DNA from: Salpingoeca rosetta
Taxonomy: Eukaryota > Protista > Choanoflagellata
Assembly (NCBI GenBank): GCA_033442325.1
Contig: JAWQFM010000020.1
Span: 290,645-354,644, forward strand
Direction of reading: 5' to 3'
Length of the DNA stretch: 64,000 nt
Position numbers and translations under genes: made by a program. Below, piece after piece: positions 1-64,000 of this stretch. The notes under the pieces were generated by a model. That model was not told the origin of the DNA, ran no database searches, and saw nothing but the letters and a program-made list of their open reading frames with translations. Position 1 is the stretch's first letter, and each line of letters begins with the position of its first letter.

Positions 1-151
<151 letters not shown>

Positions 152-237
152 CTTTGCCCTCCCCACCACCATCATCATCTCATCTCATCTCGCAACCACC
201 CCCACCACCACAACACCCCACACCCTCGCGCCTAAAG

Positions 238-610
238 GGAGTCACCACTGGAAGCGGCCCGGCGCGCAGCTCTTGCCCGCAGAAATGCAAAGCGCGCACA
301 GCAGCAGCAGCAACCACAACACCCACCACAACAGCAGTCACAACAGCAGTCACAACAGCCGACGCACGCAACACCACAGCAGCAGCAGCGTGGGAGCAGT
401 GCACTTCATGCAAGGCATCCGCACACTGTGAGTGGCACGTTGAACGGTAGCAGCAACCTCAGCCATAGCGTCAGCAGCGGTAGTGGTGGTGGTGCAATGT
501 CCACGCGTGAGCGGCTTGCAAGCGTATCGACGGCGCTTCGGCGTGCGTCCATGTCTGTGCATGGTGGGAAGCCCGTGAAGCCACGCAAGCCGCAGCGCCC
601 ACCAGCATGA
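238..610 (+). CDS. Terminal exon of an upstream gene; Q/S-rich low-complexity C-terminus
   Basis: Acceptor cctaaag| at 237, then open frame ESPLEAARRAALARRNAKRAQQQQ...SGTLNGSS...KPRKPQRPPA ending in TGA at 610; the rest of the gene lies outside the window. Confidence 0.55.
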
Positions 611-636
611 CCGTGCGTCTGTCTGTGTGTGTATAT

Positions 637-676
<40 letters not shown>

Positions 677-1556
677 TGTGTCTATGTGTCTCTGTGTGTG
701 CGTGTGTGTGTGTGTGTGCGTGTGTCTATGTGTGTGTGTGTGCTCCTGATCCTGTTTAACCAACCTTCCTTTTCCCTCCTCCTTGTGTTGTTCTTGCCTG
801 TTGTTGTGTGGTTGCACATTCATTTGGTGTCAATATACTAGGTGCTTTCTGTTGTGGGTTTGCCTCTGTGCCACATCTTTGGTCGTTGCCACAGCCCTGT
901 GTACGTTGTTCTCCCCCCCACACACACACACATCCTTGTTGTGCTGTGCCTTGCTTTCGGGTTTTGGGTTTTGTTGTTGAGCGTCGTGCCGACACCATCA
1001 TTCACACACAACCGCACGTGAGCACAGGTCGGCAGGCGGGCAGGCTAATAGATTACAAGATGCATCGCGTAAGAATGAATATAAAGAACCAAAATGCACA
1101 CAAAACAAAAGGGAACGCAGTGATATGACTGCAGGCACATGGCAGGGCAGAAGCAAAGGACATGCGTGCCAGCAACGCTTGGAGGATGGCAGGTTGAAGG
1201 TTTTGAAGCAGTGCTGCGTGGAGCAACGCAGTAAACCAGATGAACAGAGCAGGGAAGGAAATCAAAGGCACCTCAATAGCAGTGATAGGAAATACAAGGG
1301 GCCGGGAAGCGTGCACGCACAACAGCACCGCAAAACACACAGCACACGAGGATGCATGCATACACACATACACACACACACAAATGCACACAAGCAAACA
1401 CACAAACGACCAATCAAATTTTAAACGACGCAGACACACTTATATACACACACTTATACACACAAATGCACACAAGCAAACACAAACAAATGCACACACA
1501 AGCAAACACAAACACAAACACAAACACAAACACAAACACAAACACAAACACTGGCT

Positions 1557-2312
1557 TCAGCGACGCGAAGGGAGCGGCTGGGGATGGTAGGCAACTGCAA
1601 TGCACCAGGTGTAGATGAAGCCAGCGGCGCGGGAAAGCCCAAACATGCTGTGCTTGTCGAGATGGGTCAGTTCTTTCCTGGCCCTTTCAAGGTTGTGCTG
1701 GGGACAGAACGTTTGTCGGGTTTCCAGCAGAATGCTGGTGAAGAAGCTCTTCTTCAACAGGTCCCTGGCACACTCGACAAATGCGCCGCTGTGGTGTTCG
1801 TGTCCATACCAGCTTCCCGATTCTCCCGAGTGATCGCTGTCACTGCTGCTGCTGCTGCTGCTGCCAGAGCTTTCGTCGGCGTCATCGCCGTCATGGTCTT
1901 CCGTGCTGCTGCTGCTGCTACGGCTGCTGTCGTTTTGCGCCTGTTCCTTTGATGCCTTGTTCTTGGTGGCGGTGTCCGTTTTGGTTGTGGTGTGTTGCTT
2001 GTGTTGCGCCTTCGTCCTCACCTGTTTCTTCTTCTTCTTCTTCTTCTTTCGCTTGGCTTTGCCGGGCGATGGCAGGCCTGGGCCCATGCCAAGGAGCAAG
2101 GTGAGGCACTTGAGTAGCGTCTGTATCTTCTCCGGCATGATGCTCATGGTTGCCAGCACCACGACGCTCTCCTGGTCCACCTGCTGTGCCAGCGCCTCCA
2201 CCTCCTGCCACACCAACAAGGCGCTGCTGTCCTCCCTTGCCTTGCCTGCCTTGAGCTGGTGGTTGTTGTCCCCTCCTCTGCCTCCTGCCTCGTTGCTCAC
2301 TTCAGCGCTCAT
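1557..2312 (-). CDS. Intronless 251-aa protein resembling an isolated dynein heavy-chain microtubule-binding domain, with a K-rich/S-D-rich insertion
   Basis: ORF from ATG to stop. Segments VEALAQQVDQESVVVLATMSIMPEKIQTLLKCLTLLLG and LSRAAGFIYTWCIAV match the spacing of dynein MTBD H1-H2 (..M..PP..V...L..I.LLLG) and H6-CC2 (S.A[AC]G....W.IA). Confidence 0.65.
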   Translation of the reverse strand: MSAEVSNEAGGRGGDNNHQLKAGKAREDSSALLVWQEVEALAQQVDQESVVVLATMSIMPEKIQTLLKCLTLLLGMGPGLPSPGKAKRKKKKKKKKQVRTKAQHKQHTTTKTDTATKNKASKEQAQNDSSRSSSSSTEDHDGDDADESSGSSSSSSSDSDHSGESGSWYGHEHHSGAFVECARDLLKKSFFTSILLETRQTFCPQHNLERARKELTHLDKHSMFGLSRAAGFIYTWCIAVAYHPQPLPSRR

Positions 2313-4993
2313 CGCTTCCTTGTGTGGTTGCGTTGGGTGTTGTTGGTGGCGTTGTTGGTGGCGTTGCTGAGTGGTGAATGATGGAAAACAGCATGAATTG
2401 CAGTAATGTCACTGTGTGGGTGTTTTTGCTGACTCAACACAATACATTTTTATGTTGTGCAATACGCCACATCACCGCTGCCCCGCTACGCACGCATGGA
2501 GTTCGTTTCGAAACCCTGTCCCGTTTTCCCCTCAAACTTAGCACCAATCGCCACCTGCACGTTGTCGATTCTGCCCCGGGAGTTGCATGTATCGCGACCA
2601 TTTGGAAGTGGCTGTTTCATTGCTTGCCAGGGGTGTCGCGTGCATGCCTGCACACAAGCACGCGCCCCATTGTCCACCCCAATAAATCTCGCCAGCTGGC
2701 TTGCCACAACAGAGCTGCAGCGCCACACATCCTGACGCAACCTTACATTCTAAGCACAATTGCTCACCGCCATCCTGCAGGTAGGTCTGCAAGTTGTTGC
2801 GCTTCGCCCACAGCCTCGCTTCCCCGCTGCTTGATTGCTCGTGCATCACGTTGCATGTCAGCCGTGCATGCTTGTTGGTTGGTGTTTCGCAGCGGTTGTG
2901 GTTGGTTGGGTTCGACCTGCATGCTTTGGTCAACCACTTCCCTACTTTCTGCCAGTCGCTTTGTTTTTCCCACACACACACTTCCCTTCGTGCTTTGTGT
3001 GCCTTGTCTTGCTTTCTTTGTTTCGCGTGCTTGCGTGCTTGCTTGCGTGCTTGCTTGCGTGCTTGCTTGGTCGTTCGTGGCAAGCCAAGCAAACAACGCC
3101 CCGCACGAAAGCAGGGGGAAAGCAGGCGAAAGCTCCAGATCGCGCAGCCGAGCGAGTGCGCGAGCGGGTGCTGCTTTTTCGTTTCCAGCTCGTTTGCCTT
3201 TATTTTTCCCCTTCTTGCTTGTTCCTGTTGTTTTGGCGTGCGTCGGACCCAACCCCAGTCTGCCACCTTTCCTCACACCAACACCCACACCCATTTGGGG
3301 CAACTAAACACTCGCACCCACGCCACTCACCCCGCTCCCACCAAACAACAACCAATCAACACCAGCGCCACCAAACACACGCACGCACGCACGAACCGAT
3401 CTTGTGCCATCGCGAAAAGGAGAGGTGGGCTCTCGTTCACCCCGCACACAAGTGCAATCCGTTTGACCCTGAAAGAGCGGCATTGTCACCACACACCCAC
3501 ACACACACACACCCACGCACACCATTCCTCTCCTCGACACGCACCACACCACATACACATACACATACACATACGCGCGCAAGCACACAAGAAGGTTGGT
3601 TGGTGCTGTCTCCTTTTCGGTGTGTAGTTTATCGCCACGGGTGTGTTTGGCGTTCGGAATGGCATCCACGCCAACGGCTCGAGCTTTTTTGTCTTTGGTC
3701 GTTGGTGGTGCGTGTCTTGGCCACTTGCTCGCTTGCTTGTTGTTCGTGCACTTGAAGTGTGTTGTTTTGTGCCGCACACACACACACACACACGAACGGC
3801 CTTGTTGCTCGCTTGCCATTTCTCGTGTTGTTCCAAAGCCATCGCACTCCACAAGACGTGAGCACACCCACAAAAGACTTTCTCTCGCGCGCCATACACA
3901 CTCCTGTATCATCCTCTCACACGCACGCACGCACACTTGCGGGTGTCACTCGCCTATTTCCCTTGTGCTTGGCCCATCATTGACCATTGCCACCGCTGCC
4001 GCCGTCGTCCAGCCTCTTCCTTTGCTTTCTCTCAATCTTGTCTTCTCCTTCTCCTGAGCAAGGGAGCAGCAGCAGCGCCAACCATTGGTCGGTCTTCCCT
4101 TTCTTGCCATGCCTTGTCAATCTCCTCTTCCCCTTCCCCCACTTCTCTCTCTCTCTCTCCTGTTTTTCGTGAACACGCACCCGCCCATTTCCTTGTTTGG
4201 CTTGGCCTGTAAGCCTGGATCCACACGCACATTGACACGAACATGGTTTCCGACTTGACCCTCAACCACACATTGCCCACAGTAGTGAGCAAGTAAGTCA
4301 CTCACCACTGTCACTTCTTCCCACTCGCTCTTTGCTGCCTCGCACATCCTACCCATTGCACTCGCACACACACACACGCACACGCACACCCACGCAGAAG
4401 CGCGCACCGCCTCTCCCTCCCTCCCTCTCTCTCTCTCTGGCTACCCGCATCACGCACGAACTCAAAAACACAAGACCAGCACGAACACGTCGCGTGACGC
4501 CTGCGTGGATTCTCGACACGAACACACGTTGCACACACCAAGCACACATCGCCACAAACAACCGGTAAACCCCCTTCCCTCCTTCTCATGCGCGTGTGCG
4601 TGCCACCGTTTGTTTCTCCATGCATGGTGGGATGGTGGCGGTGTAACGTTCAACGTTCGTTCCACCCGCCAATCACTGCTGTTTCTCATATCATCTGTGG
4701 AATCACCAACATCAACGCCATCGTCGGTGGTGGTCATTTTCATGCCCATCATTGTCGCTTCACCACCCCACATTGCTTGCTCTCTTTATTCGTCGGCCGC
4801 CACCTTCTGTTCCCCTCCTCCCTCTTTCTCGACTTGCACCACTCTTCTGTGTTCTTGCCTTCTCAACGACGCCTGCCTGCCTGCTTCTCACTCTCGTGGC
4901 AAACCAACCACCTGCCTTGCATCACCCACCCCACATCGCACTCATCATCGCAGCGCGCCCTCCCTTCTCTGCCCACAGCCCCAATACCCACTC

Positions 4994-5035
4994 TGACGTC
5001 ACAACACAGGTTTGTTCTTCATGGCTCTGACGTCA
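4994..5035. promoter_or_regulatory. Two perfect CRE palindromes (TGACGTCA)
   Basis: ctcTGACGTCA at 4994-5001 and ctcTGACGTCA at 5028-5035, about 500 bp upstream of the ATG at 5537. Confidence 0.4.
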
Positions 5036-5536
5036 GCAAACAGAATCTGTATGAGACTAGTTGCGTTCGCGCGAGTGGCGTTCACGAACGCTTCAGATGA
5101 CTTTGTCCGACGTTGCCTTTGTGCTCGACTTGTCGCAACGTCGCATTTTCCTTCGCACGACACTCTTTATTGGGGGTTGTTCTTTGATTTGACATCACCT
5201 CGCTCTCACACACGCGCGCTTGTTGCCCCATCATTTCTTTCATCGATGCCGACGTCGCTTGTCGTGCAGTCGCAACGCAAACACCAACACCTTCCAGCTC
5301 ACACTCTGGTCGCAGTTAAGCCCGCAGAGCTGACGCCTCGCAAGCCAAGACAAGCTGATCACACAAGAAGCCCCCTTCCGTTCCCAAGCGAACAGACGAC
5401 GTGAGACACAGACAGCAGGCAGCACCATTACCCAAACTGCCAACAACAGTTCCACGCAACAGCTCTTGGCATTCGAAACTTGCCGGTGAATTTTTGATCC
5501 GTCGGGACCTACCTGCCCCTCTCCAAACCCCCGTGC

Positions 5537-6854
5537 ATGTCGCGCAACAACAGCCCAGCCGCACCAACCCCGGATCAGCGCCTGCATCCAACTATGGTTC
5601 CGGGCTTTACAGCCGCGTTGCGACAGCAGCAACAACAACAACAGCAACAGCCACACCTCAATGGCCAACAACAGCAAGTTGTGCCAGAACAGCTTCTCAA
5701 CGCGCTCAGCTTCTTTCAGCAACAGCAACAGCAGCGGCAGCAGCAGCAACAGCAGCCATCCCAGTTGGGACTCCTCAGCGATGTTGCGCGTCAAGCGGGC
5801 TGGTCCGGCAACCCCTTGATGGCATATCAGCACCTCCTCGCCTCTTCTATGTCACGCAATAACGCCATTGGCCAACAACAACAACAACAACAACAACAAC
5901 AGCAACAGCAGCAGCAGCAACAACAGCCACAACATCAGCAGCAGCCATCCCCGTCCATGGCCGCAATCATGTCCAGTAGCACGCCTGGTGCCGCCACTTT
6001 GGGCCAAGGGCAACAGCAGCAGGACCGGCCCGGTGGGGCTGATCCGGCAACGGCACAACTCTGGCCATACAACCCCCTAGCTTTGCGTCAGTTTGCTGCT
6101 CAACAACACCAACAGCCTCAACAGCAGCAGCCTCAACAGCGATCCCAACAGCAGCAGCAGCCATCGCAGCAGCAGCAGCTTCAGCCCGTGCTAGCGGCGC
6201 CCACGAGCAGCAGCATGCCCCCTGCCATGCCGGCGATGCTGACTGGCCCCTACCTTCAGTCCATGTTGGGCGGCACGGCCACAAGCTACACTTACGCCAT
6301 GCCTGGCACCCCGCACCTGCCCGCAGAGGCAATGTCCTTGGGCATGTATGCCTACAGCCCTGATCAGCAGCAGCTGCTTGCCAGCATGCAGGCTATGGCT
6401 GCGGCTGCGGCTGCGGCTACCAACTCGTCACCGCAGGGTATGCCTGGCGCCCGGCGCAACAATGTCAAGGACCTCACCTCCCAGAACAGGAGCGCCAAGT
6501 ACCGCCGCCGCCGCAAGGAACTTCTTGACCAGGCAAAGAAGCAGGTGTGCCCACGGCTGCCGTGCTGGTTTGCCGTGTTTTGGTTTGGTTGCAAAAGGAC
6601 AAACTCTGTGGATGCAGAAACATGTGTGGGTGGAGAGACGCCACCCGCATGCGTGCATCGTACTTTGTGCTCCCCCCCCCCCAAAAAAAAAAAAAAACTC
6701 ACGACTGTGCTGCTGTGTGGTGACAGGCATGTGACTTGTACGACATGTGCCACATGGAAAAGAATGCACTGAGCCCGGCCGACCTCGCAACCATCGCAAA
6801 GGTGTGTGTGTGTGTGTGTGTGCGTGTGTGTGTGTGTGCGTGTGCGTGTGTGTG

Positions 6855-6900
<46 letters not shown>

Positions 6901-8253
6901 CGCTTGCGCTTGCGCTTGCGCTTGGACCTGTTGTCCTTCTTCTGCACGTCAGCAGACCCACGTGCCTCACGACACATGGCACTTGTCAATGGCGTGTGCG
7001 CTGTAGAAATTCGAGGATGTGCTTTCTTGGCGCAAGGGCCACGACCCCTACCCTCGCAAACCGTACACTGAGCAGCAATTTGAAAAGGTGTGTGTGCGTG
7101 TGTGTGTGTGTGTGTGTTTGACTGGCATGTTCGATCAATTGAGCGTTCGTGTTGTGTGGGATACGCTCCCCTCGCCCGTCGTTGGCTTGCTCCTGTGCGG
7201 TTTGCTATCATGTTGAGCACCGCTGCTACCTCTGTCCTCCTCACCAATTGCTGTCACACATACGCAGGATCTTGCTGCTGAGGATCCGGAGATTGTGAAG
7301 AAGACGCGCCGCTCCCGCCTCAAGCGCATCCTCAGCTGCCGCTTCTACCGCAAGGAGTGCAAGTCTGCAGAGACAGGTGTGTCACTCTTGCACCGTGCCT
7401 GTGTGTGTATGTGTGTGTGTATCACCGTCACTGTTCCTGTCACTGGGTATCCTTTGTTCAGAATGCCAGAATGCCGTACCTTTTGTTCAAAGCCTGATGC
7501 TTGGTTCCTCCCCCCCCAAAACCATCTGTTGTCTCTTCGTTTTGCTTCCTTTCCTCACTCACGTCCACCACCACCACCTGCCACCACCTGCTGTTGCCAT
7601 TGGTCACCACAGCGTGGATGCTGCATGTGCAGTCGCTGCACCAGTGCCTCGGCGCCATCCGCAAGGCGCTTGGCGACACAACCCCGCTGCCCGCGCTGTG
7701 GATCAAGCTGTCGTCGTCGGCGCAGCAGGCGTCTGGCAGCGACGAGCCCGGTGTTGCTGACACGGATGCTGGCGAGGACGTGTTCACCCACGATGAGCAC
7801 GAGAGCCATGCTGACGAAGACGAAGAAGACGAAGACGGCGACGGCGACGGCGAACGTGGTGACGCCGCGGGCTCTGATGATGGCGTGGAAGATGGCGCCA
7901 ACCGCCACAACGACCACCACCACGACGATGGAGATGACGGTGATATGCAAGGCAGCAGCGATCCTGATGATGAGGACGACGACGACAACAGCAACACCAA
8001 CACCGGGGGCACAGGGGTTTCCGCAGACGCGCCACGTGTCGTCGCTGTGGCAACGCGTGCCAATGGTGGTGCAGTGGCTGGCACGCGTGTGGCTGCCAAC
8101 ATGAGCACCACCAAGATGCAGGCGCGAAGCGAAGATGAGGACAGACCGACTCGCAGCAACAGCGCTGCCGCTGCCGTTGTTGATGACGGTGACGATGGCA
8201 CGCTGCCAACCAAGCGCATGAAGACGGAGTCGGGGGTGGGGACCCAGCAGTAG
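5537..8253 (+). CDS. Q-rich putative transcription factor with bZIP-like basic regions and an acidic C-terminus (5 exons)
   Basis: Exons at about 5537-6544, 6727-6801, 7008-7087, 7268-7376 and 7612-8253 join in frame through GT-AG. PolyQ N-terminus; basic segments NRSAKYRRRRKE and RRSRLKRILSCRFYRKECK; D/E-rich tail. Confidence 0.7.
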
Positions 8254-9269
8254 TAACCTGCCACCGTCGAAGCACGAGCAGCCCTCGAAGACAGGAAATC
8301 AAGCTCCAAGACGACAAGCGGTGTGCCATACGACTGCCGTACATGCACACGCGTGTGCAAGCATCTGCAAGCATTCGCACACACATGTACACACGACCCA
8401 GACTGTGGTTGTTGCTGTCACCTTCCATGACAATATGATTGATTTCCTCTCCCAGCTGTTTTTGATTAGCACTCGCTTTATGGCAATGAATGAATGTTGC
8501 TTGTTGAATGGATCATCGTTGGTGCTTGAATGCTGCTGGCGATGGATGTATCTGCTAGCCAACTCAAGTGTTGTTTCATACACACGTACGCACTTTCTCT
8601 TCTGCCTGTTTTCTTCCCTTTTGCCTCCTTTGATGGTGTGTTGCCCTGTTCTTTTCTGTTGGTAGAAGCGCGTTTACGTTACCTTTCTTCCCTTTCGACA
8701 CGCATTCGTTCACTTCTTGTACGTGCACATGTGTGTGCGTGTGTGCGTGTGTGCGTTGGTTTAGCGTAGTCATTGATTGATGATTGATTGATTGATTGAT
8801 TTGGTTTGTGCTTTGCGTGCATGGTGGCAAGTTTCCATCTTGGAGACGAGACGTGCGTATGACCGTGTGCGCGTGGGCGAACGTCACTGCACAGCACACA
8901 GCGTTGTCGCTCTCCTGTTGTTCAGCTGCCACTCTGTGCGTTGATCACGGCCATGCTGCAATGGACGACATTGCGTTTTTTCATCGTCTTGCTTTCTTTC
9001 TCGTTTCAATCGCGGTGATGGTGGTGGGTTCCTGTTACCAGCACCTTTCTTCCTGCTCACCACCATCACATGCGCGTTGCTTTCGTTCCCTGGCCGTTCC
9101 TTTTCTTGGAGGCATGCCTCAACCGCCTAACCCCAATGAACGGGCGCGAATGACTGGATGATGTGTGTGGTGATGGTGAGGTGGGGGAGTGAGACGTGAC
9201 AGTGAAGCATCAACTCACAACACATCAAAAACACAACAAAAAGACAGCAACAACAACAACAACACGGTC

Positions 9270-10346
<1,077 letters not shown>

Positions 10347-10510
10347 TGGCTTTGGTGGGGTTCTTGTGTTTTACCGCAACTCCGCGTGTGTCATGTGATG
10401 TGATGCGACACTGTGTGATGTGCAGTGGTGTGAAGTGATGCGATGGTCTCCGCTTTTGCAGCCGTTGCTGGTCAACAGTGCTGTGGCGAAAGAGGCGCGC
10501 GTTCCTTAGT

Positions 10511-10607
<97 letters not shown>

Positions 10608-10984
10608 GATGGTTCTTGCATTCACATGGCTATGGTTACACCGGTTCTTTTCGCCATAGCGCCATTTACTCATCTCATTGAACGCCTTCGTTACACCATC
10701 GACAAGCAAAGACGCTGCAAGCATCTTTGAAGCTCAGCGGCGTTGGAAAACAGGCGTCAACAGGACAAGAGAGAAGAGAGGTAATGGGATGAGGGTGCAG
10801 GAAGGGACGGGTTCAATTACAAAGTGACGTCGTGGAATGTACACGGGTTTGATATGAACAAGAAAAGAGGGGCAGCCTGCTCGTGGAAGCAGTGGGTGTG
10901 TCAAATAAGCTGTCGACACGCAGAGACGCGCTCGCCTTGACGCCATGCCATCATCAAAATCAGCACCTGGACATGTATCGGTGG

Positions 10985-11070
10985 TTACGAAGTGAATGTC
11001 TTGGGCTGCTTTGCTTGCAAGCTGGACGCGCGTTCCTGGCCACTGTCAGCGCCACGCTTGGCTGTGTGCG

Positions 11071-11163
<93 letters not shown>

Positions 11164-11807
11164 GTGTGTGTGCGTGTGCCAAGCAAGTGGTGCAAAGTGA
11201 ATGTACACCGAGTGTAATGCACAACAACGTGGTTTGCATGAGTAGAGAGAACCGCTGTGTGCTCAAGCACATGGAGCTGCTGTGTAGAGGAGCCACAAAG
11301 AGCCAGAACAGCGCGCACACACAGGATTGCGTACAACATAAACTTGCAGATACAATCATACACACAAGACAAGCAAACAAACAACCAACCACACACACGC
11401 GGGGCTCACCTGAGAAAGGAGTTGGGTTTGGTGGCGGGAGGGATGCCTGGAACTCTGGGCCGACACGGATGCCTGGGTTGGTGCGCGGTTTCATCCACTG
11501 CGCCATGAAGGAACGCTGCTCAGCAGCTGTCAAATCATCATCGCTGTCAGGCACACTCCCGTCGCTGGACGCGCCACTGTTGTTGCTGTCGTCCACGTTG
11601 TCATCGTCGTCATCATCCTCCTGAACGTTCTCATGGTCGTGCCACAACGTCGTCTGTTGCAGCTGCCGTTGGTGTGACTGTTGTTCTGCTGCTGACTTGT
11701 TGTTGTTGGTCTTGCGCTACCTGGGTGTGCGTTCCGCTGCCACCGTACGGCATGCTGGTGGCGTCTGCTGAGAGCGCGCGTTGCTGTGTTGTTGTCGTCG
11801 TGTCCAT
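10985..11807 (-). CDS. Small acidic protein with an ELM2-like motif (3 exons)
   Basis: MDTTTTTQQ...THTQ, short GT-AG intron, [16 protein letters not shown]...[15 protein letters not shown], intron about 11410-11063, AKRGADSG...KTFTS*. IRVGxxFQAxLP is the N-terminal ELM2 signature. Confidence 0.6.
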
Positions 11808-11855
11808 AGTCGGTGGCGGTTGTGGAAAACTTGCGGCGGCGTTCGCGAAGAATCG

Positions 11856-13948
<2,093 letters not shown>

Positions 13949-14048
13949 ACGACACCATAAACAGTAGGCCCTTATCAAGCAAGCAAGAAAGTCAGCCAGC
14001 CACCCAGCCGGCCACCGCAAACACGAGTCACAAACAAACGATCGGGTG

Positions 14049-16065
<2,017 letters not shown>

Positions 16066-16146
16066 AGATGCTATGCCTGTTTTTGTGTCTGTCCGTCTGT
16101 CTGTCTGTGTGTATGTGTTTGTGTGTGTGTGTGTGTGTGTGTGCTT

Positions 16147-16197
<51 letters not shown>

Positions 16198-16240
16198 TTA
16201 ATGTCTCTCCCCCCTCTCACACACACACTGTATCTCTCTC

Positions 16241-16330
<90 letters not shown>

Positions 16331-16430
16331 NNNNNNNNNNNNNNNNNNNNNNNNNNNNNNNNNNNNNNNNNNNNNNNNNNNNNNNNNNNNNNNNNNNNNN
16401 NNNNNNNNNNNNNNNNNNNNNNNNNNNNNN
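16331..16430. other. Assembly gap (100 N) within (CT)n
   Basis: N run. Confidence 0.99.
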
Positions 16431-16757
16431 TCTCTCTGTCTCTCTGTCTCTCTCTCTCTCTCTCTCTGCCTCTATGAACTTTGCTGTGCGAGCACTGTAA
16501 ACCAAAGTCATGATGTGGTGATGTGACATGACACCACCATCATCACAACCACCGTCATCGCAACCAACACACAAACCAACAATGATTTGTCGTGTTGGCA
16601 CTTCGCGTAACTGCTGTTTTGCGCCAGTCATCATCAGAACCACGCCCCGACAACGACACAATAACGCGTGTCTTGCTTGCTTGCTGTGTCCACCATTCAT
16701 CACGACGCTCCGTCGCTGCCCAACCACACACACACAACACACACACAACACACACAT

Positions 16758-17996
16758 ATGACGAGCAGCAGCGCGAGAACGACGGCTGGCCACGACGTGC
16801 TGGTTCAAGGCCTTGAGTGGGAGGAGGACCTGGCCGTGTGTGTGGAGGACGCACATCATCACCAGCAACACGCGCCACCCCATCACCACCACGACGGCCA
16901 CCACGACGGCCACCACGACGGCCACCACGACGGCCACCACGACGGCCACCACGACGGCGATGGCGATGGCGAAGCGAGCAGCAGGGATCCTGTGGCGCAG
17001 GAGCTGCGGATGCGGATGCAGCCATTGCTGACAGAGCTATCTGTTGCCAGCATGTCATGCACGGAACCGGACGCCGCCACAACGTCCGTGACCACAACCA
17101 TGACAACCACCCGCGTCCCAGCACGCACGCCCGGCGCAGCCGACACCGTCACCGCCACAACCAGAACAGTCACGGAGACAGAGCAAGCAGTAAGCCAGGA
17201 TCAGTTGCAGCGAGAGGACGCGCAACAGGACAGTAGGGTCACGCATGGGCAGCAGCGCTTGTTGGAGGAACAACGGAGCAGACAGGAGACGAGCGGCAAG
17301 AACGACACAAGCCTGGAGCAGAAGAAGAAGCAGAAGAAGCAGAAGAAGCAGAAGGAGAAGACGAGGGTGTACATTGTGCGGCATGGTGAGCGGCTGGATG
17401 AGGTGAGCAACAACACGTGGCGACACAAGGAGTGCCCAGAGACACACGGGCGGTCGTATGACCCGCCGCTGACGGAGGAAGGCAAGGGCCAGGCGCGATC
17501 GGCAGCCAAGTTTATCGCCAAGAAGAAGCTGCACGTGGACGTGCTGTACACGAGCTCGCTGATCCGCTGCGTATCCACAGCAGCCGTCGTTGCGCAGGCG
17601 CTGGATCTCAAGCTGGCAGCGTGCGATGCCTTGGCCGAGTGTGCCGCAGCGGTGCGTGAACGGACCATTGGAGGCACACGGTTTGCCGACGACGACGAGA
17701 TCAACGCGCTCGTTGGCGACAGCACATCGTACGTGGCGCGGCGGCGGTGCGGGTCATCGAGCTTTCGAGAGGCGTTGGTGAAGCTGTGCACGAAGCATGC
17801 GGGCCACTGCTTCCTCATCTGCTCGCACCGCGAGGCAATACGCGACCTCCTGGCTGAGGTTGGGCACACGGCCCGTCTCGGGTACTGTGCTGTGGCCGGG
17901 TTTGAGTACGATCACAGCAACGACACGTTTACGCTGGTCGATGCACACAAGGACACCGTGCAAGTGTTCAAACCAACGAACCGCAGATGGTGGTGA
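16758..17996 (+). CDS. Histidine phosphatase (PGAM-like, branch 1) with a long low-complexity N-terminus; intronless
   Basis: VYIVRHGERLD (RHG motif), DPPLTEEGKGQA, YTSSLIRCVSTA, LAE and LICSHREAI. Confidence 0.9.
   Translation: MTSSSARTTAGHDVLVQGLEWEEDLAVCVEDAHHHQQHAPPHHHHDGHHDGHHDGHHDGHHDGHHDGDGDGEASSRDPVAQELRMRMQPLLTELSVASMSCTEPDAATTSVTTTMTTTRVPARTPGAADTVTATTRTVTETEQAVSQDQLQREDAQQDSRVTHGQQRLLEEQRSRQETSGKNDTSLEQKKKQKKQKKQKEKTRVYIVRHGERLDEVSNNTWRHKECPETHGRSYDPPLTEEGKGQARSAAKFIAKKKLHVDVLYTSSLIRCVSTAAVVAQALDLKLAACDALAECAAAVRERTIGGTRFADDDEINALVGDSTSYVARRRCGSSSFREALVKLCTKHAGHCFLICSHREAIRDLLAEVGHTARLGYCAVAGFEYDHSNDTFTLVDAHKDTVQVFKPTNRRWW
16884..16958 (+). repeat. Coding 12-bp tandem repeat (caccacgacggc) x6 encoding (HHDG)6
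   Basis: Visible directly in the sequence and the translation. Confidence 0.95.
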
Positions 17997-18442
17997 TGTT
18001 GCATGGAACGTGGAGTGCATGTGTGTGTGTGTGTGTCTGTGTGTGTGTCTGTGTGTGTGTCTGTGTGTGTGTCTGTGTGTGTATGTGTGTCTGTGAAGAT
18101 AATTGATATGCTCTCATTTGCTTGCTCCCTGATTCGCTCTCATTTGCTTGCCCCCCTGCTTGCTCGCCTTTGCTTGCTCTCGCTTGCTCCCTTGCATGCA
18201 TCAGTTGTTCCTTTATTTGCATCACTATCATTGCTGCCCACACAGTGGAACTGCAAAATAATCAACGCTAGCTTGCCAGAGCATGCCATCGTCTCGCATC
18301 ACAACAAGCAATTGAGCTGCTGCAACTCAAGCCCTACCCACCAGCTAGCCTCAGCTACACAACGCACGCACACGCGCGTACACACACGCACACACATACA
18401 CATACATGAGCACGTTCACAGCTGAGATTTTCGTGTCAGGTG

Positions 18443-18593
18443 TCACGTGAACGATGCGCTCTTCGGTCGCTTTGGTCGCAGCATATCCAGCAAGGACAGC
18501 TGCACGTGAACACACAATGTTGGTGGTGGCGGTGGTGGTGGTGGTGACAGATGGTGACAGATGGTAAGAGCAGCGAAGGCGAGAAGCAAACCC

Positions 18594-18638
<45 letters not shown>

Positions 18639-20111
18639 GCTGCTTGGCCTTTGGCGTCTTGGCGCTTCGGCGCGTGTGCGACGTGGGCGTGGCTGCCGAG
18701 CGGGTGCGAGGTGTTTGAGCACGGCTGCGGCGCTTGCGCTGTGCAGATGACGGTGAAGGGGTGCGCATGGCACCAAGCGTTGAGCTGCCGTCGACATCCG
18801 TTTCGTCATCGCTGCTCAGCACAACAACGGCCGCGTCTATGGACATGTCCGTCTCTGCCTCGTCGCTGTCGTCAACAACAGCGCTGTCCGGCACGCACGA
18901 CTGTTGCACAACCCCCTCCTCACCCTCCTCCTCCTTCTCTGCTGTGCCACCACAGCCACCACAATCGTCACAATCGTCACAATCACCGCCATCGCGTTTG
19001 TCGCTCTCACCACCGCCACCACCACCACCCGTGCCGCTGTCGGTCTTCAGTGAGGGCTGCGCTGTGCCTTGATCGCTTCGCTGTCCGTGCTCTGCTGTAC
19101 CTGCACGCAACTGTCCATCACCACTCTTCTCTTCGCTGGCGTCATGGTCCGTGCCACCACCCGTGCTAACGCTTCCACCATCTGCACGGTCATTGCCTTG
19201 ATCGTGCTCGTCACCGCTGTCCACGTCAATTGCGCTCTCCAGCGAGAGATTGATGGGGCGAACTGCAGCCAATGTACTCAGCCCATCACCGTCATCATCA
19301 CCACGATCACCATCAAGCTCATGTTTTCGCGGTGCTCGCGACGTTCGTAGTGGCGACGACGACAGCGCTTTCCTGTCTGCCGTCTCGCCCCTCCTCCTGC
19401 TGCTGCTGCTACTAACGTTCAGGGTGCCTGATATTCCTGCTTCCGTTGCTGCTGTTGTTTCTGTTGTTTCTGTTGCTGTTGCTGTTGTTTCTGTTGCTGC
19501 TCCTGTTGATGACCCAAAGATGGACAGGTCAACACCAATACGGACACCAGGCTCGGTCGTCACTGCCCGTGCCTGAAGGGTGCGCGCTGCGTGTGTGTGC
19601 TGTTGGCGTGGTCGCCGTGGAGACCGCCGAAGCGCCGCCTTGGTCGAGGTGGTGGTGGTTGCAGCTGTTGTGGTGGCGGTGGTGGTGGTGTTCCAGCCAA
19701 CAGGTTTGCTGCGTGGGCTCTGCTGGGATGGTGGAGGCGTGTATTCGCACCAGGGGTGAGAAGGAAATGGTCGGTGGAAGAACACACACACACACACACA
19801 CATCCACACACATCCACACATACACATACACACACACATACACACACACACACAAACACAACAACCACACACACACACACACACACAAACACCTTGGTGC
19901 ACCACACCAGCATGTCCCTGTCACCAGGACCACACCTGCAGGAACTTGTCGAGCAGTGTTGGCTGGCGGTTCTGCTTGCGCTGCCAGAAGGGGCGCTTGT
20001 ACTTGGCCTCCTGCTCTCAAGAAGGGAACACACGTTGTATGGCATTGGCGATGCGGTGAAGAGAGGTGGAGAAAACGGAGAGAATTGAAATGTGCGCCTG
20101 TTTACCAACGT

Positions 20112-20164
<53 letters not shown>

Positions 20165-22885
20165 TGCTGGCCACAAGGCTGTTGCAAGGAGAGTTGACAC
20201 GAACTCGCACGCATGTGCAGATGCACATACCTGTTTCTTGGATCTCCTCTTCTCCCTCTCGTTGACGGCTGCAATGCACTCCTCAAGGCGCTGAGAGAAT
20301 GTTGCGTCCTGCAATGCGTCGCCCGTCTCCGGATGAACACTCCCACGCGCGCGACCACGCCCATGCGCCACACCCACCACCCCGGCCTTCGTGCACTGCA
20401 TGTTGATGTGTATGTGTGTGTGTGTGAGCGATTGTGTTGATGTGAGCGTTGTGGAAGCACGATGATGTACTCCTCGAAGCTATGCGACACACACACACAC
20501 ACACACACACATGTCTCACGCGACGCACCCGAGTGTCCAGGGCAAAGTTGAAGAAAGTCCATTCGCTGTCGGCTTCATCATCATCATCGTCATCCTCCTC
20601 CTCCTCCATGCCTTGCAGACGCGAGTTCAGGTCGTCATAATCATCATTCAAGAGGAAGCCCTGCTCCTCCCAATCATCATCGTCATCACCATCATCACCA
20701 TCACCACCATCACCACACAAACGCCGTCGTCGTCGTCGTGGGAGAGGTGTGAGGTGACAACGCCTGTCCCTTGTTGGATCCCAGACAATTTGGTGACGAA
20801 AGGCAAACATGGCGTCAGCCAACACCTCCTCAAATCCGCTTGCCACATCGTGTTTGCTTCGGAGCGTGTTCAGCAGCTGCGTAGTGCTTCCGTGTCGAAG
20901 AACATATTTGCACGCCGTCTTCAGGCTGATCCCTTTGATGTGCCACTCTGGCGTGTTGGTTGGTTGTGTGTGTGTGTGTGTGTGTGTGTGTTTGAGCGTG
21001 TGTGTGTTTGAGCGTGTGTGTGTTTGAGCGTGTGTGTGTGTTGCATTTGTGTGTGGATGAACGAATGATGAACGAATGAACAAGGACATGCAAAGGAAGC
21101 AGAGCGACTGCAAACAACAAACAAGCCGCAAAGGCACACAGTCACACACGAGGACAAGGACAAACACAAACTCAATAACACAAATGAACACAAACACATA
21201 CATGCGCGCGCCACGCACTCGAGTGTTTTGGGAGATAATCGCTGCCGGACAGCACGCAGCAGAGCTGGAGTTGTTCAAGTGTCATGTTCTGGACAGGAAG
21301 ATCATGACGTGTGTGTGTGAGTGATGGTGGAGCGGTGTGGTAATCAGCGCGGCGAGAAACTTGAGAGCAAGATGGGATGAGACGAGGGAAGACGAGGAGA
21401 GACGTAAGCACACACACACACACATGCATCACACATGTATCGCACATTCGTGCGTGCACCAACCTTGAAGGAGAGCGTGCGTTTGCCATCACGAATGCTG
21501 ATTTCATCTACGAAACAACCCACACATGTGCAATAGGACAGAAAGCAACACGAGTGAGCGGCTATTCTACAACAGCCCAGCAGAAGAAAGAGAGAGAGAG
21601 AGAGAGTGTGTGTGTGTGTGTGTGCGTGTGTTTGCGTGGATATGTGTGGGTCATGTATTTGTGATGTGTGATGTGTGATGTGTGATCTGTGATGTGTGTG
21701 ATGTGTGCGCTGAGCATGGACGAAGGGACGTACTGAGGCGGTGAAATCGAAGACGTAATCCACGCCTGCCACACGTCGACAAGTGAAACAAAGGTACGAA
21801 TCACGTAGAAAGCGTCTCGTCAGCGAAGCAAGCATGACAAACACGCACACACACACACACACAAACAAACAAACAAACAAACAAACAAGCAAACAAACAC
21901 AAACATACACACACACACACAAACGCAAACACACACCCGTTGCTGTCCATCTTGAGGAGAACATCCGCGGCACCGAAAGCAATCAAGTCCGAATCCTCTG
22001 TGATGACAGCATCAACAAGGCCTTGACGCGCCATAAACGCCAGCTGCGCATCCGCCTCGTAGGGGGCCACCACATACTCTGGTGACGATTGCGATGGCAG
22101 GTAAGGCGGGACAAGGAGTTGGTGAGGAAGAAACGAGCACTGAAACGAAGCACATGCAACGTGCAACACAGCTTCAGTGCAGCTGACACACGCACACACG
22201 CACGTTCATACACACACGCACACGCACACGCACACGCACACACACACTCACACACTCACTCAGTCCATCGACTCACCAATGTTGAGACGTTGGCAGACCT
22301 GGACCATCTTGTGTCGCATTTCGAAGCTGACGTCAAGGCCTCGCTGAATCTCCTGTGCAGCTTCGGCCTCTTTGCCTTCGGATAGCAAGAACGCAGTCCT
22401 TGCGTAGATCTCCTCCTTTCTCTCGGTTCTGCTTGCTTTTTCCTCTGCCTTCATGGGAAGAGGCGCGCCATCAAAAACAACCACAGGACGCACGTTGAAC
22501 GTCCGCAACAGTTGCAGCCTCTGCACACAATAGATGATGTACCCGTCTGTGCTGTTCACGTCCTTGAACAGCTCCAACGCAGACCCATAGCTCCCTGTGT
22601 TAGTGTGTGTTAGTGTGTGTGTGTGTGTTAGTGTGTGTGTTAGTGTGTGTGTGTGTGTTCAGTGTGTGATTGTGTGGGACGTGCATGTATTCAGTGTGCG
22701 TGTTTCGTGTGTGAGCAGAGAGACATGCACAAACGCACGCACACACGCACACATCTCGTTCTCCCTCACTTACCTTTGTAGAGCCAGTTGGCAATGTCCA
22801 CCCCGACAGTCTTGCCGGCAAAGTCGCGGATATGGAAAGGCTCATGGATGGCTTGCAGGAAGCCAATCAACCCAGGCACTCCCAT
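18443..22885 (-). CDS. EXO1: Exonuclease 1 (XPG/Rad2 family), multi-exon
   Basis: [10 protein letters not shown]...[15 protein letters not shown]; [14 protein letters not shown]; [15 protein letters not shown]...[12 protein letters not shown]; CVLSGSDYL; [11 protein letters not shown]; long disordered C-terminus ending [18 protein letters not shown]. Confidence 0.92.
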
Positions 22886-23487
22886 CGTGTGTGTGGCTGC
22901 TTGCGTGTGTGTGTGTGTGTGTGTGTGTGGAGCCGTGCTGCTTGCTTCTTGTTGTTCTCTGTTGAAGATTTGGCGCCGACCACCAGCACCAAAACAAGTT
23001 CGACCAGAAAAAACAGAAAAACTAAATGCGCTGCGTTCGGTCTGCCTGTTCGCCACTCTTCGAATCTTCAATCACGTCCGGTTCTGGCTGGCGAAGGCAT
23101 TTCGTCCGGTGATTTTTCCGTGGTTTGGTGTGGTGTGCACGGATGGTTGTGGATGGTTGTGGATGAGGAGGATGGTTGTTGTGGATTGGACGGGAAGCAG
23201 CCCTCACAGCGACACATCTTGCGGCTTCGTCCATGGTTGATGAAGAGAGAGGCAATCCAAAAAGCGAGCAGACACGCAGACAGACAGACAGACATACAGG
23301 CAGACAGACAGACATACAGACAGCACCTGTCAGAAACAACACAAGACACCACCACACCGAGCTCAACGTTTCATTCCCAGCAGCGTGACCGACAACAAAC
23401 AGACACTCCCTCCCTCTCACTCCCTCGCTCACTCAACGTTCCCCACCCTCACACCAATTTGCCTTCAACGAGTAATAACCCCTCGTG

Positions 23488-24988
23488 ATGACCATGACAT
23501 CGCTGGAGGTGCAGCGCACAGCCAGCAACAACATTCCCATGCGCCGATCCGCCCAGGGTATGCAGGTCCACTTGCTCAGCGCGTGTAGTTATGTGTCTGT
23601 ATGTGTGAGTGTGTGTGCGAGTTTGCGTGCAAGTGTGTGTGTGTGTGAGCGAGTGAGTGTGTGTCTATGTCTGCTACCTGCACGTGTCTCTGTGTGTGTC
23701 TATCTGTCTGTGTGGGCGTGCGTTCGTCCATTTGGATGTCCGTTGTGATGTCCATTTGGATGTGTGCGGACGATGACCGTGCTCTGAGCGCAGGTTCTGT
23801 CTGCATCGCATCTAGCAAAGAGCGCATATCGCGTTGCCCGCCCAGCACGCATCTATCGTGCCTTGCTTTGAGCAACAAACAGTCTCACACATCTCCCTCC
23901 CCACCTCCACAACACACGCACACGCACACGCACACACGTACACACACTCACACACATACGCAAACACACACACTCTCTCAATCAACAACAATCATGTGCA
24001 TGCACGCACATCAACTTGCGCGCACTCTATTCATACACTCACAGAGCGCAAAGTGGAGGAGTTGTGGCGGCCAATCTCAGACTGGGGCGCAGAGGAAGTG
24101 GCTATCTGGCTCAGAGGTCGGTCGGGTCCCTAGCCATGACTCGCTTTCACAAAACATGTCGCACATGCAACACGACCTTGCGTGCACCCCATCCAATTAA
24201 CGTTCAATCACATTCACTCTCCTCATCCGCCCCCTTGCCCTTCCTTCATTCAAATGCGCCGTGTCAGGCGTGGAGAAGGTCGCACGCCCCGTGCTGGAGA
24301 ACGTGCTCCATGCCGGTCTGTCCGGAGCCGAACTTCTTCAAATCACCAGTCAGCGCCTGGCTGAGCTTGGGGTGCGTACCTGCACGTCACATGAGTGATC
24401 CCATTCCCATCATGATGCGTTAGCACATGCGCACCTGCAACCTATCAACGACGGTGCTTTCTGCAAGGGCGGCGGACCTTGCGTATAACGCAGCGCGTCT
24501 TTGTTTTGCGTTGCTCCAGCTCATCCGTCATTGTTCCCTTTGTTGTGTTGCCTTTGCTCCTTTGTTAGGTTGACTCTGTCGGCAAGCGGTATTGCATCCT
24601 GGCAGCTGTTGCATCCTTGCGCACAGCGGTGAGCTCGCACGACCATGATGATGGCCATCATCATGATCATGAGGTCTTGAGGTTGAAGCGGCGTGAGCCT
24701 TGCCAGCTTGCTCACGCCCAGCCTTGCTTGCCACCACGTCAGCACAGCGTCATGCACACGAACGAAATCAAGGCACATTAGCGAGCATATTGCAACACCA
24801 CACACGTCACGCACCCACACAGACGCCAGAGTGCACCCCTCCCCACACACACACACACACACACACCCCACTCATCTACACGTCCGTGCCAATTTTCTTC
24901 CGTGCTGTGATCGTTCACGCTGTTGCATCAAATCATCTCCACCCCTCTACACTTTACCCCACTACATGTCCGCCTTAATCCACCACCA

Positions 24989-25023
<35 letters not shown>

Positions 25024-25392
25024 TCGCTCATTCGCGCGGATATGGCGCCCTCCACCACTCGCCATCATCTCTCCCGTTTCTCCTCACACACGTGCGCGTG
25101 TGTGCCATGTGGATGTGTAAATGCGTGCATGTGTGGTTGGAGTAGGAAACGTACATACCAGAGAACCCCGTGCTGACGCTTGGATCGAAGCTATTATCCG
25201 CGGGGAAGGACCTGGAGTCACGGTAAGTCGCGTGCGCCCACTCACCAAGTCGAATGCTGGGTGGTTGCTTCTCACTCACATGGAGAAAGCGGGTGCTCAT
25301 GTGGAGCTTCCGCAGGTTCCTCTTCAGCGCACTCTGAAGTTTGGTCAAACATTCGAGCCCTCCCACTTCCTCAACACACACACACACACACG

Positions 25393-25451
<59 letters not shown>

Positions 25452-27189
25452 GCGCGCGCGCGCACGCACACACACACACGTACATGCATTCGCATTTCGT
25501 GCTCATTGACTGTTCTAAGCTTCTTCCACTTGGACAGATCACCGCTTGGCTGTGCACCATTACTCATTTGCTCACATATATATTCTCGCTCCACGCGCGT
25601 CTGCTCTTTCTTCCTTCAAAACATGATCCTGTTGCCGTCCACAGCCCAATGCAGTGCATCTTGCAGATGGTGCAGACAATCACCACGACGCTTGGCGCCA
25701 TCGACACGCTCCTTTCCACCGATGACTACCGCACGCGCCGACAGGAGGTGCTGGTCGAGTGCGGGCGCATCCTCAAGCTCGTCGCAGAGACGCAGGACAC
25801 AAGCAGCGGCAACCGCCACTTTGTCAAGAAATGCAAGGCGTTTGTGCGGGCCGTGCTGCCACACCTGCAGGAGCTAAAGGGGATGCTCACCTCCGACCCG
25901 TCGCAGAACATCAACAACTTCCTCCACTCGGTCGTCGTCAACATTCCCCCCGGCGCCCAGGCGGTAGGTCGACCCTGTGGTGATGAGCTGTCACGTGGTG
26001 GTGGTGGTGGTGGTGGTGGTGGCGTTATGGGTTGGGGACAAAACGCGATGAGGAAGTGGGACAACTGTGCTGTCTCTGCATGGTCATGTGTGTCGAGCGA
26101 GTGAGGTAACTTCGCTTGTCGACAGATGCATGGGGGCCTGGGTCTGTTACGGAGTCAGCTCTCCCTCTTTGACACTTACGAACAAGCCACCCCCCCCCCA
26201 CACACACACACCCTCTGCTTCCTCCTCCACTTCTCCGTGCTCTGTTTTGCACTGTTTTCTTCGACACACATGTGCTCGCACACACATACACACACACACA
26301 CACACGCATCGCGTGCCTCCAACTGTGCCCGAATCATGATCGCTCTTCAACAGGGACTGTCCATCCGCCAGAATGACTCGCGTTTCATCTACATCTCCAA
26401 CTTGACGCCAAACGTATGCTATCGTCCTGTTTCCTGTGGCACACTGTTGCCTGTAGACACGCCGTATTGCAACCTTGTCATGCTCCAATTCTTTGTCGAT
26501 CAGAGCGTGCACCCCTGCACACTCTCTGCTTGTGGTTTGCTTCTTGCGTTTCCTTGCGTTTCGTTTCCTTCAGCACATCTCCTCATCCCCTTTCATCCAC
26601 TTACACCCGCCCACTCATTGCTTGCCATCACAACAAACGCGCGACTGCCTCTTAATCGACTGCGACCATATGGCAGGAGCCTGCCGACCGCACGGGCCTG
26701 CTCGCGGTCGGGGACGAGATTGTGATGCTGAACGGCCAGAACATCATTGGCTGGCGCACCCGCTCTGTGGCCGCGCTGCTCAAGCAGTCCACGACAGCCA
26801 TCAAACTTGTCATCAGACTCCCGGTGCGATGCACTTGTGTACTCATGCGTCGGTGTGTTGTGTGTCTGTCTGGGTATTCTTGAATCTGTGTGTCTGCTTG
26901 TCCGTTGTGTCTGCCTGTCTGTCGTGTGCTTCTCTCCTTCCTCCAGAGGCGCACGTGCGAGTATGCAAGTATCCCTTGAAGTAGAGTCAGTAGCACTGGC
27001 GGCCTAAGCTCACGAGTTCGCTGCGTTGCACTGCCGCCTGCATATGTACACCAGGGGTCGATGTTTGATGCGCGCATCAGTCGACTGATGGAGCATGCCC
27101 GCGCACTCCGCAACAGCATCGGATCTTCCTCGTCCACTCGTCCATATCGAGGGTCGTCCACAACCTCCCGCAGGTTCACCGGTGAGCAA

Positions 27190-27227
<38 letters not shown>

Positions 27228-30200
27228 GTGCATAGGCACGCACGCACACACGCACACACACACACAAGTGCATATATCTTCCGTTCCTCTCTCACGTTGA
27301 TGCCACTCCTCCCAACGAAGCAGTCACCCCCCCCCCACACACACACAACACTGCCATGCATGCAAGCATACACCGAATCCAAGGCGCAACGTTTGCACTT
27401 CTCACACACGCTCGTGCCCATATTCATGTGTGTCTGTGTCAATGTGCGCGCGCAGGATCGTCCACGAGCACGCCGCGTTCGTCGGTAATCAACGCAATGC
27501 TGACAGGCGAGGTGAGCTGGGCTGCAACAGTTCACGTTTGCACATCACACGTCTGACGCACATCTTCAACACACATACATGCACACCACACACCTTGTTG
27601 TTTGGCTTGCTCACGCTTCTTATCATGTGTGCCCGCATTGCGCACATGTGAATGAATGTTTGCAGGCGGAGGAAAGTGGCGGCATTGACATCATTTCCCC
27701 GAGTGGACGCGAGGAGTGGGCGATTGGTACACCCCGCGTCATCAAGGTAGCGCACACAACACCACACATAACAACAGACACGGGGCAGACGCTCTCAGCT
27801 CACAACACACACACTGAAAACGTGCACCTGCATGCACACACACGCACACACACAAACGTGCATGCATGTTTGCACGTACGCACACTCACACACATACGCA
27901 CACTCTCACACACACATACGCACGCACACACACACACACACACACACCGTCACCAGTGGGATGCGTGCGAGCTGCCACGGCACGTGACCCTCGCCATTCG
28001 TGCCATCAGCAAGCGGGCATGCTTCAACCTGCAGATTGCGCCTGTCGTTGTCAACACGGGCGAATACACGTGGACACTGACAGCAGACATCCTGCCGAGC
28101 GACGACTACCAGATCATCATTTCAGCGCTGGTGGGCGACCGGGAGGTGGTGGCAATCTCACAGCGGTTTGCTGTTGTCTCATCGCCCGCACTTGAAGCGC
28201 CGCCAGCACCACGCTCCGATCGAAGGTCAGTGCGCCCACACGCGCGCTTGCACATGTTGTGAGGGCGGAGGGAACAGGGCTGCATGGATGAAAGGGGACG
28301 GTTTGCTGCGCCTCCAACTGCTGTGTGATCGATAGCGTGTGTCATACATGTTCACATGACACATCATCCACACCAAAGCACACGTACACATATACATGTA
28401 CATGCACATGCACATGCACATGTACATGCACACGCACACGCTCACATACACATACACACACATACACAAACACACACACACTCTCTCTCCCTGTGCGTAC
28501 CTCCCTTTTTCTCACGCGATCGCACACGCGTGGAACGATCTCCTGTCGCTTAACGACACACAACAACGCAGGGCAAGCAAGAAGCTGAAAGCGCGGGAAA
28601 TTCGGCTGAGCGTGGACCGTGAGGGCACATTTGGGTTTGAGATTGATGCGCAGTTTGTGTCTGACATCACACCGCAGGGCCCCGCCCACGTGGAGGGCCG
28701 GCTGCAGATTGGCGATCAGATTATCGAGGTGCGAGCTGCTCTGCTCGTGTATTGTGTGTGCGTGTGTGTCTGTGTGTGCTATGTTGTGTGTGTGCTGTGT
28801 GTGTGTGTGCTGTGTTGTTGTGCTGTGTTGTGTGTGTGTGTCTGTGTGTGTGCTGTGTTGTTGTGCTGTGTTGTGTGTGTGTGTGTGTGTTTTGTTTTGT
28901 TGTGTGTGCGTGTGTGTTGTGTTGTGTTGTGTGTGAGCGTGTGTGTGTGTGTGCGCGCGCGCCAAAGTGCAACAAGTCCCCGTGAATGCTAGGGCAGTCG
29001 AGGCACGTGGTGTACGACGCGCTGAGCACCCTCAGCACTCACCTTGCATTTGGTTGTCGTGGTTCATTGCCGCAGGTGAACGGCTGTCCAGTGCTGCACC
29101 TCAGCCACATTGCCATCAACAACCTTCTCCATGAGACAGGAAACCAGGTCAGCCGTGTTCACACGTGTGTGTGTGTCTGTGTCTGTCTGTCTGTCTGCGT
29201 GCGTGAACGTGCAAACCTCCAAACAAACCACAAGGTAGTTCAACATCGGGACTCACATGTGCGCGAACAGGTGACGCTTGTCGTTGCCGACAACCTGGAG
29301 GGATATAAGGCGTATCTGAACGCATACAATGCAACACACGACAAGTTCAAGTCCAAGCTCGTGTGTCGGCAGGTGAGCAGCATGTGCATGCACACACAGG
29401 CACACACACACCACGCACGCACGCACACACGCACGCACGCACACACACACACACACACACGCACACACACACGCACGCGTGCATGCATTCCCTCTGTCCA
29501 TCTCACCTCTTCCACTGCCATGTACATCAGGTTGATCTGCAACCAACACCAGCGGTCGACTCGTTTGGGCTGTCGCTGATTGGGTCCCACAACATCATCA
29601 CCGTCGGGTCTGTCATGGAAGGCCTGCCAGCATCCAAGTGCCCGCACCTCAAGACATCCACTGGCATTGTGCAGGTTCGAATGGTGCTGCTTGTCTTGCG
29701 TCCCCCAACTGTAACATGAACCGCAACACATGAATATGCACTCCCCACATTCATTGTGAGAGCACACAAACCACAAAAGAGCCTGTCTGTTTGCTTCGTG
29801 ATGTGACGACGTGATGATCCCAAGCCAATAGTCTGGCTTTTGCTTCCACTCATTGCAAGATTTCTTTCGCCGCTGCAAATTTTCGCACGTGCCTTTCCTT
29901 CCTGCGCCTCGCCACGCCGCACGCCTCCTGCCTCCATGAATGCGTGTGTGTGTGTGTGGGTGCGTGGTTGGATTCTGGCCTGATCCTGACGTGACCACAT
30001 GCTGAGCAGGTCAACGGGTGCCCAGCCTATGGCGCCTCTGTGCTCGACGTGCTGAAGCTCATGCAGTTTCACCGGCAGTCCACGGTAAGCAAATCACATC
30101 ACCACCTGACAACACACAACAAGCATGAACCTCGGCGGCTTCAACTTTATCTTGAGACCTCTGGGATGCGTAGTGTGCCCATGGACCACGCCCTTCCTCA

Positions 30201-30597
30201 TCTGGTGTCAAGTGTCTGTTGCTATCTTGCATTGTCCGAGGCTTGTTTCACTCACTCGGCTTCGCTGCATGTGAATGTGCACGCATCATCCCTGCCTCAC
30301 TGTCGCCATTCGCTTGCGTGCACTGCGTCTCCGGCAGTTGTCGCTCGTCGTAACGCAGGACACGGATGACTTTGTGCACTACTCCAACGATGTTCTTCAC
30401 AGCCGCGACAGCCAGCTCCTCACAGAGGTACGTGCAATGTACATGTTTTGTGCGATGTGCGTGTCTTGCGGGCGTTTGGTGCCACAGATTCATCTATCGT
30501 CGCGGATACATGCTATCAAGCGTGTCAGCTGCTCCGGCTTCCCGGCATTGCAATTTCTCGCGTTCACACATGCTCATGTGCACACAACCCACTGTTT

Positions 30598-30689
<92 letters not shown>

Positions 30690-32782
30690 TTGTTCTTGAT
30701 ATTTTGTCTGTGAGCGTAGGGGGAGTGTGCGGCTGCAAAGGCGAACATGTCGCGCCGCTTCTTTGGACGTTCGCGATCAAACTCCGTCAGCAGCTCTGGG
30801 TATGTAGTCTCTTCCCCCTGCCCCCTCTCCCCCATCCGGCCACGTCTTGCCGTTTTGTTTTGGACCTGATGCTGCGTCTCACACGCAAGCTCAGCTTGAT
30901 GTACGTGCACTCTCCATAGTCAATCAACAACGTCACGCCAATAATGCAGCCCTGCACATCCTAACCTTCCAACCCATGCCCGTTGGCTCCGCTTCCTCCT
31001 GTTTTGGTGTTTGATGTGCACGTGTGTCAGGAGCCGGGCATCTGTGCGCGATGTGCTGGTGCGCCGGCTCTCGTTTGGCCGAAACAGCACGTCCAGTGCT
31101 GCCAGCAGCGAGGCCCGCGATTTCTTCATCGACCCCGTCGTCGAAACACCGTGCTCCTCTCTCCGCAATCCAAGCATGCAGGGTGTGTTCATCCGCAGCC
31201 ACGTGCATGCAAGCATCGAGGAGCCACCTCCCCTCGTTCCTTTGTTCTCCCTCTCTTTGTGTTGCTGTGACTCGTTGTTTGGCTGGGCTCACGAAGCTGT
31301 TTATGCAATTGTTAATGGCGGCACGTTGTCATGTGTTTGTGTGCACACGTGCATATGATGCAGGATGGCTGACGAAGCAGGGTGGATCCGGGCTGACGCC
31401 AAAGAACTGGCGACGACGGTGGTTTGTGCTCAAGTCTGGTGCTGTATACTACTACAAAACGCCAGAGGACGCAGTGGTGCGTGAACACGTGTCATCATTG
31501 CCGTGTATACTGCAGCAATGTTGTTGGTGGTGGTGGTCGTGGCGGTGGTCGTGGCACGAGTGATGTGGGGAGTGAGTACCTATGAGTAATGCACGGGGGG
31601 GGGGAAGATGCTCGAGAGAGTTTTGACAGTGAGAGGTGACGGTGCAATGTCCTCAATACTGACTGACACTATCGCTTCTCCTTTGTGTGTGCGCGCGCAC
31701 ACACATGCACACATGCAAACACACGCACACACAACACAGGCGCTTGGCTGCTTCTCTCTTCGCGGATATCTCATCATGCCGCCGCCACCAAAGAAGCACA
31801 TGTACAACAAATTTGGCTTCAAGGTTCGACTTTGCCTATTCCGCTGCACACCAGCGTTCATGCGCACATGTTGATTATTTGTTTGTTTAGTGGATGAAAT
31901 TGGGGCAGGCAGGACAAGAACTGTGGGATGTCGGCGATAGAACCAAGTTCTTGGCGCATGCATGCTCATTTACTGTGCTTGTGTGTGTGTGTGTGTGTTG
32001 TTGTCGCCAGATTTCCCGGGAGGACAAGCGCTCCTACTTCATCTGCGCTGACTCTGCGGAGGAGATGAAGGCCTGGATGAACGCCCTCTCCCTCGCAGCC
32101 ATCCAATACGCCCCGGTACACTGACATGAGTGTGTGTCTGTGTGCCTGTGTGCCTGTGTGCCTGTGTGCCTGTGTGTCTGTGTGAGTATCTGTCTCTCTC
32201 ACTTACACACACATACTCTCTCTCTCTCTCTCTCTGCGGCTGCCACTTGAACAAACACGACCATCTGCTCACATTCGCTCCTCTCATCTCGCCTGTCTTG
32301 TGTTTGCGGACACCGTCGCGACTGCCAGACGGATGGCAGTGACGCCCGCCATGCCTCGCGTGCACACGACGGCGGCCACCACCACCACCATCATCAGCGC
32401 CACCACCCTCATGAGCAGCAGCAGCATCGGCTGGAGGCATCGCACGCACACCACCACCCTTATCATAGCCATCACCATGCTTCGCAGGCGAGCCACGACC
32501 GCCGCCACCAGCTACAGCAGCAGGAGCACAGCGCCCATTCTTCGCCACGAAACAGTCACGACTTGACGGCACATGCGCATGCACACCACCATCGCCACAG
32601 CCATCACCAGTTGGACAGACGCCACACTCCAGAGCACAATCTGATGCAAGGTGCGCCCGATTTCGATCCGCGTGCTCATGTGCTTCGGTCCGTTCCCTTC
32701 ACAACCGGCAGGCCTCATTTTCTCATCAATCATACACACACACATACACACACTCACACACACACTCATACACGCACGCACG

Positions 32783-32863
<81 letters not shown>

Positions 32864-33475
32864 GCACGCACGCACAATAGGTGGGGATCGGAGTGGCGCG
32901 CGACTCAGCAACACGTCTGCACAGTTTGCGTAAGTGTACATTAGCACCGTGCTCGCGATACGTTGAACCTCACTCGCGCGTATGCGCAAGCGGTTCTGTG
33001 TGCGGTTCGAAAGACTTTGCCTCCCTGTTGCTCTGCTCCCCATCTCTGTCACGTCCTTCCCCTTTCTTCCTCTTCCTCTTTCATTTTCGTTTTGTGCATG
33101 AGTCATCACCATCACCTGCGGTTGTTGCGCGCGCTGCTTGATGATTGCGGCCCTGTTGCTTGCTGACCGTGCAGAAACGCACGCGTGTTTGTATCGTGTC
33201 TCTGTGTGTTTCCATGTTGTTGTTCATTTCCAAGTTTTTGTTTGTGCTTTCTTGTTCTCTTCTCTCTCTTGCCTGGCCAGTCTCTTGCGTTCTCTGCTTC
33301 CTTGCGCTCTCGTTGACATTCACAACAGCGAGCGGCAGCTCACATGACGGTTTGACTCGACTGATTTTGCTTGTGTACATGTGCCTCTGTGTGTGTGTGG
33401 GTGTGTGTGTATCTGTGTTGGTTCTGTAGACATCTGGCCTCACAGGATCGCCGCGGATCTGGTCAGCGACAAGCG
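23488..33475 (+). CDS. CNKSR: CNK-like scaffold: SAM, CRIC-like helical region, PDZ, Ig-like insert, two more PDZ, PH, His-rich tail (about 25 exons; 3' end uncertain near a gap)
   Basis: SAM: ISDWGAEEVAIWLRG...LSGAELLQITSQRLAELGVDSVGKR. PDZ1: EPADRTGLLAVGDEIVMLNGQNIIGW. PDZ2: FGFEI...GPAHVEGRLQIGDQIIEVNG. PDZ3: FGLSLIG...IVQVNG. PH: PCSSLRNPSMQGWLTKQGGSGLTPKNWRRRWFVLK...YFICADSAEEMKAWMNAL. Confidence 0.8.
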
Positions 33476-33657
33476 GTGAGATAGTCAATGGTGCTCCTTG
33501 TTGCTTGTAAGCACAGTCTGGGCATGTGTGTGTGTATGTATGTGTGTGTGTGTGTGTGCGCGCGTGTGTATGTGTGTGTGTGTGTGTGTGTGCAGATGGG
33601 TGGGTGCGCGCTTTGAGATGGAGGGTAAATATGTGTCGCACACACACACACACACAC

Positions 33658-33891
33658 NNNNNNNNNNNNNNNNNNNNNNNNNNNNNNNNNNNNNNNNNNN
33701 NNNNNNNNNNNNNNNNNNNNNNNNNNNNNNNNNNNNNNNNNNNNNNNNNNNNNNNNNNNNNNNNNNNNNNNNNNNNNNNNNNNNNNNNNNNNNNNNNNNN
33801 NNNNNNNNNNNNNNNNNNNNNNNNNNNNNNNNNNNNNNNNNNNNNNNNNNNNNNNNNNNNNNNNNNNNNNNNNNNNNNNNNNNNNNNNNNN
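33658..33891. other. Assembly gap
   Basis: N run. Confidence 0.99.
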
Positions 33892-33995
33892 GAAAAAAAC
33901 CAAAATTCTTTCGTCTGCCCCCTGGCTGGGCCTGTTATGTTTTTTGTTGGGAATTTCCCCAGCATATTCGCACACCCCCCCTTCAGGTGGGGAGT

Positions 33996-34091
<96 letters not shown>

Positions 34092-34198
34092 GGGGGGGGC
34101 ATCAGCGCGCACCATCGCTGGTGGGACGCGTGTTATGATCATGGCAACCACGCCGTCCCAACAAAATCCACCACAACAAGCGGCTGTCATTGCAAATG

Positions 34199-34343
34199 TC
34201 AAGCACGACCCAAGGTGCCATCTGTGGTGCGTACGTCATCGTATTCGTAGTCTGCGAGCGGGAGACCGATGGGGATGTAGATGATGAAGAGAATCCAGAT
34301 GATGCACAGCACGGCGAGCTTGAACCTGGCGTTGTTGATTGCT

Positions 34344-34378
<35 letters not shown>

Positions 34379-34826
34379 CATGTACGTGAAACATGAGAAG
34401 TGTAAAACATGCACAACAGAACAATGATACGCGTGACCCCAAGCCCAATGTGCATGTGTGCATGTGTGCATGTGTGTGTGTGTGTTTGTGCTTACTGCTG
34501 TCGTCATCCTTGTGCTTGGCCCGACGATAGTAGACGACAGTGACGATGGTGGTGGCGATGATGCTCAACACGAAGAATAGGATGGCACTGCATCGAGAAC
34601 GTTTGCGATGAACGTGGGTGTCACAAACAATGAGTTCTACTCCCACGCTATCCACACACACGTTCATGCACACACAACAGGAAACGACCACAATCTTACG
34701 CACAACAAACTCTGCACACACACACANNNNNNNNNNNNNNNNNNNNNNNNNNNNNNNNNNNNNNNNNNNNNNNNNNNNNNNNNNNNNNNNNNNNNNNNNN
34801 NNNNNNNNNNNNNNNNNNNNNNNNNN

Positions 34827-34905
<79 letters not shown>

Positions 34906-35916
34906 GGTATAGCCAAGCGCACATGCATGGTCACATTCACAAGCAAACGATCGTGGGCACCTGATGAGGTGGACTGTTGGGTAGTCGAGCGTGTCAAAGA
35001 TGGCGAGGAGAGCAAGACCGATGGCTGCAAGGATCTGCAACACGAGAACAGCTCCGAGCGCAAACCTGAGCATGAAACGGGCCACGCGCACCTCCTCACG
35101 TTAAACTGTTGCGCGATGGGGCGCAGCGATGTTCAAAGCAGCGGGTGTGGGGAGGAGAGTACTGGAACCAACGCCGACAAGGTGCAGTGAGCTTGTCACC
35201 CAGCGTGCGGAGCAGCATCACACATGCACACGTCTTGGATGTGGCGCACTCACTTGACACCCCCAGTAAACTCGTCGTCACTGAAGAGGCTGCGCACATA
35301 CTGAACAACAATCTTCCAGGTCACCACGTAGAACACGGCTGCCACCGTCAGACCTACACGCATGCGTGACACAGTAAGTGTGAGGGGCGACACAAAACAG
35401 AATGAGGAAGCCGCGATGGCGAGGAGAACACACACATACGCACTGGTGATATTGCCACACGAAAGCCATGCCAAGTAAGGAGCGAACACAGTTGGCATGC
35501 CAAGTCAACTGACCGATGGCAAACACGATGTGCTCTGGATCGTCACGTCCCGTGTCGCTCACATACGGCCACCTGGATGTGCGATCGATGAGTGCGTTCG
35601 AATAATCGCGTGAAGAGGCCCGGGGGGGGGTTGGGGAGGATGGAGATTGTGAGATGAGTGGCAGGCACATCACACTGGTGCGGCCGCAGCATGTCCAGTG
35701 GCAGGCACAATGGCAAGCAGAGGATGATGGCAAGCAGAGGATGAGGGATTGGGGCGACGATGGTTGAGTACACAACAAGCAGTGGCGTGCGAGCAGAACG
35801 CACGTGAGGCCGCCCGTGTCATGCCCCAAGGACTGGGAGATGATGAAGCAGAGGATGATGGTGGTGATGGCGATGCCACACGCGATCAGCGGGATTGCCG
35901 CACGAAACCGAGCCAT
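34199..35916 (-). CDS. Frag1/DRAM/Sfk1 (TMEM150-like) multipass membrane protein; last exon(s) probably in or near the adjacent gap
   Basis: MARFRAAIPLIACGIAITTIILCFIIS...WPYVSDTGRDDPEHIVFAIG (PYxSDTG..PE family motif); IFDTLDYPTVHLI; several further TM exons. Confidence 0.82.
34727..34826. other. Assembly gap (100 N) within intronic (CA)n
   Basis: N run. Confidence 0.99.
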
Positions 35917-36165
35917 GCTCCACAATGCGCGCAACACAGGTAGGTGACAGGTGGGGGGAAGACACGCGAAGGGAGCCGAGAGGAGGTGTTGTTGTGTGCA
36001 GAGCTGTTGAGGTGCGTGTGCAGAGGTGTTGAGGTGTTGTTGTGTGAGAGGAGGAGTGCGTGTTGTGGGCGGCGGGAGGACGGCAGTGGATTGTTTCTGC
36101 TGAGTCAGCACTTTTGCGACTGCGCGCATTGCGCACACAACTGCACACAGCGTGATTGATTGAGG

Positions 36166-36467
36166 ATGACGAGCACGGCTGGTCGTGGTGGTGGTGGGCT
36201 GGGGACACCTGCCAGTGTGACTGGTGCTGGCGTGTCTTCCTCTACTTCGCCCCACCCACCAGCGCCGCTGCACTTACAGGGTGCGGCGCAGCCAGTGGAG
36301 GTGGTGGTGGTCGAGAAATATGTGGTGAGGCGCCTCGTGGCCGGCATTGGCGTGGTTGTGGGCATTGCAGGTGCTGTTGCGTTTGGAGCAAACTTTGGTC
36401 ATCGCTGGCAGGTGTGTGTTTGTGCGTGTGGGTGTGGGGGTATGAGTGAGTGTGTGTGTGGGGGTAT

Positions 36468-36507
<40 letters not shown>

Positions 36508-37725
36508 TTGTGTGTGTGGTTGTGTGTGGTTGTGTGTGGTTGTGTGTGAGTGTCAGTGTGTGTGCATGTGTGTGTGTGTCAGTGTGCATGTGTGTCCATG
36601 TGTGTCCATGTGTGTGCATGTTTGCATGTGTTTTTCGTGTTTGCACTTGTGCGTACGCGTCAGGTATGCCCTTGCCCATCGCAGTGCCGTTCTTGCGTGC
36701 AGCTATTCCTTCACCCTCACCCCTCGCATCTCCTGCTTGCTTCATCTGTTGTATCTCATCCGCTTACATATGACCTCCATGGACCAACAGCCTGTGTCGC
36801 TAGCTATACTTCAGGGCATCGTTGCACTCCTCAACTACCTAGGTGAGACCGTGCACTGGTTTGTGTCTGTGTGTGTGTGCCTGCTCTTGTGTGTGTGTGC
36901 GTGTGTACATGTGTGTATGTAGGCTTGCACGTGTATGCGTGTGTGTGATCGGGCGTGGTGCGTGCAATGTGTTGCAGTCCTTACCATGCTTGAGCCTCAC
37001 GACTCCTCCCTTTGCGATTGGATGCATGACGTTTGCTTTGCAGTTGCACACCACAGAAGTAGTCGGGCAAAACAGCGCAGGCAACCAGAGCCGTATCATC
37101 GCGGCCTCAAGCTCGTCGGTGCGTATGAGTGTCTGTGTGTCTGTGTATCTGTCTCTCTGTCTCTCTCTCTCCTTTCACTCTCCTTTCTCTCCCTTCTGCC
37201 TTCTCTCTCTCTCTGTCTCTCTATCTCTCTCTCTGTCTCTCTGTCTGTGTCTGTGTGTCGACACTACCGCTGTTGTTGCACCATGTCCAGTGAAAATGTA
37301 AGTGCCACTGTCAACGAACCACTCTTCACACATTCAGCTGCGGTCTGTGTGCATGTATGGGTATGGTGTGCAGGGCTGGTTGCATTTCTCCTGGGCCTCT
37401 TTGCCCTGGTTGCAGGATTAGGCATGGGTGCGCGCGTGTGCGTGTGCGTGTCTGCATGTGTGTGCGTCTGCCAGCGTGTGCGTGCATGTGTGTGGGTGGG
37501 TGTCAGCGTGTGGGTGTGTGTCCGTCTGTCTGTCAGTGTGTGCGTTTATGTGTGTGTATGTGTATGTTTGTGTGTGTGTGTATGTGTGTGTGTGTCCATG
37601 AGAGAAGCGTGTTCTTCCCGCCATCCCGCTGCTCGTTCTCCTTGTTACACTTTCTGCGCACACACACTCACATGCATACATACGCACACTTACATGTGCA
37701 CACATGCACGCACACACACACTCTC

Positions 37726-37771
<46 letters not shown>

Positions 37772-37967
37772 ATGCACACACGCGCGCGCAGCCATTGAAG
37801 AGAAGCAGAAGCTGACTGGGTCCAGTAGTTACATTGACGCGGTGTGGGGATTCCTGTTGGCGAAATGGGGCATCATCAGCTGGGTGTTTGCCGAGCATTT
37901 GAATCTGCTTGATGCGAAGAGACAAACCGCATACACGCCACTCATCGCACGACCGGCCGACGTCTAG
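36166..37967 (+). CDS. SLC48A1: HRG1/SLC48A1-like four-TM heme transporter (5 exons)
   Basis: Exons at about 36166-36411, 36791-36842, 37044-37118, 37373-37427 and 37792-37967 give [19 protein letters not shown]...[17 protein letters not shown]...[13 protein letters not shown]...[37 protein letters not shown]. The AI...Q.L...S.Y...VW.F...KW pattern is typical of HRG family TM4. Confidence 0.78.
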
Positions 37968-38691
37968 GCCACGACCTACCACCAGCAGCAGCGGCACCAC
38001 ACCACAGCAACAACAACCAACGAAACCCCTCGCACCCATTCATTACCAACGATTGCAGCAGCGGCAGCAGAGTAGCTCTTCCTCCCTCTCCCCCCTCCCA
38101 CCAACATACCGTTTCATTTTTTATGCCACCCTCGTCATGTCACATCATCATCACGCGTTTGCGTTGCGTTCTTGCGTTCGCTGCCACCAAGGCACGCTCG
38201 TGCACGCTGTGTCTAAACGTGTGCCTTGTGTCATTCAGTCCCTTTCCTTTCCATTCATTCTTTCGTTCGCGCTGTCGTTTCAGATTTGGAGTTTGTGTTG
38301 CTTGTTGTTGCTTACTGCAAGGTTGTGCTCCATCACATCATCACATCACCTGCATGGCGTTGCCCTTAATTGCCTGCCGTTCTGCTCGCGTCCTGTTGCC
38401 TTGCTTTCTGCTTGGCTGATTGTTTGATTGGTTGATTGTTGGATTGTTTGATTGTTTGATTGTGTGTTCTCTTGCTGCTGCTGTTGTCGGTGTTGGTGGT
38501 GGTGGTGGTGCTCGTGTAACAGCACAATACAACCTCTCTCTCTGCAGCAGCACAAGGAGGTGGTGTAGGTGGGCCTGTCTGCATGGCACACACACTCACA
38601 ACGCACACACTCACACAACGCACACACACACACACACAGACAATCAATTGTGTCGCCACCACACACACGCGCACAACGCACCTGATTCCGC

Positions 38692-39475
38692 GCCAATCAT
38701 GCACGTGATGGCGCGCCTCCAACATGCCAACGTCATGTGACGTGGAACCAAATTTTTGCGAATATCTTCATATGATCTTCTGCGATTCCCACGTCAGAAC
38801 GACAAAAAAATTAACGGGGCGCACGCGAATTTAGCTTTGGTCAGGGCCGATGTTTCGCTTCCCCGATGCTCTCTCCCGCTTGTCCGTTTCAAGCGTTGCC
38901 CCTGACCCACACATACAAGAGCACTCACACACACACACACACACACGCACCATTTTGCACCCGCCGACTTGACTGATTGTGTGAGCTGGCCTGACTTTGA
39001 AAACCCACAAGACGCAAGCAACAAGCCATTTCGCTCACGCAGCCGCCAAAAGCAGCCAATCATCTTTGTCCGTCAATCATCCTTCACTCGCGCCATCTCA
39101 TCTCTCTGCTCATCAACCAAAACCAACCAACCACTGGGTTCGCTCCCACACAAAACCAAACACACACGCACATTTGCCTGCTTCCTCCCCCGCTGCTGCC
39201 ATCAGAGCCCCAAAAAAACCCTAAACACGAGCCAAGGTGAGCGTTTCACAACCGCGTGGTCACAATCTGCAGGCTGCATCACCAAACACCCAGCAGCAGC
39301 CACCACCAACAGCAACCTGCACTTGCACCTTGTTGCCTGTTTGTTCGCCTGTTCATTGTTGTGTTTTGTGGCGGTGCAATTTTTTTTCCTTCGGGGATGA
39401 GTTTTGAACGGCCGTGTTTCTGAACGACGTCACACAACCTCGCACCCTATTTTTTTCGCGTGTCACGCCACGTCA
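38692..39475. promoter_or_regulatory. Cluster of bZIP/bHLH-type motifs upstream of the gene at 40207
   Basis: CCAAT at about 38693, CACGTG 38702-38707, GTCATGTGAC 38732-38741 overlapping TGACGTGG 38738-38745, CCACGTCA at 38789-38796 and 39468-39475. Confidence 0.4.
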
Positions 39476-39895
39476 AGCAGCAACGTGTCATCACCCAGCC
39501 AGCCTTTTTTGCTTGCCTTCACGCGGTTTTCCTTCTGCTCATCTGTTGCCCTTCCTTTGTGTGTGCGTTGGTAGCCTGTTCGGCACCTCCCATAACAATA
39601 ACCACCACCTTGTTCTCTCGCTCTCCACACACTCTCTTGCTTTCTCAACGCCCCAACATTTCTCAATCCCCTGCGATTCGTTTGACCTCCTTTACCGCCT
39701 TCGACACCCTTCCCCCTGTCGTTGTGCTGTTGTGAGTGTGAGCGCCACTTCCACTCCATTCGTTCCCATTCCTTGTTGTCCGTTCCACTTGCCCAATCAC
39801 GCAGCCCTTGTTCATCTCCGCGAATTACTTCCTTTTGGCTGCTTTGCGCGTGCGCATATCAAACGCCAAACGCCAGCCACACGCACAGACGCACG

Positions 39896-39972
<77 letters not shown>

Positions 39973-40206
39973 ACACACACACACACTCTCTCTCTCTCTC
40001 CCTCACACACACACACGCGCGCACATACACACGCGCACATACACTTCTGAGAACGTTGCCTTACCCTCGCCTTTCTCATTCCCCTCTTACACATTGCCTT
40101 TGCCTCCCGATCCATTCCAAACCACCCACCATTTCTCCCCACGCACGCCCTCTCGCCTCCTTGACCTCTCTTTCGACCATCGCTCCATCAACCCCCACTG
40201 CCCGCC

Positions 40207-40795
40207 ATGAGCAGTGCCCCCCACGGAAATCAACCGCCAAACCGTAACATGGGCCCAAGTGCGCCCGGCGCTTTCTTTCAAACCCACGCCACTGCCCCAG
40301 CTGCGTCCACCGCGGACCATCAAGCCCAGCAGCGAGCCGCATGTTTCAACAGCCATGCAGCCCACGACGGCACTGCCACCTNNNNNNNNNNNNNNNNNNN
40401 NNNNNNNNNNNNNNNNNNNNNNNNNNNNNNNNNNNNNNNNNNNNNNNNNNNNNNNNNNNNNNNNNNNNNNNNNNNNNNNNNNNNNNNNNNNNNNNNNNNN
40501 NNNNNNNNNNNNNNNNNNNNNNNNNNNNNNNNNNNNNNNNNNNNNNNNNNNNNNNNNNNNNNNNNNNNNNNNNNNNNNNNNNNNNNNNNNNNNNNNNNNN
40601 NNNNNNNNNNNNNNNNNNNNNNNNNNNNNNNNNNNNNNNNNNNNNNNNNNNNNNNNNNNNNNNNNNNNNNNNNNNNNNNNNNNNNNNNNNNNNNNNNNNN
40701 NNNNNNNNNNNNNNNNNNNNNNNNNNNNNNNNNNNNNNNNNNNNNNNNNNNNNNNNNNNNNNNNNNNNNNNNNNNNNNNNNCCACAATCGCGCGC

Positions 40796-40869
<74 letters not shown>

Positions 40870-40996
40870 TGTTTGGTTTGCCGTGCTTGGCATGTTATGT
40901 CGGTCCCTGTATCGCCCCATCGTATCATGTCGTCGCATTCGCCCACACGACGATCGGTCTCACGCTTTTCCCTCCCTTCGAGCCCCGACCCCCATG

Positions 40997-41073
<77 letters not shown>

Positions 41074-41397
41074 TACTCCCCAACAGCATCTGCGGCAAGT
41101 GCTACAGGTACTGACAACATTCATGGCCATGTTCTGCCTCTGACATTAAAGTCGCGTGCTCGAATCCCCCCCCCCAACACACACACACACTAACATGCTG
41201 CCTAACACTCTTGCGCCCGCTTTTTGCATTTCCTTCTCACACGTGCCACGCTGCCATGTGTTGCCTGTCGGAAACACCAGTGGGCTGTACAACGACATTG
41301 GGAAGCTGACGCAGAACGACCTCCTCCCACTTGACGCCACCCGTCCCGCCGCCGAGACCCTCCCAGAGCGTAAGATGCACGCGCACACACACACACA

Positions 41398-41485
<88 letters not shown>

Positions 41486-42500
41486 GTCTCTGTCTCTCTC
41501 TCTGTCTCTCTCTCCTTCCTCTCCTCGGTCACCGATCTTTGCTTGTTCTTGTGGTGCTTTGCTCTGGTACACGATGGTGCTTTGCTCGCACACCGTTCTC
41601 ATTTCGCACACGTTTGCGTTTGTTTGTCTTCTCAGAGTTCCGGAGGCTTCCGCGCGGCTGCAAGAACGACTACAACTGCCCACGATCGGCCTATCACGTC
41701 AACCTCCCACAAAGTAAGACCGGACACGATATCACATGGGCACGGATTGCCGCCTTTCCGCAACACTGTAGCTCGCGCGCCCACTGCTATTCGTTGCCCG
41801 GCCTTGCGTCCCCCCCCCCCCACACACACACACTTCCCACGACATTGGCCCACAAAGTCCCACCACGAGTCACTACCAACACATTTACCCCTCCCCTTGT
41901 CCAAGTGTCCTCACACGCGTATTCTTCTTCCCAACACGTTGCTCGTTCTTGCCAATGTTTTCGTTCAGCGGAAAAGTGCACACGGTGCCGGAGCGTCGCC
42001 ATCTGTGCAGCTGTGCCCCATTTTGCTCAGTCGCGTGAGTATCTTGCTCTATGCTTGTCCCGCATTGTGTGTCCGTTGCATCATGCGTACTATTGTCGCT
42101 GCCTCGCGTGTGCGCTCACAATGCGCACGCACTCACAATGCACTCACACACACGCACACAACGTCCTCAAAATATGACAACATTTCCGTCATCACTGCCA
42201 CTGCCATCAGAGCTGAACCGGGCCTACAAGAAGGCGGTGACCAAGTACGGGCTCACCCGGTACGCGCCGCTCATCTCCAACGATGACAACGACGACGACC
42301 ATGAGGATGACGATGAGGAGGAGGAGGATGATGAAGAGTACGATGACGTTCATGGTGATGATGATGAGGATGATGATGATGACGACGATGATGAAGATGA
42401 AGGGCGCGGCCAGCTCAAGGGCAAGCAAGGCAGCAGTCACTCCAGCACAGGCACGAGCTACGACGACCTGGATGGCGAGGCTGCTGGTGACGACGACTGA
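40207..42500 (+). CDS. Uncharacterised multi-exon protein with a CxxC microexon and an acidic tail (interrupted by a gap)
   Basis: MSSAPHGNQPP... then a gap. In-frame GT-AG exons ICGKCY (about 41087-41107), SGLYNDIGKL...(41281-41369), FRRLPRGCKNDYNCPRSAYH (41636-41713) and LNRAYKKAVTKYGL...DDDEEEE* (about 42211-42500). Confidence 0.6.
40382..40781. other. Assembly gap (400 N)
   Basis: N run. Confidence 0.99.
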
Positions 42501-42642
42501 TGTGCACACCTCCTCTTCCGCTGTCGTTCTGTCAATCGGATCGCAACATCTCTTTGTCCAGCTCCTGAACCCATCTGCCACCGTCAATCCCTGCTGCTGC
42601 TACTGAAGCAGCTGCAACAGCCAACCAACCAACCAACCAACC

Positions 42643-42699
<57 letters not shown>

Positions 42700-44201
42700 A
42701 ACCAGACTACAGAACGTACAAAACACACAAGAACTAGCAGCCGCAGCAACCACTCAGCCCACGCCCTCCCCCCGGGCTAACCGGCTTCCATACGCTTTAT
42801 GTGCTTCGTTGTTTTTTCTCCATCGCTGCGTGGAAAAGGACTTTAAGTGGTTCTGCACGACCAACTTGCCCCCTTCCCCTCTTTTGCTTTCCTCTCAGCT
42901 CAGTCTCCCAACGTGTCTTCTAACGTGTCTTCCTTCAGTCTCCCAATGTGCCTTTACATACTCCTTTTGCCATTTTCAACTGCGTGTCTCGTCAAGTGTC
43001 AGCGTTTCGCTGCTGTGTGTCACATCACTGTTCCCTGCCGTACCTGCCTTATGTTTATCGATTGACTAACTGTCGTGTTGATTTGTGCGTTGTTGTATGC
43101 GAAGGTTCCCCCCCCCCTCTTTCCCCTTCTCAGCTTTCTCTGTACCCCTGTCTTTGTGGTCTGGCTCGTGTTGTGTTCGATTTCCCCACTACGCCCCAAT
43201 CTCTCAACTTGGGCCCATCGGCCTCGTCCTTGTGCTGCTGCCCCTGATTCCGAGGTGTCTTAACTCCCCTGATCGCTTTTCGTTTCACTGCCATCTCCCC
43301 TTTCCTGTCCCCCTGTCCCGACGTCCTCCCCGGCGGTGTCATCAAGACGTCCACATGTGCAGTTCCTGTCGTTGTGTGTGTGTGTGTGCGTGTGCGTTGT
43401 GTGTGTGTGTGCGCGTGTGCGTTGTGTGTGTGTGTGTGTGTTGTGTGGGCGTGTGCTTGTCAGAGGCTTCCTGTCAGCACCCATATGCTCGTTTGTGACA
43501 TGTTAGTTTGTCGAAATCGCTTTCACGTCTGGGTGTCGAATCGCCATTGTCGCTCTCTCCCCTGTGCTGCTTCTCAATTGTCTCTTTGTTCTTGCTTGTT
43601 CTTGCTAGTGTTCTTCGGTTCTTTGTGATAGCTTTGTAATCGCGCGCTCATGGCGAACATGTGCGTGCGTGTGTGCATGCGTGCATGCCAACAGTCGTTT
43701 AGGCCACGTCATCTCACCCTCACCCTGACCCCATGTTGTCATTTTCACATCACTTATCGTCTTCGCCAGCTCACCGTCTCCAACATCATAAACCATCTCA
43801 AGCATAATTTGTTGTGAACCACAAGCAGTGTGTCTGTCTGTGTCTGTCTGTGTGTATGTGGTGTGCGTGTGTCTCTCTGCTTGTGTGTCTGTCTGTCTCT
43901 GTCCCTCTGTCCCTCGGTCTGTTTCTGTCTCTGCGAAGCCAGTGACAGGCATTCAAGTGCGTCGTGTAACCTTCATTCGAACTAAGGCATCAACAACACA
44001 ACACAGCACGAGCAACGCTGGTGGGCGTGTGTAACAAGCAACCTACAACGCAAAGACAGCTGGCCCACACGTGATTGCATGCGAGCAACTGTCACACGCG
44101 CACACATGAGACACCACAACGTACGAAGCCATGCACACGAGTTAACTACAACATCTGCACATGTGCATGTCCCTCCCCCCTCCCATACACACTCTCCGAC
44201 A

Positions 44202-50190
<5,989 letters not shown>

Positions 50191-50689
50191 CACCGTCCTT
50201 GTGTGTGTTGGTGTTGTCGTTTTGCTTCTTGTTTGTTTTGTTGTTTGCTCCTCTTCTTCTTGTGTTGTTTTGCTGGTGTTGTTGTTGTTGTTGTTGTGAG
50301 ATGCCATTGGACACACGAACACCTCCTTCTTGACAACAGCAATCTCACGTCACATTGCAAGCAGGTAAGCAGTTGTATGTCTGCGTCTGTATGTAACGGT
50401 GCATCATAAGCGGCAACAGTCACAGAAAGAAGGACATGGCGCGTTCATGTGCGGGCATTGAGCCAGAAGGTCAGACGGACAGATACACACATGCACACAT
50501 GCACACACGCATACACGCACACACGCACACACGCAATTGCACTTTTACACAGAGCTCTAATTGGAAGCGATATCCTGAACGAAGCACAACAACACCCGAC
50601 AGGATGTGGAACAACTACAGTGGCCTGGTCAGATACAGCACGGCCAAGCAAGGCTTGAATTCAACAAGCAACGACACAGCCTGGCATAG

Positions 50690-52716
50690 TCACCAGAGCG
50701 GCGGGAGCGATGGGTAGGAGCCCGCAGCCTTCATTCTCCAGTACCCGCCTTTGTACACCCACTCCTCACGCACCGTCTCCTGGTGGCGCTTGTCCTTCAG
50801 TGCACTGCAGATCACAGGACAACACAGACAGGGCAGGAGGCAGGCAGTAGCAGCAACGTGGAGTCAGCAACAAGACGCGCGCACGCATGTGTGTGTGTGC
50901 GTGTGTGTGTGTGTGTGCATGTGTGTGTGTGTGTGCGCGCATGTGTGTGTGTGTGTGTGTGTGCGTGGGATACACAATCAGATCGACAGAACCTCACACA
51001 CACGCGCGCGCGCACATTGTCTCACTCCAACACGCAAAGATACGCACAAACGCGCCTTGGCGGTGGTGACACGTACAATGCGACGGTGTGTGGGCGCGGG
51101 ACTGGGAGGCGACAGCAGCGGAAGAAGCGGGGCTCATATCCGGTGTTGGCGGCGGCGCGAGCGGCCCGCGCATCGCGCTGCACTTGCTCAACGCGCTTCT
51201 TCTCTACACGTGGCGTTTGGCATCCGGGGGAGGAGGGTTGAGGCCGTGAGTGGCAAGGGCACAAGCATGTGTGTTGCATGTGTATGTATGTGTGTGTATG
51301 TATGTGTGGTGGTCGTGTGTGCGTGTGTTGTTTGTGTGTGTGTGCGTGTGTTGTTTGTGTGTGTGTGTGTGTGTCTGTCTGTCTGTCTGTCTGTCTGTGT
51401 GTGGGTGTGTTGTTTGTGTGTGTGTGTGTCTGCCTGTCTATCTGTGTGTGTGTGTGTGTGTCTGCCTGTCTATCTGTGTGTGTGTGTGTGTCTGTCTGTC
51501 TGTCTGTCTGTGTGTGGGTGTGTCTGTCTGTCTGTCTGTGTGTGGGTGTGTTGTGGGTGTGGGTGTCTGCCTGTCTATCTGTGTGTCTGTGCGGAATCAC
51601 CTTCTGCTGCTTCATCGTATTGGGCGTTCTCGAGCATGCGCTGATCTGGGCGAAATCTGGCAGACAGCGCAGCATCGGAGGTGGCATGAAACATGAGTGG
51701 AAGGAACTGAGCAAAGTGGTGCGTTCATGACATGATCACAAGCAAGGACAAGCGTCTAACATTCACGTGCCCGCAAGAACATACTGCGCATGCACGCGCA
51801 CGCAGACACGCACGCGCACACATACAACAACAATAACTTACACACCTTCTTCAACAACAACAACAACAACTTACACACCTTCTTAAACAACAACTTTACA
51901 CACCTTCTTAAACAACAACTTAAACAACAACTTCAACAACAACTTAAACAACAACGCGAACAACAACTTAAACAACAACTTAAACAACAACTTAAACAAC
52001 AACGCGAACAACAACTTAAACAACAACAACAACAACAACTTAAACAACAACTTAAACAACAACAACAACAACAACAACAACTTAAACAACAACGTTAAAC
52101 AACAACTTAAACAACAACTTCAACAACAACGCGAACAACAACGCGAACAACAACTTCAACAACAACGCGAACAACAACAACGCGAACAGCAGTTGCAGCA
52201 GCATCGTCATCGTCCCACCGTGAGTCTGAGGGGAGGAGGCGAGCGTACTGCTGCGAATCTTGTGGCGGCAGCTCGTTCAGTCGACACGCAAACGCACTGA
52301 ACCCAAAGCCGTGGTCAAGCGCAGCTGGTGGTGGGTTGTGATGATGGTAGTGGGTTGTGGTTGTCAAATACAGTGTGTGGGATAATTGTGAACGAGTGAG
52401 AGCGCGCATCCGCATGGGGTTGCAAATGTGAGACAGCAGACATGTGGCGAAGAGCAAGAACAGGCAGGACGGCAGCAGGTGGGCGTGTGCACGGTCGGTG
52501 TACCCTGCGATGGCGGCTCGTTGGTCCACAGCACCTCCCCGGTTTGATCGCACACAATCTGCACCACGGTCCACACAGCACAAGCAGCAACGCAACCACA
52601 AGTGGCAGCAAAACGGGATCAGTTGAGGAAAGCCGCAAGTGTGTGTGTGCATGTGTGTGCGTGTGCGTGTGTGCATGCGTGTGCGTGTGTGTGTGTGTGT
52701 GTGAACGTGTGTGTGT

Positions 52717-52757
<41 letters not shown>

Positions 52758-54784
52758 CGTGTGCGGTCGGACGGCTGACCTGTTCTGTCCATTTGCCGGA
52801 GAACGATGCAACGGGCCTCTTTGGCGCCGCTGCCGTGAGCACCTGCCCGCGAACATTGAACTTCTTCTTCTTCGACATCACAGAGTACTGCTGGAACTCG
52901 ACCTATGTGGCACAGGGAGCGTGTGTGAGTGTATGAGTGTGCATGCGTGCGTGCGTGCGTGCGTGTGCGTGTGCGCATACGTGTGCATACGTGTGCATAC
53001 GTGTGCATGTGTGTGTATGTGTCACTGCACGCATGCAAGGAGCTAAATGCGGAGAGGGCAGCCATCAGGGACAAGGGTGGGATTGCATGTGCACAAAAAG
53101 AATGGAGGGAAGAATGTGAATGGAACGATTGTGCGTGCGTGCACTTTACCAGGCAGACGTCGCCGGAGTTGAGGCACGTGACAACAAGCTTGCCGTGGTG
53201 GTCAACCCACTTCTTCCCTACAGCAACAATGCAGAGGGCGTGCAAGGGGTGGGGACAGTGCGTGGTAGCACGGACGTTACTGGATGTGGTTTTCAGCGAG
53301 CAAACAGAGGCAAGCCGCTGCGATCCCAGCACAACAGCAATGGCAGTAGAAGCAGCAGCAGCAGAAGAAGGGAAAGGGACAAGAACAAGCAGAAGAACCA
53401 TAAGAAGATGAATCTCCAGCAGCAGCACCACCACCACAACCAACACGACCAACAAGACCAACACGACCAACACGACCAACACGAGGTAACCACAGCTGCG
53501 GGTCTGCTGCTACCTGACAGGACGTCCTCCACGGTGGTGGTGACTTTGCTCCACTCGTACGTCTCATCGTGTGCATGCAGCTTCACACGCACAAACCCGT
53601 GCGGCACAATCTTCAGAGAGGAAGGCCTGCACATTGTGTTATGGAACGTGGTGTGAATGCGCGTGTCAACGATGGACGGTCGTCATGGGTTGGTGTACAG
53701 CTCATGGTGTTCAAGGCACATGCCATACGGAGCGGGGAGAGATAGAGAAACACGCACACACAAGTGTCAACAAACGCCACACACACACGCACACATGCAC
53801 ACACACATGCACACACACATGCACACACACACACGCACGCACACGCACGCACACACGCACACGCACACGCACACGCACACGCACACGCACACATGCACAC
53901 GCACACATGCACACACACACGCACACACACACACACACGAACACACACACACACACGAACACACGCACATGCGCACGCACACGCACACGCACACACACAT
54001 AGACGTGCGCCACTGACCGCATGCTGGTCTTGGCGCCAGCCTCCTGGTAAAGGGTCCAGTGCTTCGACTCTGCAACGCCGACGGAGATGGGTGGATGGTG
54101 GGAGACCTGCTCTGCGATGAAGCGGAACCCGCGGTCGGGAAGCACGGCGTCGAACGTCTCGCCGAGGATTGGGTTGAACGGCTTGCGGCCGCTGCGGTAG
54201 GCAGTCTGCCCATACATGGACACGGCAAACGCGCCAACCAGCAGCAAACGCTGGTGCGGCGAGTCCTCAATGCTGGCCTGGTCCAAGAGGTGGCTGTGCT
54301 CCGCTTCCTCGCACAGCCTCTGCAGGGCTGACAGCGGCTCGTTGAAGGTCACCGGCATGGAGATGTGTGACATGCGCTTGCCGGCGTTCTTGCGAAGCAC
54401 GGACCACATGCTCTGGTCCTTGGCATTGTGCACGCGCGGTACGGGCAGCGATGTGCGGTGATGGGGCGTGTCTGTCTCCATGGCCCAGCGCAGCGTATCC
54501 ATGACGTCCTCATCGGCTTCAGCCTCCACGGGTCCTTCCTCCACCACAGCATCCTCCAGTGGCTCCTCCTCCTCTTCTTCCTCCTCCTCCTCGCCTTCCT
54601 GCTCCTCACTTGCTTTGCGACGACGACCTCGACCGTGCATGCCGCCGTTGCCGTTCTCGTCCACTGACGTTGCCAACAGCACCTCCTCCTCCTCTTCTAC
54701 CACCACCTGTTCCCTCACCACCACCACCTCTTCCTCTTCCACCTCCACATCATACCCCACGTCTCGCTTCTTCTGATCGCTCAT
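50690..54784 (-). CDS. Oxysterol-binding protein-related protein, ORD-only with an acidic N-terminus
   Basis: [39 protein letters not shown] signature, LLPSDSR..PD, ends [11 protein letters not shown]...LPPLW*. Confidence 0.93.
51826..52190. repeat. Compound (CAA)n-derived 12-bp-register repeat (aacaacaactta / aacaacaacgcg) in an ORP intron
   Basis: Units visible directly in the sequence. Confidence 0.9.
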
Positions 54785-54922
54785 CGTCGTTGATGTTGAC
54801 GAAATTCATTGCTGTTCGCTCGCAACGACACCCAATACACCCACCACAAGACACACGCACACACGCACACATCATCATCATCATCATCACAGCAGCAGCA
54901 GCAGCAGCAGGCGCAGCTAGCA

Positions 54923-56269
54923 ATGGGGAAGCACGGCCGCAACCAGACAGCCAACCCTGTCTACACCTACCATGAACGCCAGAAGGACAAGAGTACGCCC
55001 GATCCCTCTCTCTTGCCGTGCTTACTGCTGTTGTTGCCTGTTGTGTGAGGGTTGTGTGGTGGATGGCGCAAGCATCTCCCATGTGCTTCCGTGCTTGCTG
55101 TGGCCGTGTTATCGGTCATGATGCTGCTCATGATGCTGCTCATGATACTGCTCATGGTACTGCTGGTGGTGTGCAGAACAACAAAAGTATGGCAGGCTAT
55201 CGCAGCGCCTCGGCGCAGACAGCATGAGGGTGAGCGCGCACGTGTGTGTCTGTTTGTGCCTGTGTGCCTGGGTGTGGGTATGTATGTATGTGTACGTATG
55301 TGTATGTGTGTCTGTGTATGTGCATGTGCATGTGTATGTACGTATGTGTATGTGTGTGAGAGTGTGTGTGTATGTGTGTATGTGTGTGTGTCTCTCTGTC
55401 TGTCTCTCTGTGTGTCAATCTGCACGTTCGTGCAATGCTTAGGGTTGACGTCCATTCGCTCTGTCATCAGCTGCAACCACAGCTCCACAACAGCTCACAT
55501 CACCAACGCACCCGCTTCGCTTTAACACACTGCATGAGCAGGAAGTGGACTGCTGCTACTTGTCCCTGCAGCCTGTCGTCGATGCTGTCATCACGTACGT
55601 ACACACCAGGCACGCACTCACTCACATTGTCACATTGCACACACTCACACATTGCGCACACTCACACTCACACTCTCACGTATGCTGCGTTGACAGGCCT
55701 GACGGCTACTTGTTTGAGCGGGAAGCCATCTTGGAGAACCTGCTCCATCAGAAACAAGAGAGTGCGTTGCTTTGCTTGCTGCGCCTGTGTATGTCTCTGC
55801 CCATCTGTCTTTCTCCTTGTCTCTCTGTCTTTCTTCGTGCCTGCTCACACACACACACACACACACACACCTTCGTTCTGCCCCTTGGTTGGCCATCTCG
55901 ATACGTCCTCACGCGTACATGACCACAGCTGCCCGGAAGAAGCGCGCGTATGAGCTGCAGCTCAAGAAAGAGAAAGAAGAGGAGAAGGAACTGCAGGAAG
56001 CCGCCAAGCGCGACCAAGTCACGGTACATATGTGTGTGTGTGTGTGTCAGCCTGTAGGTTTGTGTCTTGGTAGCTGTACTTGCCTGTCCATTTGCCTTTC
56101 AGCCCTTCAATTCGCCCGAATCAATGCATATCTCGGCGCATGTGTGCCTTCACCCACGACACCACCACTGCAGCGGTTCAAGTCCACGGAGTCCAGCATC
56201 GCGTACTCTGCGCGCGACCACTTCAAGACAGACAACAAAAAGGTGACACCGCCTGCTCTTTTGTGAATA

Positions 56270-56331
<62 letters not shown>

Positions 56332-56980
56332 TGCATGTGTGTGCGTGCGTGTGCGTTCACCTGGGGTGCAATGCAGCATGTACACTGTTCCCCCCTCCCA
56401 CATCATCGTCATCATGCTCACTACTTCTGCTCCTTCGCGTGTACGTGCTTGCTGGTGATGAACTTAGGGCGGCCACGCAACGGCAGCGCTTGAGGTTCTG
56501 TGACATGTGCATGTATGTGGGTGCATGTGTGCGCGTTTCCATCCATCCACCTGCCTGTACATCTGAACATTCAACTTTTTCGACTTTGCATGTGCTGCCA
56601 TTTGACTACACTGACATACTCCCTCTCTTGCTCGTATCGCCACCGCCACCGCCACCGCCGTGTACAGGCTGCGAAGAAGTTCACGGTGAAGAGGGCGAAG
56701 GGCGACGTCAACCCGGACCACCCGGCATTCTGGTGAACGCGCACGCGCACACACACACACACACACATACACACACACACACACACATTCACACACACAC
56801 ACACACATACGCACACATGTGGCCACGGTGCCTGTGCAGTTGTATGTCAGCACACAATCTCGCACACGAATGTACACTCACGCCCGTGCACGTGTACCGT
56901 GCACGTGTACACATAGGGTGCCGTCCGCAACGCCAGACGCAAAGTCGTCCAAGCTCACAAAACCGGTCAGAGCGGATAGC

Positions 56981-57027
<47 letters not shown>

Positions 57028-57342
57028 GGCTGCGTTCCTCGTTCACGCGCCTGCTGCTGCGGTGCTTCGTCTTGTATGATCTTGAACAGGACACCAAAAC
57101 GCGCTGCCCCATCACAAACAAGCCCCTCAAGCTCAAGGTGTGAAGGAACTTTGTATGTGTGTGTGTGTGTGGTTGTAATGTGTTGCAGTTCTGGCAGTTT
57201 GGTTGTTCTCTCACCCTACTCCAATTGCCGTTCATGTGATTGGCTTTTTGCACGTGTGCACAGCAATTGATTCCAGTGAAGTTCACACAAGTTAACCCAG
57301 ACTCAAAGCAGCCAATTGTCGCGCGAGAGGTGAGAGTGATCC

Positions 57343-57411
<69 letters not shown>

Positions 57412-57632
57412 CAGTCATGACTGCGGGTGCAAGAGTGATGCTCACATCGAACTGAGACGCTGAATTGCACTGGTTCGACGTGCATCGGCCTCTCCTCATC
57501 ACGCCGCAATCCCTTCCTCCCTGTTTATGTTACGGGCGTCGCTGTTGTTGACAGGACCGCTACATGTGCCCCGTCACCCGCACCTCGTTCAAGGGAAACA
57601 TCCAGCTCGTCGCCATCAAACCAACGTAAGCC

Positions 57633-57686
<54 letters not shown>

Positions 57687-58234
57687 ATTTGTGTCTGTTT
57701 GTGTGCGGGTGTGCGGGTGTCCATTTTTTTCCGTTTGCCTTCTGCTTTTGTTTCTCTTTGCATCTGTCTCCAACCTACTTGTATTGTCAACTCTTCCAAT
57801 TCTGTGTGCGCCCGCCCCTCTGCTCACCGCGCCTCCACGCGTCACAACCGCCACCACCACCACCACCATGCACGCGCACGTGTGTGTACGTTTTGCAAGG
57901 GGCCGTGTTGTGAGCCAGGAGTGCATTGACAAGATTGTGCGCAAGGACATGCGTGATCCAATCAGCGGCGAACCGCTCACCGAGGCAGACCTCATTCCGC
58001 TCAAGAAGGTGCTCGTCATGTGCTGTCGTTTTGATGGTTTAATGCTGTGTCTGCGTGCTTGTGGTTGTGCTTGCTTGCTGATGTACTGCTGCTGTTTTCC
58101 ACTTGGCTCGCCCCAATCACCCACTCACACTCCACCGCCGCCACCACATCCACATCCAGGGCGCGTCGGGGTTTGCCGCTTCTGGCCATGCGCTGCAAGC
58201 AAGCAAGCAAAACGCAACGCAGACCGTCACTTAA
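54923..58234 (+). CDS. NOSIP: Nitric oxide synthase-interacting protein (U-box/RING spliceosome factor)
   Basis: MGKHGRNQTANPVYTYHER; RLGADSM...DCCYLSLQP...PDGYLFEREAILENLLHQK; PAFWVPSATP; CPITNKPLKLKQLIPVKFT; RYMCPVT; VVSQECIDKIVRKDMRDPISG; GASGFA. Confidence 0.95.
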
Positions 58235-58428
58235 CACGCACACAACCCATCCTCCCCCATCTCCTACACTCTACATCTTGGGTTCATTTGTATCTGCTTT
58301 TGCCTGCATGCATTCATCTTGGTTGAGATCGCGATGGGGAGCGCGATGTAGAATGAAAAGGAAGAACAACCACCTCGGGACAACCGAGCATTCGTGATAT
58401 GCAATGACAAGGGGGGAGGGGGTGCACG

Positions 58429-58529
<101 letters not shown>

Positions 58530-58532
58530 GTG

Positions 58533-58838
58533 TCATCTGCTTGTGCCTGCATGCAAGGAGGTGTGGCTGCGATAGTACTCGTGCAGCCGGCGCCAGTGCG
58601 CCCTGAGCGGGCCCCATTTGCTCATGGGTGTGATGCGTCGATTGGCAAGTATGGTGGCCTCCGCCGCCTCTGGTGTCAACTGCTGGTGTCGCACGAGCCA
58701 CGCAGCCACAACCATAGGGGCACGGCCCTTCCCGCCGTTGCAATGCACATACACCGCACTGTTGGTGACAAGCAATGAAGGAAAGAACAAACAAGACACA
58801 GTGGCAGCTGTCAGCGTGAGTGCTGCACACACACACAC

Positions 58839-58877
<39 letters not shown>

Positions 58878-59536
58878 CATACTCTCGCTCACACACACAC
58901 ACACTCTCTCTCACTCTCACATGCACAGAAGTACAGATAGACGCAGCATGGTGTGTGCGTGAGATGTTTATGGTACTTGTATTAGCGGCAGAACATCAGA
59001 CCTCACCCGTGCTGTCTGTGCTGTTCAATGAAGTTGACGCCGAGCTGAATGGAGGAAAGCGAGGGACAGCTGTAGTCTGGGGTAGGAAGGTTCAGCCTCA
59101 CAATCTTCTCTTCCACAAACGCCTGCACATTCACGTACTGCTCCCACGGCTGCGTCATGTCGACAATGGCAACAGCATTGTGCTCCTGTCACGTGGATGT
59201 GCAACGTGAGTGGCAAATCAGGTGGCGGGGTAAAAGATCGGTCGAATGTACAGCAGCAGCCATCGCAGCAACGACGGCAGCGGTAGAAGCAGTAAGTGGT
59301 ACCTCCTGAAGTTTCCGGATGTCAGCGACTGAACGCGGCAAGCGGCCGAGCAGCACGTTCTCTGTGATGGTGTTGTAGTTGAAGGGACGCCCGCCTTGAA
59401 GCCAAACGATGATCTCGCGCGGGAATCGGATGAATCGCGCAAAGAGATTGGCCAGCCAAGGCGGGGCAACTCCAGTCAGGCATAGCACAGTGACAAGCAC
59501 CGCCAGCCCAGCGATAAGACTGACTTCTCCTGTCAT
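58533..59536 (-). CDS. PTPMT1-like dual-specificity/phosphatidylglycerophosphate phosphatase (3 exons)
   Basis: YNTITENVLLGRLP; LNLPTPDYSCPS; VYVHCNGGKGRAPMVVAAWL (HCx5R); N-terminal hydrophobic segment. Confidence 0.8.
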
Positions 59537-59544
59537 TGGTGTAG

Positions 59545-59581
<37 letters not shown>

Positions 59582-60055
59582 CGTGTGTATGTATGTGCGT
59601 GCATCATGGGGTGCGCTTGTTGACAGTTTGTTGGTATTCAACCTTGTGTGTCCATGTAGGCACGAATTGGCACACATGTGTGCACACCATGGAACTCCAC
59701 ACGGTATACACCCCGCCCTCCCCACTCCACCTGTCCCTTGCTTACTTGCCCGCTCGTTTGCGTGCGTGCGTGCGTGCATGTGTGTGTGTGTGTGTGTGTG
59801 GACTTACCGACGAAGCCCGACGTGGCGTATGCCACCACCATCATCGCACACACCACACCACCAAACACTCGCAGCCCAAGCGCCATCCACAGCTGCTGTT
59901 ACGGAAATTTATTGCAAAATATACATAGAATCCACAGGAAGGACAGCCACAACAACAAAACGGTGTCTTGCTTGTTGCACTTCACAATCATCCACACCAC
60001 GCTTATCTCAACCTGTGTCACATGTGCCACGCTTGCTCGTTCGCTGCCGCAATGG

Positions 60056-62468
60056 TCACTCCAAGGAGTGGAGGACTCGGGTTGAGCGCACTCGCGCCTG
60101 GCGCTGAATTGTCGTCGTATCGTTGACAATGCACCTGTTATCGATCCAGTGGATGCGTGAGTGGCAAAGATCCACGCTTTCGCAACAACTCTGTCACCAG
60201 TCATCCAATAGCTAACCGCGCACAACGCGTCAAAAGCACACACACACACAAAACACACACGAACAGACATGCGCAACAAACAAAACTGCTCTCGCGTTGA
60301 GACTCACTTGCAGTTGCATTCAGCCGCTGCACACGTCGTGTTGGCGGAGAACCATTGCAGGAGATGGTTTGCGTGACCGCCGTGGCCACACACCTGGCAA
60401 ATACCACCCGTGCAAATTACCATGCGGAGTGCAAATCAACTGCAGCGAGGTGCGAGTCATGGCATATGCACGTGCAATCGTGCACGCTCACGTACTCCCA
60501 AACGCACACGCACACATACTCATGCGCAACAGCACACAAACACGTACATGCACATAAAATCATGCGCAACAGCACACATAGATACGTACACGTACACTCA
60601 TGCACACATACACATGCGTACATGCAGGTGCATGAAAGCGTACCTGGCACCATGTGAACATGGCTGGGGCAAGCGGCGCCTGACCTTCGCGGCCATGTCG
60701 TGATCCCACATCAAACGACCCCGTTGCCTACGCAGCATAGATTCGACCGAAGAAACAAAAGCAGCAACAAAAGAGGAACGTGTGATGTGAGACCTCGCAA
60801 GATCACACGCGCGCGCACACGCACACACGCACACACGCACACACGCACACACGCACACACGCACACACGCACACACACACACACACAAATGCTCAGTTGG
60901 CGAGTGCATTCGTGCAGCAGCACTGGTGATAGCAACCGTGCACAGGACACAGTACTGCACACTTGAAAGCACACACGCACACACACACACACACACACAA
61001 CGACGCACCACAGCGTTGATGGTCATGCGCGTTGCGCACACGACACATGTCTGCAAGGGGGCGTGGCACTCCTGGCAGTTGCGTTTGAGCACGGCGCGGA
61101 CAGTACGCAGGCGACGGGCACCAGCCATGCACTTGTTGCAGTGCTGGCACCGGAGCACAACGGAGCGCGGCGGCGCTGCGCCTGATCGCGTGTCCACAAC
61201 CTTTGTGATGAGCGAATCAAACTCCGCCCGGTGCGAGAACATCTGCCACCGATCAAGCAGGTCGCGGTACTCATCAAACCTGTAGATGCGTGCGCGTGTG
61301 TGTGCGCGTGTGCGTATGTGTGTGTGTGTGTGTGTGTGCGTATATGTGTGTGTGAGTTGCGCATGCGCGCGTGAGTGAGTTCCGTGAGTTGCGTGTGCGT
61401 AGACAGTTACGTGTAGCCATGCAATGTGCCTGAAACCGCATTCTCACGCATGCAGACACAACACCATGCAGGCGCACACAAATCCACACGCATGGCCGTA
61501 CTGACCACTCGTCTGTGCGGTCGTCTGTGAGCACGTGCTTCTTTCTCCCGCCAGAGAGAATGTGTGGCGGGCGGCCAATGCAGTGCGCAGCGACCAGACA
61601 CACCGTCTGCAGGTCATGTGTTCGGTCGAGGAACTGTTGCAGCAGCTCAATGCTCGCTGGCGGTGTTGATTGGTCGCGGTGGGTGAGCATGGCAGCAGTG
61701 GTTGGCGTGCGGTGGTTGTGCATGTGCGCGCACGTGGGCGTGAGGGTATGCATGTGGGAGTGAGGGGATGAAAGCAGACTAGACAGACACACATGTAGAG
61801 AGAGAGAAGCAGATCTTGTGTCTGCATTGGGGCTTTAAGCACAGGGCGTGCACACGTGCGAGTGCTTCGTTACCATCTGAGACGCCCGTGAAGATAAGGC
61901 CGTGCAGAAATCCTCCAGTAATCATCTCCTACACACACATACACACATGTACACACACGCGCATACACACGCGCATGCACACACACACGCACACACATAC
62001 AGATGCATGCACGGTCACATTCACACACAAGTGCTTGTGAGTCCGGAGGCAAGGTCTGCCAAAGCAAGACGATGACATGCCAGCGGTACCAGAAGCGGGG
62101 CGTGAACAAAACATGTGTGTGTGTGTGTGCTCCACGCAAAACATGTGCCTGCAAGCGAGCACGGACGTTTGTGATGGCTTCGAGCTGTGCTTCGAGAGCA
62201 AGGGTGTCGTCTTGAAAGCGCAGCAGGAACGCGGCGCGATCGGCCACATGCATCTCTTTGTTCTTGGTCACGGCCTGCTCAATTGGTGGCAACAGCAGTT
62301 TGCGGTGAATGGGTACTATGCAGCAAGACAAACACAAGCACGCACACAAACGAGAGAGACGGTGTGTGGATGTGTGTGTTGCTGCTGTGTGTGTATGTGT
62401 ATGTGTGTCGCTGTGTGTGTATGTGTATGTGTGTCGCTGTGTGTGTGTCGCTGTGTGTGTGTGTGTTG

Positions 62469-62509
<41 letters not shown>

Positions 62510-64000
62510 TGTGTGTGTGTAATGTCCCCCGTCCCCACTTCAACCATGTGCGTGCGCACCTCGCAAGCTCTCTGTTGGTCTGCTAGGAGCTGCAGCATCG
62601 CCAACAGATACGGGTCCTTCACCACGCGCTCCATCCGCGCCGCAACCGCTGGTATGTCCTCATCGGAGGCCGCTGGTGGCCATGGTTGTTGTGTGTGCGT
62701 AGAAGTGAGTGAGACGAGTGAGCAGTGACAGAATGCACGGTTACAATCACATATATACACTATCCATCGCACGCTATCACACACACACACACTACTATCA
62801 TCGTGGTGGTGGGCGACACCTTGGAGGGCAGTGCCGCAGAGGATGAAGAGGTCATTGCAGGGCTTGGGCTCGAGACTGGTCAGCACAATCAGGGCGTGGT
62901 CAAGGCGGTTGTGGAAGGCGAGGAAGGATGCGGCCCGGCCAATGCACCCCAGCTGCAGCAGCCTGATGGTGGTGATGGTGGTGGTGGTGGTGGTGGTGGT
63001 GGTGGTGGTGGTGGTCATGGTGGTCATGGTGGTCATGGTGGTGAGGTGTCATGTCACATCACAAATTGGGACGGGTTCCACTGCGCCCCAACATCCCACC
63101 GCAGCCACAACCTTGCTTGTCCTTGTCGCCATCGAACAACAACCACAACGGCAGTCGCAACGGCAGCCACAACTCACTCCTTGAGGCGCGCGTTGATCGG
63201 GGCGGGCGAGTAGCGGTCAGCGCCGCGTGGGGGGAACCATCCGCACAGCGCCAGGCTCAGCAGCCGCTGAGGGGCGTGGTCGCACAGAACCTGTCCTGTG
63301 GACATGGTCACCTGCGTTGCATTTGGATGCACAAACCCTGGCGCGTGGCGGTAGAGCCACTGTGTATGATGAAGGTGGTAGATAACAGTGGTTGATGATG
63401 GTGGTTGCAGAGTGGTTGTGGTGGGGATGGTGAGATTGGTTCCAGAGCAAAGGTGTGAAAATGAAGGGAAGCACGCAGCCACAGTCGTGCAGTGCACATG
63501 ATGCATGTGCAGATTGGCGGTGGTCTGTACGTCGTGTTGTCATGCAGCATGCAAGCGACGCAAGGCAGTAGCGTGAGCGGTGGCGTCGTGAACTGCACCT
63601 GTGAGTTTGCAGCCAGCACGTCCCGGATGGAAACCGGGGCAGATTTCCCCATCACGCCTTTCCGCTCCTGGGCCTACACATACAAAGCAACCAAAAAAGC
63701 ACACACACACATAAACACACACGCACATACACACACACACACATGCGGAAATGTGGAGTCAGAATCGGTTGTGTTTGATGCGTGAACGCCAGCGAAGGCG
63801 GTCACTTCCCATCCACTGCGGTTGGGCCCTCGACATCTCCTCATCCACGCCACCAAGCACCATGCACGCAGGCAACGCATGCCCAAACGCACCACCAGCC
63901 ATTCCCAAACGGCGTGGACCTCCCAGTCATCGCACGTAATCTTCATGTTCCTCCTCGCCTGTGTACACACACACGCACGCACGCACATATGAAGGGATCG
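60056..64000 (-). CDS. MIOS: GATOR2 subunit MIOS (Sea4), 3' portion
   Basis: RLLSLALCGW; VADRAAFLLRF; GLIFTG; QFLDRTHDLQTVCL; W..EYRDLLDRWQMFSHRAEFD; LRCQHC...[35 protein letters not shown]...C...CNCKC zinc ribbon/RING. Confidence 0.9.

What the first reader, a model, noticed from the sequence alone, without database searches (positions are those of the whole stretch)
1557..2312. Free-standing dynein microtubule-binding-domain-like gene with a charged insertion at the flap position
Seen: a single-exon 251-aa ORF with no AAA ring, linker or long stalk coiled coil. Recalled cytoplasmic dynein MTBD segments [38 protein letters not shown] and ASLACGPMVKWAIA align without gaps to VEALAQQVDQESVVVLATMSIMPEKIQTLLKCLTLLLG and LSRAAGFIYTWCIA. 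A roughly 90-aa insert (poly-K followed by poly-S/D) follows LLLG, the H2-H3 loop where some axonemal dyneins carry the tubulin-contacting flap. Inference: a motor-less MTBD could act as a microtubule-associated protein or a competitor of dynein, with the poly-K binding acidic tubulin tails. Having no introns in this intron-rich locus hints at retroposition or domain escape.
Basis: partly seen in the sequence, partly recalled or inferred. Interest (0 to 1): 0.8.

Follow-up and report, generated by a model that had tools for sequence, protein, structure and literature searches.

The report
Free-standing dynein microtubule-binding-domain-like gene
A small, strongly transcribed, intron-less choanoflagellate gene encodes only a distant copy of the microtubule-gripping tip of the dynein motor, with no motor attached, and two other choanoflagellates have the same gene.

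Summary
Window 1557-2312 (minus strand) is a 251-aa ORF. Stranded RNA-seq shows an independent, unspliced transcript: a sharp 5' end at 2362, no reads upstream, no splice joints, and a 3'UTR of at least 520 nt.

An exhaustive HMMER search found two real relatives, both short complete proteins from other choanoflagellates: Barroeca monosierra (189 aa, on a poly(A)+ contig) and Hartaetosiga gracilis (161 aa).

Pfam does not recognise any of the three. Targeted profile tests nevertheless place their conserved core on the dynein microtubule-binding domain (MTBD):
- hhalign against the genome's own 11 dynein MT regions gives P 1.7e-5, colinear over 110 columns, well above column-shuffle controls.
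- The Barroeca protein scores 19 bits against that dynein profile.
- The family profile picks out the MTBD inside six dynein paralogues.
- ESM-Atlas features agree.

Predicted-structure evidence is inconclusive because the model confidence is low.

The variable insert sits exactly where flap-bearing dyneins carry their flap. Its poly-K and poly-S/D content is specific to S. rosetta. The basic H1 residues of dynein are not kept.

So the free-standing MTBD homologue is well supported. Microtubule binding is only inferred, and recent retroposition is not supported. The scan also holds unchecked notes of other MTBD-like modules elsewhere in this genome.

The parts
2313..2362 (-). 5' UTR. Transcript 5' end at about 2362; contains a 12-nt tandem repeat at 2339-2366.
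   Evidence: 29-32 molecules end at 2362 in runs X21 and X22, and depth is 0 in 2386-2539; tandem repeat. There is no ATG between 2362 and 2312.
1557..2312 (-). Complete coding sequence: 251 aa plus stop, a single exon.
   Evidence: ORF; stranded depth of about 150-270 with no splice joints; conserved in two other choanoflagellates.
2220..2312 (-). N-terminal residues 1-31: variable and predicted disordered.
   Evidence: not conserved between the three proteins; pLDDT below 50.
2079..2219 (-). Conserved core, N half (residues 32-78). Corresponds to a short CC1 stub, H1 and H2 of the dynein MTBD, with motif xP.KI..LKC..LLG.
   Evidence: hhalign columns colinear with dynein CC1-H1-H2; aligned to 8glv_Me residues 2774-2848.
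1944..2078 (-). Insert, K-rich block (residues 79-123, net +16; K run at residues 85-96). Lies at the H2-H3 'flap' position.
   Evidence: Absent from the orthologues.
1797..1943 (-). Insert, Ser/Asp/Glu-rich acidic block (residues 124-172, net -11).
   Evidence: It is the source of the low-complexity Pfam hits such as BUD22.
1593..1796 (-). Conserved core, C half (residues 173-240). Corresponds to H3-H6 and the first turns of CC2, with motif S(R/K)(A/V)A..(I/V)(Y/H)TWC.A.
   Evidence: aligned to 8glv_Me residues 2864-2925.
1557..1592 (-). C-terminal tail (residues 241-251) and stop codon. The chain ends 15 residues after the CC2 tryptophan, just before the position of dynein's conserved CC2 proline.
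   Evidence: alignment; invariant P217 in the dynein alignment.
1030..1556 (-). 3' UTR of at least about 520 nt, with CA/CAAACA microsatellites at 1362-1551. Probable 3' end near 1028-1038, though some reads run past 1000.
   Evidence: depth continues to 1000, and molecules begin at 1038 (X22) and 1028 (X23); repeats.

Best explanation
It belongs to a small family so far seen in three choanoflagellates.

Shown:
- The protein's conserved core consists of two segments, residues 32-78 and 173-240.
- That core is a remote homologue of the dynein heavy-chain microtubule-binding domain: helices H1-H6 with only about 15-residue stubs of the two stalk helices.
- There is no long coiled coil, no AAA ring and no linker.
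- The loop between H2 and H3, where axonemal dyneins carry the flap, varies in length within the family. In S. rosetta it has grown to 94 residues: a +16 lysine block followed by a -11 serine/aspartate block.

Inferred (about 0.4 on its own): the helical bundle still docks on tubulin or the microtubule lattice. Without a stalk there can be no registry-controlled switching, so it would act as a fixed-affinity, non-motor microtubule-associated protein. In S. rosetta the lysine block could add electrostatic binding to the acidic tubulin tails, and the adjacent acidic, serine-rich block could mask it or be regulated by phosphorylation.
For: Independent transcript:
- Stranded RNA-seq covers only 1000-2362, with a sharp 5' end at 2362, zero depth upstream and no splice joints.
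- Stray reads at 2366 come from another contig.
- The nearest PF12777 hit on this contig is about 645 kb away and belongs to an ordinary dynein.

Family:
- phmmer against 1.84 billion representatives found the B. monosierra protein (E 5.9e-20) and the H. gracilis protein (E 2e-12).
- The Barroeca contig carries a poly(A) tail and an in-frame stop 12 nt before the ATG.
- The gene is single-copy in this genome.

Homology to the MTBD:
- hhalign of the family against the 11 S. rosetta dynein MT regions gives probability 78%, P 1.7e-5 and 110 colinear columns.
- The real hhalign score is 41.9. The maximum of 200 column shuffles is 25.0, and the reversed alignment scores 19.1.
- The dynein MT HMM scores Barroeca at 19.0 bits (E 3e-8 for one comparison), Hartaetosiga at 10.1 bits and the insert-less S. 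rosetta core at 6.7 bits. All exceed every one of 1000-2000 shuffles.
- The family HMM scores dynein L003 at 17.3 bits. In 1100-1350-aa dynein translations, its six best hits all lie on the MTBD core.
- A PDB profile search returns a dynein heavy chain (8glv_Me) as its third hit, at its MTBD.
- ESM Atlas features give PF12777 clusters for all three proteins (0.89-0.94, 81 of 100 hits). The Atlas model of this protein matches an MT cluster with TM 0.63 normalised by the matched row (0.48 by the query).
- The top four Foldseek hits are dynein MTBDs.
- The predicted helix order matches CC1-H1..H6-CC2.
Against: - Pfam PF12777 does not report any of the three proteins even at E <= 10. The six-frame PF12777 scan of the genome misses this locus.
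- The structure models are poor (pLDDT 49 and 58). Foldseek E-values are 0.16-1.1 with TM about 0.25. VIA Z is only 4.4-4.6, and in the unbiased search the MTBD is at rank 44.
- Against canonical microtubule binding: the positions of dynein's basic H1 residues are Q/E/G and A/N/T in the family.
- The core net charge is 0 to +2, against +3 to +6 in 9 of the 11 dynein MTBD cores.
- The lysine block is not conserved. It equally resembles a nuclear localisation signal (my own knowledge).
Confidence: 0.7

Rival explanations
1. The core descends from the dynein MTBD but no longer binds microtubules. The fold has been re-used for another partner, for example a dynein light chain that normally sits on an MTBD, or a nuclear partner. 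In that reading the S. rosetta lysine run would be a nuclear localisation signal and the acidic serine run a set of kinase sites.
For: - Basic H1 positions are lost in all three proteins.
- The core is nearly neutral.
- Family-specific invariant residues, absent from dyneins, suggest a new constraint: LKC in H2, ET in H4 and TWC in CC2.
- The K-run followed by an acidic Ser-run is typical of nuclear and nucleolar proteins. The weak Pfam hits to BUD22 and similar families reflect this composition.
Against: - No partner is known.
- Basic residues around H3 (an invariant Arg) and next to the H6 Ser are kept.
- The insert is not conserved, so it cannot define the family's function.
Confidence: 0.3
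2. There is no common descent. This is a lineage-specific helical orphan protein whose amphipathic helices happen to align with the MTBD.
For: - About 16% identity.
- No Pfam hit.
- Fold searches are not discriminating for helical bundles.
- Residue and column shuffles destroy helical periodicity, so they are lenient controls.
Against: - Several different methods independently point to the same roughly 125-residue domain out of thousands of families.
- The alignment is colinear over all six helices, with the variable insert at the natural flap site.
- The family profile finds the MTBD, and not other helical parts such as the stalk or AAA lids, in six dynein paralogues.
- The reversed-alignment control, which preserves helical periodicity, scores 19.1 against 41.9.
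Confidence: 0.1
3. The ORF is an exon, a fragment or a recent retrocopy (pseudogene) of a dynein heavy-chain gene.
For: It is intron-less in an intron-containing neighbourhood.
Against: - It has its own 5' end and no joints to other exons.
- The ORF is intact and conserved as a short complete protein in three genera.
- It is far too diverged from every dynein of the same genome to be recent.
- No dynein domains lie nearby.
Confidence: 0.02

Closest known systems
Dynein heavy-chain microtubule-binding domain (Pfam PF12777 'MT'; structures 3ERR, 6RZB, 6KIO, 8I3J)
   Same: Same order of helices: CC1 end, H1, H2, H3-H6, CC2 start. Shared core motifs: P at the start of H2, a hydrophobic H2 ending in LLG, F/L pattern in H4, and S-x-A-A....W..A at H6/CC2. 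The match is colinear by profile-profile comparison.
   Different: - No roughly 100-residue antiparallel stalk, no AAA+ ring, no linker.
- The chain ends before the conserved CC2 proline.
- Only one of the two prolines of the PP motif is kept.
- H1 basic residues are replaced.
- It falls below Pfam's detection threshold.
Flap of axonemal dynein MTBDs (DNAH7, Chlamydomonas dynein-c; Lacey et al. 2019, PMC6629372)
   Same: The insertion sits at the same H2-H3 loop. Four S. rosetta dyneins (L005-L008) carry their flap in the same alignment gap.
   Different: The dynein flap is a 13-19-residue beta-hairpin. Here the loop is 4-94 residues, low-complexity, predicted disordered, and not conserved between species.
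Engineered MTBD constructs (SRS-MTBD fusions used for structures)
   Same: They show that an MTBD cut out of the motor can fold and bind microtubules when the stalk registry is fixed (PMC6629372).
   Different: Those constructs keep 12 heptads of stalk fused to a seryl-tRNA synthetase base. The natural protein here has stubs only, so its affinity state is unknown.
DNAHX, a non-motile dynein heavy-chain subfamily (PMC11785096; title only, seen)
   Same: Another dynein derivative that is said to have lost motility.
   Different: By its description it is still a full heavy chain. The present family is the MTBD alone.

Membership tests
Dynein heavy chain MT domain (Pfam PF12777) | Match to the Pfam model at or above the gathering score (24 bits) | tested here: not met
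   None of the three family members gets a PF12777 row even at E <= 10. The six-frame genome scan with PF12777 does not hit this locus.
Dynein heavy chain MT domain (Pfam PF12777) | Remote homology of the globular MTBD core (H1-H6) by profile methods | tested here: met
   - hhalign P 1.7e-5 over 110 columns, above shuffle and reversed controls.
- Barroeca 19.0 bits against the dynein MT HMM.
- The family HMM hits the MTBD of six paralogues.
Dynein heavy chain MT domain (Pfam PF12777) | MTBD three-dimensional fold | tested here: inconclusive
   - AF2 models have pLDDT 49 and 58.
- The top four Foldseek hits are MTBDs, but with E 0.16-1.1.
- VIA Z 4.6 to 3err_A (93 residues, rmsd 3.7) and rank 44 in the wide search.
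- The Atlas model matches an MT cluster with TM 0.63 by the matched row and 0.48 by the query.
Dynein heavy chain MT domain (Pfam PF12777) | Long antiparallel coiled-coil stalk (CC1/CC2) flanking the MTBD | tested here: not met
   Only about 15 residues lie before H1 and 15 after the CC2 Trp. The protein ends there.
Dynein heavy chain MT domain (Pfam PF12777) | Universally conserved prolines that delimit the MTBD, and the PP motif before H2 | tested here: not met
   - The CC1 proline is present only in Hartaetosiga.
- The CC2 proline position lies beyond the C-terminus.
- Only the second P of the PP motif is invariant (PMC6629372).
Dynein heavy chain (motor) | AAA+ ring modules and linker in the same polypeptide | tested here: not met
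   The protein is 251 aa with no AAA hit. The transcript is bounded at 2362. There are no AAA_9 hits near the locus.
Microtubule-binding proteins (functional class) | Binding to tubulin or microtubules | not testable with these tools
   The complex prediction with S. rosetta alpha/beta tubulin gave no answer and counts neither way. Basic H1 contact positions are not conserved.

The most novel reading that the evidence does not exclude
Choanoflagellates carry a natural 'MTBD-only' protein: the tip of the dynein stalk set free as its own gene. It would bind the dynein site on tubulin without a motor. That would make it a competitor or place-holder for dyneins on flagellar or cytoplasmic microtubules, tuned in S. 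rosetta by a charged loop at the flap position. It would be the first known case of this domain working outside a dynein heavy chain.
Probability: 0.35. Interest if true: 0.75.

Novelty: new variant of a known kind. Interest (0 to 1): 0.55.

Why it matters
As far as I know, and as far as two literature searches showed, the dynein MTBD is only known as the tip of a 4000-residue motor, where its affinity is set through the stalk. A naturally free-standing, expressed and conserved copy would matter in three ways:

1. It shows that the domain can live as an independent protein.
2. It gives a small natural reagent for asking what an MTBD does without registry control.
3. It points to a possible non-motor regulator of dynein tracks in the closest living relatives of animals, an organism in which gene editing is possible.

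It also assigns a likely fold to an orphan gene that Pfam leaves blank.

Tried and rejected
- Pfam hits of the S. rosetta protein (BUD22, FAM60A and others, all below cut-off) lie on the K/S/D low-complexity insert. I rejected them.
- P0004 (670 aa, E 8.5e-5) is a tandem-repeat protein that matches only one 47-residue stretch. I rejected it as spurious.
- Three word-index searches found nothing beyond the three proteins: one on residues 165-251, one on the full alignment, one on the insert-free alignment.
- The metagenome contig scan with A1 found no relative.
- A PDB sequence search with the single protein found nothing relevant.
- The Atlas fold search with my AF2 model gave only weak, unrelated rows.
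- The VIA wide search was not discriminating.
- Complex prediction (S. rosetta alpha-tubulin 1-437, beta-tubulin 1-428 and the Hartaetosiga core) gave 'no answer' with score 0.00. This is no evidence either way.
- The loose ends of six reads at 2366 raised the possibility of an upstream exon. Their sequence lies on another contig (C25:783381), so they are cross-mapped repeat reads.
- Antisense depth at 1924-2077 and 2232-2385 coincides with the AAG/GCA/GTT low-complexity runs. I took it for cross-mapping.
- I found no retrocopy hallmark (genomic poly(A) tract) after the 3' end.

Full report
**1. What is in the sequence**

The same 251-aa protein is already present in public protein sets, which gave no name for it here. 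The only relatives I found are choanoflagellate proteins, which fits.

After LLLGMGP there are 94 residues of low complexity. A lysine-rich block (residues 79-123, net +16) is followed by a Ser/Asp/Glu-rich block (residues 124-172, net -11).

**2. Is it a gene of its own?**

I laid three stranded RNA-seq runs of 2026 and one contig set on window 1000-5600.
- Depth of about 150-270 (first mate on +, meaning RNA from the minus strand in the usual library design) runs from 1000 to 2362. The neighbouring plus-strand gene shows the opposite mate orientation, as that reading predicts.
- In two runs, 29-32 molecules end exactly at 2362.
- The next bins (2386-2693) are empty on that strand.
- No splice joint lies within the transcript. 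The neighbouring plus-strand gene, by contrast, shows clean GT..AG introns at 4563-4953 and 5006-5267.
- Six reads with loose ends at 2366 looked like a possible upstream exon. Their sequence is absent from the window and sits on contig C25, so they are cross-mapped repeat reads.

The 5' UTR is therefore about 50 nt, with no ATG before 2312. The 3' UTR is at least 520 nt and is full of CA-type microsatellites, with a likely end near 1028-1038.

The gene is single-copy. The nearest PF12777 hit on the same contig is about 645 kb away and belongs to an ordinary, intron-split dynein with AAA_9. The rival 'exon of a larger dynein gene' is refuted.

**3. Relatives**

The word-index search found only the protein itself. 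An exhaustive phmmer run over 1.84 billion representatives found three further sequences.
- P0002: 189 aa, E 5.9e-20, Barroeca monosierra.
- P0003: 161 aa, E 2e-12, Hartaetosiga gracilis, marked 'complete' in its transcriptome.
- P0004: a tandem-repeat protein, which I rejected as spurious.

The Barroeca protein sits on 1.1-kb contigs that end in a poly(A) tail and carry an in-frame stop 12 nt before the ATG. So it too is a short free-standing protein.

The three align well in two blocks, which in S. rosetta are residues 32-78 and 173-240. Invariant motifs include P.KI..LKC..LLG, AR, ET and TWC.A. The loop between the blocks is about 94 aa in S. rosetta, about 40 aa in Barroeca and about 4-6 aa in Hartaetosiga. 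The poly-K/poly-S-D insert is therefore a species-specific expansion of a variable loop and not a family feature.

Two profile word searches and a metagenome scan added no members.

**4. Is the core a dynein MTBD?**

Pfam says nothing. No PF12777 row appears for any of the three proteins even at E <= 10. I therefore tested the specific hypothesis directly. I cut out the MT regions of 11 dynein heavy chains of the same genome and compared them with the family.

(a) Profile against profile. hhalign gives probability 78%, P 1.7e-5 and 110 aligned columns. The match runs colinear from the end of CC1 through H1-H6 to the start of CC2. The score of 41.9 compares with a maximum of 25.0 in 200 column shuffles and 19.1 for the reversed alignment.

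(b) Dynein profile against the family. An HMM of the 11 dynein regions scores Barroeca at 19.0 bits (E 3e-8 for a single comparison). It does so in one domain, with the Barroeca insert looped out at the flap site. Hartaetosiga scores 10.1 bits and the insert-less S. rosetta core 6.7 bits. Every one of these exceeds all 1000-2000 composition shuffles.

(c) Family profile against the dyneins. The family HMM scores dynein L003 at 17.3 bits. When run on 1100-1350-aa dynein translations that also contain AAA4, the stalk and AAA5, its six best hits all fall on the MTBD core of six different paralogues.

(d) PDB sequences. A family-profile search of PDB sequences lists a Chlamydomonas axonemal heavy chain (8glv_Me) third. 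It has two colinear stretches at residues 2774-2848 and 2864-2925, which is its MTBD (E 1.3, not significant alone).

(e) ESM Atlas. The feature search gives PF12777 clusters as the best named family for all three proteins (0.89, 0.93, 0.93; 81 of 100 hits). The Atlas's own model of the S. rosetta protein matches an MT cluster with TM 0.63 by the matched row and 0.48 by the query.

No single line reaches the standard of a database-wide significant hit for the S. rosetta protein itself. The chain S. rosetta to Barroeca (E 6e-20) to dynein MT profile (19 bits) does, however, hold. With that, and with several methods converging on one 125-residue domain, I put homology at about 0.85-0.9.

**5. 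Structure**

Structure prediction did not help much.
- The single-sequence AF2 model has pLDDT 49. The three-sequence model of Hartaetosiga has pLDDT 58 and pTM 0.48.
- The helix order of both models fits the MTBD. In S. rosetta the helices are 16-43, 47-55 and 60-75, then the insert, then 173-186, 188-198, 205-216 and 223-242.
- Foldseek's first four PDB hits are dynein MTBDs (6rzb, 6rza, 3err, 6kio), but with E 0.16-1.1 and TM about 0.25.
- VIA-align gives Z 4.6 to 3err_A (93 residues, rmsd 3.7 A) and Z 4.4 to 8i3j (92 residues).
- In the unbiased search over 48,161 chains, the MTBD is only at rank 44, among many helical hairpins.

I count the fold as untested rather than confirmed.

**6. 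Anatomy compared with dynein**

In the merged alignment the family's variable loop falls in exactly the gap where four S. rosetta heavy chains (L005-L008) carry their flap. Lacey et al. 2019 place the flap between H2 and H3 and show that it touches the neighbouring protofilament (PMC6629372).

The family keeps only short stubs of the stalk. There are about 15 residues before H1, and the chain stops 15 residues after the CC2 tryptophan, just short of the conserved CC2 proline that delimits the MTBD.

Differences that matter for function:
- The two basic positions of H1 (K..K/R in dyneins) are Q/E/G and A/N/T in the family.
- Only one proline of the PP motif is kept.
- The H3 tryptophan is F/Y/V.
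- The core carries net charge 0 to +2, against +3 to +6 in 9 of the 11 dynein MTBD cores.
- An invariant Arg in H3 and a basic residue next to the invariant H6 Ser are retained.

**7. How it most likely works**

Shown: this is a free-standing, expressed, conserved MTBD-like protein.

Inferred: the bundle still docks on tubulin. In dynein, affinity is switched by sliding CC1 against CC2, which moves H1 (PMC6629372). Without a stalk, such a protein would sit in one affinity state and act as a non-motor microtubule-associated protein, or as a competitor for the dynein site. In S. rosetta the +16 block at the flap position could reach the acidic tubulin tails, and the following -11 serine-rich block could mask it or be phosphorylated.

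I give microtubule binding about 0.4. The main rival (0.3) is that the fold has been re-used for another partner. In that case the lysine run could equally be a nuclear localisation signal (my own knowledge, not tested). A complex prediction with S. rosetta alpha/beta tubulin returned 'no answer' and counts neither way.

**8. Origin**

Retroposition or domain escape remains possible, but it is old. The gene is shared by three genera and has only about 16% identity to any dynein of the same genome. There is no genomic poly(A) remnant after the 3' end. Intron-lessness of a 756-nt CDS is weak evidence on its own.

**9. Novelty**

Two literature searches found no description of a free-standing dynein MTBD protein. 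The domain is known, while the architecture (MTBD alone, as its own conserved gene) appears to be new. I therefore rate it 'new variant of a known kind'.

The scan holds two unchecked first-reader notes of MTBD-like modules outside dyneins elsewhere in this genome. My PF12777 and family-profile scans of the genome did not reveal them.

**10. Verdict**

The MTBD homology, the free-standing status and the flap position hold. Microtubule binding is untested. The poly-K role is not general to the family. Recent retroposition is not supported.
- Interest is 0.55.

Noticed in passing
window 4450-6772 (+): The neighbouring plus-strand gene has RNA-supported GT..AG introns at 4563-4953 and 5006-5267 and a very glutamine-rich ORF (5537-6772, 411 aa). 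It is expressed at roughly a tenth of the depth of the MTBD-like gene in the same runs.
   Followed up: no
window 3-150, 620-742, 1362-1551: Long (TG)n/(CA)n microsatellites flank the 3' UTR and lie within it. RNA reads show minority variants at 1454-1457 (T>A, T>C, about 7-16% of reads in two runs, about 4% in the third) inside the repeat, which may be mis-laid reads or length alleles.
   Followed up: no
window 3047: G>T in all of the few RNA reads that cover it (4/4, 3/3 and 4/4 on the main strand), while the DNA-like contigs keep G. Coverage is very low and the site lies in a CTTG/TGCTTGCGTGCT repeat, so the reads may come from a paralogous locus.
   Followed up: no
G000:C5:1839181-1839762 (L014) and G000:C34:318024-318770 (L013): Two PF12777 matches lie in very long open frames (3099 and 1886 aa). 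One has no AAA_9 match and the other only a weak one.
   Followed up: no
ESM Atlas cluster (no locus): A cluster of 51 'hypothetical proteins' of 156 aa (Eukaryota, Mollusca where known) is the best feature hit of both orthologues (0.93-0.94). It is also a structural match of the S. rosetta protein (TM 0.63 by the matched row). It may represent animal relatives of this family, but its sequences could not be fetched here.
   Followed up: partly
L020:1495-2829 (+), L021:1495-2829 (+), L022:1495-2847 (+): Two beta-tubulin genes (445 aa) and one alpha-tubulin gene (451 aa) of this genome each read through in one uninterrupted frame from MRE to the acidic tail. A further beta-tubulin copy (L023) is interrupted after 193 aa.
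   Followed up: no
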